64,000 nt of DNA from Abditibacteriaceae bacterium (GTDB lineage Bacteria; Armatimonadota; Abditibacteriia; Abditibacteriales; Abditibacteriaceae). Below, one piece after another: positions 1-64,000 of the stretch (within the stretch, counting starts at the first letter, position 1; each line of letters opens with the position of its first letter). The stretch covers positions 190,583 to 254,582 of the forward strand of contig JAFAZH010000022.1 of the NCBI GenBank assembly GCA_019239895.1, given 5' to 3'. The position numbers and the translations under genes are program-made. Under the pieces are notes generated by a model, which saw nothing but the letters and a program-made list of their open reading frames with translations, searched no databases and was not told the DNA's origin.

Positions 1-822
1 TGCGCCTGAGTCAACGTAGCGCAAAGCCGGGCTAAAGTTGTTTTACCCGTTCCGGCGGAGCCAAAGAAAAGACAAGAGGGGATGCGGTCGGCTTCCACCG
101 CTCGACGCAGAGGAGCCTGTGGGCCAACCAAGTGCTGTTGTCCGACAAACTCATCGAAAGTGCGCGGCCTCATGCGTGCCGCTAAAGGCTGAAGCTCCAA
201 CGGCACGGCAACAGGAGGACTAGATGACGCCTCCGCCGCGCCGCGCCTGCGACTCCCTTTAGCACTGCTCATGTTATCAGCTTCACCATCGAAGAGGCTC
301 ATAATCTAACATTATGTCACGCAGAGGAGCGGAGATAATTCAAATGCCAACAAACACAAAAGCGGAAGGCAAATCGAATTAAATCACTCGAAATTATCCT
401 TCCGCCTGAGTTTGTAGAAATTCTAACGAATCCGCAATCGTCAATCTACAAATCGTCAATAAAAATGCCCCGCTACGCCGTGTATCGTCAAGTTACTGAA
501 CCCGCTTAGCGCAGGTGGGTGCCGCTCCTCGCCCTCGCGCCACTGTTGTTATCCAGGTAAACCTGGAAAATCCGATGAAGGCCTCAACAGACGGCGTCCC
601 GGCAAAAGAGTTGGACTCCCTCATGTGTGAATGTAGGCTCAGAACTTTCTCAGACATCACGCACGCGGCAGGGCAAACTTTGATTTCTAATCACGTTTGC
701 AGCCACTTTGCTTGGGTGCTGCGAAAACTAATTGTGTAAGGTGCATCAGCAAGTAACAAGACGGTTGCAACCGGCAGCGGTTCCGCTCCCAGCTCAAGCT
801 GGCAGTCCTTATTTTAGCAGAA

Positions 823-2034
823 TTACAAGCCCCCGACAAAGCGGCCTGGAGCGCAGACATGGGCGGCATCGAAGGTGTTTTTTAAGCTCCGCATCAGGGC
901 AAAAGCCGAAGGTGGCGCACCCCAGACAAAATCGGGAGTCTTCAGATCATGGGGAGCGCGTTCGACAACCACCAAGCCTCCCTCCGCTTGTGCCTGGGCG
1001 CGTAGTTTTGTCACCACATCAACGGCATTATCAGGCACTTTGGAGTAGATCGCATAGATAATTCCCAGACCATAGTCCCAGGCAATCTGATCTGCTCCCA
1101 GTTGTTGTGCCTGCTGCGCCCAGGCTGCGGCGCTTTGCAGTGGCAGGACAGCCCGCAACCTCAATTCCCCTGCTCCATCGGCCCCGGCCTGATGACCAAT
1201 ATCATCCTGGCTAACCGCGGCAGGCAAACGCTCCATCTGAATCTGCACCGCTTTTTCCACACCATCAAACTGCGCCAGGACAAAGAAAGTGGCAGAGTGG
1301 GCATGGATGCGGAGTGCAGTCGGTTCAAAGGGGCCTTCAAAAATGGCCCGCGCCTGTGCGATGGCCTCCTGCCAGGTCTTAAATTGGCCCCGCCACACTG
1401 CCGAAGCTGCATTATTAGGTCGCAGGCGAATGGTGACTTCGGTAATTAAACCCAGATTGCCAAAAGAACCAATAAAGATTTTATTGAGGTCATAGCCACT
1501 GACATTTTTCACTACTTTGCTGCCCGCTTTGACCAGACGACCATCGGAAAGCACCGCGTGCAGCCCCACCACTAAATCACGCGGCGCAGCATATTTCAAG
1601 CGCGTCATGCCCGCATAATTGGTCGCTATAATGCCGCCAAGAGTTGCTCCGCTTTGCAAACCAGTCTCTTCGAGGGGCACAAATTGACGTTGTTCTCCCA
1701 CCGCCTGGTTGAGTGCGGCAAGGGTTATTCCTGTCTGGGCCGCTATGGTTGCATTGCCTTCATCATGCTCAATAATGGCGTTGAGATTTTCCGTAGAAAT
1801 TATTAAGTCGCATGATTGAGGCCGCGCCCCCATCTCCAACTTGGTGCTGCCGCCGCGCGGGATAAAACTCACTTTCTCACGCCCACACCAGGCGACCAGA
1901 GCTTGCGCCGTCGTTGCATCAGCAGGCGCTGCCACTGCTTGAGACGTGACGCCATCTACCGCATCGGAGGGAGCCGCAGCCCGCACGGGTAGAGCCTCCT
2001 TAAATTCGTCTTGCAGTCGTTGTAATAAGTCCAT
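823..2034 (-). CDS. FAD-binding oxidoreductase (GlcD/GlcE-like FAD-linked oxidase)
   Basis: 403-aa ORF. The N-terminal region is like an FAD-binding PCMH domain (GGSTKLEMG, GATLGGIIATNYAG). Domain order resembles glycolate oxidase subunit GlcE-type enzymes. Confidence 0.65.
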   Translation of the reverse strand: MDLLQRLQDEFKEALPVRAAAPSDAVDGVTSQAVAAPADATTAQALVAWCGREKVSFIPRGGSTKLEMGARPQSCDLIISTENLNAIIEHDEGNATIAAQTGITLAALNQAVGEQRQFVPLEETGLQSGATLGGIIATNYAGMTRLKYAAPRDLVVGLHAVLSDGRLVKAGSKVVKNVSGYDLNKIFIGSFGNLGLITEVTIRLRPNNAASAVWRGQFKTWQEAIAQARAIFEGPFEPTALRIHAHSATFFVLAQFDGVEKAVQIQMERLPAAVSQDDIGHQAGADGAGELRLRAVLPLQSAAAWAQQAQQLGADQIAWDYGLGIIYAIYSKVPDNAVDVVTKLRAQAQAEGGLVVVERAPHDLKTPDFVWGAPPSAFALMRSLKNTFDAAHVCAPGRFVGGL

Positions 2035-2088
2035 TATGGTTTCTTTTTCGCAATTGGATAAGTAGAGCCAGAGTAAGCTTAACAGGTA

Positions 2089-2203
2089 GGCCCGCCGCTA
2101 AAGCAGCGGGCTGAGGGAAAAAGCCCGGTGAACCGGGCTGGAGACACCGCCATAGCCCCGTTTAGGGGGCTTCTAAGTTCAGCCCGCTGCTTTAGCGGCG
2201 GGC
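2089..2203. repeat. 26-bp inverted repeat (ggcccgccgctaaagcagcgggctga / tcagcccgctgctttagcggcgggc) enclosing a 64-nt loop that has its own internal hairpin (agcccggtgaaccgggct)
   Basis: Read directly. The arms at 2089-2114 and 2179-2203 are reverse complements. The element lies in the 190-bp gap between two minus-strand genes. Confidence 0.45.
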
Positions 2204-2225
2204 ATGGCATTGGCATAGCTTCAAC

Positions 2226-3959
2226 TTAATATACTTTACGCACTTCGACGCCGCGAAAATAGAACTGAATAATCTGGCGTGCCGTCCAACCTTCACGGGC
2301 ATGGTTTTCCGCGCCGCGCTGACACATACCAGCCCCATGCCCCCAGCCCGCCCCCTTGATAACAAACGCCGTGACGGTGCCTTTGGCATCACGTTGAGGC
2401 AACACAACAAAAGTCGAACTCGGCAGGGCTGTCGTAGAGCCTAAACGACCAGAAAGCATAGCGCGAATCTGCGAGTCACCATCTAACACCACAGTAGCTA
2501 TTTTTTGAGCCGCCACAGCCACCATAGCGCCACCCTTACCCTCAACTGACTTTTGCAACTCTACCCCCTGCACCATCAACCGCTTGATATGACCGGAGGC
2601 CGACCTTTCTAAAACGCGAATCTCTGTCGCATAATCCATCTTGGCATGGGGTGTCATGGCCTGGGCTAACTGCACTGGATTAACGATACGTGTCCAACGG
2701 TAGAATTCGGGCAAGTCCCCATCCTGAAAAAGAGCAGCGGTGCCGGTCGAAGTGCGGCGGCGTGATGCCAGGGTGCGCGTCTGAGTTGCCGATGGCTGGG
2801 CATAGCTGGGTAAATCGAGTGTGCAGTAGCGCACCCAATCGGCCTCGCTCATGCTGCTCTTGCAAAGCTGCGCCGTTAGCTTATGCTCGGCGGGCGAGAA
2901 ATCGCGGACGCTTCGTAAATAGGGTTCGGGCCGACCGTGCCAGACATCTTCGGCTGCCGCCGTAATGCCGCCGCTATTAGTGCCATAAACCGCATCCGCA
3001 ACACGTCCATGATAAAGGATGACCTGTCCAGCGGTTTCATCTACTGCGCGCGAGGTTATCGCCGATTCATTCTCAGTGCCAACATAACCCTGGCAATGAT
3101 CGTAATCGCAAATATCATAGCCATCAGCGCGATGCCGCCCGGCTTGAATCTTGGAAGTCGCTTCGGAGCGCGCACAAATGGCCTGCGCTTTCAAGGCTTC
3201 CAAAGGTGCAGAGCGATTCATCTCCCACGGCACCACGCCTTTCAAGTAATCGTCTAAGGGCAAGATATTCACCAGGCGCAGCGGACTCTTATGCAGAGCT
3301 GGCTCAAAGGAATACGTCTGCGGCGCGATTTCAAACGAACCACGATAAGCCCGTTGGTAACGCGGGTTATCGCCATTGGTGGCAACGTGCGTCGGCGCAC
3401 CGCTCACGACAACAAGGGCTAACTGCCAGCCACCATAAGTTCCGCTGGACGTATGAATTTGAATTGGCCCGCTTCCATTTTGCCCCTTGCCTGCTATATG
3501 CATATTGGGGTTAAAAGTAAAGGTAACAGCATCGGCTGGACGCACCGCAAGGCGACGACCTGGCTGAAGCGCATCAGTCACCATCATGGCCCCATTAGAC
3601 CACAAAACAATTGGGCCACCCCGCGTGGTGAGGCCGACACGAGTCAGTGGGGAGCAGGGACGTGGTGTTGCAACCGGCTCTATATTGCGGCGAGTTAGAC
3701 GTGGGGCAAGTTTGGCGGCACCAGGTTTGGCGGCCCCAGGTGCTGGAGTTGTTGTGGTAATCTGCGCCGTCTGCTTGCTGTTAGGCTGAGTTGTATCCGT
3801 AGAAACTGTAACGACACTTTGCACTGGACGCCGCACTGCACCCCGCGCTAAACCGAACCAAAGACCATAACTGAGCGCGCAAACTGTCAGCAATAGGAGT
3901 AACCCGACGCCAGTGAGGAAGTGCTGTGTCCGCGAGGAAGATGAACCAAAAAACCGCAT
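2226..3959 (-). CDS. SpoIID/LytB domain-containing protein (amidase enhancer-like) with N-terminal TM/signal region
   Basis: 577 aa. The C-terminal region carries SpoIID-like signatures (YLKGVVPWEM, KAQAICARSEA, GHGAGMCQRGAENHAREGWTARQIIQFYF). Hydrophobic N-terminus. Confidence 0.75.
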   Translation of the reverse strand: MRFFGSSSSRTQHFLTGVGLLLLLTVCALSYGLWFGLARGAVRRPVQSVVTVSTDTTQPNSKQTAQITTTTPAPGAAKPGAAKLAPRLTRRNIEPVATPRPCSPLTRVGLTTRGGPIVLWSNGAMMVTDALQPGRRLAVRPADAVTFTFNPNMHIAGKGQNGSGPIQIHTSSGTYGGWQLALVVVSGAPTHVATNGDNPRYQRAYRGSFEIAPQTYSFEPALHKSPLRLVNILPLDDYLKGVVPWEMNRSAPLEALKAQAICARSEATSKIQAGRHRADGYDICDYDHCQGYVGTENESAITSRAVDETAGQVILYHGRVADAVYGTNSGGITAAAEDVWHGRPEPYLRSVRDFSPAEHKLTAQLCKSSMSEADWVRYCTLDLPSYAQPSATQTRTLASRRRTSTGTAALFQDGDLPEFYRWTRIVNPVQLAQAMTPHAKMDYATEIRVLERSASGHIKRLMVQGVELQKSVEGKGGAMVAVAAQKIATVVLDGDSQIRAMLSGRLGSTTALPSSTFVVLPQRDAKGTVTAFVIKGAGWGHGAGMCQRGAENHAREGWTARQIIQFYFRGVEVRKVY

Positions 3960-4188
3960 GACAAATAGGAAGGTTAGAAGAGCAAGATTACGATATATGG
4001 TTAGAGTTTAAAAAGACCATCGTGTAAGGAATTCTGGTAGCATTTTAGCATAAGCTGCCCGTAACGAAAGTCATATAACTTTTAAACCACAGCGTTGTTA
4101 CTACCCTGATGAGTATTTATCATTTAGGGTAGCCAATTCTATAGAGAGATGTTGCCAGTGAATGTCTTGTATGGAGCAAGGCGAACCT

Positions 4189-4222
4189 GGAAACGGTTAT
4201 CAGACCGGAAACGGTTATCAGA
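4189..4222 (+). promoter_or_regulatory. Tandem 16-bp direct repeat (ggaaacggttatcaga x2) 20 bp upstream of the rsgA start
   Basis: Seen in sequence: ggaaacggttatcaga cc ggaaacggttatcaga. Candidate regulator-binding site. Confidence 0.3.
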
Positions 4223-4243
4223 GAAGTAGAAGTCAAGTTATTC

Positions 4244-5299
4244 ATGATTGAAACGCAGAACGAGTTAGTGACAGGCACCGTGTTGCGGGCCAGTGGCGCA
4301 TGGTATGAAGTGGATGTGCCAGCAGAGCAATTGGCGCAGGTGTCACTTAGTCAGGGTGAAGTTCCCGACAAAGATGTCCCAGAAGGCGTCCCGGCAGGTC
4401 ATGCGATCTTGCTCTGCACCTTACGGGGCAAGCTAAAGCTTGGCAAGCGGGAAGCAGCGCAGCCCGTTTCGGTGGGCGACCAGGTACGGGTACGCCCTCT
4501 TTCCAGTTTTGGCCCGGATGCGCGGGGGCGACGTTTGCGCGAGGGCTATATTGAGGAAGTCCTCCCGCGCCGCTCGTCATTGGGACGGTCACGCTATGGC
4601 AAGACCAACCAGATTACCGTCGCTAATCTGGATCAGGCGGTGATTGTGATGTCTCTGCGCGAACCGGAACTCAACACGCATCGCCTCGACCGCTTCTTAG
4701 TCCTCGCCGAAGCTTCCGACTTGCAAGCTGTCATTTGCTTTAATAAGTGCGACTTGCTAAGACGCCGCGAATTTAAGACCGAAGTAGAGCCGTTGATGAA
4801 ACTCTATGGGGGGTTGGGCTACATCCCCCTGGCGGTTTCTGCCGAGACAGATACTGGCATCAAAGAAGTGAGGGCGACTTTAGCCGGGCATGTATCGGCC
4901 ATGTTGGGGTCTTCTGGTGTGGGCAAATCCTCCCTGGTCAATGCCATTCAACCCGGCTTGCATTTGTGGGTTGGGGATGTCATGGACATGGGCAAAGGTC
5001 GCCACACGACCACAGAAGTCTCGCTGCATCCACTCGACAGTGGCGGTTATATCGCAGACACACCCGGCATCAAAACCGTGACTCTCCTGGAACAACAGGA
5101 GATTAATTTACCACAATGTTTCCCCGAAATTGCGCGCCTGGCCCCAGAATGCCGCTTTAATAACTGCACCCATATCCATGAGCCGGGTTGCGCCGTGCGC
5201 GCCGCCGCCGAATCCGGTGCCATTGCCCAAGCTCGTTACGACAGTTATCTCAAGATGAGTAACGATGAAGTGCTACGTCCCACTAACCGCAATCGTTAA
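4244..5299 (+). CDS. rsgA: Ribosome small-subunit-dependent GTPase A (circularly permuted GTPase)
   Basis: 351 aa. G4-G1-G3 order is typical of RsgA/YjeQ (NKCDLL ... GSSGVGKSSLVNAI ... DTPG). C-terminal zinc-finger cysteines are present (CRFNNCTHIHEPGC). Confidence 0.85.
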   Translation: MIETQNELVTGTVLRASGAWYEVDVPAEQLAQVSLSQGEVPDKDVPEGVPAGHAILLCTLRGKLKLGKREAAQPVSVGDQVRVRPLSSFGPDARGRRLREGYIEEVLPRRSSLGRSRYGKTNQITVANLDQAVIVMSLREPELNTHRLDRFLVLAEASDLQAVICFNKCDLLRRREFKTEVEPLMKLYGGLGYIPLAVSAETDTGIKEVRATLAGHVSAMLGSSGVGKSSLVNAIQPGLHLWVGDVMDMGKGRHTTTEVSLHPLDSGGYIADTPGIKTVTLLEQQEINLPQCFPEIARLAPECRFNNCTHIHEPGCAVRAAAESGAIAQARYDSYLKMSNDEVLRPTNRNR

Positions 5300-5601
5300 G
5301 CCGTTTTACTGCCGCACTCTATTTTATTTATCGCAATGAGTGCGATGAATAATTAAAGAGAATCTCACTAACCTGGTTGCCGTCCCTTGGTCTAAGTGAG
5401 ATGTTCCTCTATTTCCTCTTGAAGAGCTTCCACCCAATAGCAAACCTGACCTGAATACATCTTGATTTGTTGTATCTTTTAAAGAATTTTTAGTAATATC
5501 TCAAAGTTCAGACGGTTTAGGGCATAACTGTGTAGGAGGTATTAAGACGTAAATCGGAGGTAATCAGAGGGAAGTTTAATAACTTTTCCAAATAAATCGT
5601 T

Positions 5602-6432
5602 ATGAAAGATGAAGAACGTTACAAACTGTTGTTCGGGCCTTACAAGTCGCCCAAGGTGCAAATCGGCGATCAGATGGTGGATGAGATTCGTGGCCCGGTA
5701 GTGGTTGGCACCTGGAGCAAGGGCAAGATTCCCTGGCCGTGCATTCGCACGGCAGGCCGCAGCGCCTTTGTATTGACCGGGGATTTAGTCGAGGCGGTTA
5801 AGAACGAATCGTCCCTGGCCATCCAGTACTGGTGGGGGGTTTCTCCCTCAACCGTACACCGCTGGCGCAAAACGCTGGGCACCGATCAATATAATGAAGG
5901 TACCCTGCGCCTGCACCGGGAATGGAAGCCAGAGAAGATTTCCGCCGCCGATGCGAGAAGGGGTCAACGCAAGGGAGCCAGCCCGGAATCCCGCGCCAAG
6001 ATGACGGCCAAGATTCGCGCCCGTGGCTTTTATCAACACAGCCAACGGGTGTGGACTAAGGAGGAAGAAGCCATCCTCGGCACTATGCCCGACCCGGCGG
6101 CAGCGGAGAAGTTGGGGCGCACGCTCAAAGCGGTTGGCATGTGGCGGCGCAGGATGGGCATTCCGGCCCATAACACGCGCCAGTCGCAGTTTGCCAGTAA
6201 GAGCACCATTCCCTTAGATGCGGAAAAGCTCACCAAGCGTCGCCTGGAATTGCGGCAATCGCAAAAGGCCATCGCCAAAAAAGCGGGCATGGACCCCACG
6301 CACTTGTCACAATTAGAGACCGGTTTCTGGCGTCGGATGAAGCCTGACACTATGAAGCGCCTCGCCAAAGCTCTCAAGTGCCAGATTGCTGAGATTGCCA
6401 CTGACGAATATAACCAGAATTCCGAATCTTAA
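5602..6432 (+). CDS. Hypothetical protein with C-terminal XRE-type helix-turn-helix
   Basis: 276 aa. The C-terminal segment LRQSQKAIAKKAGMDPTHLSQLETG matches HTH_XRE-like DNA-binding helices. A good RBS (ggagg) lies upstream. Confidence 0.5.
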   Translation: MKDEERYKLLFGPYKSPKVQIGDQMVDEIRGPVVVGTWSKGKIPWPCIRTAGRSAFVLTGDLVEAVKNESSLAIQYWWGVSPSTVHRWRKTLGTDQYNEGTLRLHREWKPEKISAADARRGQRKGASPESRAKMTAKIRARGFYQHSQRVWTKEEEAILGTMPDPAAAEKLGRTLKAVGMWRRRMGIPAHNTRQSQFASKSTIPLDAEKLTKRRLELRQSQKAIAKKAGMDPTHLSQLETGFWRRMKPDTMKRLAKALKCQIAEIATDEYNQNSES

Positions 6433-6651
6433 ACCAGCCAGCCGCAATAGCTTGCGATTCATCAGCCTAAAGTCGTTCATAAAGGCGCGACATGGGGAAT
6501 CTTCCATGTCGCGCCTTTATTTGTTCCTGCACTGGAATAGCAAGATTGATTGGTTTGACTGTTGCAAGTTGTTGTATAACTTTCAATAGCCTCCGCACGC
6601 AGTCCTTAATGGGCAGAAGTCGGCTAGACGGAGAGTAAGAGGAGCCTTGGT

Positions 6652-7647
6652 TTGGTAACACGCTTATTTATCGCAACAGGAGACACTCTGGCCACCGCAA
6701 CGCGACAGGGCGATGCATGGGAAGTGCGGCATTCACTGGCGGGCAGTGGCGTGCAATGCCTGGCGCTTGACCCGCGCGATGCGCAGGTTGTCTATGCTGG
6801 CTCTGCTGGAGAGGGTGTCTGGAAAAGTAGCGATGGCGGAGTGCGCTGGCGCAATTTATCCTTACCTGAAGGCTATGTCTTCTCTTTAGCAGTGAGTCCG
6901 GCAGATGGCGCGGTTTATGCGGGCACTGAACCGAGCAAGCTGTTCCGTAGCATGGAGGGGGAGCGCGACTGGGAAGAATTAGAATCGCTGCTCACGATTC
7001 CCTCCGCCCCAACCTGGAGCTTTCCGCCCCGCCCCTGGACTTCCCATGTGCGCTGGATAGCGCCTTGCCCCTATGAGGCTGATCTCTTATTAGTGGGCAT
7101 TGAATTAGGCGGCCTCATGTATAGCGATGACGGTGGCGAGACATGGTGCGATCACCGCCCCAATGCACAGCCTGATGTCCACGCTCTCGCCTGGCACCCG
7201 ACTGTAGCGGGGCGAGTTTATGAAGCTGGAGGTGGCGGCCCAGCCTGGAGCCATAATAGTGGCTGGTTCTGGCAGCGCGTAGATGAAGGTTTAGACCGTC
7301 ACTACACCTGGGGCCTGGCCGTTGATCCTGATGACCCCGATTGCTGGTTTATCTCCGCCAGCTCCGGCCCGCGTGAAGCCCACAACCCCAACGGCAATGC
7401 CCAGGCGCATATCTATCGCTGGCAAGGAGAAGGCCCCTGGCAACAATTGCATGGCGGACTCCCCGACCCCATAGACAAATTTCCTTACGCCCTCGCCAGC
7501 GCCCCTGGACACCTCTTCGCAGGCTTGGCCGATGGTCGCATTTACCTCAGTAAAGATAAAGGTGATTCCTGGCAACTGCTAAAGCTAACTGGAGAAGCCT
7601 TAACCGGGATTCAGGCGATAGCTTGTGTCGTCGAAACAACTGAATGA
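6652..7647 (+). CDS. BNR-repeat (Ycf48/sialidase-like beta-propeller) protein
   Basis: 331 aa with three S-x-D-x-G-x-x-W BNR motifs (SSDGGVRW, SDDGGETW, SKDKGDSW). Confidence 0.6.
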   Translation: MVTRLFIATGDTLATATRQGDAWEVRHSLAGSGVQCLALDPRDAQVVYAGSAGEGVWKSSDGGVRWRNLSLPEGYVFSLAVSPADGAVYAGTEPSKLFRSMEGERDWEELESLLTIPSAPTWSFPPRPWTSHVRWIAPCPYEADLLLVGIELGGLMYSDDGGETWCDHRPNAQPDVHALAWHPTVAGRVYEAGGGGPAWSHNSGWFWQRVDEGLDRHYTWGLAVDPDDPDCWFISASSGPREAHNPNGNAQAHIYRWQGEGPWQQLHGGLPDPIDKFPYALASAPGHLFAGLADGRIYLSKDKGDSWQLLKLTGEALTGIQAIACVVETTE

Positions 7648-7664
7648 TTCTCACACACATCACA

Positions 7665-8621
7665 TTAACTACTCTGCTGCCCGGCTGTCAGATTCAATGC
7701 CTCTAATTCCTCCCAGACATTTTCCGGCAATGGTATAGTAGCTGCCTCAAGATTTTGTTCCAATTCTGCACGGGTTTTGGCTCCGGTCAGGGTACAGTGA
7801 ATCAGGGGTTGGCGCAGGCTCATCTGAAAGGCGAGGGCTTGCACGGGGATGTCGCGTTCGTTGCACCAGGCATAGAGGCGACGGGCGGCGGCTAATTCTC
7901 GTGCGGGAAAGTTTTGCCAGGTCGGGTTGTTGAGGTAATCCGCATTATTACCTGCCAGCATCCCATGTTCGAGCACGGCCCCATTCAGCACGCCCACGTC
8001 ATGTTGGGCCGCTAAAGGCAAAAGCCAGTCGGCGGCAGTGGTGCGCAGAGGGTGGTAATCGTTGTAGGTTAAGATGACATCAAAGCGCCCCGATTCGATG
8101 GCGCGGCGATGGAAATCATGATTACGCTGCCCCAGCCCAATAGACTTGATGACGCCTTGTGTTTTCAACTCTTCTAAAGCTTCCAACGCGCCACGCGGAG
8201 CAAAGACGGGTTCAATATCGTTGGGGTCATGCACCAACAGCAGGTCTATGAAGTCGGTTTTGAGCAGCTTAAGACTGTTCTCAACGCTCCACAGGGTGCC
8301 ATCCCAGGAATAGTCACCGCGCCGCTGCGGGTGCGTGCCCGTTTTAGACGAAAGGATATAGCTGTCGCGTGGCACCCCTTCCAAGGCCAGGCCAATGCGT
8401 CGCTCACTTTCGCCATAGAGCGGCGAAGTATCAATGTAATTGATGCCTTGTTCAAGGGCATAACGAACCGTCTCAATACCATCCTTATCGTTAACTTCAT
8501 GACCCCGTGTGGCTAATCCTGCGCCACCTAACCCAGCACCCCCTAATGCCAGAGCAGGCACTCTCAATTGACTGCGCCCCAGGCGTCGCCGGGGCAGCCT
8601 ATCGCCATAACGTTTCACCAT
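7665..8621 (-). CDS. Aldo/keto reductase family oxidoreductase
   Basis: 318 aa. AKR signatures (INYIDTSPLYGESERRIGLAL, LGQRNHDF). Arg-rich N-terminus; the true start may be internal. Confidence 0.8.
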   Translation of the reverse strand: MVKRYGDRLPRRRLGRSQLRVPALALGGAGLGGAGLATRGHEVNDKDGIETVRYALEQGINYIDTSPLYGESERRIGLALEGVPRDSYILSSKTGTHPQRRGDYSWDGTLWSVENSLKLLKTDFIDLLLVHDPNDIEPVFAPRGALEALEELKTQGVIKSIGLGQRNHDFHRRAIESGRFDVILTYNDYHPLRTTAADWLLPLAAQHDVGVLNGAVLEHGMLAGNNADYLNNPTWQNFPARELAAARRLYAWCNERDIPVQALAFQMSLRQPLIHCTLTGAKTRAELEQNLEAATIPLPENVWEELEALNLTAGQQSS

Positions 8622-9049
8622 ATTATGCTTCTATCCTTCCCCTAGAGCTTAGGCGTTAACTAGAGCAAGAACCGAACCATCAAGAAATTTTCAGGTTTAT
8701 GGGCTTTATGGCTATACAGAGAATCATGACCGCCACCATCCTATGTATTTGGCATCAAATAAGCACGGAATTTTAGTTTCTTACCGAACAGTGGCAAATT
8801 CGGTTCACGCAGTCAGGTCATTGCGGTTTAGCCTTTAAAAGATTGGATTTCAACTAAAATAGGTGCGATGTGGCACCATTTGCGCGTCAGGACTTGTCCT
8901 CTTTGAATTTCAAGCACACAATAAAAGAGACCGCTCAAAGAGACCACTTGAAAAACGTCCACACCAGCTTGAGCGAAGTTACGGCTTTTAGTGGAGCATT
9001 CTGACTAAGGATAGTAAAAGAACATGAAGTTGCGGGGAGCAGCTACTCT

Positions 9050-11332
9050 ATGATTGCAGTCAGGATGGTTGGGCTGATCGCTACCCTCATAGGTGCCATC
9101 ATCTGCTGGGTGATGAGCAGTCGCCAGAACTATGGCGGGCACCGTGGGCAGCAGGGCTGGCTTTTATTAGCTTTAGGCTTGATCTGTCGCAGTGTCAATG
9201 ATGGTCTTGCCATTTACGCGGCACTCCACACCAAGCCACCGCTTACCGGCTCGCTGAAAAGCTTAGTCGCTCTGGCTACAGGTGGTTACTCCCTGGCCCT
9301 GCAATCCCTGCTGCTCTGTGCTGGCTTTGCGCTGTTGGCCCTGTCCTTTTTCCAGAGCACGCATCCTCCCCAGAGTAGTGGGGAGGCCACAGAAATCGAG
9401 CGACTGAGAAATGAAGTCGCACGCCGCACCCATCAACTTTCTTCCCTGCACGCGATTACAGCCGATCTGAATAATACCCTGGATGGAGCACACGTTCTCA
9501 GCACGGGCCTGGAGCGCATGACCGAATCGGTGCAGGCGGATGCTGGCGCTATCTGGGTGCGCATTGATTTTGTGGGGCTGACAGAAACTGGGGACGCGGC
9601 TAAAGACGATGGGCCAGGCAGCATTATCAATAGCGATTCTCTGTTGCGTGAAATCGAGCGTAGCGAATCGGAGCGCAGCATCTTAGACCGCATTAAGGCG
9701 GAAGCGGCGGGCACTGCGCACGCGGCTGGGGCACAAAAGACCGCTTCTAATGCCAACTCGCGGATGTGGCGCTTAGTCGCGGCAAGGGGTGACGAAAACC
9801 CCATCCAGGCGAATGCGCTCAGCACCATGCGTGACGCTTTAGAAAACGGCGGCATGGCTTACTGCACCGAACTTTGCCGCGACCATAGCGACACCCTCGG
9901 AGTTCCCAATGGAGCGACCCACATTGTCCCCATACGCTGGAAAGGTGAGGAAATGGGGGCCGTGGGCATCGTGCGCTTGCGCGGCTTGCTGGAACCCGAT
10001 GAGCGTGAACTGCTAGATGCTTTAGCCCTCGAAGTCGGCGCAGCTTTGCAAAATGCCCAACTCTATCAGGAAGCGGTGCGCCTGGCGGATCGAGATGGCT
10101 TGACTGACTTGCTCAATCACCGGGTCATTCAACAACAACTCAGCGTCAACCTGGCCCGCGCGCAACGCTCCTCCAGCGACTTAGCGGTCATTATCATGGA
10201 CATGAAGAACTTCAAGTTCTTCAACGACACTTATGGCCATCAGGTCGGCGACAGGGTACTCCAAACCGTGTCACGCTGCTTACGCGACGCGTGCCGGGTC
10301 ACTGATATTTTGGGGCGCTACGGCGGCGACGAATTCATTGCCCTGCTACCCGATACCGATATTCAGGGCACCATAACCGTTTGCTCGCGCATTGCGGCAC
10401 GGGTCGAGAAAGAAGGTTACCAGCAAGCGAATGATGGCCGCCGTATCCCCATTGCCCTGTCGTTTGGGGCCGCCTTTTTTCCACAAGATGGCGACTCGGC
10501 CCTGGAACTGTTAGCAGCGGCGAATTCCAACCTGGAAGAAGCCAAGAACGCCAACGCGCCGCTCCTCGTGCAGCGCACTCCGGTGGAAGAAGCGCAGGAG
10601 TTGCGCCGCCTGAAAGATGCCAGTGTGGGCGGCGCTTTCGGCGTCTTGGATGCCCTGGTGACAGCGATTGATAACAAAGACCACTATACCCGCCGCCACA
10701 GCGAAGACGTGACCCACTGGGCCACTTTAATGGCGCGTGAGCTTGATTTCTCGGAGGAAACGCAGCGTGCCGTCCGTATCGCTGGTCTGCTGCACGATGT
10801 GGGAAAAATTGCCGTCCCGGATTCCGTTTTGCGCAAACCAGGCCGTTTAAATGACGACGAATTCAACATCATGCAGCAGCACCCCGTGTTCGGGGCACTG
10901 ATTGTCAAAGACGTGCCAAATTTGGAAGAAGTGTTAGGCGGTATTCGCCATCACCATGAGCGTTATGATGGTAAAGGCTACCCCGATAAGCTCAAGGGCG
11001 AAACAATCCCCATGATGGGTCGCCTGTTGGCCGTCCCCGACTGCTTTTCCGCCATGACAACTGAGCGTCCCTATCGCAAAGCCCTCAGTTGGCACGAAGC
11101 CACCAGCGAAATTGAGCGCGGCAAAAGCACCCAATTCGACCCGGTTATGGCCAATGCTTTTCTGGCGGTCATTGCTCGTCTCCTCGAAGAGCAAAAATCC
11201 CAGCAAACCCTCTTAGGCCCGTCTGGACAGGAACTTAACGGCGATGGAACCGCCGCCCTTACCCCCAGCGATGGTGCCCTGACTACGCCGACTGTTCGCC
11301 CCCGCTCCGTCACTGATGCCGAGACAACGTAA
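9050..11332 (+). CDS. Membrane-anchored GAF-GGDEF-HD-GYP signalling protein (c-di-GMP cyclase/phosphodiesterase)
   Basis: 760 aa. N-terminal TM helices, GGDEF active-site motif (RYGGDEF), HD-GYP motifs (HD...HHERYDGKGYP). Confidence 0.85.
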   Translation: MIAVRMVGLIATLIGAIICWVMSSRQNYGGHRGQQGWLLLALGLICRSVNDGLAIYAALHTKPPLTGSLKSLVALATGGYSLALQSLLLCAGFALLALSFFQSTHPPQSSGEATEIERLRNEVARRTHQLSSLHAITADLNNTLDGAHVLSTGLERMTESVQADAGAIWVRIDFVGLTETGDAAKDDGPGSIINSDSLLREIERSESERSILDRIKAEAAGTAHAAGAQKTASNANSRMWRLVAARGDENPIQANALSTMRDALENGGMAYCTELCRDHSDTLGVPNGATHIVPIRWKGEEMGAVGIVRLRGLLEPDERELLDALALEVGAALQNAQLYQEAVRLADRDGLTDLLNHRVIQQQLSVNLARAQRSSSDLAVIIMDMKNFKFFNDTYGHQVGDRVLQTVSRCLRDACRVTDILGRYGGDEFIALLPDTDIQGTITVCSRIAARVEKEGYQQANDGRRIPIALSFGAAFFPQDGDSALELLAAANSNLEEAKNANAPLLVQRTPVEEAQELRRLKDASVGGAFGVLDALVTAIDNKDHYTRRHSEDVTHWATLMARELDFSEETQRAVRIAGLLHDVGKIAVPDSVLRKPGRLNDDEFNIMQQHPVFGALIVKDVPNLEEVLGGIRHHHERYDGKGYPDKLKGETIPMMGRLLAVPDCFSAMTTERPYRKALSWHEATSEIERGKSTQFDPVMANAFLAVIARLLEEQKSQQTLLGPSGQELNGDGTAALTPSDGALTTPTVRPRSVTDAETT

Positions 11333-12043
11333 GCCGGGGCTATAAAAGCCCCGGCAGGAAGGCTAAAGCCAAGCGTCCGTTGGACGCCACGAGAATAGAG
11401 TAATAGAGTAATAGAGTAGAGGTTTAATATCTATGCTGCCTATAGAATGATTGGCCCTATCCTTCTTACCTGACATAGCACAAGTCACCCCGTAAACATC
11501 ATTGATATAATCTCGGTATGCGGCGCAGCAAGACTGAGATTTACTTGCATTTGGTGTGGGCTACAGCTCAGCGCAAGCAGATTATAACCACTCCAGTCGA
11601 GCGCCTTCTCTACCGCTGCATTCAAAACGAGGTGCAACACCTGGGATGCACTGTATTAGCCCTGGGTGGAATGCCTGATCACATTCATTTGGTAGTGCAA
11701 ACCCCGGCAACTATTTCAGTAGCGAAGTTAGCTCAACAAGTTAAAGGTGTCTCCTCTACTTTTGCGCGTGATCAGTTGACATTAGAGGAACCATTCCAGT
11801 GGCAAGACAACTATGCGGCTTTTAGCATCAGTCGCTCCCACCTAAAGAGAGTTGTTGCTTATGTGCGAAATCAAAAACAACATCATGCAGCAGGGCGTGT
11901 GTGGCAGGATTGGGAAGAAAGCGATGAGGAAGTACAATGAAACCACCCGTTAGGCAACACCTCCATTAAAATATCATCCTCGTGGCGTCCAACGGACGCT
12001 TGGCTTTAGCCTTCCTGCCGGGGCTTTTATAGCCCCGGCTTAC
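11329..12043 (+). mobile_element. REPtron-like unit: IS200/RAYT-type HuH transposase gene flanked by perfect 64-bp inverted repeats, each holding two palindromic (REP-like) hairpins
   Basis: The left IR (11329-11392) and right IR (11980-12043) are exact reverse complements. Each contains the hairpins gccggggc-tataaaa-gccccggc and gcgtcc-gtt-ggacgc. The left IR starts at the stop codon of the upstream GGDEF gene. Confidence 0.7.
11518..11940 (+). CDS. tnpA: IS200/IS605-family Y1 (HuH) transposase / REP-associated tyrosine transposase (RAYT)-like
   Basis: 140 aa. HuH motif DHIHLVV and overall similarity to IS200 TnpA (LHLVWATAQRK...). No tnpB partner is present. Confidence 0.8.
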   Translation: MRRSKTEIYLHLVWATAQRKQIITTPVERLLYRCIQNEVQHLGCTVLALGGMPDHIHLVVQTPATISVAKLAQQVKGVSSTFARDQLTLEEPFQWQDNYAAFSISRSHLKRVVAYVRNQKQHHAAGRVWQDWEESDEEVQ

Positions 12044-12054
12044 TTATCCAGCTC

Positions 12055-12351
12055 TCAATTGATCATAACAACCGACATACAGAGCGGGCAAATCTGGCTG
12101 TTCGGGTATTCGGGCAGGATTTCCTCACGCAACCGCTTGGCTTCGCTCTGGCGATAGCGCAAGCGTGATCCACCACGCACGAGATCATAGAGCCAGCCCC
12201 ACAGGTTAAAGCCAAGTGCTCCATAGCCACCAATGTCGGGGGCGTCCTGGCTGGAGTGGCCATCAAAATCTTCGAGCAGCACCATGCGGTAGCGGCAAGA
12301 CTGGCACAGCATCCGGGTTCTGTCGCGGGGTTTGGGATTATAGCTATCCAT
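12055..12351 (-). CDS. Hypothetical protein (Cys-containing, weak support)
   Basis: ORF trimmed to an internal Met to avoid overlap with the upstream pilin-like gene. No recognisable motifs. Confidence 0.2.
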   Translation of the reverse strand: MDSYNPKPRDRTRMLCQSCRYRMVLLEDFDGHSSQDAPDIGGYGALGFNLWGWLYDLVRGGSRLRYRQSEAKRLREEILPEYPNSQICPLCMSVVMIN

Positions 12352-12374
12352 ATCGCTCCTTGGCAACACGGGTT

Positions 12375-13004
12375 TTAGCGGAGAGGAACCGACCAGGCGG
12401 CATTGAAGCCATCGCGGTCTACGTTTTTCACATGACCATCGGCATAGAGGATATTGTAACGCTTGCTGCTCCAGAAACTTGTCACACCAGTGCCATGCCA
12501 ATCGCCAGAGCCATCTTCCAGCACGTTGGTTTCCACCGGACGAGACAGGTGCTCATCCGCCAAGTTAAGCAGCGTTAATTCTGTGCGATAAAAGTAGCTC
12601 ATGCTATATTTCTCATAGCAAGAGGGGCGTGTCGGTAAAGGGATGCCGGTGGTATCGCAAACATCAAAGCCATAGTCCGAAGGGCACTCCCACAGCGATT
12701 TATTTTTAACATAGGGGTCCATCACGACTGGCAAGAGAGGTGTATCGGCCATTGTCTGCTGATACTCAGGCGGCCAGATTTGCGGCGTATACTTATCGGC
12801 AGGGTCTAAACCGCGTGGATAACGCTCATTATCGGTGGCATAGAGTTGGATGGCCTCACCTAATTGACGCAAGTTCGAGGCACACTGGGTGCGCCGCGCA
12901 GCTCCACGCACGCCACTGAATGCGGGTAGCAAAATCGCCATGAGAATTGTGAGAATGGCGACGACCACAAGGATTTCAACGAGGGCAAACCCGCGCTTTT
13001 TCAT
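12375..13004 (-). CDS. Prepilin-type N-terminal cleavage/methylation domain protein (DUF1559/PulG-like pseudopilin)
   Basis: Real start taken at [29 protein letters not shown] (class III signal peptide with the G-F-A-L-V-E motif), followed by H-x-DG-type C-terminus (YADGHV). The longer ORF in the six-frame track overlaps nagA. Confidence 0.8.
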
Positions 13005-13041
13005 GGATTCTTCTCCGCCCCCCGCCTGGCAGTTGATATAG

Positions 13042-14001
13042 TTGATAAAGAGGGCATTAGTACCAACTTTAAGGGGCATTATGCATACCAATTCGGGCTT
13101 TTTCGATCTGCAAGTCAATGGTTATGGTGGTGTTGATTTTAATCAGGACGATTTAACCGCCGAGCAGTTGCATACAGCTTGCGCGGCATTAGCAGAGGCA
13201 GGCGTGGCTGGAATTCTGGCAACAGTTATCACCGAAGAAGTAGACAAAATGGCGCTGCGCCTCTCGAACCTGATGAAGTTGCGACAAGCGGATGCCCTGG
13301 CCCAGCAAATCATTGCAGGCTTCCACATCGAAGGCCCCTTTTTAAATGAAACACCAGGTTATCGTGGTGCTCATCCCGCAGATGCCATTCGGCCCGCCGA
13401 CACAGACAATATGAAGCGTCTCTTAGATGCCGCAGGTGGGCTAACCCGTTTAGTCACCTTAGCCCCCGAACGTGATCCACAACTGCAAGTCACCCGAATG
13501 CTGACAGAGCAAGGCGTTACCGTTTCTGCGGGGCATTGCGATCCCAGTCTGGATGAACTAAAAGCCGCCATTGATGCTGGCCTGAGTATGTTCACTCACT
13601 TGGGTAATGGCTGCCCGATGCAGATGCATCGCCACGATAACATTATTCAACGCGCTTTAAGCCTGAGCAACCAACTCTGGCTCTGCTTTATCGCGGATGG
13701 CGTTCATGTCCCGTTCCCCGCTCTTGGTAATTATCTTCGTGCCGCCGGGATAAAACGTTGTGTAGTGGTCACCGATGCCATCGCGCCCGCTGGTTTGGGG
13801 CCAGGGGATTATACCGTCAGTCGCTGGAATTTAACCATTGGCCCCGACATGGTGGCCCGTGCCCCTGATGGCTCGCATCTCATTGGCTCAGCCATCACTA
13901 TGCCCCAGAGCGTGCAGAATTTAATGGATCACCTGGACTTATCCGAAGCGGATGCTCATAAACTGACGGCAGAAAATCCGCACCGTGCGGTAGGAGTGTA
14001 A
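13042..14001 (+). CDS. nagA: N-acetylglucosamine-6-phosphate deacetylase-like amidohydrolase
   Basis: 319 aa. N-terminal [15 protein letters not shown] metal-binding motif is typical of NagA. Convergent with nagB. Confidence 0.7.
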
Positions 14002-14045
14002 TGGGAATTTGTGGGCCAGACAAGAGTGTCTGGCCCACGATATGT

Positions 14046-14792
14046 CTAGTAAGACTGACTCAAGAGAGAAGCTGACTCGCGGTCTAAGTAAAGCTTAGTG
14101 GCAGGGTGTTGTTGCAGAATGGAGGCGGGCAAATCCTCGCTGACAGGCCCTTCCGCGGCACCTTTAACCGCCTCGGCTTTGCGCTCATCGGGCACACTGC
14201 AAATGATGGACTGAGATTTCATAATCTGGCGGATGGACATCGAAATCGCCTGCGTCGGCACATCATCCATCGACGGAAACCAGCCCTCTCCCACTTGTTG
14301 GCGGCGACACGCTTCGTCCAGGTTGACAACGATATAGGGCTTTTCGGTTTCAAAGTCGGCGGGAGGATCGTTAAAGGCGAGGTGCCCATTCTCGCCGATA
14401 CCAATAAAAGCCACATCTATGGGATGTTGCATGATGAGGTGGCTGAGGCGCTCGCATTCGGCGGGGGCATCTGTTTCGGCGTTGATGTAGTTAAAGGCAC
14501 GTAATGGCTGGGACAGTTGGTCTACGAAACGTTCCTTAAGGTAACGCCGGAACGAAGCCCCATGCGAAATCGGCATTCCCACATATTCATCTAAGTGAAA
14601 CGCTGTAATCTGACTCCAATCAATGTCGGGGGCAGCCACCAATTCCCCCAGCATTTCAAACTGCGAGGCTCCCGTAGCGACGACAATGTTCGCTTCTCCA
14701 TTCTCCCGTAATGCCTGGCGGATTAGCTCCGCGCCCGCCTGCGCCGCCTGTCGCCCCAACTCTTGTTTGCTATCGCTGATGATAATTTTCAT
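14046..14792 (-). CDS. nagB: Glucosamine-6-phosphate deaminase
   Basis: Start taken at [13 protein letters not shown], which has a GAGGT RBS. NagB motifs are present ([15 protein letters not shown]...). Confidence 0.85.
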
Positions 14793-14842
14793 AGGAACCT
14801 CTTCTTGTCCTCTCACTCCACAATAATAAATGCATAAAGGGG

Positions 14843-14957
14843 CGTGTCATGCTGAGCGAAGCGAAGCATCTACTCTGCGGAGCTATGGAGTGGCGGGTTT
14901 AACCATCGCTTTCTGAACACTCATATCAGATGCTTCGCTTCGCTCAGCATGACACGC
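14843..14957. repeat. Perfect 29-bp inverted repeat (cgtgtcatgctgagcgaagcgaagcatct ... agatgcttcgcttcgctcagcatgacacg) with a 57-nt loop. A half-copy lies at 59431-59470.
   Basis: Read directly. It sits between the AAA ATPase stop and the nagB start. A second partial copy (cttgtcatgctgaacgcagtgaagcatctactctgcggag) lies upstream of mutS. Confidence 0.5.
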
Positions 14958-15043
14958 TCTTACGTACCTTCTAATTCGAGATAGACCCCGAAATCTGCCG
15001 CAAACCTCAGCCATCCCTTCCCGGCCCTGAAAGGCGGGCGGGG

Positions 15044-16726
15044 TTAGGTTAACCCACCCCGCAACGCAGATGGTACAAAATCAAGGTCACTTGCCTCATG
15101 CACGGCCAGTTCAATTTGCACGCCTAAGACTTCTGGTGGCACCGGGTTCTGATAATCCGACAGACATTCTTTGAGGGCCGCCGCTGCATCCAACGATTCA
15201 ACTCGCACCAGGCGATAGGCTTTGATGGCAATTGCCTCCGCCGCGCCGGGTGTCAGCAAATTTGGGATAAATGCCTCTAATTCCGTGCCCTGCGCTTCAT
15301 TGATTTCCAGCCCGCGTCGCCGACAGAGGGCGCGGATGAGGTGAAATCCTTCAGCGGGTGTGGTGGTCGGGAAAAGTGGTATCTTCACATCAATGCGGCC
15401 CGGTCTTTTCAGGTCAACTTCGATCAGGTCAGGGCGACTGGAAGCCAGAATCCACACAACCTTGCCACGATTATCGGTGTTGCTCATCTCTTCGGCCAGC
15501 ATGGAGTAAATGCGGCCCGAAACACCCGAATCATTGCCGCCCGTATCGCGCCGCCCCAGGGCTTGATCGGCTTCATCTACGAAAACATAGCAGCGTCCTA
15601 ATGCCTGCAATAAGCGAAAGATTTTTTCCAGATTACCTTCGGTGCTACCGACCCATTTATCCCGAAAATTCTTCAGCTTGACAATCGGCACCCCAGCTTC
15701 ACCCGCGAGACATTCCACCATATATGTTTTGCCCGTGCCGACTGGCCCACAGAGCAGATAACCCATTGGCATGGCTTGCAGGTCATTCTGCCGCCAGAGT
15801 GCGATGTCCTGGCGCAGCCATGTTTTTACCTTGTCCTGTCCATGAAGATCATCTAACGATTTCTTTGATTCAATAAACTCAATTAGCCCGTTGCAGTCCT
15901 TTTCGACCAACTGCTTTTTGAGACTCACTAAATCATCGGCTTTAAGTTTTTGCCTGCGATGTTCAGTCGTTTTAAGCATATTCTCGACTGCGCTCAGGGT
16001 CGCGCCAGTAAGTTGCTGGGCGGGTTGCGCGAGGTTAGTGGTGTAATCACTTAATGCCGTTTTATAAGCCGGGGCCATTAACTCAAAGGCACACTGTAAA
16101 TCATCGGCTGCTGGCAATGGCACTTTGATATGCGCCACGCGCGGGTTATTGACTAAAAGCGGGTGCAAGTCGTTCAGGTTTTCTGTGATAAGAAAAGTGG
16201 CTAAATCATGCTCGGTGAGCAGGCTATCAATTGACCAATCGCGCATTAAAAGCGCGAGGGCGTTCAGGTCATAGTTCAATGCCCCTGGCAAGGCTGGTGC
16301 GATTAAGTGCGCCGTTTTCAAGAGACAACCAACAGGGGTTTTAGTGCCCTTTAAGCGGGCGAGGTTAGCGACATAACGGAAGTAGTGGGTCAAGGTTTCG
16401 ATGGCCGGACGGGGCGCGTTGGGCAGTTCCGGGTTTTCTTTGAAAGCTGGCCACTGGGTAAAGAACTCGCCACCCTTTTCGATACGGATGCCATTGCCCA
16501 GGTCATAGCTTAAGATGACATCGAAGCGCGGCATCAAAACGCGCAGCAGAAAATCATTCAAGCTGCCTAATTCGCCTTTGCTGCCGAGTGGCAATACCAT
16601 GCGGTCATAGACGTTACCATACAAGATGAATTGATTGGTCGCACTACTCTGATACTGCGTGATTAAATCCGCCGCCCAGGTGGGCAGATTGGGCGGGGCA
16701 ATGGGGGCCAACTCTGAGGTGCTCAT
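15044..16726 (-). CDS. AAA+ ATPase (classic clade, single C-terminal AAA module) with an uncharacterised ~330-aa N-terminal domain
   Basis: Walker A GPVGTGKT, Walker B VFVDEAD, second region of homology SSRPDLIEVDLKRPGRIDVKI. The N-terminal domain has no recognisable motifs. Confidence 0.75.
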   Translation of the reverse strand: MSTSELAPIAPPNLPTWAADLITQYQSSATNQFILYGNVYDRMVLPLGSKGELGSLNDFLLRVLMPRFDVILSYDLGNGIRIEKGGEFFTQWPAFKENPELPNAPRPAIETLTHYFRYVANLARLKGTKTPVGCLLKTAHLIAPALPGALNYDLNALALLMRDWSIDSLLTEHDLATFLITENLNDLHPLLVNNPRVAHIKVPLPAADDLQCAFELMAPAYKTALSDYTTNLAQPAQQLTGATLSAVENMLKTTEHRRQKLKADDLVSLKKQLVEKDCNGLIEFIESKKSLDDLHGQDKVKTWLRQDIALWRQNDLQAMPMGYLLCGPVGTGKTYMVECLAGEAGVPIVKLKNFRDKWVGSTEGNLEKIFRLLQALGRCYVFVDEADQALGRRDTGGNDSGVSGRIYSMLAEEMSNTDNRGKVVWILASSRPDLIEVDLKRPGRIDVKIPLFPTTTPAEGFHLIRALCRRRGLEINEAQGTELEAFIPNLLTPGAAEAIAIKAYRLVRVESLDAAAALKECLSDYQNPVPPEVLGVQIELAVHEASDLDFVPSALRGGLT

Positions 16727-16809
16727 TAGTGATAATTATAACGGCAGTGGGGCAGGACTTGCTTGATGCTCCATACGGTAGAAAGTGGGCCGGTAAGAGG
16801 AGCAGTGGT

Positions 16810-19800
16810 CTAATCGAAAAAGTTAGAGTTAGTCCATTGATTGAAAGGTCTCTCATGCCGCTGGTTGTCACTGAGCAATAGATACTGCGCAATAGCACGT
16901 TGAGCGTCCAATTGTGGTGGACTCCAGCCATTATTGCGGCCCGCTGTTGGTATTATCCAGGACATCTCGATGGCCCGCTCAATATCTATGGCCACCATCG
17001 CTGTGGCGATACTGCCGATTTGCTTGTTCCGATCCTGCCCATCTAAGATTCCCGCCAGGCTGCGCCGCCAACGGCTGAACTCTGTCTCTAACAAGAGGCG
17101 ACTCTCGGCAGGGTCAATCCGACTGTAGTAATAAGCCAAAGCCGCAGTCCCATCGTCCCCATTAGGGCCAGCACCGCGCCCATCCGCACGTTCCGCTTTG
17201 GTGCTGTCCCAGGCTTCTCTGGCCATTGCAAACACTTCTAAACCGTATTGGGGATCAAGATTATAGGCCAGGGCCGCAATGCGGGCCAGGTTGCCTACCT
17301 TGTCAAAGGGTTGATTACTGGCGGCATTGGCGGCTTCATGCAGCACGCGCAGGGCCACATCTTTCGGCTGAAACTGGGCCGCAAGGGTGAGCGTATCAGC
17401 TTTATAAAATCGCTCCGGGATACTACGTGCAATCTCTAGAACCCCAGCAGGATCAGTCTTCCCGATGATTGGAATGAGAACCTGCGCCGCCAAACCCGCA
17501 GCGCCACCACTCCGTAAATCAGTCTTTTCCAGGGCAATCAGTTGATCCAGCCAACGCCTGGCTATCTGCGGATCATAGTTGGCACCTCTCATCACAGCCT
17601 CTTCTAACACCGACTTACGCTGTTCACTTGGTAGCTCATCTATGATTTTGCTAGTTTGGTCATAATCAACCGCAGCTATCCAGCATAGTATCCATTCCTG
17701 ATTCTTATCCTTAATTGTTTTAAATACCTCTACCGCCTTGGCGACAAACTGCTTGGCTTCATCCTTAGCACCTATCCTGCGAGCCAGTTTACTCAGGCTA
17801 ACGGCACGCATGATAATACTCTGCTGATCCACGGCGGCATTATCGGTATGGCCCTTGTCATAGGCTTTAGCCCGGTTATATAAGTCTCTGGCTAAGGCTG
17901 GGTTTATATCGGCCACAGCTAAGCCTAAGCTAATGCTGGCCGTAAAAATAGCGCCAGCGTTTTGCATTTGATGGAGGTTGGGAGGTGCCCATACTGCGGC
18001 TTGCGCCGGATTAGATCGTGCCAGGTTGCTTATAATCTGGCTCATCATGGAGTCATCTACCGAGCCATCTTTCTTCCGAGCTATTTTAAGAGCCAGGTCA
18101 GGAGCATCAGCAGCTAACACGATGGGGATGTCTTCCCGATAAAACTTCATACCTTCCGTATCAGCCCACACTTCTTCAAGCAAATCGTAAGCTCGTTGTA
18201 CATCCGACGCAACGGGTGGTTTGGGAGGAGCTAAAGTTATATTAACGGCTGTATTACTACTAATACCGTGGGCTTCGCCAATACGACCTTTATAACCCGC
18301 AACAACCATGACTTGACTGGCAGGCACAGCGGACAGCACGAACTTGCCATCGGCATCAGCAACCGCTTGGACATCTATCTCACCATCAGGCGACATCACC
18401 TTCGCGCCGGGCACTGGTTTGCCCTCCGTATCCACGACCCGGCCTGTAATGCGTGAAGTCAGCGGCACTAAAACTATATCCTGTGCCACAAACCCAGCGT
18501 TTTGCTGCGTTACCTGGCCCCCAGATACATAGTTGTAGCCATGCATATTGGTGGCAAGCGACAACTTCACTGTAGGTCTCAGCTTATCAATGGTGAATTG
18601 TCCTTGGGCATCTGTCTGGACTTCTCGCACTGTGGAACGCAATGAATAGCCATTATAAATCTCGACGGAAGCCTTGATATCAACCCCCGCCAATGGTTGT
18701 TGACCTTTGGTTATAACGCGCCCCTTGAGCGTCCACAACGTTGCTTTTTGTACGGTTACATGCAACGGGGCGTCGAGTGGCACTGTAACTTCGTTAGGTG
18801 ATATAACGTCCCACTCCCCGGCACTACTGAGATGCCACTTGCCATGAGCTAAGCCGTCCATTGTCCACTGACCCATGTTGTCCGCATCAGCTTCTAATTC
18901 TTCCATCCACTGAGCATCATGATTGGATTGATAGTCTAGTGTCGCTTTGAACTTAGCATTAGCGACTGGCTTACCCTCTTTATCTACGACAGTTCCGACC
19001 AGCGATAAGCCTTTGACCATCTGAATGGGAGCTTGCCAGGTCTCACCTTGCTTAATGTCCACCTGGATCGGCTTAGTTAGCGGTAGATATTTAGGCACTT
19101 GTGCCCAGACCGAAATAATATTCTTCCCCGGTGCTACCCGCAACTGATAATGCCCGGCTTTGTCCGTCCTCACGATACGGAATCCGCCACCTCGCGCAGG
19201 CTGATGAGGGCCGTAACAGGTTAATGGCACCCCGGCGAGAGGGGCATTACTAGCACTGTCTGTGACTGTCCCTTCAATCAGTGCGCCTTCCATTAATTTA
19301 AAATCAGCGATTTTGGTGGTTTCGCCCGTTTTAAGCTCTATATCGCTAATGGCCGGAGCCACTATCTGGCCGGAAGGGTCAACTACGGCGACAGTAATCG
19401 CACCAGAAGGTAGACTCGCTAAATAATAAGTGCCATCTGCCGCTGTTTGAGCATGGCCCCAGGCACCCTGCTTGATGCCAATAACCTTAATGTCCTGTGC
19501 AGGTTTACCATCAGCATAGACTACGTGTCCTGTCACTATCGCGCCAGGACGCGCAGTGATGACCGCGTCTGTAGCGGGTGCCCCGGCTTTAACTTGAATC
19601 ACTTGATGTGCATAGCGAGGGTCATCTAAAGCGATACCGGCCAGACTGGAAGGCGTAATGCCTGTAATACTCCACTGCCCATCGGCCCCGCTTTTAACGG
19701 TGAACTTACTGTCCCAGGCTTCTGGTACTGTTGTTAGATTCCAGTGGTCTTCTGGGGGCGGAACGGGCTGCGTATATTGCAATTTGACAATGGCATCACT

Positions 19801-20160
19801 GATGGGTTTATCTTCTCGGTCTCGAACCACACCTTGCACCTGGGTTGCGCTTTCCAGCTTAATGAGGTTATCGCCGGGCGCTAATGAAACAGTGGCCAGG
19901 GCAAGAGGCGGAGCATAGACCGTGGCCGTGCCAAAAGCCTGAGCTGTATTGGCAAGAGGTTCTAAATCGGTTTTAAACAGGCCATCTTGATCGGTTGCCA
20001 ACGTAAGGGTCTTATCTTGAAAAGGGTCTTGGCGGATGAGAACTTGCGCCCCCACAACGGGTTTACCATCCGGCCCAACGACCTTACCCTTGATCGGCAC
20101 GGCCCAGGCAGCCGACAGGCTAAACGCCAGGTACAGCAGGGGGAATAATTTCCTCAACAT
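16810..20160 (-). CDS. Large secreted protein, paralog A (1116 aa): signal peptide, multiple carboxypeptidase-regulatory-like/Big-type beta-sandwich repeats, unknown ~480-aa alpha-helical C-terminal domain
   Basis: Signal peptide MLRKLFPLLYLAFSLSAAWA. The repeated V-x-G-x-V-x-D-x-x-G-K-P-V-x-G-A motif occurs about eight times. The C-domain is conserved with the two paralogs (YYSRIDPAESRLLLE..., tail NQW..N). Confidence 0.7.
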   Translation of the reverse strand: MLRKLFPLLYLAFSLSAAWAVPIKGKVVGPDGKPVVGAQVLIRQDPFQDKTLTLATDQDGLFKTDLEPLANTAQAFGTATVYAPPLALATVSLAPGDNLIKLESATQVQGVVRDREDKPISDAIVKLQYTQPVPPPEDHWNLTTVPEAWDSKFTVKSGADGQWSITGITPSSLAGIALDDPRYAHQVIQVKAGAPATDAVITARPGAIVTGHVVYADGKPAQDIKVIGIKQGAWGHAQTAADGTYYLASLPSGAITVAVVDPSGQIVAPAISDIELKTGETTKIADFKLMEGALIEGTVTDSASNAPLAGVPLTCYGPHQPARGGGFRIVRTDKAGHYQLRVAPGKNIISVWAQVPKYLPLTKPIQVDIKQGETWQAPIQMVKGLSLVGTVVDKEGKPVANAKFKATLDYQSNHDAQWMEELEADADNMGQWTMDGLAHGKWHLSSAGEWDVISPNEVTVPLDAPLHVTVQKATLWTLKGRVITKGQQPLAGVDIKASVEIYNGYSLRSTVREVQTDAQGQFTIDKLRPTVKLSLATNMHGYNYVSGGQVTQQNAGFVAQDIVLVPLTSRITGRVVDTEGKPVPGAKVMSPDGEIDVQAVADADGKFVLSAVPASQVMVVAGYKGRIGEAHGISSNTAVNITLAPPKPPVASDVQRAYDLLEEVWADTEGMKFYREDIPIVLAADAPDLALKIARKKDGSVDDSMMSQIISNLARSNPAQAAVWAPPNLHQMQNAGAIFTASISLGLAVADINPALARDLYNRAKAYDKGHTDNAAVDQQSIIMRAVSLSKLARRIGAKDEAKQFVAKAVEVFKTIKDKNQEWILCWIAAVDYDQTSKIIDELPSEQRKSVLEEAVMRGANYDPQIARRWLDQLIALEKTDLRSGGAAGLAAQVLIPIIGKTDPAGVLEIARSIPERFYKADTLTLAAQFQPKDVALRVLHEAANAASNQPFDKVGNLARIAALAYNLDPQYGLEVFAMAREAWDSTKAERADGRGAGPNGDDGTAALAYYYSRIDPAESRLLLETEFSRWRRSLAGILDGQDRNKQIGSIATAMVAIDIERAIEMSWIIPTAGRNNGWSPPQLDAQRAIAQYLLLSDNQRHERPFNQWTNSNFFD

Positions 20161-20363
20161 AGATACCTCACTTAGCTGTATGAATAGCTAATACGGGCCT
20201 TAAAGTGCCACCTGAACTCATTCACTTGTTCATTTGGCTAATCCCACAGAGTTAGTTGGATGTTAACACTTTCAATGGTCTAAGCACAAGTAAAATGGAG
20301 GGGCAGGTATATTACCCGTCCCTCCATTTATTCAGCCATTAGCGAACAGTGAATCTATAGCCT

Positions 20364-23300
20364 TTAATCCCAACCATTGACAACATCCCACTGCTGAAAC
20401 TGCTTGGTGTGGCGGTCAGTTTCCGGGAGCAGAATGTATTGGGCGATGGAGCGCTGGGCTTCGGCTTGCGGATTGTTCCATTCCTGGCCCTTATCGGGTG
20501 GCGGCATGAGAAAGCTCATCTCTAAGGCGCGGTCTACGTCTATGGCAGCCATCGCCATTACAATGGAACGAATAGTGTAACTGCGCTGATAGGAATCATC
20601 ACCTTTGGGTGCTTGCAACTGGCGGGCAAACTCGGATTCGAGGATCAGGCGACTGGCTGCCGGATCAATGCGGCTGTAGTAGAAGGCGAACTCCGCCGTG
20701 CCGTCATTACCAGCATACCACATCTGATTTTCGCGCTGCGCTTTTTGCGCCTCCCAGTGGTCTTTGGCATCATTAAAAAACTCCATCCCCATTTTAGGAT
20801 CAAGCTCATAAGTCAGTGCTGCAACCCTGGCTATAGGCTCTGCGGAACCGTATTGCTGTCCATTGGCAATATCGCCTGCCTCACGCAGCACTTGAAGCGC
20901 GACTTCTTTGGTCTGGTATTGGGCCGCGAGAGCCAGATCAGCCGGTTTTGACCACATTTCCGTCACACTGCGTGCCAATTCGAGCGCGCCTGCCGGATCG
21001 GTTTTGCCCATAACCTGGATTAAGGTCTGCGCGGCATAACCGGAATAACTACCCGTATTAGGATCGGCTTTTTCGACCTCCTTGAGCTTATCCAACCAAC
21101 GACGGGCCAACTTGGTGTCGTAGGCAGCCGTCTGTGTCACGGCTTGCTGGAGAGCTTGTTTGCGTTGGTCAGTGGGCAATCCATCAATTAATTTCGCCGT
21201 TTGATCATACTCCAGGGTCGCCACGCCCGCGAGTGTCCATTGCTGCGGGTCTTTCATGCCTTTAATGATCGTGAGAGCGGTCTGGATATACTGCTCGGCT
21301 TCATCATTGAGACCTAACTTTCTGGCCAGTCGTGCCAGCGGCACGATTCTTGACAAAATAGACTGCTGATCTTTGGCATTCTTAGCCGTCTCTTCTTTGT
21401 CGTAATCTTTGGCCTTCTGGTAATACTGCTTGGCGAGATCAGGTTGCTTAGCTGCGATATTGATAGCAAACGTAATCCAGGCGGAGAAAGCAATTCGCTT
21501 GTCCTTGATCTGCTCCATTTTCGGCGGTGCCCAGTCCCCGGCACGAGTGGGATTCGCTTTGGCAAAGGTTGTGATAATGTTGCTCAAGATGCCATCGTCT
21601 ATGGAGCCATCTTTGCGGGACGCCAGTTTCACCGCCAGGTCAGGATTATAAGGCGCGATAGCTGTTGGGATATTATCCCGATAATATTTTCCGCCCTCGG
21701 TGGTGGCCCACAACTCATCGAGAATATCATAGGCCCGCTGCACATCGTTGCCGGGCAGGGGTTTGACCGGATTCACGGTAAGGGTTAGTGGCTTACTGCC
21801 ATCTACATCGCGCGCTTCGCCAATGCGATCTTTAACGCCACCCACAACCATCACCTGTCCGGCGGGCAGCGAGGTCAACACGAATTTACCGGTCGCATCA
21901 CTGGGCACCTGTAAATTGACATCGCCGTTGGGCGACATCACCTGTGCCCCGGCCACGGGCTTACCTGCCGCATCCACGACACGGCCTTCAATCTTGGCCG
22001 TTAATGGCACCAGCACCATGTCTTGCACCGAGAAAGCATTATCTTTTTGCGTCACAGTGCCACCGGAAACGTAGTTATAGCCGGGCATCGTCGTGGAGAG
22101 CGAGATTTTATAATCAGAGCGCAGATTCTCAACCGTATATTGCCCCTTAGCATCCGTGGTCAATTCTTGCAGGTCGCCGCGATAGGAATTTGCACCCTCT
22201 GGAATTTGGAGATACGCCTTGATTCTCACGCCTTCGAGTGGCTTATGGTCTTTGGTCAGAACGTGCCCGGTAAGGTTCAAGAGTTGCACTTTGCGGACCG
22301 TTAATTTAACCGGAGCATCGAGCGGCACTGTCAACTCTTTAGGGCCTACCACGTCCCAGGTTCCAACACCCACCAGGTTCCATTTGCCAGGCTTCAGCCC
22401 TTCCAGTGTCCACTTGCCTTCGTTATCGGGCTTGAAATTGATTGGCTGAACGTAGGCACCGCGATTCGACTCCCAGGAAAGCGAGGCTCGCATCTCAGCG
22501 TTGGCGGCTGGTTTGCCATCGGCATCAACGGCGGTGCCCGTCACGGTGAGACCCTTCGACAACTGAATCGGCACAGTTTTGGTCTCGCCTTTTTGCACTT
22601 CGACCTCAATCGTTTTATCGAGGGGTAGATACTTGGGAGCCTGATAGATCGCAATTGTAATTTTGCCGGGGGGCACGCGCAATTTGTAATGCCCATCTTT
22701 ATCAGAAGTTTCAGGCATTATCATACCGCTGGTCTGAGGTTGATCCGTTCTATAGCTGCTGACCGGTGCCCCCACTACGGGTTTGCCACTGTCCTTATCG
22801 GTAACAGTGCCTTCAATCAGGGCACCCTCGGTGAGCACCGCGTCCGTGACTTTGACGTTATCGCCTTCTTTGGTCTTGACATTTTCCACGGGCAAGGCAA
22901 TCCACTTCTTCTCCGGGTCACCGAAGCTGATCGCCACTAAGCCATCACCTAAGCCGTTGAGCGTATAGGTGCCATCAGCGGCTGTTGTGGCCGCCCCAAA
23001 GAAGCCTGAGCCTCCTGCCTGCACCCTGATGCCGGGAGCCGGTTTGCCATCTTCATGTACCACGCGTCCGGTGACGCTGGCACCAGGCCGCGCCACGATA
23101 GAGGTCACTGACGCCGCTAACCCGGCTTTAACCTGAGCATACGTGCGAATATAACGGGGGTCTTCCAGGAGAACCGCGCCCAGGCCATTGGCAGGCACAC
23201 CGTCCAATTTCCACTGGCCATTGGCATCGCTCTTGACGGTGAATTTGTCGGCTAATGCTTCCGGCACCATCGTGTAGGTGAACTGCCCATTTCCCACCCC

Positions 23301-23711
23301 CGGTAAGCCCACGTTGCCGAGTTTCACCACCGCATCGGCTACTGGTTTCCCCGCTTTATCTTTGACGATGCCTTGAACGGGAACGGATTTATCTAATTTA
23401 ATAATGTTGTCGCCAGCATTAGCCTTCAAAACCGTGCCGCCCAATGCCATATTAGGCACATAGGCCGTGGCCATGCCAAAGCTATCCGGCCAGGTAGGAC
23501 TCAGTTCTAAATCGGCTTTAAATACACCAGCCTGATCGGAGGTGAGGCTTAATGGTTTCTTTATGGTCTCATCATAAGTCGTCATGATAACCACCTGGGC
23601 ACCAGCCACCGGTTTACCATCTGGCCCCACTACCTTGCCAGTAATCGGCACCGCATGAACTATAGCCACACTCAATACAACATAAACGACGGGGAGCAGT
23701 TTTCTCAGCAT
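20364..23711 (-). CDS. Large secreted protein, paralog B (same architecture as 16810..20160)
   Basis: Start taken at MLRKLLPVVYVVLSVAIVHA signal peptide. Same repeat series and C-domain (AFYYSRIDPAASRLILE, QWDVVNGWD). Confidence 0.7.
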   Translation of the reverse strand: MLRKLLPVVYVVLSVAIVHAVPITGKVVGPDGKPVAGAQVVIMTTYDETIKKPLSLTSDQAGVFKADLELSPTWPDSFGMATAYVPNMALGGTVLKANAGDNIIKLDKSVPVQGIVKDKAGKPVADAVVKLGNVGLPGVGNGQFTYTMVPEALADKFTVKSDANGQWKLDGVPANGLGAVLLEDPRYIRTYAQVKAGLAASVTSIVARPGASVTGRVVHEDGKPAPGIRVQAGGSGFFGAATTAADGTYTLNGLGDGLVAISFGDPEKKWIALPVENVKTKEGDNVKVTDAVLTEGALIEGTVTDKDSGKPVVGAPVSSYRTDQPQTSGMIMPETSDKDGHYKLRVPPGKITIAIYQAPKYLPLDKTIEVEVQKGETKTVPIQLSKGLTVTGTAVDADGKPAANAEMRASLSWESNRGAYVQPINFKPDNEGKWTLEGLKPGKWNLVGVGTWDVVGPKELTVPLDAPVKLTVRKVQLLNLTGHVLTKDHKPLEGVRIKAYLQIPEGANSYRGDLQELTTDAKGQYTVENLRSDYKISLSTTMPGYNYVSGGTVTQKDNAFSVQDMVLVPLTAKIEGRVVDAAGKPVAGAQVMSPNGDVNLQVPSDATGKFVLTSLPAGQVMVVGGVKDRIGEARDVDGSKPLTLTVNPVKPLPGNDVQRAYDILDELWATTEGGKYYRDNIPTAIAPYNPDLAVKLASRKDGSIDDGILSNIITTFAKANPTRAGDWAPPKMEQIKDKRIAFSAWITFAINIAAKQPDLAKQYYQKAKDYDKEETAKNAKDQQSILSRIVPLARLARKLGLNDEAEQYIQTALTIIKGMKDPQQWTLAGVATLEYDQTAKLIDGLPTDQRKQALQQAVTQTAAYDTKLARRWLDKLKEVEKADPNTGSYSGYAAQTLIQVMGKTDPAGALELARSVTEMWSKPADLALAAQYQTKEVALQVLREAGDIANGQQYGSAEPIARVAALTYELDPKMGMEFFNDAKDHWEAQKAQRENQMWYAGNDGTAEFAFYYSRIDPAASRLILESEFARQLQAPKGDDSYQRSYTIRSIVMAMAAIDVDRALEMSFLMPPPDKGQEWNNPQAEAQRSIAQYILLPETDRHTKQFQQWDVVNGWD

Positions 23712-23791
23712 AAATACCTCATAGATTCTTGTGCCATGCAACACATCTGGCTTAACTATGGTGTCAAGACCCCAGATTATTTACATTTAAA

Positions 23792-25195
23792 TTAGTTCAC
23801 ATGCGACAACTTTAACCACACCGGACTATTGGGCCGCAGCGTGAGTGACGCCACTGGCCGAATAACCTGGTCGGACAGCAACTCCAGGCAGAACCGTTGG
23901 AGCACCATAGCAACAATAAGACGCATTTCAAGCAGCGCAAACTCATTACCAATGCATTGATGCGGGCCACCCAAGAAAGGAAAATAAGTGCCCTTGGGCC
24001 GCATCCCCGCTTGTTCCAGGCTAAATCGGTCAGGATCAAATACTTCTGGCTCCTGCCAAATATCAGGATGACGGTGCGTCACGAAAGGGCACAGCATAAC
24101 TGTGGAGTTGGCCGGAATACAGAAGCCACCCACTTCATCCTCTTCTATAACCTGACGCGACACGGCCCAGATGGGTGGATAGAGCCGCATCGCTTCCTCA
24201 ATGACACGCCGCGTGATGTCCAGTTGCAAAACCTCCGCGAGTTGCGGGGTGCAGGTTCCGCATACCGCCGCGACTTCTTCACGCACCTGCTGCTGGATCG
24301 CGTCATGGGAGGCCAATAAATACCACACCCAGGTGAGAGCCGTGGCGGTAGTCTCATGCCCTGCTATCAAGAAAGTTAAAACCTCACTGCGGAGTTGGTC
24401 ATCCGTCATGGCTTCGCCTGTCTCCTCGTCACGCGCCTGCATGAACATAGAGAGCAAATCACCATGATCCCGACCCTCGCGCCGCCGCTCTTGAATCAGC
24501 GACAGGACAAGCTGATTCAAGGTCGTAGCGGCCTGCTGGAAGCGACGGTTGGCTCTGGTCGGAACACTTGTGGGCAGCGCCGTGAAGGGATGATCGAAGC
24601 GGTATCTCAGATATTGGCTCAGGACATCAAATGATTTTCCCACCATATCCGCTTCACCCCCCACATCACGGTCAAAGAGCGTGCGACCAGCGATGGTCAA
24701 AGCCAGACCCGCCATCTCCGGGCCAATCTCTAATGCTTGCCCTGACGTGGCGGCGTCCCGCCAGCGGGCCAAGAGTTGGGCCGTGGCATCTACCATAATC
24801 GCGGCGTAGGCGGCTAACCGCTGGTGTTGGAAAGCGGGTTGTGCCAGTCGCCGTTGCCGCCGCCAATGATTGCCCTCAGACACGAGCAGATTGTCCCCGA
24901 ATAGTTGGCGCAGCAAACGATAATGCCAACCCCGCAGATAATTCTTCTGATGGGTAAAGAGGACGCGCCGGATATGATCGGGGTGAAACAGAAAATGAAG
25001 CAGCAAAGGGCCAATACGCAAGCGCATCACGTCCCCGCACCGTGCTCGGCCCTGGATCTGAAAAGCGAGCGGATCATGCAAAAATTCCTGCAATGTGCCA
25101 TAGGGCAATGGCAGCCATTGCACCATACCAGGAGCCATAGTCATTTCTATCACCTCCGTTGCACCTATTGTCTTAGCCGCCTCAGCCCACCCCAA
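23792..25195 (-). CDS. Cytochrome P450
   Basis: 467 aa. Heme-binding loop FLGGPHQCIGNEFA, ExxR (EEAMRLYPP) and the oxygen-binding helix AGHETTA. Confidence 0.85.
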   Translation of the reverse strand: MGWAEAAKTIGATEVIEMTMAPGMVQWLPLPYGTLQEFLHDPLAFQIQGRARCGDVMRLRIGPLLLHFLFHPDHIRRVLFTHQKNYLRGWHYRLLRQLFGDNLLVSEGNHWRRQRRLAQPAFQHQRLAAYAAIMVDATAQLLARWRDAATSGQALEIGPEMAGLALTIAGRTLFDRDVGGEADMVGKSFDVLSQYLRYRFDHPFTALPTSVPTRANRRFQQAATTLNQLVLSLIQERRREGRDHGDLLSMFMQARDEETGEAMTDDQLRSEVLTFLIAGHETTATALTWVWYLLASHDAIQQQVREEVAAVCGTCTPQLAEVLQLDITRRVIEEAMRLYPPIWAVSRQVIEEDEVGGFCIPANSTVMLCPFVTHRHPDIWQEPEVFDPDRFSLEQAGMRPKGTYFPFLGGPHQCIGNEFALLEMRLIVAMVLQRFCLELLSDQVIRPVASLTLRPNSPVWLKLSHVN

Positions 25196-25361
25196 CTCGT
25201 TATGGCAGAGGTTCTGAGAGGATTTATAAAGAGCCAGGGCGATATATTCCTGTTAGCGCAGAGCACAATACCATGCGCCACACCCTTTTCTATATATGGA
25301 CAGTCACCGTTCAAAAAGGACAGGCGGCAAGAAAAATTATTTCTTGGGCCGCTAACTGGTG

Positions 25362-28300
25362 CTACTGCCAGCCGTTGCTTTTATCCCAATCTCTGAAGGA
25401 CTTGCTGCGTCGCTCGGCATCGGACAGTAAAACGTATTGGGCAATCAGGCGCTGGCCTTCGGTTTGGGGATTATTCCACTGGTCGTCTTTATCGGGTGGG
25501 GGCAGCAGATAGGTTAGTTCCATCGCCCGGTCAATATCTACCGCCGCCATTGCTGCAATGAGATTAGTAAGGTTGTTGCTATACTGCCAGCGATTATCGG
25601 TGGTTCTCGGTATCTGCTTCTGGCGGGTAAACTCGGCTTCCAGGAGGAGCCGACTTTCGGCAGGGTCTAAACGGCTATAGTAATAGGCAAAGTCGGCGAT
25701 GCTGGTGTTTTGCCCGCCATAAATATCGCTGCTCTCACGCTGCGCCTTTTCTGCTTCCAGGCGCGTATGGGCCGTCTCGAAAATTTCCGCACCGATTTTC
25801 GGGTCTATTCCATAGGCGATGGCAGCTACTCTGGAATTGGCATCCAGAGACGGATAGGCTGCCGCCGCATCGGCGGCTTCGCGCAACACCTGCAAGGCCA
25901 CATCTTTAGGCTGGTATTGGGCGGCTAAGGCGAGGGTGATGGCGCGATTATAAGTGTCGCGGGTCGAGTCGTTATGCGCCAACTCCAGCGCCGCTGCGGG
26001 ATCACGCTTGCCGAGCGCCTCGACCAAACTTTGCTTTGCCGAGCCGGAATAGATGCCGCCATTGGTATTTTGTTTTTCGATTTCCAGCAGGTTATCGAGC
26101 AAACTCCGGGCAGTTAGCAGATCACCATAACTTATGCTGGAAGTAATCGCATTGGAGATCACCTGCTTGCGCGGTTCAGCAGACAAATCGGCCAATAGTT
26201 TCCCACCCAAATCAGGATTAAAGGCTATCGCTTTTCCGTCCCCATCAGGATTAAGCGCCAACACAGGCCCCATCATCCAGGTGCGCTCCGCAGCGGGGGT
26301 CGCATTGATGGCATTAATCGCCACCTGCGCGAATTGATTCGCTTCGTTTTTCAAGTGCAATTTGGCGGCTATCCGGCTCAGTAGCGTCGCACGGCTTGAA
26401 ATGCCCTGGTATTCTTTGGGATTTTGGGCGGTCTGGTCTTTATCAAATGCCTTTGCCTCATTATAGAAGCCTTTGGCCACGTCAGGTTTAAGGTCAGCCA
26501 GAGCAAACGCCAGGCTTGATTTGGCAGTATAGGACGAATAACCATCTTTAATCTGGGTTACTTTTGGCACGGCCCACTCCAGAGCACGAGCCGCATCGGT
26601 TTTCGCTACAACGGCTATAATCTGGCTTAAAATCGAATCATTGATAGTGCCATCCTTGCGCGAGGCCAGCTTTACGGCCAGGTCAGGATCATAAGCAGCC
26701 AGGGTGACGGGAATGTTATTCCGGTAAGTTTGGGTGCCTTCCGTGGTGGCCCACAATTCTTCCAGCAAGCTGTACGCCCGCTGAATGTCACTGGGAGGCA
26801 CCGGCTGCACCGGCTGCAACTTCAAGCTCACTGGCGCTTTGCCATTGACATCGCGGGCCTCGCCAACCGCGCCTTTATAGCCAGCTATCACCATAACATC
26901 GCCTGCGGGTAATGAAGTCAGGGTAAATTTACCATCGGCATCTGTAGTCACCTGCAATTTAGGATCACCGTCGGGCGACATGACTTTAGCGCCCGCCACT
27001 GGCTTACCTTCAGCATCCGCGACGACTCCCGTGACTTTGGCTGCTAGTGGCAGGAGCACTATATCCTGCACCTCGAACCCCTGCCCTTGCAAGGTGACTT
27101 TACCGCCAGCAAGGAATTTATACCCTGCCGCATCCGGGGTAAAAGAGACTTTAACATCGGGTCGCAAATCTTTTAAGGTGAATTGACCAGTCGCGTCCGT
27201 AGCAGCATCCTGCTCATCAAGCTGTGTCGAATTTTGACCGTCTGGCACCTCCACATGCGCTTTAATCGTGACGGCACCTAGAGGTTTATGGTCTTTTGTG
27301 ACCACGCGACCTTTAAGAGTTAATAAGTTCACTTTGCGCAGGGTCAGTTTCTGCGCGTCAGTTGCTGGCACAGAAATTTCCAGCGGCCCCACCACATTCC
27401 AGGCTCCACTAGTGGACAGCGACCATTGCCCTTTGCGCAGGCCATCCAACGCCCATTTACCTGTTGCATCCGTCTTGGTGGTAACTGGCTGGATCCATTC
27501 ACCGTTCTGGTTAGGGTCTTTAATGGTAGCCTTAATTTCGACATCCGCTGCGGGTTTGCCCTGCGCATCCAAAGCGATGCCCGCAACGGTTAAGCCCGCG
27601 TTGAGTTCAATGGGCAGCTCTTTGGTCTCACCCTTGCCGACTTCAACTTCCAATGGCTTTGCCAGCGGCAAGTAGCCTTTCGGCTGCTCTAACAATGACA
27701 CGGTGTTCTTACCAGGAGTCACCCGTATTTTATAGTGACCCTCTTTATCGCTGCGCACGGGTTCAATGCCACCCACTGCGAGCTGGCTCTCCGCGCCAGC
27801 CCACACTGCCACATTGGAGAGGGGCGCTCTAGTAGCCTTATCAGTCACGACACCAGTGATAAAGGAGCCTTGAATGAGAGTGTGATTAGGAGCTTGCACC
27901 GTCTCACCGGACTTTGCCTTAATGTCAGAAACCGGCAGGGTAACCCACTGGCCAGAAGGGTCAGCGGCGACCACTATCACTGGCCCCGGCGTCAGCCCGG
28001 TCAAATGGTAGATGCCATTGGCATCGGTTGTATCGTTAGCTCCAAAAGGGCCACCACTACCGCCCACTGCGCTCACTTTAATGCCCGCGGCGGGAGTGCC
28101 ATCTTCATGCACCACTTTGCCCGTGACCGACGCGCCCACCTGCGCTGTCAAGGTCGTGGGCGTACCACCGGGAGTAACTTCGGCAAAAGCATGGATATAC
28201 CGGGGATCATTCAGCAACACCATGCCGTGATAAGCAGCAGGTACGCCACCCAGCGTCCAATTGCCATCAGCGCCGCTTTTTACGCTGAACTGGCTTTTAA

Positions 28301-28751
28301 GTTGTTCTGGCACAATCGCCGCAAGCCCATCCAGGTTGTTCATGTTCTTAAAAGCGGCGATCAAGGTCACAACGGCATCAGCAATAGGCTTCCCCGTGCC
28401 ATCTTTAACACTGCCATGCGCTTCGGCGGGAGCCTCCATTTTAATAATGTTCTGCCCCTGCTTTAAGAGGCCGCCACTTAGCGCCAGACCCGGCACATAA
28501 ACCGTCACTATTCCATAACTATTGGGAGGATTGGTCGTGAGATTTAAGTCTGCCTTAAAGACACCATCCTGATCGGTTTCAAAGGTGAGCGGAGCAGGCG
28601 GCGGGTAGCTGTTGAGACTGGTAAAGACAAAGACCTGCGCCTTAGCGATAGGCTTGCCGTCGGTGCCAACCACTTTGGCCGTTATCGGCACGGCGTGCGC
28701 AAGTGTGCAATGGGCTAAAAAACAAAAGAGAAAAAGGGCACGCTTCAACAT
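25362..28751 (-). CDS. Large secreted protein, paralog C (same architecture)
   Basis: Start taken at MLKRALFLFCFLAHCTLAHA signal peptide. Same beta-sandwich repeat series and conserved C-domain (FAYYYSRLDPAESRLLLE, DWDKSNGWQ). Confidence 0.7.
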   Translation of the reverse strand: MLKRALFLFCFLAHCTLAHAVPITAKVVGTDGKPIAKAQVFVFTSLNSYPPPAPLTFETDQDGVFKADLNLTTNPPNSYGIVTVYVPGLALSGGLLKQGQNIIKMEAPAEAHGSVKDGTGKPIADAVVTLIAAFKNMNNLDGLAAIVPEQLKSQFSVKSGADGNWTLGGVPAAYHGMVLLNDPRYIHAFAEVTPGGTPTTLTAQVGASVTGKVVHEDGTPAAGIKVSAVGGSGGPFGANDTTDANGIYHLTGLTPGPVIVVAADPSGQWVTLPVSDIKAKSGETVQAPNHTLIQGSFITGVVTDKATRAPLSNVAVWAGAESQLAVGGIEPVRSDKEGHYKIRVTPGKNTVSLLEQPKGYLPLAKPLEVEVGKGETKELPIELNAGLTVAGIALDAQGKPAADVEIKATIKDPNQNGEWIQPVTTKTDATGKWALDGLRKGQWSLSTSGAWNVVGPLEISVPATDAQKLTLRKVNLLTLKGRVVTKDHKPLGAVTIKAHVEVPDGQNSTQLDEQDAATDATGQFTLKDLRPDVKVSFTPDAAGYKFLAGGKVTLQGQGFEVQDIVLLPLAAKVTGVVADAEGKPVAGAKVMSPDGDPKLQVTTDADGKFTLTSLPAGDVMVIAGYKGAVGEARDVNGKAPVSLKLQPVQPVPPSDIQRAYSLLEELWATTEGTQTYRNNIPVTLAAYDPDLAVKLASRKDGTINDSILSQIIAVVAKTDAARALEWAVPKVTQIKDGYSSYTAKSSLAFALADLKPDVAKGFYNEAKAFDKDQTAQNPKEYQGISSRATLLSRIAAKLHLKNEANQFAQVAINAINATPAAERTWMMGPVLALNPDGDGKAIAFNPDLGGKLLADLSAEPRKQVISNAITSSISYGDLLTARSLLDNLLEIEKQNTNGGIYSGSAKQSLVEALGKRDPAAALELAHNDSTRDTYNRAITLALAAQYQPKDVALQVLREAADAAAAYPSLDANSRVAAIAYGIDPKIGAEIFETAHTRLEAEKAQRESSDIYGGQNTSIADFAYYYSRLDPAESRLLLEAEFTRQKQIPRTTDNRWQYSNNLTNLIAAMAAVDIDRAMELTYLLPPPDKDDQWNNPQTEGQRLIAQYVLLSDAERRSKSFRDWDKSNGWQ

Positions 28752-28980
28752 TCCGGTCTCCTGGTTTGAACTGAGTGAGCATTGGGCATCATTTGGATGC
28801 ATATTTGGGGCAAAAAGTTCGTTAATGGCTTGCCCCATTTAGAACTTGGAAAGCGAAGAAAGTGGCACCAACTACGGCCACTGAAGAATTCAGATAAGAA
28901 CCCCCGGATTCTGTCGGAGGTTCTTATCAATAGCGGTTAGAGGAGACGCTGGGAAGAATGTAAGGCTGGTTAATGCAGCA

Positions 28981-29739
28981 CTACTGCAAGGTGGTTTCGG
29001 CTGGCCCCATAGATTTGAAGGTTTCTGCCGATTCGTTGGTCGTTTTAGCGGCAGGCGCAGGCAGAGCCATACCCTCTTTCGCGGCGAAATCGGCCAGGGC
29101 TTGATCGGCTAGGGCGCGTTGCTCGCTTTCTTTCAGTTCAAAGTCGTTGACATTCAGGCTGTCGCGGGCCACACGAGCGCGTCCGGCAGCTTTCTGGCGG
29201 TCTTCTTCGACCATCTCATGCAAACGGTTGAGTGTATCGCCGGAGCCGCCGATGGACGAAATCATGCCCGTCGCCATTTCCGTCATTTCGGCAGTGGCTT
29301 TTTTGATCTTTAAGTCGTCAATGGCATACTTAAGCGCCTCAATTTTAGACTTGGCCGCATCTACTGTCACATTACGGGCTTTGGTCAAGTCCTTATAAGT
29401 CGCTTCAGCCTGCTCAAGCTGCTTACGGTTCTCTTCTAATTCACTGGTTACAGTTTGGAGCCGCAAAGCTTGCTGGCCCGCAATTTCATTGTTACCAGCA
29501 CGCAGGTTAGCCGCCGTTTTAGCGCGCAGTTCATGCTCTTCGGTTTCAAGCTTTTTGACTTGCGCCATCAGCCGCTCGCACATTCCTGCATGAGTCGCTA
29601 AACCCTGGTTATAGCGAGCAATCTGCTTGCGCAAATTTTCCTTCTCCACTTCCAGCAAGGCTTCCGGGTTCTGTCTTTCCATGCCGGAGATGAAGAGGCC
29701 AAAAAATCCCCGAACCAGGTTCGAGAGTCGCTTAAACAT
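28981..29739 (-). CDS. pspA: PspA/IM30 (Vipp1/ESCRT-III superfamily) protein
   Basis: 252 aa. The N-terminal amphipathic helix MFKRLSNLVRGFFGLFISGMERQNPEALLE and the long coiled coil are typical of the PspA/IM30 family. Confidence 0.8.
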   Translation of the reverse strand: MFKRLSNLVRGFFGLFISGMERQNPEALLEVEKENLRKQIARYNQGLATHAGMCERLMAQVKKLETEEHELRAKTAANLRAGNNEIAGQQALRLQTVTSELEENRKQLEQAEATYKDLTKARNVTVDAAKSKIEALKYAIDDLKIKKATAEMTEMATGMISSIGGSGDTLNRLHEMVEEDRQKAAGRARVARDSLNVNDFELKESEQRALADQALADFAAKEGMALPAPAAKTTNESAETFKSMGPAETTLQ

Positions 29740-29985
29740 AATTCCTATGCTCCTTTACCGTAACGTCCTCTATTATTGTCTGTACAAGTTTATCTTTAAG
29801 AGCGGTTCGTCATTAGCTAATGTAAGTTGCCACCTCTGATTGCTATCCCTAATAGTATGTCATTTCGAGCGCAGTCGAGAAATCTTGCTGTTGAACGCAA
29901 CAGCCACGATTCAAAGATTCCTCGACTGCGCTTTGCTCCGCTCGGAATGACACTACTTCTTAAGTTGCAACCTCAGTTAGATAGT

Positions 29986-30747
29986 TTATTGCGGTTTATG
30001 CTCCGCTTCATGGCTACCGGGTGCCGCATATTTTGATGGCGGCACATCCAGGCTGAAAAACTCTAATACATCGTCTATCCGATGCGATTCCTGGTCGCAC
30101 ATTTGCGTCATGCGCTGCACCTTCTGCCGGGCACCGAGAATCGCCTTACGCTTTTCTTCAATTTGCGCTTGTAATGCTGCGATTTCCGTTTCTGTATGAG
30201 TGACGAACCCATCAGCCTGTTTGGAAAGATTTTCAATATAGGCATTTAACGCCGCCAATTTGCGCGAGGCGTCGGTGACAATGGTTTCCGGCGTCGCCCC
30301 TAAACTCTTGCCTAAAGAACCCAGCGTCACCTTAACCGTCTGCCGCTTGGTGTCCAAGGGCAACTCAGACGGTAAGGAGGCCAGCATATCCAACATTTGT
30401 TCGGCGGTAAAGGGTGTCGCAGGCAAATGGGCCATTTCGTAAATCTTAGCAGGTGTCACTTCCCCGGCAGGTGCCGCCCCCGCTTCGCCGGGTGTTGCCA
30501 CTTTAATCTCATCTAAGTTGGGGCCTTCCGCATCGCGCACGATCTGCTCGACGGTCTTGGTTGGCCCGCCCATATTCGGCTCGGCATCCGGCACAGCAGA
30601 GCTATGTTGCGCCGACTGCTCCACCCGCGCTAAAACATCGTCTAAATCAGACGAGCCTGCAAACTCGTCCCCTTCAGATTTTACCGTTTCGGGGGGTAGT
30701 TCGACGACCAACCCCGCCGCTTTACGCATCGCATCCCGTAAGTTCAT
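29986..30747 (-). CDS. Hypothetical acidic protein with C-terminal coiled coil (PspA-operon partner)
   Basis: 253 aa, no known motifs. Co-directional with pspA and 246 bp upstream of it. Confidence 0.45.
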   Translation of the reverse strand: MNLRDAMRKAAGLVVELPPETVKSEGDEFAGSSDLDDVLARVEQSAQHSSAVPDAEPNMGGPTKTVEQIVRDAEGPNLDEIKVATPGEAGAAPAGEVTPAKIYEMAHLPATPFTAEQMLDMLASLPSELPLDTKRQTVKVTLGSLGKSLGATPETIVTDASRKLAALNAYIENLSKQADGFVTHTETEIAALQAQIEEKRKAILGARQKVQRMTQMCDQESHRIDDVLEFFSLDVPPSKYAAPGSHEAEHKPQ

Positions 30748-30796
30748 TTATAACCTCAATGACTGCACGACTTCTAACCCTGAATACAACCATTGC

Positions 30797-31759
30797 TTAG
30801 ATTGAAGACGACATGTGCGCCATGCTTTGCTCGAACGGCGCGTATTCTTCCAGCAGTTCTGTCATCGTATTGGTTTGGGTAATAACATCCTCAATATCAG
30901 CTAACACTTGCTCTGGAGAACGCGCACAGACTTCATCACTAATGAGGCCGAAGGTATCTTCCAACAACTCTAACTGATGGTCTAAGTTGCTGAGCATCTT
31001 GCCCATTTTACCAACAAACTCGCGCCTGCGCTGTAATACATCCAGGCGCTTTTCCAGCACCGCTTTGGTCGAGGGTTCTTGCTCTTGCTCAACCAGACGC
31101 CGAATGCCATTTAAATTCTCATCGTAGCTGGCCTGTAACTCCTGCACTGTCTCCTGCACCCCGTGGTCTCCCCCATGCGGCGCAGTATTGACTATATTGT
31201 CGTCGAAACCATTGCTACCATAGGTGGAAGCACGAGCATGACTCCGGCGCTTTTTCAAAGTGTCGTTTGGTGATCGTAATCCTGGCCCATCGTCGCCCCT
31301 GCCTCGATGGTCATTGCGCTCCTGTTGCAAGGCCGCTTCCAGGTAGGTGCGAAATTGCATCTCCTTACTGGCGAATTGGAGAAATTTTTCCAGGAGATAA
31401 TCTAGCTTGCGCAGCACTTCACGAAACCAGATCTGCTCATCCATTGACTGGGCCGCGATCCGCTGGCGCACTTCTTCCAGTCGCATGAAGCGGGCCTGTA
31501 AAACAGGGCGCAGTGTCGGCAGGAGTTGCTGCTTTAGCCGTTCGCGGCGCTGATTAACTTCGGCATCGAAGCGTTTAGACAAGCGAGCTTCATACCATTT
31601 AGAATCGGGCACGAATACCAGATACACGGCTTCGACGACCAGACCCGCCAGAAACGGCAAAGGATTGAGAGTCGCTGCTGACAAGGCGACAGCCGCTGTC
31701 ATGCCCACAACATTAAAATTCTCTTTGATTGCAGATAGATAGCGGTTTTGAGCGAGCAT
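30797..31759 (-). CDS. Hypothetical membrane protein with two N-terminal TM helices and an extended coiled-coil region (first gene of the putative pspA operon)
   Basis: 320 aa. Hydrophobic stretch MTAAVALSAATLNPLPFLAGLVVEAVYLVFV, then heptad-rich helical sequence. Confidence 0.45.
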   Translation of the reverse strand: MLAQNRYLSAIKENFNVVGMTAAVALSAATLNPLPFLAGLVVEAVYLVFVPDSKWYEARLSKRFDAEVNQRRERLKQQLLPTLRPVLQARFMRLEEVRQRIAAQSMDEQIWFREVLRKLDYLLEKFLQFASKEMQFRTYLEAALQQERNDHRGRGDDGPGLRSPNDTLKKRRSHARASTYGSNGFDDNIVNTAPHGGDHGVQETVQELQASYDENLNGIRRLVEQEQEPSTKAVLEKRLDVLQRRREFVGKMGKMLSNLDHQLELLEDTFGLISDEVCARSPEQVLADIEDVITQTNTMTELLEEYAPFEQSMAHMSSSI

Positions 31760-31773
31760 AACGGCAGTTCAAG

Positions 31774-31794
31774 CTTAACAACAGTTGTGTTAAC
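31774..31794. promoter_or_regulatory. Palindromic candidate operator TTAACA-N7-TGTTAA in a divergent promoter region
   Basis: cttaacaacagttgtgttaac, read directly. It lies between divergent genes 30797..31759 (-) and 31897..32298 (+). Confidence 0.25.
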
Positions 31795-31896
31795 CCTTTA
31801 AGAGTCCTAACCTGTTCATGCAGTTTACTCATAAACAGCGGGACTTTCAGTAAAAATTTCTGGCGGCTGGTAAATTGTCAAGTATTTCATTTATAC

Positions 31897-32298
31897 TTGG
31901 CCGCTGTTTGTGCTGCAATTATGTTGCACAATCTGATTTCAAAGAGGATAAATACCGCAGCTATGGAACTTTATGCCTACCACGCCACCTGGGATGAGGA
32001 TGACCCACACGCCAACTTCAAAGCAGAAGTGGCTAATTACACAGTTAGTGATCCCTTGCCCACTTTCGAGAACTTGAGCCAGGCTACTGGCATCCCTGTA
32101 CCGTGCCTTATTCGCTATGTCCTCGTTAAATGGGCCGCGTCCGGGAGCGAGGCATTATTAGCACTGCCACCCATCGCCCTGGAACAGATACGCCAGCACA
32201 TTGAACGCGCGGAAGCAATAGGGACAGGGACGGCACGGCTGCAAGCTTACGAGGCACTGCGTCAGATGATTGAATGGCTCCAGGCCCCGACGCCATAG
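31897..32298 (+). CDS. Hypothetical protein
   Basis: 133-aa ORF with no recognisable motifs. Confidence 0.3.
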   Translation: MAAVCAAIMLHNLISKRINTAAMELYAYHATWDEDDPHANFKAEVANYTVSDPLPTFENLSQATGIPVPCLIRYVLVKWAASGSEALLALPPIALEQIRQHIERAEAIGTGTARLQAYEALRQMIEWLQAPTP

Positions 32299-32311
32299 AT
32301 TAGGCCACCAC

Positions 32312-33525
32312 TCAGGCGGGCGGTTTTTTGGCGATATGCAGGTGCCATTGATAGGCTGCCGAATTGAGGGCTTCATAAGGCGGCAAGTCAATAGCGGAAT
32401 AGCTTTGCTGAAAGCCCTGCGCGTTGTAGCGCGTTAACTCATTAGCTAAAGATAATGCACTACTCGGTTGGGCAGGCCGGAAATGATATTTTAGCCCACT
32501 CTGAAGAGCTTCCTTACTGCCCAGAAAATTGATGAAAGCCAGGGCACCTTCTCGTTGCTCAGGAGTGGCCCAATCTCCAGTAAGCAGGCTAACAGCATGT
32601 TCCGAGACCGCAGTGGGATGCGGGTAGATAACGGCTAAATCGGGATTATGCGGCGCGGCTTCGAGGGCGGCGCTCTCATAAGCCGTAATAACGTCATAGC
32701 GCGAGGCATCTTCTAAAAATGCCTGCGTCAGCTTGGTTGTCCCCTGCTCGGCAGGTTTATCATAGATCAGGCTGCGCTCTAATTCACTTAAATACTGGAG
32801 GAACTTAGGGTCAGTGCTGAGCCGAGCCAGAGAGCCACCTTGCCCGGTGCGCTCTCCATAATCATAGAGTATCAAGCCCAGTGTCAGCATCCCACTGCTG
32901 GAAGTGAGGGGGTCAGCATGGGAAAAGCGAAACCACGTCCAGGGCGTCTTAAGCTGGTGCAGACTCAGCTTGCGCAGTGCCAGCCAGGGGTTGGATCCAC
33001 CCAACAGGGGACGTAGGAACTTCGCCTTGCGTTGAGTCGTGAGAAAGACTAAGGGTGAACGCAAAAAGACTCGATAAGCATTGGGGTCGCTCATATCCAA
33101 CAGCGTGCTATGATGCTTCTCTGTCCAGGCTTCGGCCAATCGTGTGGGCCAAATGGGGCTGCCCGGACTCCAGAGGATGGGTTTTCTTTGCCCTCTAAAA
33201 TGGCGTGCATCGCCTCACGCGAAGGAATAGCCTTAGTGACAATGTGCCATTTCCCACTATTAGCCCCATTAAAGTGGTCAACCTGATCCTGCACCCAGTC
33301 TTTCTTCGCCGCCGTGATGACAAACTCAATGTCGCTATTGCTGCCACTGCCGGATGAACCGTTGCTACCACCCGCGCCTTTGCCGATATTTGGGAGTTTA
33401 AAGTTCCAACCCGGCCCGGAAGAGCGTCCCGCCCCTTGCTGCTGTTGCCACCATTTCATGCCACCAATGGCAAGGCCCGCGACTAGAATCAGAATAGCGA
33501 CTTTACCTAACCCCGTTAGGCGCAT
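32312..33525 (-). pseudogene. Probable frameshifted extracellular solute-binding protein gene (two overlapping ORFs in different frames)
   Basis: ORF 33525..33091 encodes a signal peptide plus an SBP-like N-terminus (DIEFVITAAKKDWVQDQVDHFNG). ORF 33139..32312 continues in another frame. The junction lies at an A-rich run (ggcaaagaaaaccc, about 33178-33192). Confidence 0.4.
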
Positions 33526-33797
33526 GAAAATCTCCTGAGCGATGAATGCCGTTTAGCCCTGCTTCAACATTTATGAGTCTTTATTATACCTGTGTCCAGA
33601 ACTCCCCATGTTAAAGGCAATCATACGTGGCCGCGTCGCCGGGAAACCTTAAGGAAGACCTGACATGATGAAAAGGGTAAAATAGAAATGGCTCTGGCTT
33701 GCCGCAATAGATTCATCTTGTGATAAAACAAGGAAATACGACTTAGCGCGTCCATTAACCAGTCAGATGATAATGATATTAAGGAGCAGTACCCTTC

Positions 33798-34931
33798 GTG
33801 GCTTTCCCAACAACTGAAACTCCGCAGCCTCTTTACGCACCCCAAAGATCGCTCACCCCTTTATGGCTTTTGGGCCTTCCCATTTTCCTCCTGCTTGTGT
33901 TCTGGCTTGCCAAGAGACGAGCCGACTCGCCGCTTTACACGCTACGCAGCCATAATAGTGGCAACGTGGTCTCGCTGGCATTTTCTCCCGATGGGAAGGT
34001 TCTGGCGAGTGGCACTGTGGGCGCCTCCGACAGCGATGATAACGGCACTTCCTGGGAGGGCACCGAAGTGCAACTGTGGGACACCCAGACCGCGACCCTG
34101 TTGCACACCTTAAAAGGACGCAGCGGAGAACTAAAATGCATCGCCTTCTCACCCAATGGCCGTGTGGTGGCGGGGGGCAGCAATGGCACCGCACCAGTTG
34201 ACACAGACAGCGAGAATAATGGGCGAGCCGATGAAAGTTTATTTAGCATTCGCCTGTGGGACGTACGTTCGGGAGCCTTATTACGCGTCATTCCCGGCAC
34301 CAGAGCCGAGATTCATACTCTGAACTTCTTGCCCAATCGCTGCTTAGTCACCTTGCATAGCCTCAACAACAATGTGGCCCTGGGTAAAACTCGTGAGCCA
34401 GGGCAGATTCAGCCTATTCGACACATTAAGGACACCGACAGCATCAATGCCTTAGCCCTCTCCCCCGACGGTAACACCATCGCTTGTAGCACCTGGGAGC
34501 GCAAAGAGGTTCCGATCATCCACTTGTGGAACGCCCAGACGGGACGGTTGCTCTACACCTTGCGCGGTCATACCGATATGGTGCCCAACATGGTTTTCTC
34601 TCCTGACGGCAGAATGTTAGCCAGCGGCGTCGCGGCTCAAGCCCCTAACCCTTCGGAAATCAAGCTTTGGGATGTCAATTCTGGCAAGCTCATCACCACG
34701 CTCAACGGCAACCGGGCACAAGTGACTTGCCTCGCCTTCGCACCAGACGATAAGACCCTGGTCAACGGCAGCAGCGATGACACCATAAAACTCTGGGACG
34801 TGCCGACTGGCCAGCTACGCCGCACCATCAAAAGCGGCACAGAAATGGACGCCCTCACCTTTACCGGAGATGGCAAAACCCTGGCTGGCGGCGGCACAGA
34901 TAGCATCATAAAGCTGTGGAATATCGGGTAA
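33798..34931 (+). CDS. WD40-repeat protein with N-terminal TM helix
   Basis: 377 aa. Multiple WD repeats (IKLWDV, VQLWDT, IRLWDV, IHLWNA, IKLWNI). Confidence 0.85.
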   Translation: MAFPTTETPQPLYAPQRSLTPLWLLGLPIFLLLVFWLAKRRADSPLYTLRSHNSGNVVSLAFSPDGKVLASGTVGASDSDDNGTSWEGTEVQLWDTQTATLLHTLKGRSGELKCIAFSPNGRVVAGGSNGTAPVDTDSENNGRADESLFSIRLWDVRSGALLRVIPGTRAEIHTLNFLPNRCLVTLHSLNNNVALGKTREPGQIQPIRHIKDTDSINALALSPDGNTIACSTWERKEVPIIHLWNAQTGRLLYTLRGHTDMVPNMVFSPDGRMLASGVAAQAPNPSEIKLWDVNSGKLITTLNGNRAQVTCLAFAPDDKTLVNGSSDDTIKLWDVPTGQLRRTIKSGTEMDALTFTGDGKTLAGGGTDSIIKLWNIG

Positions 34932-35512
34932 TTATCATTTAAGTTTCACTTTCGCCCACGCCTCATCAATCTGTCACCAGTTCGTTTAACAGAGGGCCGC
35001 ACCGCACTTGTTGGCATTTGGTGCTGTTTAACGCTGACCACTCAGAGTCCTATTGACAGCGACCAGGTTTAGGAATCACTCTTTTAGGGAAGAATATCCA
35101 TATCCCTTTAATCTTATTTTGCTAAAAACGAGTATCCATGAAAAAGCTTTATTCCTGCTGGCCCCGGGGGCATTACCTCTAATCTTGAATGGCACTCGCG
35201 CTGTTGGCGCTCTGGCTACCGCTGTTCAATGGCCCTGTCCTGAGCACTCGACTTGCCTCGGCCCCGCTCCATCCCACTGCTGTCACAAAGCATCATCCGT
35301 CCAATTCATCCTATCTACATTTACTATTAAGATTGGGGCCAATATAAGCCTTAAAGCTTGGTGATGCCGTGCTATTGCGTTGGAGCAATCTACTGGATAG
35401 CTCCGGCAGCGTCGTGACTTGTCAAACCGCACCGACTTACAGCACATTAATGACTTTTTAATGGTTATCACTTAATCTGTTAAGTTAATCAGCTTCAATT
35501 AATGGAGGAATC

Positions 35513-35974
35513 ATGGAAAAGGGCAAAGCAACAGTTAAGCACTGGATATTATTCGGGGTAGCATTATTAGCTATCACGGTCACGGCGTGGCCTTATATAT
35601 TGTCTGGCCTGGCTGATCGTGGCGGCGCCACGGCGGGCGGCGCGGGTGGCCCTGGGGGCGGTAGACTCAGCCCGGCGCAAAGACTAGAGATGATGGCCAA
35701 GACGCTAAGTCTCACTGAGCCACAGAAGGCCCAGGTAAAGACAATTCAAGATGAAATGATGCCCAAGATGCAAGCGATTCGACAGAATACCTCTCTGTCG
35801 CCTGAACAAAGGCGAGCGCAAATGCAGCCCCTCCGCACCGAAATGCAAACCAAAATTAAGCAGATCCTCACCCCAGAACAACAACCGAAATATGAAGCGA
35901 TGCTAGCTCAAATGCGTGCCCGTTTTGGCGGCGGTAATGGCGGCCCGCCCAATGGCGCACGGCCAAAAGCTTAA
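35513..35974 (+). CDS. LTXXQ-motif periplasmic protein (Spy/CpxP-like)
   Basis: 153 aa. N-terminal TM/signal, then LTEPQ and LTPEQ motifs and a Gly-rich stretch. Confidence 0.55.
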   Translation: MEKGKATVKHWILFGVALLAITVTAWPYILSGLADRGGATAGGAGGPGGGRLSPAQRLEMMAKTLSLTEPQKAQVKTIQDEMMPKMQAIRQNTSLSPEQRRAQMQPLRTEMQTKIKQILTPEQQPKYEAMLAQMRARFGGGNGGPPNGARPKA

Positions 35975-35995
35975 CCTATTGTCATAGCCAAATGC

Positions 35996-36032
35996 AAAGG
36001 CACCCTGAGAACCTCTCAGGGTGCCTTTGTTT
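35996..36032 (+). terminator. Rho-independent terminator hairpin (ggcaccctgagaacctctcagggtgcc + tttgtttt)
   Basis: Perfect 10-bp GC-rich stem followed by a T-tract, directly after the Spy-like gene. Confidence 0.65.
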
Positions 36033-36058
36033 TAAAATCGTTATTACTTCCCCATTGT

Positions 36059-36601
36059 CTACAGGCGGCGGGGAGTTATGGGTGGGGCAGTTGTGGAACG
36101 AGACACCTGACGCGGCAGCCGATTTCCGTCTATGACATCAAAAACGGCACTATACCCACTTTCAGAACGAATCTCATAGTGAGTGCCCTGGGTATTAATC
36201 GGTGGCTTAACTATAAAGAAATTACCGCGCCACTCTATTTTCCAACCGTGCATCCCGACTTGCGCATCAGCCACCCGATGCCCATGACAATCCACGACTT
36301 GTACCGGCACATCCCCCTGAGCCTCATCTGTATCCGTAATGCCAAGGCAAGTCGGCCAACCCGTAACACACTGAGGGATGCGAAGCGGATGTCTACGGCC
36401 TTTGAGTCGCAACCGCTGTGCCAGATTGAGGTGCCACTGCAAGGCTTCCTGAGCTAACAATACCTGTTGTGCTCGTTGGTGTTCTTGGCGTAGCAGCATT
36501 TGTTGCCGCCCCTGTTCCTGCATGCCCCATAAAACTATTAACCATCCACCATACATGCATAAGTGACTCGGTCGCAGTTTCATGGAGCTATTATAAAGCA
36601 T
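36059..36601 (-). CDS. Hypothetical protein
   Basis: 180-aa ORF with no motifs. An alternative 92-aa ORF exists on the opposite strand. Confidence 0.3.
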   Translation of the reverse strand: MLYNSSMKLRPSHLCMYGGWLIVLWGMQEQGRQQMLLRQEHQRAQQVLLAQEALQWHLNLAQRLRLKGRRHPLRIPQCVTGWPTCLGITDTDEAQGDVPVQVVDCHGHRVADAQVGMHGWKIEWRGNFFIVKPPINTQGTHYEIRSESGYSAVFDVIDGNRLPRQVSRSTTAPPITPRRL

Positions 36602-36763
36602 CTATCAATAGAAGCACATAAAAATTGTTATAAATTAGGTGTAAAATTTTTTACAGCAGATGAATCCAGCCTCACCGCGATTCTCAGCTAAAAAGAAACG
36701 ACCTCTGTTCCAAAACAGAGGTCGTTGATCTTGCTAAAGAGCAGCACGGCTCGTCGGTTTCGT

Positions 36764-38308
36764 TCAGGTGCCGGAGGTAAAACCTAATGCTCCCGCAAAA
36801 GCGGCACGGCGACGCTTAACAAAAGTCGCTGGAGAAGTAAAGCCTTCGCCGGTATGACCAGCCAGACTCATCGCCAGAAAGCCTTCACCGTTGATACCCT
36901 CGGCAGCCGAAGAGGAACCATTGGCAACGAAGACCGTGCATTGGTAAGCGTTGCGCACCGCAGTAATGCGCATGATGTCTTTGCTATGGATGACTAAAGT
37001 ATGGCCTCGTCCAGCTTCGGCTTTAAGCGCGACTTCCAGAGCTTCGTTAAAATCGCGTGCCCGGACTAATGGCATCACTGGCATCAATTGCTCTTCCACA
37101 ACCAGGTCGTGATTGGCAGGCACTTCTAAGAGGGCGACTTTAGTGCTGGCGGGCGCATTGACCCCGATACGTTGCAGAATGCGCGCGGCATCCCAGCCAA
37201 TGGGTTCTTTATTAATGTGCCCATCTTGCACCACATAATCGGCCAGGCGGCGGGCTTCCTCGCCTTGCACTAAGTAGGCTCCTGCTTCTTTCATCGCGGC
37301 AATCAGGGCGTCCGCTTTTTCCTGCACCACGACCGTCACCTTTTCGCCAATGCACAGCAGATTGTTGTCGAAAGAAGCGCCATTCACAATCGAGCGAGCC
37401 GCGTTGGGAATATCAGCCGTTTCATCTACAATCGCCGGGGGATTGCCTGGCCCGGCACAGACGGCCTTCTTGCCGACAGCCAAAGCCGCTTTGACGACGG
37501 CGGGGCCACCTGTGGCATTGATTAACCGCACAACCGGGTGCTTCATGGTGGCTTCAGCCGATTCAATGGTGGGGTTAGCCACGGACGTAAACATATTGGC
37601 CGGGCCACCATGCGAGGTAATCGCCTCATTCATCAAAGCCATAGTGGTGAGCGTACACTTCTTAGCCGAAGGATGTGGACAAATCACGGCTGAGTTACCC
37701 GCTACGGCAAAGATAATGGCGTTGTTAATGAGGCCAGAAGTTGGATTCGTGACCGGCGTGATACCGCAGATGACACCATAAGGAAAGTAATCATCAATGG
37801 TCAGGCCAAAGTCGCCGAGGTAAGTCTGTAACGGCAGCATCTCGAAGCCGGGTGTCTTTTCAGCACATAAGCGATTCTTGACTTCTTTATCCGCTACCCG
37901 GCCTAATCCGGTTTCTTCAACCGCCATCTGTGCCAAACGCAAGGCGTTATCACAGGCGCGTCGCCGCATCGCTTCGACACACTGTTTGCGTCGCTCCAAA
38001 GGCATCTTGACCCAGGCCCGTTGTGCAGTCTGAGCCGCGCCAACAGCTTCTTCCACCGTGGCGAAGACACCATGCAGTGCCAGCAACTCGGCGGGATTGC
38101 CCTGCGGATGCGCGGCGGCAGGCCGATTCTGAGGATCATCAATGCGCCCCCCGCCCCGTGCCGAAGGCCCGCCATAAGCGCCAGGCGACTGATTGAGATT
38201 ATTCCCAGAAATCGCACCCGCGCCGTTGCCACTCCCATTACTGCCCAGGGACAGGCTATCTAACACGCCACGCACAATATCTTCAATTTGCTGCTCGTTA
38301 ATCTGCAT
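36764..38308 (-). CDS. CoA-acylating aldehyde dehydrogenase (EutE/PduP-like BMC core enzyme) with N-terminal encapsulation peptide and a Gly/Ser/Asn-rich linker
   Basis: 514 aa. The N-terminal amphipathic helix MQINEQQIEDIVRGVLDSL is followed by a roughly 70-aa low-complexity linker. The ALDH catalytic region includes LLCIGEKV, containing the catalytic Cys. Confidence 0.9.
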   Translation of the reverse strand: MQINEQQIEDIVRGVLDSLSLGSNGSGNGAGAISGNNLNQSPGAYGGPSARGGGRIDDPQNRPAAAHPQGNPAELLALHGVFATVEEAVGAAQTAQRAWVKMPLERRKQCVEAMRRRACDNALRLAQMAVEETGLGRVADKEVKNRLCAEKTPGFEMLPLQTYLGDFGLTIDDYFPYGVICGITPVTNPTSGLINNAIIFAVAGNSAVICPHPSAKKCTLTTMALMNEAITSHGGPANMFTSVANPTIESAEATMKHPVVRLINATGGPAVVKAALAVGKKAVCAGPGNPPAIVDETADIPNAARSIVNGASFDNNLLCIGEKVTVVVQEKADALIAAMKEAGAYLVQGEEARRLADYVVQDGHINKEPIGWDAARILQRIGVNAPASTKVALLEVPANHDLVVEEQLMPVMPLVRARDFNEALEVALKAEAGRGHTLVIHSKDIMRITAVRNAYQCTVFVANGSSSAAEGINGEGFLAMSLAGHTGEGFTSPATFVKRRRAAFAGALGFTSGT

Positions 38309-38326
38309 AATTCACTTCCTAGTTTG

Positions 38327-38462
38327 GAACCACCGATAAACACGGATGGACACAGATGAGAAAGAGGATCGAGGATAGAAGATTGAGGATCGCAATTTAC
38401 GTATCCAGTATCTTGTATCCAGCATCCTAATTATCTGTGTCTATCTGTGTTCATCGGTGGTT
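38327..38462. repeat. Composite hairpin element E1. Outer arms: aaccaccgataaacacggatggacacagatga / atctgtgtctatctgtgttcatcggtggtt. Inner segment: gaggatcgaggatagaagattgaggatcg.
   Basis: Read directly. It lies between the stop of the 276-aa gene and the start of the aldehyde dehydrogenase gene. Confidence 0.6.
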
Positions 38463-38467
38463 AATTC

Positions 38468-39298
38468 TTATTGAATATCTAAGCCTAATTCACGGGCACG
38501 GTCGCGGGCTAAAGGTGTAATTAAGGCTCCAGCCGGTAATTGTAAAGGTTGGCCCTTACGGGCAAGCTGATCAATGTCCTGCGCCGTGATAAGTTGCTTT
38601 TTACCGTTGCCTGCTGGCTTTACAGCCCCCCCACCATTGAGGGCATTGGACTGTGTTCCAAAACGGGCTGTAATGATTGGGACAAGCTGCGTGGCAGGAA
38701 CAATTTCAAAACCATAGCTCGCTAGGGCGCGGCGATGACCTTCAAACATGCGCTTGAGCAGCGGGCTACGTGTTTTCAGGGCTTCATCATAAGGCGCGTG
38801 TAAGGCCGCAATGAGGGGCTTGCCCAACGCGATGGCAGAAAGGGCTGTTCGCGCTACGGGTTCATCAAAGATACCTAGGGCCATTTTCGCCGCATCGTCA
38901 TCACCGACAGCGGGCAAGAGTACAACATCATGTTCGGCAATCAGCCTTTCACGGGGAACTCGCTGCTTCAGTTCGTCTTCGGCGGGTTGAGTAATCTCGA
39001 AATGGGCGGCGTGTAAAGCATCTAAAGCAGTTCGGGCCTGGTCGTTTAAACATTCTTCACAGCACACCGCGACTAAAATACGACCCGCCACCTCCACGCC
39101 CTCAATGGCCGTGCCACGCCCCAACTGCACCGCGTTACCAATTTTAACCGAACCAGGCTGTCGCATTAAGGAGTTAGGGGCAAGGCCGTCTTGCTGACGC
39201 GTTGAAGATCCGTTGACTCGCACACCGCGTTCCTGCAAAAGACGCAGCACAACTTGGCTGATGATTTCCTCTAAATTTTGCAATTCGTTTCCACTCAC
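38468..39298 (-). CDS. BMC-associated protein of unknown function with N-terminal encapsulation-peptide-like helix
   Basis: 276 aa. N-terminus ELQNLEEIISQVVLRLLQERG, then a Q/S-rich linker. A CC-EEC cysteine cluster. The C-terminal repeat LITAQDIDQLARKG...LITPLARDRARELGLDI. No family recognised. Confidence 0.55.
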   Translation of the reverse strand: MSGNELQNLEEIISQVVLRLLQERGVRVNGSSTRQQDGLAPNSLMRQPGSVKIGNAVQLGRGTAIEGVEVAGRILVAVCCEECLNDQARTALDALHAAHFEITQPAEDELKQRVPRERLIAEHDVVLLPAVGDDDAAKMALGIFDEPVARTALSAIALGKPLIAALHAPYDEALKTRSPLLKRMFEGHRRALASYGFEIVPATQLVPIITARFGTQSNALNGGGAVKPAGNGKKQLITAQDIDQLARKGQPLQLPAGALITPLARDRARELGLDIQ

Positions 39299-39597
39299 GC
39301 GACTCGGCTCCGTCCGGTATTTCCCCGCGCCATTACGTCCACAGAATCTATAATGCCAACAATTAAGGTGCGCACCGGAATGCGTTTCATGCCTAACATA
39401 TCCTGGGCCGCTTTGCCCTCTTCAACCAATAGCACTAAATCGCCCTCGCCTGCCCCCACCGTATCTATCGCTGGGTGAGTGCGGCCATTTGGTTTCAGGT
39501 GTTCATCCACTGGCTGTACCACCATCAATTTCGTATTGGCATAAGCCGGGTGTTTGATGACGCCTTCAACATTTCCTATGACGCGCCCCAGTTTCAT
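39295..39597 (-). CDS. BMC vertex (pentamer) protein, EutN/PduN/CcmL family (BMC-P 1)
   Basis: 100 aa. MKLGRVIGNVEGV ... AIDTVGAGEGDLVLLVEEG ... IVGIIDSV. Confidence 0.85.
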   Translation of the reverse strand: MKLGRVIGNVEGVIKHPAYANTKLMVVQPVDEHLKPNGRTHPAIDTVGAGEGDLVLLVEEGKAAQDMLGMKRIPVRTLIVGIIDSVDVMARGNTGRSRVA

Positions 39598-39882
39598 CTA
39601 ATGTTCCTTAGCCGATGCAGCATTGGCTCGTACGTTATCTACAATGCCAACGATAGAGGCATCTACCGGGGGACGCTGCTCCCAGGCCAGGGGCGCTTCC
39701 CCGGAAGTTTCATACCACACGAACTCACCCGCTCCGACACCAATCGCATCAGCGGCAATCATTTGCGCCCCGGCTGGCTGCCCGCTATGGTCACACCCCT
39801 GCACAATCAGCAAGGGGATATTTTCTAATTTCGGGTCTTTGATGGTGCAGACCACACGCCCGATAATTTTCCCAAAGTCCAT
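39598..39882 (-). CDS. BMC vertex protein, EutN/CcmL family (BMC-P 2)
   Basis: Start taken at the ATG of MDFGKIIGRVVCT; the upstream in-frame start in the ORF track is GTG. Motifs DAIGVGAGEFV and IVGIVDNV. Confidence 0.85.
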   Translation of the reverse strand: MDFGKIIGRVVCTIKDPKLENIPLLIVQGCDHSGQPAGAQMIAADAIGVGAGEFVWYETSGEAPLAWEQRPPVDASIVGIVDNVRANAASAKEH

Positions 39883-39895
39883 AGCTTGTTTATTC

Positions 39896-40029
39896 ACCAC
39901 AAAGACACAAAGAGCACAAAGGGACGACTAAAATAGGGAATTGTGAATTTAACAATCTCTGACTATTCTTGATCTTCTATTTGCAAGCCTCTGTCCCTAA
40001 AACCTTTGTGCCCTTCGTGTCTTTGTGGG
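39896..40029. repeat. Composite hairpin element E2 (arms accacaaagacacaaagagcacaaaggg / cctttgtgcccttcgtgtctttgtggg)
   Basis: Read directly. It lies between the BMC-P3 stop and the BMC-P2 start. Confidence 0.6.
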
Positions 40030-40038
40030 AATCTAACC

Positions 40039-40323
40039 TCAGATATTCACTCGTTTGCCATCGCACTCGACTGAATCCACGATGCCGATGACCGAAGAAT
40101 CTACTGGCACTTGCTCAGCACGGTTGGCCAGGCGCGCGGAAGAACCAGCCACGGTGAGAACGGTTTCGCCAATACCCGCCCCGACGGTATCTATCGCCAC
40201 CACATAGGTATCGGTCAGGCTACCGTCCATCTTCATCTCGCGCACGAGCAGCAGTTTCCAGCCGACCAGTTTAGGGTCTTTCTGCGTTGCGACCACGGTG
40301 CCGACCACTTTGCCAAGTCTCAT
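40039..40323 (-). CDS. BMC vertex protein, EutN/CcmL family (BMC-P 3)
   Basis: 94 aa. MRLGKVVGTVVAT ... AIDTVGAGIGETVL ... IGIVDSVE. Confidence 0.85.
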   Translation of the reverse strand: MRLGKVVGTVVATQKDPKLVGWKLLLVREMKMDGSLTDTYVVAIDTVGAGIGETVLTVAGSSARLANRAEQVPVDSSVIGIVDSVECDGKRVNI

Positions 40324-40332
40324 GATAAGTTA

Positions 40333-40423
40333 GGTTATAGGTGATGGGTTATAGGTGATAGGTAATAATTGACCTATGAACAATGATAAGCGCAAATTCC
40401 TTTGGCCTATCACCTATAACCCC
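40333..40423. repeat. Hairpin element E3 made of degenerate ttataggtga tandem repeats (ggttataggtgatgggttataggtgataggtaa ... cctatcacctataaccc)
   Basis: Read directly. It lies between the PduL stop and the BMC-P3 start. Confidence 0.5.
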
Positions 40424-40425
40424 TG

Positions 40426-41208
40426 TCATTTACAAATCCGGCAGATGCCAGCGCGTGGGGAAAGCACTAAAGCTTTCGCGCCGGGTTGCACGCCAGCGGC
40501 ATTGCCTTCATCGGTATCAATATGCATCTCAGCTTTAAAGGCTGGATCGGTGCGAATTAAGACATTGTAGAACACTAAGCCTTGATCCCCTGCCGGAATT
40601 TCAACCGGAATTTCATCGCCATCTTTGACACCGAGCAAGCTGGCCTCGTCGGGATGCAGATGCACATGGCGTTTAGCGCGAATCAGCGCATCCGGCAGGT
40701 GAATGCTACCCTGTGGCCCGACTATTGTAATAGGTGAACCTGTGCCATGATTAACCGATTGTAAAATCGGCGGCATCATGCCCAGCGATAAGGCATCGGT
40801 GCGCGAAACTTCAAACTGACTCTTGCTGCGCTCCGGCCCTAAGATACGCACATTGGAAATCGAGCCACGCGGCCCCACAATCTGCACCAGTTGCTCACTG
40901 GCGAACTGCCCTTCTTGATACAGAAACTTAAAGGGCGTCAACCGCTGACCGGGGCCAAAAAGTTGCTCCACATGCTCCGGCGTGAGGTGCCCATGCCGCG
41001 CCGAGATATTGCAGGGAAACCCCTCCTGCGCAATCTGCTCCGGTGAAGGTTGCTGCGCACTCGCTTCAGCCCCAAACGGCGTGGTGGGGCTACCCGGTGT
41101 AAGCCTCGCACTACCATGCCCGTTGCTGCCCACGCCCCCGGCTCCCCCCAATTGAGTTACCACTTCCTGGGTAATCAGCCGCACCAAGTCTTCGTATGAA
41201 ATCTTCAT
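40426..41208 (-). CDS. pduL: Phosphotransacylase PduL (phosphate propanoyl/acyltransferase) with N-terminal encapsulation peptide
   Basis: Start at the ATG of MKISYEDLVRLITQEVVTQL (amphipathic helix plus G-rich linker). Two PduL repeats are present (RHVHLHPDEAS..., HIDTDEGNAAG). Confidence 0.85.
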   Translation of the reverse strand: MKISYEDLVRLITQEVVTQLGGAGGVGSNGHGSARLTPGSPTTPFGAEASAQQPSPEQIAQEGFPCNISARHGHLTPEHVEQLFGPGQRLTPFKFLYQEGQFASEQLVQIVGPRGSISNVRILGPERSKSQFEVSRTDALSLGMMPPILQSVNHGTGSPITIVGPQGSIHLPDALIRAKRHVHLHPDEASLLGVKDGDEIPVEIPAGDQGLVFYNVLIRTDPAFKAEMHIDTDEGNAAGVQPGAKALVLSPRAGICRICK

Positions 41209-41223
41209 AGCAGAACAGGTGGA

Positions 41224-41334
41224 ACTACGAATGAACACGAATCAACACAAATGAAGTAGATACTGGATACTCGATCCTCTATCTTCGATCTTCTATCCTC
41301 TTTTATTTGTGTCCATCTGTGTTCATTCGTGGTT
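41224..41334. repeat. Composite hairpin element E4. Arms: aactacgaatgaacacgaatcaacacaaatga / tcatttgtgtccatctgtgttcattcgtggtt. Inner: ggatactcgatcctctatcttcgatcttctatcctc.
   Basis: Read directly. It lies between the BMC-H stop and the pduL start. Its inner repeats match those of E1 in reverse orientation. Confidence 0.6.
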
Positions 41335-41602
41335 AAAACACTTTTTCAAGATCAGTATGTGGGCGGGGAATGACATGAACACTGACCAGTTCACCCACAC
41401 GCTGAGCGGCGGCGCTACCGGCATCGGTGGCTGCTTTCACAGCGCCTACATCGCCTGCGACCATGACGGTGACTAAACCGCCGCCGATGCTCTGCTTGCC
41501 CAGCAATTCCACATTGGCCGCTTTGACCATTGCGTCGGCGGCTTCAATCGCGCCGACTAAACCTTTTGTTTCCACTAAACCTAACGCTTCTCCGTTTGCC
41601 AT
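41333..41602 (-). CDS. BMC shell hexamer protein (BMC-H, PduA/EutM family)
   Basis: 89 aa. [29 protein letters not shown] ... [13 protein letters not shown]. Confidence 0.9.
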
Positions 41603-41663
41603 TGTACTCTCCTATTTTTCATCGAACGTCTCTTAATTCAATTTATTTGTCTCTGCCTAAAGC

Positions 41664-42080
41664 TTAACGGCGTCCGCGCTGACTGGTAGCACGCTCCGCA
41701 GGCTCGCCGTCGTTGGCACTGTCCTGTCCCGCGGGCAAGCCCTTGCCGGGGCCGCTGCCATTGAGGGCGCCGATGTAGTGACCAAAAGCGCGCGGCGATT
41801 TACCATGACCCTTGGGCAAAATCTTTTCTAAGTCCGCGTGTGGCCGTGCAATAACGTGGGCCGAAATCACTTCACCCACGCGACGTGCAGCAGCGGCTCC
41901 GGCATCAACAGCCGCCGTCACTGCGCCCACATCGCCACGCACCGTCACTGTGACTAAAGCCGACCCTACCTGGTCATAACCTTCCAGTTGCACGTTGGCC
42001 GACTTTGCCATCGCATCGGCGGCTTCAATCAGGGCGATTAAGCCCTTCGTTTCCACAAGTCCTAAAGCTTCTCCCGGCAT
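41664..42080 (-). CDS. BMC shell hexamer protein (BMC-H) with ~45-aa C-terminal Gly/Pro-rich extension
   Basis: 138 aa. [29 protein letters not shown] ... [13 protein letters not shown], then a low-complexity tail. Confidence 0.9.
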
Positions 42081-42141
42081 AATCTCTCCTTGTCCTCTGT
42101 TTCCAGGGCATTACTGATTCTTCAAATTCGTATAGCTGCGT

Positions 42142-43059
42142 TCACTTTTGTAAGCTTTCAGCTACTCGACGGGCTACCTCGCCTATGATGCGGCGCAGTT
42201 CTTCTTCACCGATCTCAATCTCGGCTGGCTTGCCATTGCTACCATTGGCCGCGTTATTCGATTGAGCCGATGGACGCGCATTGGCATTATCATCGCTGGC
42301 CCCGGCATAAGCTGCCGCTCCAAAGCCGGTGCGCGGCACATCCGGCGCGTAGTTCACGTTCTTGTCTTTGTCTTTATATTCTATGCGGCAACTGCCCCCG
42401 GCTTGCACTCCATAACGCGCTCGCGCTTCCATGAGTTCTTGTGCCCGTTCTGGCGAGAACACATTTTCTGAACCAAGCTGGCGGGCGACCAGGGAAATCT
42501 TGGCGAAGTGCTCAACGGTTTCCATCTTGTAGTAGGCATTCATCACCGTCTGCCCGATAGTAACCACGCCATGATTGGCTAACAAGAATGCATCGTATTC
42601 CTGCACATAATTGTCGAGAATGTCCTGGGTCAACTCATCGCTGCCAGGGACACCGTACTTCGCCAACGGCACACTGCCGAGGGTAATCACCACTTCTGGC
42701 AAGGTGCAACGATCAAGGCTGAGACCCGCCACCGCAAAACCGGTCGCCGTCAGAGGATGGGCATGGCACACGGCGCGCACATCGGGCCGGGCATCATAAA
42801 AGGCGCGATGCATCTTCAGTTCGCTGGAGGGTTTCATGGTACCGCGCAGCTTATTGCCCGCTCGGTCAATGACCACCAGCATATCAGGCGTCAGAAACCC
42901 CTTCGAGACACCAGTCGGAGTGGCCAGAATCTCATTCGCGTTTAGCCGCACGGAAATGTTGCCATCGTTGGCCGCCACATATTCACGATGCCAGATACGG
43001 CGGCCAATCTCGCAAATCTCTTCGCGCATAGTGCGTTCATTAAAAGTTTGTTCTGCCAT
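42142..43059 (-). CDS. Class II aldolase/adducin-family aldolase (fuculose/rhamnulose-1-phosphate aldolase-like) with C-terminal encapsulation peptide
   Basis: 305 aa. Metal-binding His motifs (CHAHPLTATGFA, LANHGVVTIG). C-terminal extension with Gly/Asn linker plus the amphipathic helix EEELRRIIGEVARRVAESL. Confidence 0.85.
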   Translation of the reverse strand: MAEQTFNERTMREEICEIGRRIWHREYVAANDGNISVRLNANEILATPTGVSKGFLTPDMLVVIDRAGNKLRGTMKPSSELKMHRAFYDARPDVRAVCHAHPLTATGFAVAGLSLDRCTLPEVVITLGSVPLAKYGVPGSDELTQDILDNYVQEYDAFLLANHGVVTIGQTVMNAYYKMETVEHFAKISLVARQLGSENVFSPERAQELMEARARYGVQAGGSCRIEYKDKDKNVNYAPDVPRTGFGAAAYAGASDDNANARPSAQSNNAANGSNGKPAEIEIGEEELRRIIGEVARRVAESLQK

Positions 43060-43080
43060 AAAATTATCCGTAAATACCGT

Positions 43081-43935
43081 TTAGGCTTGCGCCACAATAA
43101 TCTGCACTTCAGCCCGTTGCAAGGCCGCCTCAATTTCAGCCGGAGGCGTTGCATCCGTTACCAGCACATCAATCTTTGCCCAATCGGCTACAAAAACCAT
43201 ATCGCGCCGCTGGAATTTCGCCGCATCCAACAGCAGGGCCACGCGATTCGCCCGCACCATCAATTCGCGCTGCCCTTCGACTTCCCAATGGTTAGAATCG
43301 TAAAACCCTTCTGCATCCGCACCACCGGCCCCAATTAACAACCAATCGCCAGCGCGCACATGATCGAGCGTCTGCTTGAGGTGAGGGCCAATTAAGATGT
43401 CGTGCTTGGGGTAGACCATGCCACCCGTCACCAACACATCCACACCCAGGGTTTCGCCCAATAAAGATGCTGCCGGTAGGGAGTTGGTCACTACGGAAAC
43501 ACGTCGCTGGCGCAGATGCTTCGCCGCCGCATAGCAGGTCGTGCCGCCCGCTAAGAGCACATTTTGCCCGTCCTCAATTAAAGCCGCCGCCGCTTCACCA
43601 ATGCGCGCTTTAGAGGTGGCGCGTAATTCGGCCCGTTGCGAGAAAGAAGTTACGTGGTCCAGCGTATCAACTGGAGAAACTGCTACTTCAGTTAAGCCCA
43701 CCACAGAGCCATTGGGTGATTTACTCTTGCCATTAGCGGATGCGGAGGAATAGCCATGCGAGCTAATAGCCCCGCCTCGCGTGCGCTGGAGCCGCCCGGT
43801 GCGATGCAGTTCTTCGAGGTCACGGCGCACGGTTGCATCGGAGACATGAAGCTGACGAGCCAAGGCTTTGACCTCCAAAAACGGCTGGCGGGCCAAGGCA
43901 TCTTCAATTTTGCTAAACCGATGAGCGCGGAGCAT
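43081..43935 (-). CDS. DeoR/GlpR-family transcriptional regulator
   Basis: 284 aa. N-terminal HTH (LARQLHVSDATVRRDLEELHRTGRLQRTRGGA) and a DeoR C-terminal sugar-phosphate-binding domain. Confidence 0.8.
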   Translation of the reverse strand: MLRAHRFSKIEDALARQPFLEVKALARQLHVSDATVRRDLEELHRTGRLQRTRGGAISSHGYSSASANGKSKSPNGSVVGLTEVAVSPVDTLDHVTSFSQRAELRATSKARIGEAAAALIEDGQNVLLAGGTTCYAAAKHLRQRRVSVVTNSLPAASLLGETLGVDVLVTGGMVYPKHDILIGPHLKQTLDHVRAGDWLLIGAGGADAEGFYDSNHWEVEGQRELMVRANRVALLLDAAKFQRRDMVFVADWAKIDVLVTDATPPAEIEAALQRAEVQIIVAQA

Positions 43936-44025
43936 TTGGTTCTATGATAATGCAACTCTGCGCGTTTGTCAACAACTTTACACAAATTTAATCAAAATAT
44001 TGCATAATCACGCAGAAACTCATCT

Positions 44026-44128
44026 TTTCAACACAAAGACCACAAAGAGAACACAAAAGCCACAAAAGGAGACAATACCGTCCTTCTTCGTGGTCTTTGT
44101 GCAACCTTTGTGGTCTTTGTGTTGAAAA
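44026..44128. repeat. Hairpin element E5 (arms ttcaacacaaagaccacaaagagaacacaaaagccacaaaagga / tccttcttcgtggtctttgtgcaacctttgtggtctttgtgttgaaaa)
   Basis: Read directly: roughly 45-bp arms built from cacaaag repeats. It lies between the Gfo/Idh/MocA stop and the deoR start. Confidence 0.6.
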
Positions 44129-44146
44129 TCGAAACTGCGCTTGCTT

Positions 44147-45121
44147 TTACAAAGTCACAGGCTTACCAGTTTTAGCCGATTGATTCGCGGCTAAGGTCAC
44201 TTTAAGAGTTTTCAAAGCATCGGTATAGTTGCTCTTAATGCCCAACCGCTTGCCGGTCTTAACCGCTTTGATAAAGGCGCGGTCTTCGTCGAGATAGGGG
44301 TTGTTGCGGTGCTGATAAGTATTGGTCTCGCCGCTTTGACGGATAGTGAGGGTATTGCCACGCAGTTCATAAATGGCATCGCGCACCATGAGGTCGAGAC
44401 CTGTCTCACCCACGCCGCCTAACAGGGCTGCTGTAGAGATGTAGCCGATAGCACCACTGTCAAACTCCACCGTCAGGGCGGTCACGTCCGGTACGGTAGT
44501 ACCTTCATACACTTTGCCCATCTCGCGCAAGGCGGCACAACAATAGACTTTTTTAATATCGCCAATGAGATAACGGGCTAAATCCACAATGTGGGTGCAT
44601 TGTTCCACAAGCTGACCACCACTTTGATCCATGCGCCGCCACCAGGCGACTCCTGGAAACCCGCCCAGCCAGCGGCCATAGGCCATAGCAACCAGGGGCG
44701 CATTTTTAGCGTCCAGTAATTTTTGGGTGCGATCCGTGGCCTCGTGGTAGCGGAAGTGATAGCCAACCGCCGTGGTCACGCCCGCATCTTCGATGGCAGC
44801 AGCGATTTTTTCGGCAGTCTTCATATTATTGGAGAGGGGCTTCTCCACGAAGAGGGCGCATCCTTTTTGCGCAGCCAGGATTTCGGCATTTGTGTGCGCG
44901 TGGGGGGGCAGACAGATGTAGACGGCATCGAGAGTTTCGGCTTCCAACATTTTGCGCGGGTCGTCGTAGGCTTTGCCTTCAAAGCGGCGCGCGGCGGCTT
45001 CGGCACGGTCGGTCGCCACGTCACTAAAAGCGACCAACTGGGCATCGTTAATCTGCGAGAGTGTGTTGAAGTGGGCACCGGCAATGCCACCGGCCCCCAC
45101 AAATCCTATGCGTACTGGCAA
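44147..45121 (-). CDS. Gfo/Idh/MocA-family NAD(P)-dependent oxidoreductase
   Basis: 324 aa. Rossmann N-terminus MPVRIGFVGAGGIAGAHF and the EKP motif (FVEKPL). Confidence 0.85.
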   Translation of the reverse strand: MPVRIGFVGAGGIAGAHFNTLSQINDAQLVAFSDVATDRAEAAARRFEGKAYDDPRKMLEAETLDAVYICLPPHAHTNAEILAAQKGCALFVEKPLSNNMKTAEKIAAAIEDAGVTTAVGYHFRYHEATDRTQKLLDAKNAPLVAMAYGRWLGGFPGVAWWRRMDQSGGQLVEQCTHIVDLARYLIGDIKKVYCCAALREMGKVYEGTTVPDVTALTVEFDSGAIGYISTAALLGGVGETGLDLMVRDAIYELRGNTLTIRQSGETNTYQHRNNPYLDEDRAFIKAVKTGKRLGIKSNYTDALKTLKVTLAANQSAKTGKPVTL

Positions 45122-45499
45122 GGTTGCTTCTCCTTAAATACTTTTTGTGGGCGTCGTGCGATATTGTACCATGATTGTTTCCTCACACGTGGCACACATT
45201 GGCACATTTTGTGCTAAATTTAAGAATAATTCAGCGGAGGTTGGAAGGGTGGCAACTTGTTTGCCCCACGTTAGGTGGTTTTGCTAAAATAGGGGGAAAG
45301 GTTGGTTCGTCGAACGAGTTCAATGCGTCGTATTCTCACTTCAAATCGCTGCCAGCATTCTCTCAATCACCCCCGCCTTCAACCACCATTTTGGGAGTAA
45401 CCAAAGCTATAAATATCAGCCCTCGAAAGGGGATTGATATAGCGTTATCCGGCATGGCCGAAACAGCAGGCGGGTAAATGTCTGCAACAGGAGATTTTC

Positions 45500-45940
45500 A
45501 TGGGTACGAGGTTGTATGTTGGCAATTTGAGCTATAGCGTGGACAACCAGGCATTGGAAGAGTTGTTCGCGCAGTATGGCACGGTGAACAGCGCGGAGGT
45601 CATCAGCGAGCATGGCTCCGGGCGCAGCAAGGGATTTGGATTTGTGGAGATGGACTCAGACGAAGCAGCTCAAGCCGCCATCACAGCTCTCCATGACAAG
45701 GAGTTTCAAGGTCGTCCTCTAACCGTCAATGAAGCCCGACCACGCGAAGAGCGTAGCGGTGGTCGCGGTGGCGGTGGTGGTCGCGGTGGTTATGGCGGCG
45801 GTGGTGGTCGCGGTGGTGGCGGTGGCTACGGCGGTGGCGGCGGCTACGGTGGCGGTGGTGGCTACGGTGGCGGTGGCGGTCGTGGCGGTGGCGGCGGTGG
45901 ACGCGGCGGTAGCGGCGGCAATCGCCGGGAACGCTACTAA
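45500..45940 (+). CDS. RRM-type RNA-binding protein with Gly/Arg/Tyr-rich C-terminal tail
   Basis: 146 aa. RNP-2 LYVGNL, RNP-1 KGFGFVEM, then GGRGGYGGGGG repeats. Confidence 0.85.
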   Translation: MGTRLYVGNLSYSVDNQALEELFAQYGTVNSAEVISEHGSGRSKGFGFVEMDSDEAAQAAITALHDKEFQGRPLTVNEARPREERSGGRGGGGGRGGYGGGGGRGGGGGYGGGGGYGGGGGYGGGGGRGGGGGGRGGSGGNRRERY

Positions 45941-45974
45941 ACCGTCTTTTAAAATCGCCTTTAAATGACAATTA

Positions 45975-46012
45975 AAATAAAGAAGACCACACGCGTGGTC
46001 TTCTTTATTTTT
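45975..46012 (+). terminator. Rho-independent terminator (aagaagaccacacgcgtggtcttctt + tatttttga)
   Basis: 11-bp perfect stem plus T-tract, 35 bp after the RRM gene stop. Confidence 0.65.
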
Positions 46013-46203
46013 GACACTGTTGCGAGCGATTGCTGCCGATAGCAGGCAGCGGATTGGCTATAATGCTTAATGTTCATTAGCCGCCTCGACAGCCGCCTTG
46101 GCTTTTCGGCTCGTTGGCTGATTTATCATTGGCGAATTTAATTTATAGGTTGCACAGTGTCACAAGGAGAAGTAAACGAACGTTGTTAAGAGGATAAGTA
46201 ACC

Positions 46204-46569
46204 ATGCAAGACTTTCAACATGACTACCAGCAGAGTGATAGCGATGAAATGGAGACGATGCAGCCTGCCAAACAAAATTTGCCAGCCGACTCACCTTCTT
46301 CTGAAACCGATGCGGGTCTCGACGATGACACCATAGATCAACTCGGAGGCGAACCAGTAGCAGGAGCCAATGTCTTGGAAATAGCGGATGACATTCGGGA
46401 AATTCCGATGACCGATCTGGCCGATGCAAATATGGGCGCAGGGCTACAATCCGGGGAACTATCCGACCTGAACGCCCCTGGCGAAGTAGACATCGAAGAA
46501 CTGGACGAAGACGCCCTTTCGGATACTGATATTCCACCCGACGCACTGCTTGATCCGATTGAAGAGTAG
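46204..46569 (+). CDS. Highly acidic hypothetical protein (Asp/Glu-rich)
   Basis: 121 aa with a GAGGA RBS upstream; composition about 30% D/E. No motifs. Confidence 0.45.
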   Translation: MQDFQHDYQQSDSDEMETMQPAKQNLPADSPSSETDAGLDDDTIDQLGGEPVAGANVLEIADDIREIPMTDLADANMGAGLQSGELSDLNAPGEVDIEELDEDALSDTDIPPDALLDPIEE

Positions 46570-46570
46570 A

Positions 46571-46768
46571 GACCTAACCCCCCGTCCCCTTTCCCGGCAC
46601 GGGAAGGGGGTGTCACAGGACAACCATTCTCTTTTATTATTCCGCTTTGATTGCCTGAATGAGCAATTTCCCTTTTGACCTAAAACAACCCAAAACCTAT
46701 AAAGGTGCTATAAAGTCATCCTCAGACACCCCCTTCCCGTGCCGGGAAGGGGGACGGGGGGTTAGGTC
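46571..46768. repeat. MITE-like element: perfect 44-bp inverted repeats (gacctaaccccccgtcccctttcccggcacgggaagggggtgtc) separated by 110 bp. A related solo copy lies at 49861-49960.
   Basis: Arms 46571-46614 and 46725-46768 are exact reverse complements. The element fills the gap between the acidic-protein stop (46569) and the PBP2 start (46775). Confidence 0.6.
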
Positions 46769-46774
46769 TTTCCA

Positions 46775-48724
46775 ATGGCTATAACTCATCGTCCGTTTCC
46801 GTTGGAAGAAAAGCGTGGCTGGGGCATTGCCGACCCCTCGCAGGTGCGGCGGCGGGCCTGGTTGTGCGTGGGCATTCTGTGCCTGGCCTTTGGTGGCCTG
46901 CTAGCTCGCTTATGGTATTTGCAGGTGGTTGAAGGCGCGGAGATGTTGGCGCAGGCTCAGCATAACCGCATCAAGCGCGTGCCCCTTCCCGCCCCGCGCG
47001 GTTTAGTCTTGGATCGGCATTTAGAAGTGTTGGCGACTTCACGCGCCTCGCATTCCGTGGCCGTGGTGCCTGCGGCACTTCCTTCGGCCAAGCGCGACCC
47101 GGATGGACGCAGCAATATTCTAAAAACGCTAGGGTTTCTGTTGCACGCGGCACCCTCAGAAATCGAGGCACAACTTCAGGAAGCCCATGCACACGGAGGT
47201 CACGACTATGATCCGGTGCGCGTGGCCGAGGGCGTTGACTTACCAACTCTGACGCTTATTGAAGAAAACAAACGGCGGTTGGCTCCCGATGGCTCGGCCC
47301 CGGCAGTGCTTATCACCGATGATATAGCCCGCACCTATCCCAATGCTCAACTGGCATCGCACATCCTCGGTTATACAGGCCGTGTAAATGAAGAGGATAT
47401 TAATGCTTCGGAAGACGCCCATGCCAGAGACCCTGCCACGCGTGCCCTGCGGTTCGACGATATTGTTGGCAAGAGCGGGATTGAAAAAGAGTATGACAAC
47501 GAACTGAGTGGCATAGATGGCAGCGAACAATATGAGGTGGATGCCCGACTGCGTCCGGTGCAGCCGCTCGGCAGTATTAAGGAAAAGCCGGGGCACACCC
47601 TGGTGCTGACCATAGACGCGAAGTTGCAACGCGCCGCCGAACAAGCCCTGGGCGCAGCCCGCAATAGTGGTGCCGTGGTAGCAGTTGACCCGCGCAATGG
47701 CGAAGTCCTCGCCTTAGCCTCGCGGCCCACCTTCGACCCGAATATCTTTTCCTTACCGCCGCGCTCTCAAGCCTTCCGCACAGCTTATAAAGCCCTAGTG
47801 CAAAATAGCCAGCATCCCCTCGTGGATCGCGCTGTGACTTCGCGCTTCCCGCCTGGCTCAACTTTTAAGATGGTGACGGCTTCGGCAGGTTTACAGCAGG
47901 GCACCATCACACCGGGCATCGTGCGACATTGCGGTGGCGGTTATCACTTGGGCCACGCTTTTTTCGGTTGCTGGCAAACGCATGGCGAAGTTAATCTCAT
48001 GACCGCATTGGCGAAGTCGTGTGACGTTTACTTTTATGAGGCCGCTTTGCAAATGGGCGACCCGGAAAGCACTGGCCCCGCCTATCTCGCGCAAGTTGCC
48101 CGCCATTTTGGTCTGGGTCAACGCACTGGCATTGATTTACCCGTAGATGCCGCAGGCTTAATCCCTGACCCGGAATGGCGTGCAAAATATCACGCGGGGA
48201 ATCCTTCTATGGCGCACTGGTATCCCGGCAACACGCTTAACATGAGCATTGGCCAGGGCGATGTCTTAACAACTCCACTGCAAATGTCGCTCGTCGCTTC
48301 CGCAGTGGCCAATGGCGGCACCCTCTGGAAACCACATCTGCTGAAAGAAGTGCGCGACAGCAATAATAAAATCATCAAACAAGTGCAACCACAGGGCCGC
48401 AGCGTTGAGGTTGAGCGCCGTTACCTAGACCTGGTGCGCGCCGGAATGCGCCTAGTGGTGACCAATGGCACGGGTAAGGTTATCAATCTCCCCCAGGTGG
48501 AAGTGGCAGGCAAAACCGGTTCTGCCGAAGACAGTCACCATGCCCTCCCTCACGCCTGGTTTGTCTGTTTTGCACCCTACCAAAACCCACAAATCGCCAT
48601 CGCCTGTATGGTCGAAAACGCTGGCCACGGCTCCGAAAACGCCGCACCCGTCGCTAAAAAGATTTTAGAAGCGATGTTCCCGCCTCCTAAACTCCCTGCT
48701 GGTGTGAAAGTGGCGGAACGTTAA
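46775..48724 (+). CDS. mrdA: Penicillin-binding protein 2 (peptidoglycan D,D-transpeptidase, MrdA/FtsI family)
   Basis: 649 aa. N-terminal TM, SxxK (STFK), SxN and KTG (AGKTGSAE) motifs. Confidence 0.85.
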   Translation: MAITHRPFPLEEKRGWGIADPSQVRRRAWLCVGILCLAFGGLLARLWYLQVVEGAEMLAQAQHNRIKRVPLPAPRGLVLDRHLEVLATSRASHSVAVVPAALPSAKRDPDGRSNILKTLGFLLHAAPSEIEAQLQEAHAHGGHDYDPVRVAEGVDLPTLTLIEENKRRLAPDGSAPAVLITDDIARTYPNAQLASHILGYTGRVNEEDINASEDAHARDPATRALRFDDIVGKSGIEKEYDNELSGIDGSEQYEVDARLRPVQPLGSIKEKPGHTLVLTIDAKLQRAAEQALGAARNSGAVVAVDPRNGEVLALASRPTFDPNIFSLPPRSQAFRTAYKALVQNSQHPLVDRAVTSRFPPGSTFKMVTASAGLQQGTITPGIVRHCGGGYHLGHAFFGCWQTHGEVNLMTALAKSCDVYFYEAALQMGDPESTGPAYLAQVARHFGLGQRTGIDLPVDAAGLIPDPEWRAKYHAGNPSMAHWYPGNTLNMSIGQGDVLTTPLQMSLVASAVANGGTLWKPHLLKEVRDSNNKIIKQVQPQGRSVEVERRYLDLVRAGMRLVVTNGTGKVINLPQVEVAGKTGSAEDSHHALPHAWFVCFAPYQNPQIAIACMVENAGHGSENAAPVAKKILEAMFPPPKLPAGVKVAER

Positions 48725-48740
48725 GCCCTCACTATTCAGT

Positions 48741-48868
48741 CTTTCAACACAAAGAACACGAAGAATACAAAGGTCGCAGAGGATAAGTAGAAGTGGAGAA
48801 GGCGTTGCTTTGACCTTCTCTCCCTTTTGTGCCCTCTGTGCCATCTTTGTGTTCTTTGTGTTGAAAAG
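48741..48868. repeat. Composite hairpin element E6 (arms ttcaacacaaagaacacgaagaatacaaagg / cctctgtgccatctttgtgttctttgtgttgaa; inner gaggataagtagaag)
   Basis: Read directly. It lies between the convergent PBP2 (+) and ADP-ribosylglycohydrolase (-) genes. Confidence 0.6.
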
Positions 48869-48879
48869 AAATAAGGAAG

Positions 48880-49797
48880 CTATAACTGCTGTATTAGCCC
48901 TTCTACTAACTCCATACCTCTAAGCCGCGTCCGCCAGCGTTGAGGAATCGCCTCAATACCATCGCGCAGCCCGGCGATGCCGCCAGCGACACAAGCGGTG
49001 GTATCCGTATCATGGCCCAGCGCAATAGCGGCTTTGACGACTTGCTCATAAGACCCTGCATTCATAACTAAACGGGCCGAGCGGAGACAATCTACCACGT
49101 AGCCTGAGCCAGTTCCATGCGGCTCATCATCGGGGCGAATAGACCATTCGAGTTCAGTCGTGGCTGCTTCATCATGGGTGTATATTTCACGCAAAGTCGA
49201 GACGGCTGCTATCCAGGGATCACTAGCTTCTTCCATAATGCGTCGTGCCCACAGGCAATACAGCGCGCAGCAAACTTGTGAGCGTAAATGGCCGTGCGTG
49301 ACTCTGGATTGCAGTTGTGCATCACGCACTAATTCCGCATCAGAACCCTGGTGCCAGAGTGCCAACGGCAACACCCTCATCAAAGAACCATTGCCGTTAT
49401 CGTAATCACCCGTAGGCCCTGCTTGCAAGGCTGGAGTTCCGGCACGAATAGCGCGTAATGCTTTAGCGGTCGTAATCCCGACATCAAACACAATGTTACC
49501 TACGGCATAGTAACCTTCCTCGTACCAGCGCAGCATTCGCTGCCCAAAATCTTCAGCATCAAATTGCCCACAGGCTAACAGCGATGCCAAAAGGCAAAGT
49601 GCCTGTGCCCCATCATCCGACCAGGTACCAGGTGGCACACCCTGATGAGCGCGGTGGAAACCAACCGGAGGATCAAATTCGATCTGCTCTAACGGTGGCA
49701 ACTCTTCAGGTGGATGAAATTCGTAAGGCACCCCAAGGGCATCGCCTACTAAGAGACCTATTATGGCACCTTCGATTCGCTCTTGTCGTGTCGGCAT
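48880..49797 (-). CDS. ADP-ribosylglycohydrolase family protein
   Basis: 305 aa. N-terminal IEGAIIGLLVGDALGVPYEF and C-terminal HDTDTTACVAGGIAG motifs typical of the ARH/DraG family. Confidence 0.8.
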   Translation of the reverse strand: MPTRQERIEGAIIGLLVGDALGVPYEFHPPEELPPLEQIEFDPPVGFHRAHQGVPPGTWSDDGAQALCLLASLLACGQFDAEDFGQRMLRWYEEGYYAVGNIVFDVGITTAKALRAIRAGTPALQAGPTGDYDNGNGSLMRVLPLALWHQGSDAELVRDAQLQSRVTHGHLRSQVCCALYCLWARRIMEEASDPWIAAVSTLREIYTHDEAATTELEWSIRPDDEPHGTGSGYVVDCLRSARLVMNAGSYEQVVKAAIALGHDTDTTACVAGGIAGLRDGIEAIPQRWRTRLRGMELVEGLIQQL

Positions 49798-49860
49798 GAT
49801 TTTACCTTACTGCAAATTGAATATAGAAAACGGGACAACATTGAAGCGTTGTCCCGTTTG

Positions 49861-50030
49861 ACCTACCCCCCGTCCTCCAGCCCATCAGACAGCATATTGA
49901 TGCTGTCTGATGGGCACCCAACCTTCCCGAACCGGGAAGGGGGTGTCAGAGGATGACTTTCTATTTTAAACCTTTACTGTAGAGTAGTCCTTTGTCCCCC
50001 TCGCCGTTTCGGAGAGGGGACAGGAGAGAG
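49861..50030. repeat. Cluster of hairpins including a solo copy of the 46571-type repeat (acctaccccccgtcc ... ccttcccgaaccgggaagggggtgtcagaggatgacttt) plus the hairpins catcagacagcat-attg-atgctgtctgatg and cccctcgccgtttcggagagggg
   Basis: Read directly. It lies between the flotillin stop (50032) and the ADP-ribosylglycohydrolase start (49797). Confidence 0.5.
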
Positions 50031-50031
50031 G

Positions 50032-51906
50032 TTAATCCTCTTCTATGGTGATATGCGTACCATTGGCACCATTGGTGATGAGCGTCCCATTACTACCGGT
50101 TTGCTTTTCCACGACTGCGTTAGCGACCGAGGCGGCGGCATCGCCGACCTGGGAAATGACTTGCTTGACACTTTCAGGGGCACTAAGCATCACACCATCG
50201 AAGAGTGCGCCTACGCCCAAGCCTTTGCTGAGGTTGCCAATCATGTTGCCCATTGTGTTCGGGTCGCCATAGACCTTGAAGTCAGCGTGCGAAAGCGCGT
50301 TACCAATGGCCTGGGCCATCGCAATCTGCGATTCTTTCATCGCCTCGATTTGCAGCTTCGCCTTCTCAAATTCGATAGCAGCCCGTTCATAGGTCTGCTT
50401 GTTCTCCAGGGCGCGTCGTTCGATTTCAACCTCTAACTCTTTGACCTTCACCTGCTCGCGGGCCACCAACACGTCTACCATCTCCAACGCCTGTTGACCT
50501 TGGGCTTCCAACTCTTTGGCTTTCATTTCGGCTTCAGCTAGGGTGATGCGCGCCTGGGCTTGCTTCGCGGCGACTTCGCGCTCGACTTCCATCTGCTTCA
50601 GGCGGGCAAAGGCGGCAACTTCGGCATCGGTTTGACGCTTGATGCGATCTTGCTCAATAAGCTGCTTGGCTCCGGTCAGCTTTACCCCGGCGTCGCGTTC
50701 CGCCGCTGCCAGGGCTTGCACCGTAATGACCTGCTGGTTCGCTCGCTCGCGCTCGGCCTGCGCCGTTAAAGCTTCAGCTTCGGCTTTGGCCCGCGCCGCT
50801 TCTTTTTCGGCGACCACAATTTCGCGGTCACGCTCGGCTACTTCCACGGTCTGGCCGCGCACTACATCCGCTGCCTGCACCGCTTGCTCTTTGGTGATCC
50901 GCGTTTGTTCCTTTTGCTGCTCGGTGTGGATGAGCATCTGCTCTTTTTCCACAGCACGCTTTTGCACCGCAAGGTCTTGAGCGATCTGCGCTTCTTTCAC
51001 GGCGCGTTCTTGCTCGATGGCGAATTCTTTCTGCTCACGTTCGCGGGCCGCGCGGAACTTCATCACTTCCGCCGCTTGCTGCGCTTCAGCCTCGGCCTGC
51101 TGGCGTTGCAGCTCCAGGATTTGCTGGCGCGTTTGCACATTCTTTTCGGCAATGGCCCGTTCCGCTGCCCGCTCTAAGTGGGTCGTTTCAACATTCTGCG
51201 CGGTGGTAATCTCCGTCGCTTTGCGGCGTCCCTGCACGTCAAAGACGTTGACTTGAGAGAGTTCGCTCGGATCAAGCTGGTCGAGCGACGAAATCGTTAC
51301 CGATTCCAGATCAATACCGTTGGGACTGAGGTCACGGCGCACATGCTCTTGCACCACCTGGGCAAACTCATCACGGCGCGCATGGATTTCAAACAAGTCC
51401 ATCTGGGCCGCCGCGTGGCGTAGCGCCGAAACCAATTTTTCACGCACGAGGTCTTCCACCGTTTGAGCGTCTACCGATTTATCACCCAGACTGCGCGCCG
51501 CCTGCAAAATGCCATCCTGGTCGGGCTTGACCTTGATGTAAAACTCGGCATTCACATTAACGCGCAAGTTGTCTTTGGTAATCAGCGCATGATCGCGCCC
51601 GTTCAGGGCCACGCCGAGCTTCATGGTTTCGAGCGAGACGGGCAACTTGCGGTGAAAAAGCGGAATCACGTAAGCGCCGGAATCGAGCACCACCATTGCG
51701 CCACCGCGTCCAGTACGAACAAACGCTTCATTAGCACTGGTGCGCTGATAGAAGGCGATAAACAACGCCATCCACGCCGCCAGCGACCAACACAGAATCC
51801 CGACCACACTCAGCACAAGCACAACGATCTCACTCATGTGATTGGCGATGGGAAAGCCGATGAGAGCGGCCCCCATTGCGAACAGCAAAACGATTAACGC
51901 AGCCAT
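50032..51906 (-). CDS. Flotillin-like SPFH/band-7 protein (YqiK/FloA-like)
   Basis: Start at MAALIVLL (AAGGAG RBS). N-terminal TM helices and an SPFH domain, then a long E/A/Q-rich coiled coil (flotillin domain). Confidence 0.8.
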   Translation of the reverse strand: MAALIVLLFAMGAALIGFPIANHMSEIVVLVLSVVGILCWSLAAWMALFIAFYQRTSANEAFVRTGRGGAMVVLDSGAYVIPLFHRKLPVSLETMKLGVALNGRDHALITKDNLRVNVNAEFYIKVKPDQDGILQAARSLGDKSVDAQTVEDLVREKLVSALRHAAAQMDLFEIHARRDEFAQVVQEHVRRDLSPNGIDLESVTISSLDQLDPSELSQVNVFDVQGRRKATEITTAQNVETTHLERAAERAIAEKNVQTRQQILELQRQQAEAEAQQAAEVMKFRAAREREQKEFAIEQERAVKEAQIAQDLAVQKRAVEKEQMLIHTEQQKEQTRITKEQAVQAADVVRGQTVEVAERDREIVVAEKEAARAKAEAEALTAQAERERANQQVITVQALAAAERDAGVKLTGAKQLIEQDRIKRQTDAEVAAFARLKQMEVEREVAAKQAQARITLAEAEMKAKELEAQGQQALEMVDVLVAREQVKVKELEVEIERRALENKQTYERAAIEFEKAKLQIEAMKESQIAMAQAIGNALSHADFKVYGDPNTMGNMIGNLSKGLGVGALFDGVMLSAPESVKQVISQVGDAAASVANAVVEKQTGSNGTLITNGANGTHITIEED

Positions 51907-51941
51907 TTTGGCTTCTCCTTTGCCGAATCCGGGTAGTCCTG

Positions 51942-52847
51942 CTACTCGGTGTCCGGCTTCCAACTTTTCACCCGGTAATAATCTCCCTCCGGGTGATACT
52001 CAATGACGAGCACCTGTTCGCCTTTGGCGATAGGCGCACCATCGGGCGCAATGCGACATGGCAAATGATGCAGGGTGCCGACTGCATCGCGTGCGTACAC
52101 GGAACCCATGCGATCCGTGATGGTTGACACGGCTTCCCCTAAGCGTCCCTCCAAGTCCCTTTTCGTTACAGCAAATGTTTCATCGCTCGGCGTGAAGCGG
52201 GACATGACCGCCGAAAGAAGAATTGTTATTACCAGACTACCCGCAACTGTCGCCAGCAGCGATGGCACAATAAAGCGGGCCGGATCATGGGCCGATTTGC
52301 CAAAAAACTGGTTGGCAGCCCACCCGAAAATGCCCCAGAAGAGCATAAAGTTTTGCGCCAACATCAGGGGCGGTATATTTTGAATATGCAGTGCTGCGGC
52401 CAGGCTCCAGGGTGTTGGATGGACAGTAGCACGCACCATCCCTTGTGTCATATCTCCTATCCCCTCAGAGCGCCCGTCTTGCCCATGACTGGAATGACCA
52501 TGCTGAGAATTTCCATGATGGGAATGGCCCTGCGCGTGGCTGCCATGCTGTCCATGCGCCGCATGGGAATGAGCGGCCTGTCCGTGCGTGGCAGCGTGGC
52601 CGTGTGCTGTGCCATGCCCGCCACCGTGCGTTGCACTATGCCCTACATGACCCCCATGTCCCAAGCTATGGCCGACGCTCTGCCCGACATGGCCATGCCC
52701 TAAGTGCATTCCATGCCCGGCATGATGGCCGCCCATGCCATGACGCCCCGCGCCCAGGACAGAGAGCAGCACTAACACCACACCCAGGCAGAACGGGATC
52801 ACATAGATCAAGTTCCACCACTGGCCGAGTTCAGCCACAGTATTCAT
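51942..52847 (-). CDS. NfeD-like (YqiJ-type) membrane protein with a ~95-aa His/Gly-rich insertion and C-terminal OB-fold
   Basis: 301 aa. TM helices. The HGMGGHHAGHGMHLGHGHVG...HGHSSHG low-complexity His-rich tract. C-terminal GEQVLVIEYHPEGDYYRV is NfeD OB-like. Immediately upstream of the flotillin gene. Confidence 0.6.
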   Translation of the reverse strand: MNTVAELGQWWNLIYVIPFCLGVVLVLLSVLGAGRHGMGGHHAGHGMHLGHGHVGQSVGHSLGHGGHVGHSATHGGGHGTAHGHAATHGQAAHSHAAHGQHGSHAQGHSHHGNSQHGHSSHGQDGRSEGIGDMTQGMVRATVHPTPWSLAAALHIQNIPPLMLAQNFMLFWGIFGWAANQFFGKSAHDPARFIVPSLLATVAGSLVITILLSAVMSRFTPSDETFAVTKRDLEGRLGEAVSTITDRMGSVYARDAVGTLHHLPCRIAPDGAPIAKGEQVLVIEYHPEGDYYRVKSWKPDTE

Positions 52848-53138
52848 ATGTCACTTCCTTGTTGCGACTTAGGGAAAAAGGAGAGGCGACACGCCAAAAG
52901 TGCAATTGCAGGGGTAGGACGGAGCAGAGGGCTAACCGTTAACCAAGCCCAGGTCTTGCTCAGGCTTTGTGAGTTATGCGTGTCCAGGTCGTTCAATGTT
53001 AAGAGGAGCGAAAATTCATATCACTCCAATGCGTGATTTTATCGCTAACCTGGTGCTTGTCAAGAGGCTTTACTTAAATTTTATTTATTACTGACATAAA
53101 TAGAGTTTATCAAATAATTGGTGGGCTGCTGCTTATAT

Positions 53139-53447
53139 TTAAGATACATCCGTAGCAGATTCGGATTGCCTAGCCGCGTTAGAGGCTTTATTATTAGCAG
53201 GCAGGGCATCAGCAGTATCCGTCAGAGCATCATTCAGCTTTTGCGACTTGTTTACACCATTGCTCTTGGCCTGCTCATATTCACGACGCGCTTTCATTTC
53301 TGAATAGCCAACCAGCACCGCCACGCCACCCCAGAAGAGCAGCCCAACCGTGATCAAAGCTTGTAACGTCACCACAAAAGCTGCCCACTGATTAACCGCC
53401 AGTGAAATTCCAACTGCAAGCAGCACCAACCCAATCAAAATGGCCAT
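53139..53447 (-). CDS. Small hypothetical membrane protein (two predicted TM helices)
   Basis: 102 aa. MAILIGLVLLAVGISLAV ... ALITVGLLFWGGVAVLVGY. Confidence 0.4.
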   Translation of the reverse strand: MAILIGLVLLAVGISLAVNQWAAFVVTLQALITVGLLFWGGVAVLVGYSEMKARREYEQAKSNGVNKSQKLNDALTDTADALPANNKASNAARQSESATDVS

Positions 53448-53474
53448 AGTGGGAACAGTTTTAATCGAACCTCT

Positions 53475-53595
53475 CCCCTGCCCTTATCCGTAACGGCGGG
53501 GAACACAGGTCTACTCTATAGTACGAGGTCTAACCATAAAGGAGTGCTCTACCCTGCCCCTTCTCGTTTCTGGCGGGAATAGCGGTTAGGTCTCG
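53475..53595 (+). repeat. Two direct copies of a ~40-nt motif (ccctgccc-tt-tc-gt-tc-ggcgggaa ... ggtctac/ggtctcg) in a divergent intergenic region
   Basis: Read directly: cccctgcccttatccgtaacggcggggaacacaggtctac and accctgccccttctcgtttctggcgggaatagcggttaggtctcg. Confidence 0.4.
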
Positions 53596-53687
53596 TCGTA
53601 TAAATGATCTAAAGCAGTTATAACACGCCGCTCGTGTTCTAACAATTAGAGACTGTTAAAATGGGGGTTAAGGAGTGTTGTCACGGA

Positions 53688-53716
53688 TTGACAAAATTCC
53701 GATAGAGGCGCATAAT
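53688..53716 (+). promoter_or_regulatory. Near-consensus sigma-70 promoter (TTGACA-17 bp-CATAAT) for the TIGR03118-like gene
   Basis: ttgacaaaattccgatagaggcgcataat; 27 bp upstream of the ATG at 53744. Confidence 0.45.
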
Positions 53717-53743
53717 ACGGGCAGGTTGCGGAGGCAATGTCTC

Positions 53744-54886
53744 ATGGATAATAAATTTTCTGCCATACGGCATAAAACCAGTAATCGAGTGTTGACAGCG
53801 GTCGGAATCGTGGCGTTAGGTCTTATGGTAGCGGGATGTGGCGGCGGGGGTGGCAGCAATAATCTGGAGGTCAGCCCGACCCCCACTCCTGGCGTAGTGA
53901 CGACATCTTTACGGCAGACCAATCTGGTTTCCGACCAGGCCGGAGTTGCCGCCAGAAGAGATGCCAACTTAGTTAATCCCTGGGGCTTGGTGGTGGGGCC
54001 GTCGGGCAATTTACAAGTCGCCGATAACGGCACCGGAGTCGCCACCGCTTATACCAGTGCCGGGAACTTGAGCACGCCGACGATTAGAATTCCCACGGCT
54101 GCCGGGCAAACAGGAGCGGGTAAACCCACCGGTATCGTGGTCAACAATAGCTCTCGCTTCTTTGTGCCCAACGGCAGCAAATCGGCCCCCGGCACCTTTA
54201 TTTTTGCGGGCGAAGATGGCACTATTTCGGTCTGGAACGCCTCTATTGATCCCATAACCGCAACGCGTGCGGTGGATAGGTCAAATACGGGCGCGGTTTA
54301 CAAGGGCTTGGCCATCGCCAGTAGCGGCACGGTCAGCACCCTTTATGCCGCTAACTTCCATAGCGGCGCGATTGACATCTTTAATGATACCTTTACCTAT
54401 ATTCGCTCCTTTAGCGATTCCACTATTCCCGCTGGCTTTGCCCCTTTCAACATCCAGAATATCAATGGCAGACTCTATGTAACCTATGCCAAACAGGAAG
54501 CGCCGCAAAATGAAGATGACCAGCCCGGAGCAGGCAATGGCTTTGTGGATGTCTTTGATATCGCCGGGCACCTATTGAAGCGGCTGGTTTCTCAAGGCCA
54601 GCTTAACTCGCCGTGGGGTCTGGCCCTGGCTCCCGCCAAATTCGGTAATTTCAGCAATGCCCTGTTGGTGGGTAACTTTGGCGATGGCCGCATCAACGCG
54701 TTTGATGTGAACACAGGTAAGTTCCTTGGCACGCTTAAAAATGCTCAAGGCAACCCCATCACCATTTCCGGCTTGTGGTCTCTGGCCTTCGCCAATGCTA
54801 ACGGCGGTTCTGGCAGCACCCTCTTCTTCACCGCCGGGACAGGCGACGAAAAGCATGGACTCTTCGGCAAATTAGAGCTGAGTTGA
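53744..54886 (+). CDS. TIGR03118-family beta-propeller lipoprotein
   Basis: Start at MDNKFSAI... with lipobox LMVAGC. Overall similarity to the TIGR03118 family (NLVNPWGLVVGPSGN, LNSPWGLALAP, GNFGDGRINAFD). Confidence 0.6.
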   Translation: MDNKFSAIRHKTSNRVLTAVGIVALGLMVAGCGGGGGSNNLEVSPTPTPGVVTTSLRQTNLVSDQAGVAARRDANLVNPWGLVVGPSGNLQVADNGTGVATAYTSAGNLSTPTIRIPTAAGQTGAGKPTGIVVNNSSRFFVPNGSKSAPGTFIFAGEDGTISVWNASIDPITATRAVDRSNTGAVYKGLAIASSGTVSTLYAANFHSGAIDIFNDTFTYIRSFSDSTIPAGFAPFNIQNINGRLYVTYAKQEAPQNEDDQPGAGNGFVDVFDIAGHLLKRLVSQGQLNSPWGLALAPAKFGNFSNALLVGNFGDGRINAFDVNTGKFLGTLKNAQGNPITISGLWSLAFANANGGSGSTLFFTAGTGDEKHGLFGKLELS

Positions 54887-54902
54887 TTTTAGCCACGGAA
54901 AA

Positions 54903-55060
54903 GAGGAGGGAGAATCGAGGATAGAAGATAGAGAATTGAGGATAGAAAAGGCTAAGCAGAGGCCAGTTGTCCTCTCAGCGCCGTGGCGATCCTCGATCCT
55001 CCATCTTCGATCCTCCATCTTCGATCCTCCATCTTCGATCTTCCATCCTCGTCTCTTCTT
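54903..55060. repeat. Hairpin/tandem-repeat element E7: gaggatagaag repeats facing four tandem 16-bp catcttcgatcctc repeats
   Basis: Read directly. It begins 17 bp after the stop of the TIGR03118-like gene. Confidence 0.55.
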
Positions 55061-55095
55061 ATTTGAAACTCTCCTTAAAGATAGGCGTCTGAGAG

Positions 55096-55509
55096 TTGGA
55101 GGTAGCTGATACCATGTCAGAATTATTAATGCGTCTCTTCGGCCATCGGATGTTTCATAAAGCTGTCGCCCAACACACGAACCACGGCGGCGTGCTGGAT
55201 GTGCAATTGGGTTTTGCGATGCTGCGCGACCGTCGCGTGCCGTTGACTTCAAAGCTTATGGCTCTAGCTCTGGGCGCTGTGGGAGTGGCTGTGCTGATTA
55301 ATCTGGAACTGCCCTTGCAGGCACTCCTTGCCCTGATGTTGCCGATTCTGGGTTTTGCCGGAGACTTTGTGATAGATGGCGTGGAGGGCGTCGTTGGCCC
55401 CTTCGTCTTAGCCTCACTGCTGCTGCCTCACCTTGCACCGGAGCCAATTACCCAGGCCATTCGCAGCGAACGCGCTGGACTGCCCGCTCCTGTCAGTGTT
55501 AGAAACTAA
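55096..55509 (+). CDS. Hypothetical membrane protein (DUF1232/YkvA-like)
   Basis: 137 aa. Arg-rich segment followed by hydrophobic helices (LMALALGAVGVAVLINL). Confidence 0.4.
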   Translation: MEVADTMSELLMRLFGHRMFHKAVAQHTNHGGVLDVQLGFAMLRDRRVPLTSKLMALALGAVGVAVLINLELPLQALLALMLPILGFAGDFVIDGVEGVVGPFVLASLLLPHLAPEPITQAIRSERAGLPAPVSVRN

Positions 55510-55584
55510 GCAGCACATTACTTAATCGTGAATCAATCAAGAGCCTGATTACTAACTCAAGTAATCATGCTCTTATTATTTCTA

Positions 55585-56451
55585 TTAGTTCCTATCGCCT
55601 GCGGCGTAAGGCGGGCCGGGGTCAAGATCGAGGACAACACGTTCTGGTGGTGCCAGGGCATCCTCGTGTTGGCAGCGCCATTTGTCATCGCTTTTGATGC
55701 CTTGAATGGTATGCCCGTCCTCAATAATGTCCCCTCTGTCAAAAGTGAAAAAGGCTGAGTTGTAGAGCACATGGCCAACTTCATTGGGGTCTAATTTGAC
55801 AAAGTGACATTGCAAATCCGGTAAGCCCAGCGTAGCCAATCCTCTTGTATCCATTAGTTTCTCACCAGGAAGACGACCCTGAACTTCAAATAGCCGCACG
55901 TTGATAGCGCCATACAGCGGATTGTAATTCTCACCGACTTGATGGGCTGCTATATAAGCGGACGGTTCGATGAATTGCTGGCTGGGCTGCCAGTAGATGG
56001 CGCGGCAGGGAGCCACTTCTAAGAGGGCCAGCAGTGCCCCCGTGAACAGGTCGAGACGGGTGTGCGGTTCTAATCCGGCTGCCAGCATATCGGTGAGCAG
56101 TAAAGTCGCTTTACACTCGCCCACCACAGCCCGCGCTTGCGGCCAATCCCAGGTTTGTTGAAAGGCACTTTCATAGTGCTCCATCTCTAATGGCCCCTTA
56201 GCGGGAGCAATTAAGCACTGAGCAGGCAACTCGCCATTTTGATAACGAACTTTATGATCCGCATAGGCAAAGGCCAGGGTATCGGAAGTCGTTGAACCAT
56301 CCAACGGGATGACATTACCACAGTGGGCACGCAGTTTCTCTAATAATTCCGCTTTATTGATTTGTGGTAACTGCTCGTAAAAGAGCACCACTGCGTAAAC
56401 TCCGGCAACGTCTCTGTCCGGCACAGCCGTAGGCTGGTTTGGCTGCTGCAT
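55585..56451 (-). CDS. Hypothetical protein (possibly DUF4261-like)
   Basis: 288-aa ORF with good coding character. The motif MDTRGLATLGLPDLQ is reminiscent of DUF4261; the assignment is tentative. Confidence 0.45.
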   Translation of the reverse strand: MQQPNQPTAVPDRDVAGVYAVVLFYEQLPQINKAELLEKLRAHCGNVIPLDGSTTSDTLAFAYADHKVRYQNGELPAQCLIAPAKGPLEMEHYESAFQQTWDWPQARAVVGECKATLLLTDMLAAGLEPHTRLDLFTGALLALLEVAPCRAIYWQPSQQFIEPSAYIAAHQVGENYNPLYGAINVRLFEVQGRLPGEKLMDTRGLATLGLPDLQCHFVKLDPNEVGHVLYNSAFFTFDRGDIIEDGHTIQGIKSDDKWRCQHEDALAPPERVVLDLDPGPPYAAGDRN

Positions 56452-56511
56452 GATAATCCTCCGCTTAGGTTAAATGCCATCATGCACAAGATGCTAGCAC
56501 ATTCCCGCAAC

Positions 56512-59343
56512 TTAATTCTGTAAAGCTTGTTTCCTGAATTCCTGCAATTTCACAATCGCTTCAAGCGGTGTCAGGTTATCTATATCTAACGTCCTGAGTG
56601 CCTCGACAACAGGATGCGGGATGGGAGCCGAGGCTTCACCATCGAAGAGTGATGGCTTCCCCCCTGCCAGTGATGGTGTCATAGGCACCGGCACAGCGGC
56701 CCCATCTTCAATTCCGCGCAACCGTTCACGCGAGAAGATTTCCAGTAGCTCTTTTGACCGTGCGATAACCGGAGTTGGCAACCCCGCCAAACGCGCCACC
56801 TGGATGCCAAAACTGCGGTCAGTGCCGCCACGAATGATGCGACGCAGAAAGATAATATGCTCGCCATCTTCCTTAACTGCAATACGGTAGTTCTTCACGC
56901 GAGGCAAACGCTCTTCCAGTTCGTTCAAATGGTGATAGTGAGTGGCAAACAACGTTTTACAGCCGATTTCATGCAGATGCTCGGCCACGGCCCAGGCAAT
57001 GGAAAGGCCATCATAGGTAGACGTGCCGCGCCCGACTTCATCGAGAATAACTAAGGAGCGTGGCGTGGCATTATTTAAAATGTTGGCGGTCTCGTTCATC
57101 TCCACCGTGAAAGTACTCTGCCCGGTGGCCAGGTCATCTTGCGCGCCAACACGAGTAAAGATGCGGTCAATCAGACCAATGCGGGCACTCGTGGCGGGCA
57201 AGAAAGAACCAATTTGCGCCATTAGGGAAATGAGTGCGACCTGACGCAAATAAGTAGATTTACCACTGGCGTTTGGCCCGGTGATAATCAGCACCTGTTG
57301 CTCCTCTGTATCTAGCATACAGTCATTGGGCACGAAAGGTTCCGGCAGGGCCGCTTCAACCACAGGGTGGCGTCCACTGCGCATGGCGAGTGAAGCGTCA
57401 TCGGTAATTTCCGGGCGCACAAAATCACGGCGCGCGGCAACTTCGGCAAAACTGGCGTACACATCCAGATGGGCGAGGGCGCGTGCCGTTTCGAGCAATG
57501 GCCCGGCAGCGGCGGCTACCTGAGAGCGCACGCTTTCAAATAATCGCTTTTCGCGCTCATTGATGCGATCTTGTGCTCCTAAAATAAGAGCTTCTTTTTC
57601 TTTTAAATCCGGCGTTACAAAACGCTCAGCGTTGGCGGTGGTTTGCTTGCGCGTATAATCGGCAGGCACCATCGAAAGATTGCTCTTAGTGATTTCGATG
57701 TAGTAACCGAACACATTATTGAAGCCGACTTTCAAGCTCTTGATACCGGTGCGCGTTCGCTCCGATTCTTCCAGTTGAGCAATCCAGGTTTTTCCCTCAC
57801 GGGCGGCGCGTCGCGTTTCATCCAGCTCTTCATCATAGCCTTCACGGATGAGTCCACCTTCGGTCAGCACGGCGGGCGGTTCATCGGCAATGGCGCTTTC
57901 CAGCAATTGCAGCACCTGGGGCGCAGGTTCCAGATGATCGCGCATTTTGGTGATGGCCGGGGCCGCACACGACTCTAAGGCCATACGAATGGCGGGCAGG
58001 GTTTGTAGTGCCGTGCGCAGGGCCACCAAGTCGCGGGCATTGCCCTGCCCGGTTACAGCGCGGCTGACCAACCTTTCAATGTCACCAATGCTCTTCAATA
58101 AATCGCGCACATCGCGCCGCACCAGGAGGTTTTCCAGGAGTTCACTCACGGCCTCTTGCCGCCGTAGGATGCGGTCTTTAATCAGCAGCGGTTGCAAGAT
58201 CCACTTGCGCAACAAGCGTGTTCCGGCACCGGTTTTGGTTTCATCGAGCAGGCCCAGCAAAGTGCCGCGTGAAGAGCCATCGCGCAACGACTGCACCAGT
58301 TCCAGATTGCGCCGGGTGGCACTATCCAGCAGCATCCACTCGTGGGTAGAAAGTAATCCGATACGACGAATATGGCCCAGAGCACCCAGTTGGGTTTCTT
58401 TGACATAATCCAGCGCCAGGGCCGCCGCTTCTTGCGCTAAGGACAATTCTTCGAGACCGTAGCCACGCAAAGATGAGGTGCGAAATTGCGTGCAGAGTTT
58501 CTGATAAGGCTTTTCCATCCCGGTGGCATCAGATGCAGTGGTGCAGAGACCCAGGGCACTGAGCATGTCCAGAAAACCGGCACATTCCCGCAACGACTGG
58601 GGCACCAGCACTTCGGAGGGAGAAAAGCGCAGCAACTCTTCGCGCAACCGCGCCCAGCGTAATGAGGCTTCATCAGCAGCCAAGGGCGTCTGGTCGGCGC
58701 TCACGGCAGCCCCCGCTTCAGTGGCTTCTAAGGGCACTGTGTCACAAAGCTCCACCGGTTGCCCACCGTTATTGCTACTAGCATCGGTGGAAGCTTGCGT
58801 GCCATTATTAGATGCGGCCTTCCCCCCTGCTTTGCGCTTGCCCCCATCATTAGGAGCGATACCTTCGACTTCACCGGCCATAAACTCGCCTGTGGAAATA
58901 TCCAGCAGGGCAAGGCCAAAGCGGGTGAGCGAAGCATCGGCAGCCAACGCCGCCAGGAAGTTGTTGCCCCGCGCCGCGCCCACGCTTTGCAAAAAAGCGT
59001 CTTCTAAGACCGTGCCCGGCGAGAGCACGCGCACCACTTCGCGCTTGACCAGGCCGCGCGAGTATTTAGGGTCTTCCATCTGCTCGCAAATCGCGCAACG
59101 ATAGCCCTTGGCGACCAGTTGAGCAATATAGCGTTCTGCCGCATGGTACGGGACGCCGCACATCGGCATCTTCTCGCCACCGTCGCTGCGCCCGGTGAGA
59201 GTCAGCTCTAATTCGCGCGAAGCGATTTGCGCGTCTTCGCCAAAAAGCTCATAGAAGTCGCCCAACCGAAAGAGCAAAAGGACATCGGGATACTGAGTCT
59301 TAATGCGCTCCCACTGGCGCATCATTGGAGTTGCTTGTGCCAT
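56512..59343 (-). CDS. mutS: DNA mismatch repair protein MutS (with a low-complexity insertion)
   Basis: 943 aa. N-terminal mismatch-binding domain (MMRQWERIKTQYPDVLLLFRLGDFYELF), Walker A GPNASGKST and the DEVGRGTSTYDGLSIAWA motif. Confidence 0.9.
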   Translation of the reverse strand: MAQATPMMRQWERIKTQYPDVLLLFRLGDFYELFGEDAQIASRELELTLTGRSDGGEKMPMCGVPYHAAERYIAQLVAKGYRCAICEQMEDPKYSRGLVKREVVRVLSPGTVLEDAFLQSVGAARGNNFLAALAADASLTRFGLALLDISTGEFMAGEVEGIAPNDGGKRKAGGKAASNNGTQASTDASSNNGGQPVELCDTVPLEATEAGAAVSADQTPLAADEASLRWARLREELLRFSPSEVLVPQSLRECAGFLDMLSALGLCTTASDATGMEKPYQKLCTQFRTSSLRGYGLEELSLAQEAAALALDYVKETQLGALGHIRRIGLLSTHEWMLLDSATRRNLELVQSLRDGSSRGTLLGLLDETKTGAGTRLLRKWILQPLLIKDRILRRQEAVSELLENLLVRRDVRDLLKSIGDIERLVSRAVTGQGNARDLVALRTALQTLPAIRMALESCAAPAITKMRDHLEPAPQVLQLLESAIADEPPAVLTEGGLIREGYDEELDETRRAAREGKTWIAQLEESERTRTGIKSLKVGFNNVFGYYIEITKSNLSMVPADYTRKQTTANAERFVTPDLKEKEALILGAQDRINEREKRLFESVRSQVAAAAGPLLETARALAHLDVYASFAEVAARRDFVRPEITDDASLAMRSGRHPVVEAALPEPFVPNDCMLDTEEQQVLIITGPNASGKSTYLRQVALISLMAQIGSFLPATSARIGLIDRIFTRVGAQDDLATGQSTFTVEMNETANILNNATPRSLVILDEVGRGTSTYDGLSIAWAVAEHLHEIGCKTLFATHYHHLNELEERLPRVKNYRIAVKEDGEHIIFLRRIIRGGTDRSFGIQVARLAGLPTPVIARSKELLEIFSRERLRGIEDGAAVPVPMTPSLAGGKPSLFDGEASAPIPHPVVEALRTLDIDNLTPLEAIVKLQEFRKQALQN

Positions 59344-59564
59344 AGTTAAATAAGATCAAGAAATATTGGAGGGGCAGATAATTAATCCCCGCTCTAAAAG
59401 GCTAAAAGGAAACCTTAACCGACTGAGACGCTTGTCATGCTGAACGCAGTGAAGCATCTACTCTGCGGAGTTAGAGTGTCTTAGTTTTGTGTATGGAATT
59501 ACAAGTAGATTTTGACTACGTTCAACGTGCCATACTATCCTGTTCACTCATCAGTTCATGACAC

Positions 59565-59792
59565 TTAATAGTTCCTGTTGTGACATCGCTGAAGGCGCTG
59601 TAAAAATAGCTGCTTAAACTCTTCTTCTGGCATATCGGGAAAGCGGCGACGCAAGCCTTGCCGGAAAAGAGCTTTACTGAAATCCGATAATTCAAACACT
59701 TTGAGCAGGCGCTGTTCTGGCGTCATCTGGCGTAAGCTTTGAATATAGCGACGATGATTGGGACGCGGCTTGGGGTCTGATGTTGTCGGCAT
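59565..59792 (-). CDS. Small hypothetical protein
   Basis: 75-aa ORF, basic, no motifs. Confidence 0.25.
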   Translation of the reverse strand: MPTTSDPKPRPNHRRYIQSLRQMTPEQRLLKVFELSDFSKALFRQGLRRRFPDMPEEEFKQLFLQRLQRCHNRNY

Positions 59793-60239
59793 GAATAGCG
59801 GAGTCCCTCTTCTCTTTACAGGATACTACGAAATACCGCCCGTTTCAGCCTCTAACACAGTATCTCACCCAGCCCCACTTCAATCATCATGGCGGGTCGC
59901 AGGCGTGCTGCCAGTGGCCACGTCGGGAACACTTTGATCCATCGGCCCCTTGCCACGAATGCTCAGTGGTGGCAGCGTCTCACTGCTATCAGCATCACGA
60001 GTCGCTGCGGGGGGGACAATCACCTCCGCATCGGAACTATTACCGGAGGATGTATCAGTAGGAGTTTGAGCTTCATCATTCATCTTGTTGTCTCCTTAAA
60101 GCTTTACCCGTCAGCTAGCTTGGGCCAAATGCTCATAGTACAATTAAAGTATCCTAAATATGGCTTGTTAATCGTACAATCATAAGTGGTCTTACATCAA
60201 CGTCTGGCTCCTTTTGCCAGGATCATAAACTAAGCATCC

Positions 60240-61853
60240 ATGACGTTTCAAATCATGACTGAGCAGCCTCCTGCCACGACTTCAATTCAATCATCTAAGC
60301 CCAATAGATTGCGCGTCTTACGGATGGCGTTGCTGCTCCTGTTAGCTGTTGGCGGCGGGTTGGCCGTGCAGCGTGCCTGGCAAGCGACCAAGCTGCGAGA
60401 AGCTTATATATCAGAATTAGTGGCAGCGACAAAGACAGATGCCAAGAATTCTCGTCTCTGGACGGTACTGGGTGCTCGCCTGGCCCAGTCAGGTTATTAC
60501 GACCAAGCCGCCTGGGCCTTGCATAACGCTGTTCAAAATGGCAACCATGATCCTCTTTGCTGGAAAACCCTGGCCTCTTTGGTGGCCGCTTCCGGGCGGG
60601 CAGCCCAGGCGCAGAAAGTTTTGCAACTGGGAATCCAAATGGGAGTGCCCGGCTTAAGCGAAGCTTTACAGCGGATGCAACAAGTGCCAGCAACAGCGCG
60701 GCCCGCACAGTTGGGGGCAGCCATCATTGAAGGCCCCACTCCCCTAGTAGACAGTATAACTGCGGGCAGTTTTCTGAACCCATTAAGCGAATGGTGGGGC
60801 AGACACCATCCTGAAGCGAGCGGTTTTGCCACGCGTGAAGCATGGGTGAACCAGGAACCTCGTAATGCGGAGGCGCAACGCCTCTGGGGAGAAGCCTTAC
60901 TGCGCAATCGAGCGTTAGCCAAGGCAGTCGCCACTTTAGAAATCGCCTTAACACTAGCTCCCGACTCAGTTCCAACTCATCGTGACATGGCAGAAGCAGC
61001 GACCCTGCTGGGGCGGCTAGACCGCGCTGTGCAGGAATATCAAATCTGTCTCAAACTCCGTCCCAATTGGACGCCTGCGCTTTTAGCCCTGGCCGGAGTG
61101 CAACTTCAACAAGGGCAAGTCGTCCCGGCTACTCAAAGTTATGAGCGAGCGACACAGTTAGACCCACAATCCGTGGAGGCGTGGATTGGGCTGGGAAAAG
61201 CCGACCTTCAATGGAGTTCGCGCGGAGCGGATGCACTTAATGCTTTTGTCAAAGCGGCACAACTGGCCCCGGAGCGCACCGATTTCTATGATGACTATGC
61301 CGAATCCTTGCGCCTGCGTTACCAGTTAGATGATGCGGAGAAGGTCTTGCGCCGTCGTTTGCAAGCCGCACCCGACGATGCGCACGCCCACTATCTCCTC
61401 GGCTATCTCTTATGGCGCAATCGGCCCGATGCCAAGCGCCAACAGGAAGCCGAGGCGGAGTTGCAGTTGGCCCTAAAATATGGGCCAGGCCAACCACAGT
61501 TCCAGTTGGAACTAGCCCAACTCCTGCTGCGCACGGGCAAGCCCCAGGCCGCCTTGCCTCTCTTGCGTCAAGTGACCGCGCAAGACGGTCTCAATGCCAC
61601 CGCAATCCGCCTACTGGCCGAGGCACTACGCCAGTCAGGGCAGGTTGCTGCAGCGCGTGCCGCCACTGAGCGAGCCGACAAATTAACGCGAGTCGTAGAG
61701 CAGTTGCAGGTGCTAACTCACCTGACTCAGGGCACCGCTGGCGACGCGAAGATCTACCGTCAGTTAGCAAAACTTTATGCCTCTGTCGGCCAAACTGCCA
61801 AAGCGCAAGAGGCAATGCGACAGGCGAATCAGGTGAGCCAGCACGGTGGTTGA
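60240..61853 (+). CDS. TPR-repeat protein with N-terminal TM helix
   Basis: 537 aa. Signal-anchor LRMALLLLLAVGGGLAV, then tetratricopeptide-like repeats along the rest of the protein. Confidence 0.7.
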   Translation: MTFQIMTEQPPATTSIQSSKPNRLRVLRMALLLLLAVGGGLAVQRAWQATKLREAYISELVAATKTDAKNSRLWTVLGARLAQSGYYDQAAWALHNAVQNGNHDPLCWKTLASLVAASGRAAQAQKVLQLGIQMGVPGLSEALQRMQQVPATARPAQLGAAIIEGPTPLVDSITAGSFLNPLSEWWGRHHPEASGFATREAWVNQEPRNAEAQRLWGEALLRNRALAKAVATLEIALTLAPDSVPTHRDMAEAATLLGRLDRAVQEYQICLKLRPNWTPALLALAGVQLQQGQVVPATQSYERATQLDPQSVEAWIGLGKADLQWSSRGADALNAFVKAAQLAPERTDFYDDYAESLRLRYQLDDAEKVLRRRLQAAPDDAHAHYLLGYLLWRNRPDAKRQQEAEAELQLALKYGPGQPQFQLELAQLLLRTGKPQAALPLLRQVTAQDGLNATAIRLLAEALRQSGQVAAARAATERADKLTRVVEQLQVLTHLTQGTAGDAKIYRQLAKLYASVGQTAKAQEAMRQANQVSQHGG

Positions 61854-62021
61854 TTGATAGCTGGGGATGATGTTGATTATTAACGATTGTTGGGTGGCGA
61901 TTTTGGTCAGGACATATTTATGAGAGGCACGGCGAAGGGGCAGAGGAACATGGGCAGAGAGAAACGGAATAATGCGGTACATGCTATACCCATTTTTCCA
62001 AGTTACCGAAAATGTTGCCCT

Positions 62022-63734
62022 ATGGCTATCTTCTTTTGGTGCCTTTTGCGCTTTTTTGCGGCTCCTGGTGTCTTTACTTTGGCCCTCATACTCGGCGGCT
62101 GCCGCCAATCTCCTGCACCGCCCCCAGTAAATGGCACTGTGACTGCCACGCCTGCCGCAGCCATCCCTGGGGCCGCCACTGGTGCTGCTGCCAGTGGTGC
62201 AAAGTTTGTAGATGTCGCAGCCCAGGCCGGACTCCATTATCAATGGGTCATTGAAGGCAAGCGGCCCCTTACGACGTTGCAAACCATCGGCAACGGCTGC
62301 GCTTTTCTCGATTACAACAATGATGGCAATCTCGATATTCTCTTGGTCGGGCCAAAGCTCGCGCTCTATCGGGGCGACGGGTACGGGCACTTCGCGGATG
62401 TCAGCCATGCCACCGGACTGGATAAATTGAGCGGGCACTTTTTAGGCTGCGCCACGGGAGACTATGACAATGACGGCTACACGGACATTTATATCTCCGC
62501 TTATCAGGGTGGCCTTTTATTGCATAACGAGGGTGGCAAAAACTTTCGGGATGTCACCAGTATGGCTGGTTTGAAGGCGCAGCCCTGGGGCACATCATGC
62601 GCTTTCGCTGACATCAACAACGACGGCAAGCTTGATCTGTATGTAGCCAATTATTTGCAATATGGCCCCAATTCGCCACAGCTATGCCAATATGACAACA
62701 TCCTCAGTGCGTGCGCACCCTTTCTCTACCCGGCGGAGCGAGGCACGCTTTATCTCAATGCAGGGAGCGGACACTTCCGCGATGTGACGCAAGCCTGGGG
62801 TGCCAGTAGCGCGACGGGTAAGGCACTGGGAGTCGCTTTCGCGGATGTGGATGGGTCGGGTCGCCAAAGTCTGGCTATTGCCAATGATGGCCTGCCAGGT
62901 GACTTGCTGCTGAATCGCGGGCAGCACTTTGAAAATATCGGCGTTGCAGCGGGCGTCGCTTTTGACCTCAGTGGTAAAACTCACGCTGGCATGGGCATTG
63001 ACTGGAGCGACTATGATAATCACGGGCGACTCAGCCTGCTGGTCACAACTTTCGAGGATGAGCCAACCTGTATCTATCACAACAACGGCAAAAACTTATT
63101 CACAGAAATGGCCGCACCGTTAGGTTTAGCTGCACCTACACTGAATGTCTTAACTTTCGGGGCCAAGTGGTTCGACTATGACAATGATGGCTGGCCCGAC
63201 CTGGCCACGGCCAATGGACATGTCCGCAGCAATGCGACGGAGGTTAATCCCCATGCAACCTATCGTCAGCCTTCGCAACTGTTTCATAACGAAGGCGGCC
63301 AACGCTTTGTGGAAGTGGATGCGGAGGCAGGCGCTGCCTGGGGACGCAAAATTGTCGGACGTGGGTTAGCCGTCGGTGACTACGATAATGATGGCCGGGT
63401 GGATGTGCTGATTGTGGATAGTGAGGGCCCGCCGCTCCTACTGCATAATGAAAGCCCAAACAGCGCACATTGGCTAGGCTTGCGCTTAATTGGCTCGCGT
63501 AGCAACCGAGATGCGATTGGCGCGGAGGTGGCGGTGGAGGCTGGGGGCTTAAAACAAACGCGTCGCTGTGGCACGGATGGCTCTTACCTGTCGGCGTCCG
63601 ATCCGCGTGTTCACTTTGGTCTAAACACCGCGACAGTGGCCTCAACCGTCACCGTGCGCTGGCCTACGGGCCAACGCAGCACGCTCCATAACGTGAACGC
63701 TGACCACTATGTAACCCTGCGTGAACTAGATTAG
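62022..63734 (+). CDS. CRTAC1-family protein (FG-GAP/VCBS repeats plus ASPIC/UnbV C-terminal domain), probable lipoprotein
   Basis: Start taken at the signal peptide MAIFFWCLLRFFAAPGVFTLALILGGC. Repeated D-x-D/N-x-D-G motifs (DYNNDGNLD, DYDNDGYTD, DINNDGKLD, DYDNDGWPD, DYDNDGRVD). C-terminal ASPIC/UnbV-like region (RDAIGAEV...RRCGTDGSYLSASDPRVHFGL). Confidence 0.75.
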   Translation: MAIFFWCLLRFFAAPGVFTLALILGGCRQSPAPPPVNGTVTATPAAAIPGAATGAAASGAKFVDVAAQAGLHYQWVIEGKRPLTTLQTIGNGCAFLDYNNDGNLDILLVGPKLALYRGDGYGHFADVSHATGLDKLSGHFLGCATGDYDNDGYTDIYISAYQGGLLLHNEGGKNFRDVTSMAGLKAQPWGTSCAFADINNDGKLDLYVANYLQYGPNSPQLCQYDNILSACAPFLYPAERGTLYLNAGSGHFRDVTQAWGASSATGKALGVAFADVDGSGRQSLAIANDGLPGDLLLNRGQHFENIGVAAGVAFDLSGKTHAGMGIDWSDYDNHGRLSLLVTTFEDEPTCIYHNNGKNLFTEMAAPLGLAAPTLNVLTFGAKWFDYDNDGWPDLATANGHVRSNATEVNPHATYRQPSQLFHNEGGQRFVEVDAEAGAAWGRKIVGRGLAVGDYDNDGRVDVLIVDSEGPPLLLHNESPNSAHWLGLRLIGSRSNRDAIGAEVAVEAGGLKQTRRCGTDGSYLSASDPRVHFGLNTATVASTVTVRWPTGQRSTLHNVNADHYVTLRELD

Positions 63735-63847
63735 AGATGAAGTGCAGAAAATACATTTAAGAAGGATAAAAAGATGATATGGTAGCGGTTTAAGTTTGGA
63801 GGTTAATGGGTATAATGAGGATGTGAATACTACAAAAGGAGAAGAAT

Positions 63848-64000
63848 ATGAAACAGTTGCGTTGGAAGCGACTTAAAAGTGGATTTACCTTGATCGAACT
63901 TTTGGTCGTCATTGCCATTATCGCCATCTTGGCGGCCATCTTGTTCCCGGTCTTTGCCAAAGCCCGCGAAAATGCACGCCGTACTTCATGCGCCAGCAAC
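63848..64000 (+). CDS. Prepilin-type N-terminal cleavage/methylation domain protein (partial, runs off the window end)
   Basis: ATG at 63848 with a [58 protein letters not shown]. Confidence 0.7.

Follow-up and report, generated by a model that had tools for sequence, protein, structure and literature searches.

The 276-aa protein encoded among the shell genes of an Armatimonadota bacterial microcompartment (BMC) operon is built from three modules: an N-terminal amphipathic encapsulation-peptide (EP) helix, a core with the HFCD/Flavoprotein fold, and a C-terminal module of ~40 residues that is homologous to the N-terminal helices of EutQ. Its family placement is best explained if it represents PvmL in the Armatimonadota, within a wider family of BMC flavoprotein-fold proteins that includes TIGR02536. 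With a probability of roughly 55%, we favor a role as a multivalent shell-cargo adaptor at the luminal face of the microcompartment that has a conserved pocket for a non-canonical ligand. The DNA analysed, referred to here as the window, is a 64-kb stretch (64,000 nucleotides) of an Abditibacteriaceae contig.

As an adaptor, the protein would dock on a hexameric shell protein through its C-terminal module, with BMC-H2 as the likely partner, and its N-terminal helix would co-assemble with the corresponding EPs on three enzymes: the aldolase, PduL and the aldehyde dehydrogenase (AldDH). Two flexible linkers would supply reach. The core is likely to form oligomers, in the way that HFCD proteins form trimers, which would give each particle several copies of both handles. 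It also keeps a strongly constrained pocket, which probably serves the non-canonical ligand.

A conserved gene in a PVM-type operon

The gene starts with GTG and overlaps the TGA stop codon of the upstream BMC-P gene by 4 nt (GTGA, read from the sequence). Because it has 50 homologues (36-100% identity), occurs in an identical gene order in 7 independent loci, and encodes a protein with a confidently predicted fold, the open reading frame is confirmed as a real gene and not a chance ORF. The operon runs from a DeoR-family regulator through an aldolase, two BMC-H, PduL and three BMC-P genes to the gene for the 276-aa protein and then AldDH (Table 1). Pfam assignments of the neighbours, namely a class II aldolase, PduL, AldDH, two BMC-H and the BMC-P triplet, identify a PVM-type gene set.

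EutB, EutC and EutA are absent from the window and the signature enzyme is the class II aldolase; thus, the locus is not an ethanolamine-utilisation operon. Alcohol dehydrogenase, MNdh/PduS, BMC-T and acetate kinase are likewise absent from the operon and its surroundings. An earlier note on this DNA, made from the sequence alone, had taken the protein for a probable lumen cargo or shell-interacting protein, and had proposed checking its co-occurrence across PVM-type loci. The analysis supports a protein that is specific to the microcompartment and likely to touch the shell.

Table 1. Features of the operon and of the 276-aa protein, with positions in the window.
Feature	Position	Strand	Basis
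DeoR-family regulator, first in operon	43081..43935	minus	Pfam PF08220 and PF00455
Class II aldolase (signature enzyme) with C-terminal EP	42142..43059	minus	Pfam PF00596, EP analysis
BMC-H1 with ~50-aa C-terminal extension	41664..42080	minus	Pfam PF00936, alignment
BMC-H2, likely docking partner of the C-terminal module	41333..41602	minus	Pfam PF00936
PduL-type phosphotransacylase with N-terminal EP	40426..41238	minus	Pfam PF06130, EP analysis
Three BMC-P (EutN/CcmL) vertex genes, directly upstream	39295-39597, 39598-39900, 40039-40323 (span 39295..40323)	minus	Pfam PF03319
PvmL-like microcompartment protein gene (276 aa)	38468..39298	minus	ORF list and sequence, 50 homologues, conserved synteny
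N-terminal amphipathic EP helix, residues 3-24	39227..39292	minus	AlphaFold, conserved register, muH
Linker 1, residues 25-70, variable, disordered	39089..39226	minus	pLDDT 42-64
HFCD/Flavoprotein (PF02441)-fold core, residues 71-215	38654..39088	minus	Predicted structure, structural matches
CCEEC, residues 79-83, beta1-alpha1 loop	39050..39064	minus	Codons TGC TGT GAA GAA TGT, motif census
LPAVGDDDAAKMALGIFDEP, residues 128-147, including D133-D135	38858..38917	minus	Census, entropy, HMM alignment to DpaB and TvaF
Linker 2, residues 216-232, variable	38603..38653	minus	pLDDT 47-71
Beta-alpha-beta-alpha module, residues 233-276, candidate shell-binding domain	38471..38602	minus	Homology to EutQ N-terminal helices H1/H2
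Aldehyde dehydrogenase with N-terminal EP, directly downstream	36764..38308	minus	Pfam PF00171, EP analysis

Handles at both ends of the protein

The N-terminus, where ELQNLEEIISQVVLRLLQERG was confirmed at residues 5-25, is modelled by AlphaFold as a helix at residues 3-23 (pLDDT 85-93). This helix is amphipathic (muH 0.53, the 97.7th percentile of windows in the protein), a trait it has in common with the helices that end the adjacent AldDH, PduL and aldolase, and its hydrophobic register (L9, L/I12, I13, 16, V17, V20, L21) is kept across the family. Compared by eye, residues 3-24 share this register with the PvmL EP consensus of the BMC catalog ('...lIerIVrEVLrRL'). Linker 1 ranges from ~15 to >150 residues among homologues, and linker 2 has the highest entropy in the family (2.82 bits). 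The protein thus combines what is expected of an EP: a terminal amphipathic helix, by definition of ~15-20 residues, and a poorly conserved linker before a folded domain, encoded in a BMC locus. The earlier note had likened the N-terminus to the targeting peptides of AldDH and PduL and had named conservation of the helix in orthologs as a check; the family-wide register agrees with that assignment.

At the other end, LITAQDIDQLARKG (residues 236-249) and LITPLARDRARELG (residues 259-272) were both confirmed within the C-terminal module. The module matches positions 2-45 of the NCBIfam EutQ profile NF012001 and residues 2-45 of E. coli EutQ (43% identity, E = 6e-6, BLASTP). By hhalign, EutQ is matched at E = 1.8e-5 and a probability of 78%, and the match ends at EutQ residue 46; that the homology spans ~44 residues counts against an adaptor role. 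EutQ helices H3/H4 (residues 62-99) align to nothing in the protein by hhalign, and its cupin domain, PF06249, finds no match by Pfam. EutQ was among the families to which the protein had been considered unassignable. The cupin domain is indeed missing, but the C-terminal segment is homologous to the shell-binding helices of the EutQ N-terminus.

A duplicated LIT... segment had also been described in this region. The strings are present, but a long duplicated segment is not: each string marks a beta-alpha half, and both halves belong to a single ~40-aa module. When profiles of the halves were compared in register, hhalign gave P = 0.009 across 19 columns at a probability of 4%. This weakly supports a true internal duplication, and we treat the segment as a pseudo-repeat of two beta-alpha units, as in EutQ. 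Pfam also returned E3_binding for residues 259-275, at 22.5 bits and thus under the gathering score; we dismissed it as a chance likeness to a short helix motif, because the EutQ-like module fully accounts for this stretch.

In EutQ, the N-terminal domain links shell to cargo; experiments have shown that H1/H2 (residues 9-41) bind the Eut shell and that targeting requires the N-terminal region, which also suffices for it (Yang et al. 2025, Sci Adv, PMC12487888). EutQ from which residues 1-100 were deleted no longer binds EutM (Held et al. 2016, Sci Rep, PMC4827028), and EutM residues K53, D57 and Q64 are needed for EutQ binding in vitro (PMC4827028). The operon's BMC-H2, which shares 76% identity with E. 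coli EutM, retains all of K53, D57 and Q64 in the alignment. Yang et al. locate EutQ where EutM and EutL meet (PMC12487888), whereas this operon has no BMC-T (EutL-like) gene, which also weighs against an adaptor. So does the absence of an equivalent of the EP-binding helices H3/H4, because of which cargo contact would have to proceed via EP-EP association. The acetate-kinase activity of EutQ sits in its cupin domain (PMC12487888). Since only the non-catalytic N-terminal module of EutQ occurs here, we reject an acetate-kinase role as well as the phosphoryl-transfer role that the earlier note had entertained.

The EutQ-like module also occurs in other contexts. BMC shell genes lie within 10 kb (≤10 kb) of it in 41 of 45 loci, and its fusion partners are the EutQ cupin, RpiB, LDH/MDH, an adenosyltransferase, SnoaL and flavoprotein-like cores. 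In other BMC types, minimal proteins of ~130-160 aa consist of an EP, a linker and the module only, without a Pfam domain. This shows the module to be a mobile, BMC-specific tag, which is fused to at least six enzyme families and also occurs in these minimal proteins. Because the minimal proteins exist, the two handles by themselves make up a functional unit.

On which side of the shell would such a protein work? Early proposals for EutQ and PduV had them act outside, for example to position compartments, control their number or nucleate them, and Held et al. read the EutQ-EutM contacts as involving the cytosol-facing EutM helix and reported effects on compartment number (PMC4827028). BMC-H2 keeps those same EutM residues. 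We nevertheless consider an external location quite improbable for the 276-aa protein, given that EutQ has been found to be encapsulated and to link shell to cargo (Yang et al. 2025, PMC12487888), that the protein, in common with the operon's three lumen enzymes, bears a canonical EP, here at its N-terminus, and that the N-terminus of PvmL is classed as an EP in the catalog.

Fold and pocket of the core

Structure prediction and a fold search, as the earlier note had advised, gave a confident AlphaFold model in which the top structural matches of the core have the HFCD/Flavoprotein fold (13-19% identity). The portion of the protein that had seemed unassignable is therefore a core of this fold and a remote homologue of TIGR02536. 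All 31 of 31 family members match TIGR02536 (best E = 9e-13). The 276-aa protein itself scores 23.8 bits (E = 2.9e-5), which does not reach the curated cutoff of 152.6 bits; of the 207 profile positions, 111-204 are covered by its residues 179-275. An hhalign comparison also gave a full-length match to a canonical relative in which EP, core and module are arranged in the same way. A profile search recovered 1800 relatives but only 8 close clusters, and the core also occurs fused to PduL (P0159) and to BMC-P (P0207). Proteins that occupy the same slot in PVM-like loci vary in what they share with it: in L036-L038 only the module aligns, and in L035, from Polyangia, the alignment covers the module and the latter half of the core. 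PduM models (TIGR04493, NF011957 and PF15953) match 1 of the 31 family members, and weakly (E = 0.077), and the PduM C-terminus, which is weakly similar to the EutQ-like module of relatives, was matched in the distant relatives P0063 and P0186 (E 6e-6 to 3e-3). PHROGs and PDB sequence searches with the protein returned noise only.

The structural matches raise the question of whether this is a classical HFCD enzyme (a flavin-dependent cysteine or phosphopantothenoylcysteine decarboxylase, a UbiX-type prenyltransferase or a DpaB-like subunit) that serves CoA or cofactor biosynthesis and sits in the operon by chance. Some members do have faint NCBIfam matches to DpaB, CoaBC and AfpA. However, a Pfam search with the protein found no PF02441 match at E ≤ 0.1, all 50 homologues are without a precomputed Pfam domain, and no curated family is matched above threshold; the relatives P0097 and L008 do match PF02441. 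Identity to the structural matches is low, the flavin-site motifs are replaced, and housekeeping HFCD enzymes have neither an EP nor a EutQ-like module nor strict BMC synteny. Motifs, context and score make a classical HFCD enzyme exceedingly improbable, and we reject it.

The replaced motifs define the pocket. VAVCCEEC was confirmed at residues 76-83, and in a motif census its CCEEC stands where relatives have a TGG(T/S)xG loop. C79 and C80 are ≥90% conserved and C83 is invariant in the family; C80-x-x-C83 forms a CxxC motif where a helix begins. Conservation peaks in LPAVGDDDAAKMALGIFDEP, which occupies the position of P(V/T)LTQN(T/S)AAK in relatives, based on the census and on HMM alignments to DpaB and TvaF, which come from a PDB profile search, are sub-significant and were used only to place motif positions. 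LPAVGDDDAAKMALGIFDEP has an entropy of 0.60 bits, compared to 1.61 for the rest of the core. In one subclade, CCDGC occurs together with PAxCYD, a correlated change in which a fourth Cys is gained and acidic residues are lost.

We take the flavin-phosphate loops of FMN-dependent HFCD enzymes to be Gly/Ser/Thr-rich after beta1 and of the PASANT type, (S/T)xN(T/S), after beta4 (EpiD/AtHAL3a). At the aligned positions the 276-aa protein instead has CCEEC and GDDD. Given that CCxEC and GDDD, the most conserved part of the protein, replace the TGG(T/S) and TQNT of relatives, canonically bound FMN is probably not what this pocket holds. Such conservation argues for a specific ligand or a catalytic role, which a pure adaptor model leaves unexplained.

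So, is the protein primarily an enzyme? It could be a lumen redox or cofactor-handling enzyme that re-oxidises the NADH made by AldDH or relays electrons to the shell, with terminal modules that only encapsulate it. Its core would then bind flavin non-canonically, or a metal or Fe-S centre via C79/C80/C83 and D133-135. We view this as possible though doubtful. The lack of alcohol dehydrogenase, MNdh/PduS, BMC-T and acetate kinase in the operon and its surroundings leaves room for such a function; how such loci regenerate NAD+ is recognised as an open question, and an electron-carrier role has been put forward for PF02441 proteins (PMC11626177). The constraint on the pocket loops and the CxxC motif also point this way, and the correlated change in the subclade is as expected for a shared ligand site. 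However, the motifs common to relatives and FMN-binding HFCD proteins are replaced and three aspartates at the phosphate site disfavour FMN, the Pfam search found no NAD(P)-binding motif or domain, one family member (P0050) is missing C79 and C80, and the minimal EP and module proteins of other BMC types have no core at all. A more specific version, unlikely in our judgement, is that the HFCD flavin pocket was rebuilt into a Cys3/Asp(Glu) site with a metal, an Fe-S centre or a redox-active CxxC dithiol. The protein would then be a redox module tethered to the shell, there to regenerate NAD+ or to carry electrons from one side of the shell to the other. If true, this would be a third, new solution to cofactor recycling for microcompartments without alcohol dehydrogenase and the MNdh/BMC-T(SE) pair.

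Comparison with known systems

Proteins of this kind are already known. The catalog lists PvmL, a PF02441 flavoprotein of PVM loci, with an EP HMM built from 59 PVM sequences (Sutter et al. 2021 Kerfeld catalog, Supplementary Data 5 and 6). PvmL is uncharacterised, and a literature search found no paper that discusses it. In the same catalog, PVM loci occur only in Planctomycetes and Verrucomicrobia (Sutter et al. 2021). Three features set the present case apart: the CCxEC/GDDD pocket, the Armatimonadota locus and the EutQ-like module as a mobile BMC-specific tag.

Few uncharacterised components of BMC operons are as widespread as the flavoprotein-type genes (PvmL, TIGR02536, and 'flavoprotein' in EUT2, GRM3 and FRAG loci). 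An EP and a EutQ-type module at opposite ends would give this class a concrete adaptor role and extend the EutQ mechanism, known from Salmonella, to PVM-type and many other loci. The ~40-residue module, present in BMC loci of many phyla, may be a general domain-type targeting signal distinct from the classical EP; as such, it would help the prediction of BMC content and the engineering of encapsulation. The conserved Cys/Asp pocket offers a defined site for mutation to study NAD+ recycling in loci without AlcDH or MNdh.

The 276-aa protein resembles PvmL in operon type, in its slot among BMC-P genes next to AldDH, in its flavoprotein fold and in a terminal EP with the same register. The likeness is to the catalog description and not to a PvmL sequence, and the protein differs in that it is not found by the PF02441 model, derives from Armatimonadota and has the CCxEC and GDDD pocket. 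Searches from the PvmL-like EP bearers P0097 and P0127 led to proteins of Clostridia, Sporomusa and Desulfotomaculales. With the TIGR02536 proteins of EUT2 loci in Firmicutes it shares remote homology, a flavoprotein-like core and a C-terminal EutQ-like module, and relatives such as P0133 also have an N-terminal EP. Those relatives, however, keep TGG(T/S)xG and TQN(T/S)AAK and are recognised by PF02441, and the 276-aa protein lies outside an ethanolamine operon. A Listeria TIGR02536 protein has been predicted to form a trimer that stacks on the EutL trimer (PMC13181095).

[quoted passage not shown] The HFCD flavoproteins (EpiD, MrsD, TvaF, PPC decarboxylase/CoaC, DpaB, AfpA/DmrB and UbiX) share the fold at 13-19% identity, but their flavin-site loops are replaced here, their catalytic motifs have no recognisable equivalents, and BMC-specific terminal modules have been added. 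CcmN, CsoS2 and PduB have no sequence relationship to the 276-aa protein. What we propose it shares with them, as well as with PduM and specifically with the PduB N-terminus, is a principle: one end for the shell and one end for cargo, flexible linkers and multivalency, a comparison of shell-cargo linkers that has also been drawn for EutQ (PMC12487888).

Architecture and relatives of the PvmL-like protein

The gene for the PvmL-like protein starts with a GTG that shares GTGA with the TGA stop of the preceding BMC-P gene, an overlap typical of translational coupling. All strings quoted from the protein in the earlier note were found in its sequence, and the gene is real: 50 homologues (36-100% identity) were retrieved from 5.8 billion proteins, and gene order is conserved. 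All 50 are labelled 'hypothetical' and carry no Pfam domain; the identical (100%) protein comes from an Abditibacteriaceae (Armatimonadota) MAG. The order DeoR, class II aldolase, BMC-H, BMC-H, PduL, three BMC-P, PvmL-like gene, AldDH (aldehyde dehydrogenase) is identical in 2 metagenome contigs and 5 species-representative genomes (Abditibacteriaceae/Abditibacteriia).

An alignment of 31 family members and an AlphaFold2 model (mean pLDDT 84) divide the protein into three conserved modules separated by two variable, disordered linkers, whose length differs greatly among homologues. The hydrophobic moment of the N-terminal helix is in the top 2-3% of the protein's windows, and values are equally high at the N-termini of AldDH and PduL and at the C-terminus of the operon's aldolase. 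Together with the conserved hydrophobic positions, this bears out the proposal that the N-terminus is an encapsulation peptide (EP); the claim that the protein is a component of the bacterial microcompartment (BMC) likewise holds. The ORF called mechanically for PduL begins at GTG (MFIRSSTCSAMKISYEDL...). Because alignments to homologues do not begin until residue 10-11, translation probably starts at the ATG that yields MKISYEDLVRLITQEVV; the EP would then lie at the very N-terminus.

Coordinates of the features discussed
Feature	Location	Description
PvmL-like gene	window 38468..39298 (-)	276 aa
N-terminal helix	residues 3-24	conserved hydrophobic positions L9, L/I12, I13, 16, V17, V20, L21
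Core	residues 71-215	alpha/beta domain, pLDDT about 96
C-terminal module	residues 233-276	beta-alpha-beta-alpha unit, pLDDT about 90
Complete PVM-type operon	window 36764-43935	DeoR, class II aldolase (C-terminal EP), 2 BMC-H, PduL, BMC-P triplet, PvmL-like gene, AldDH
Mechanical PduL start	window 41206-41238	
BMC-H1 C-terminal extension	window 41664-41810	~50 residues, Gly/Pro/charged; absent from BMC-H2 and EutM
Intergenic spacers	window 38328-38462; 39897-40028; 40333-40422	long imperfect inverted repeats, sequence different in each
GFO/IDH/MocA-family NAD(P) oxidoreductase	window 44147-45121	no EP; directly upstream of DeoR gene
RRM-type protein	window 45500-45940	long (GGY/GGR)n glycine-rich tail; just past the locus, unrelated to the PvmL-like protein
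Extra gene	L001 8203-8919	~238 aa, CorA-like C-terminal membrane segment; between PduL and first BMC-P
Module-fusion loci	L010, L012, L013, L015-L017, L020, L021, L024, L028, L031, L033, L040, L043	
Minimal EP + linker + module loci	L019, L023, L025, L030, L032, L039, L042	about position 10000 in most

The protein had been called unassignable, which does not stand: its core has the HFCD / Pfam 'Flavoprotein' (PF02441) fold, all 31 family members match TIGR02536 ('ethanolamine utilization protein', a hypothetical equivalog; best E 9e-13), and its C-terminus matches the EutQ N-terminus. Pfam's sole match to the protein is a sub-threshold E3_binding hit of 17 residues; among NCBIfam models, the C-terminal half weakly matches TIGR02536 and the last 42 residues weakly match EutQ positions 2-45. 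The EutQ N-terminus is matched by 16 of the 31 members, and several have faint matches to DpaB, AfpA or CoaBC. The segment described as a 'duplicated LIT...' is the C-terminal module; its halves do align in register (ITaqDI..A..G and ITPLARDrAreLG), but duplication is statistically weak (P = 0.009).

When 1.84 billion cluster representatives were searched exhaustively with a profile, 1800 relatives emerged, 346 at E <= 1e-10 and only 8 clusters at E <= 1e-30, and thus the close family is small within a large superfamily of ~250-270-aa proteins. The canonical superfamily member P0133 aligns over the full length, EP included (hhalign probability 98.4%, E 4e-15), and relatives of its type are annotated 'flavoprotein' or 'ethanolamine utilization protein', with precomputed PF02441 matches. 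Two natural fusions, PduL with a flavoprotein-like core and the module (P0159, 477 aa) and BMC-P (PF03319) with PF02441 (P0207, 358 aa), tie this type of core physically to microcompartment parts. That the protein is a housekeeping HFCD enzyme is very improbable.

In the HMM table of the Kerfeld-lab catalog, the PVM homologue of PF02441 is PvmL, listed with PvmB (PTAC), PvmD/E (BMC-H), PvmH/K/M (BMC-P), PvmJ (AldDH), PvmN (aldolase), PvmG (acetate kinase) and PvmO (Ldh) (PMC8217296). The catalog's EP library includes 'HMM02441_01.PVM' (59 source sequences), whose consensus, '...sldselIerIVrEVLrRLra', has the same hydrophobic register as the helix described here (i, +3, +1, +3, +1, +3), and its supplement places PF02441 flavoproteins next to BMC-H in FRAG6/7 (PMC8217296). 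Flavoprotein-type proteins that bear an EP and belong to a PVM operon are therefore not new. Orthology to PvmL is our inference, drawn from the fold, the EP, the type of operon and the gene's place in it; the protein is of a previously known but uncharacterised kind, in a new variant form. We found no discussion of PvmL in the searchable literature, where just two papers mention TIGR02536.

A mobile EutQ-like module

E. coli EutQ starts with VKKLITANDIREAHARGEQAMSVVLRASIITPEAREVADLLGFTI, and its residues 2-45 are 43% identical to KKQLITAQDIDQLARKGQPLQLPAGALITPLARDRARELGLDI of the PvmL-like protein (BLASTP E 6e-6); the family profile aligns to EutQ residues 2-46 (hhalign E 1.8e-5). In Salmonella, targeting requires EutQ residues 1-99, which also suffice for it; the shell is bound by helices H1/H2 (residues 9-41) and the EutC and EutE EPs by H3/H4, and cargo is separated from shells when EutQ or its N-terminus is lost (Yang et al. 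2025, PMC12487888). EutM binding requires EutM K53, D57 and Q64 and is abolished in EutQ lacking residues 1-100 (Held et al. 2016, PMC4827028). In the window's BMC-H2, which is 76% identical to EutM, all three residues are preserved; in BMC-H1 only D57 is. A C-terminal extension of BMC-H1 is listed in the table.

Scanning 185,579 species genomes for the module gave 43 loci. With 2 metagenome loci added, BMC-H or BMC-P genes occur within 10 kb in 41 of 45; the other 4 are RpiB fusions, one on a 1.6-kb contig. Carriers are EutQ-type cupins, LacAB_rpiB isomerases, an LDH/MDH, a Cob_adeno_trans protein, SnoaL-like proteins, flavoprotein-like cores and ~165-aa proteins of no recognised type. The fusion is at either the N- or the C-terminal end, and the BMC loci concerned belong to Chloroflexota, Proteobacteria, Actinomycetota, Bacillota and other groups; Pfam searches of the carriers found no model covering the module. 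This ~40-aa EutQ-H1/H2-like module is a mobile tag. The catalog supplement noted 'EutQ-like' extensions at the N-terminus of BMC-associated LDH/MDH (MIC1/2) and of a small SPU6 protein, and viewed them as possible ligand binders (PMC8217296). Minimal carriers (~130-160 aa) consist only of EP helix, linker and module, without a Pfam domain; their genes adjoin AldDH and BMC-H in alphaproteobacterial and actinomycetotal loci, and they are candidate pure shell-cargo tethers.

The best supported reading, to which we give a probability of roughly 0.55, is that the PvmL-like protein is a multivalent shell-cargo adaptor. Its module would dock on BMC-H, its EP would join the EP-mediated cargo core, the linkers would give reach and the HFCD-type core would supply oligomerisation. 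The existence of domain-less minimal proteins is the strongest single argument, since it indicates that the two handles, EP and module, are the functional unit. A Listeria TIGR02536 protein is a predicted trimer that stacks on the EutL trimer (2026 atlas of predicted complexes, PMC13181095). A role as a positioning factor on the outer surface seems improbable.

The pocket and a redox alternative

Strong conservation of a Cys/Asp pocket is left unaccounted for by the adaptor model. Its loops, after beta1 and beta4 at the C-terminal sheet edge, were read from an alignment of all retrieved proteins and anchored by DpaB/TvaF alignments. Across the superfamily they are mostly (F/L)TGG(T/S)xG and P(V/T)LTQN(T/S)AAK, which we take to resemble the flavin-phosphate loops of HFCD enzymes; in the subfamily studied here they are uniformly VCCx(E/D)C and LPxxGDDDAAKMAxGIFDEP. 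With an entropy of 0.6-0.9 bits, versus 1.6 for the rest of the core, these loops are the subfamily's most constrained part, and the pocket is therefore functional rather than decayed. One subclade alters both jointly (CCDGC with PAxCYD(L/M), gaining a fourth Cys), and one family member lacks C79 and C80. The pocket is unlikely to bind FMN in the canonical way; it may hold a metal or an Fe-S centre, act as a dithiol or form a protein interface. In NuoB/PSST, which has a flavodoxin-like fold, a tandem 'CCxxE' after beta1 binds a 4Fe-4S cluster.

Phosphoryl transfer, offered earlier as an interpretation, does not hold. A luminal redox or cofactor-recycling enzyme, the doubtful alternative to the adaptor, draws on the Kerfeld lab's suggestion that BMC-associated PF02441 proteins might accept electrons, and on its view that NAD+ regeneration is unsettled in loci lacking both an alcohol dehydrogenase and MNdh (PMC11626177).

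The operon and comparison with known systems

The 2021 catalog recorded PVM loci in Planctomycetes and Verrucomicrobia only (PMC8217296), whereas this operon is from Abditibacteriaceae (Armatimonadota). Neither PvmG nor the Ldh-type dehydrogenase PvmO of the canonical PVM set is near it, and no Fe-ADH, PduS/MNdh, BMC-T or acetate kinase was found among the large ORFs around it. Apart from the GFO/IDH/MocA oxidoreductase, the flanking large ORFs have unrelated functions. This oxidoreductase, conserved in the same place in locus L003 (68% identity), may be a cytosolic sugar dehydrogenase that feeds the pathway.

The spacer between the PvmL-like and AldDH genes has a folding energy of -68.7 kcal/mol (z = -8.7 vs shuffles). 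The spacer repeats could be mRNA processing or stability elements tuning shell/enzyme stoichiometry, or REP/MITE-like insertions. Sister loci (L001, and also at the gaps in L003, L004, L006 and L007) carry the extra gene between PduL and the first BMC-P, a place where the window has only a ~100-bp spacer with a hairpin.

Three things are added to the catalogued PvmL: the link to the shell-binding module that experiments have defined in EutQ, the finding that this module is mobile among BMC enzymes, and a remodelled pocket. [quoted passage not shown]
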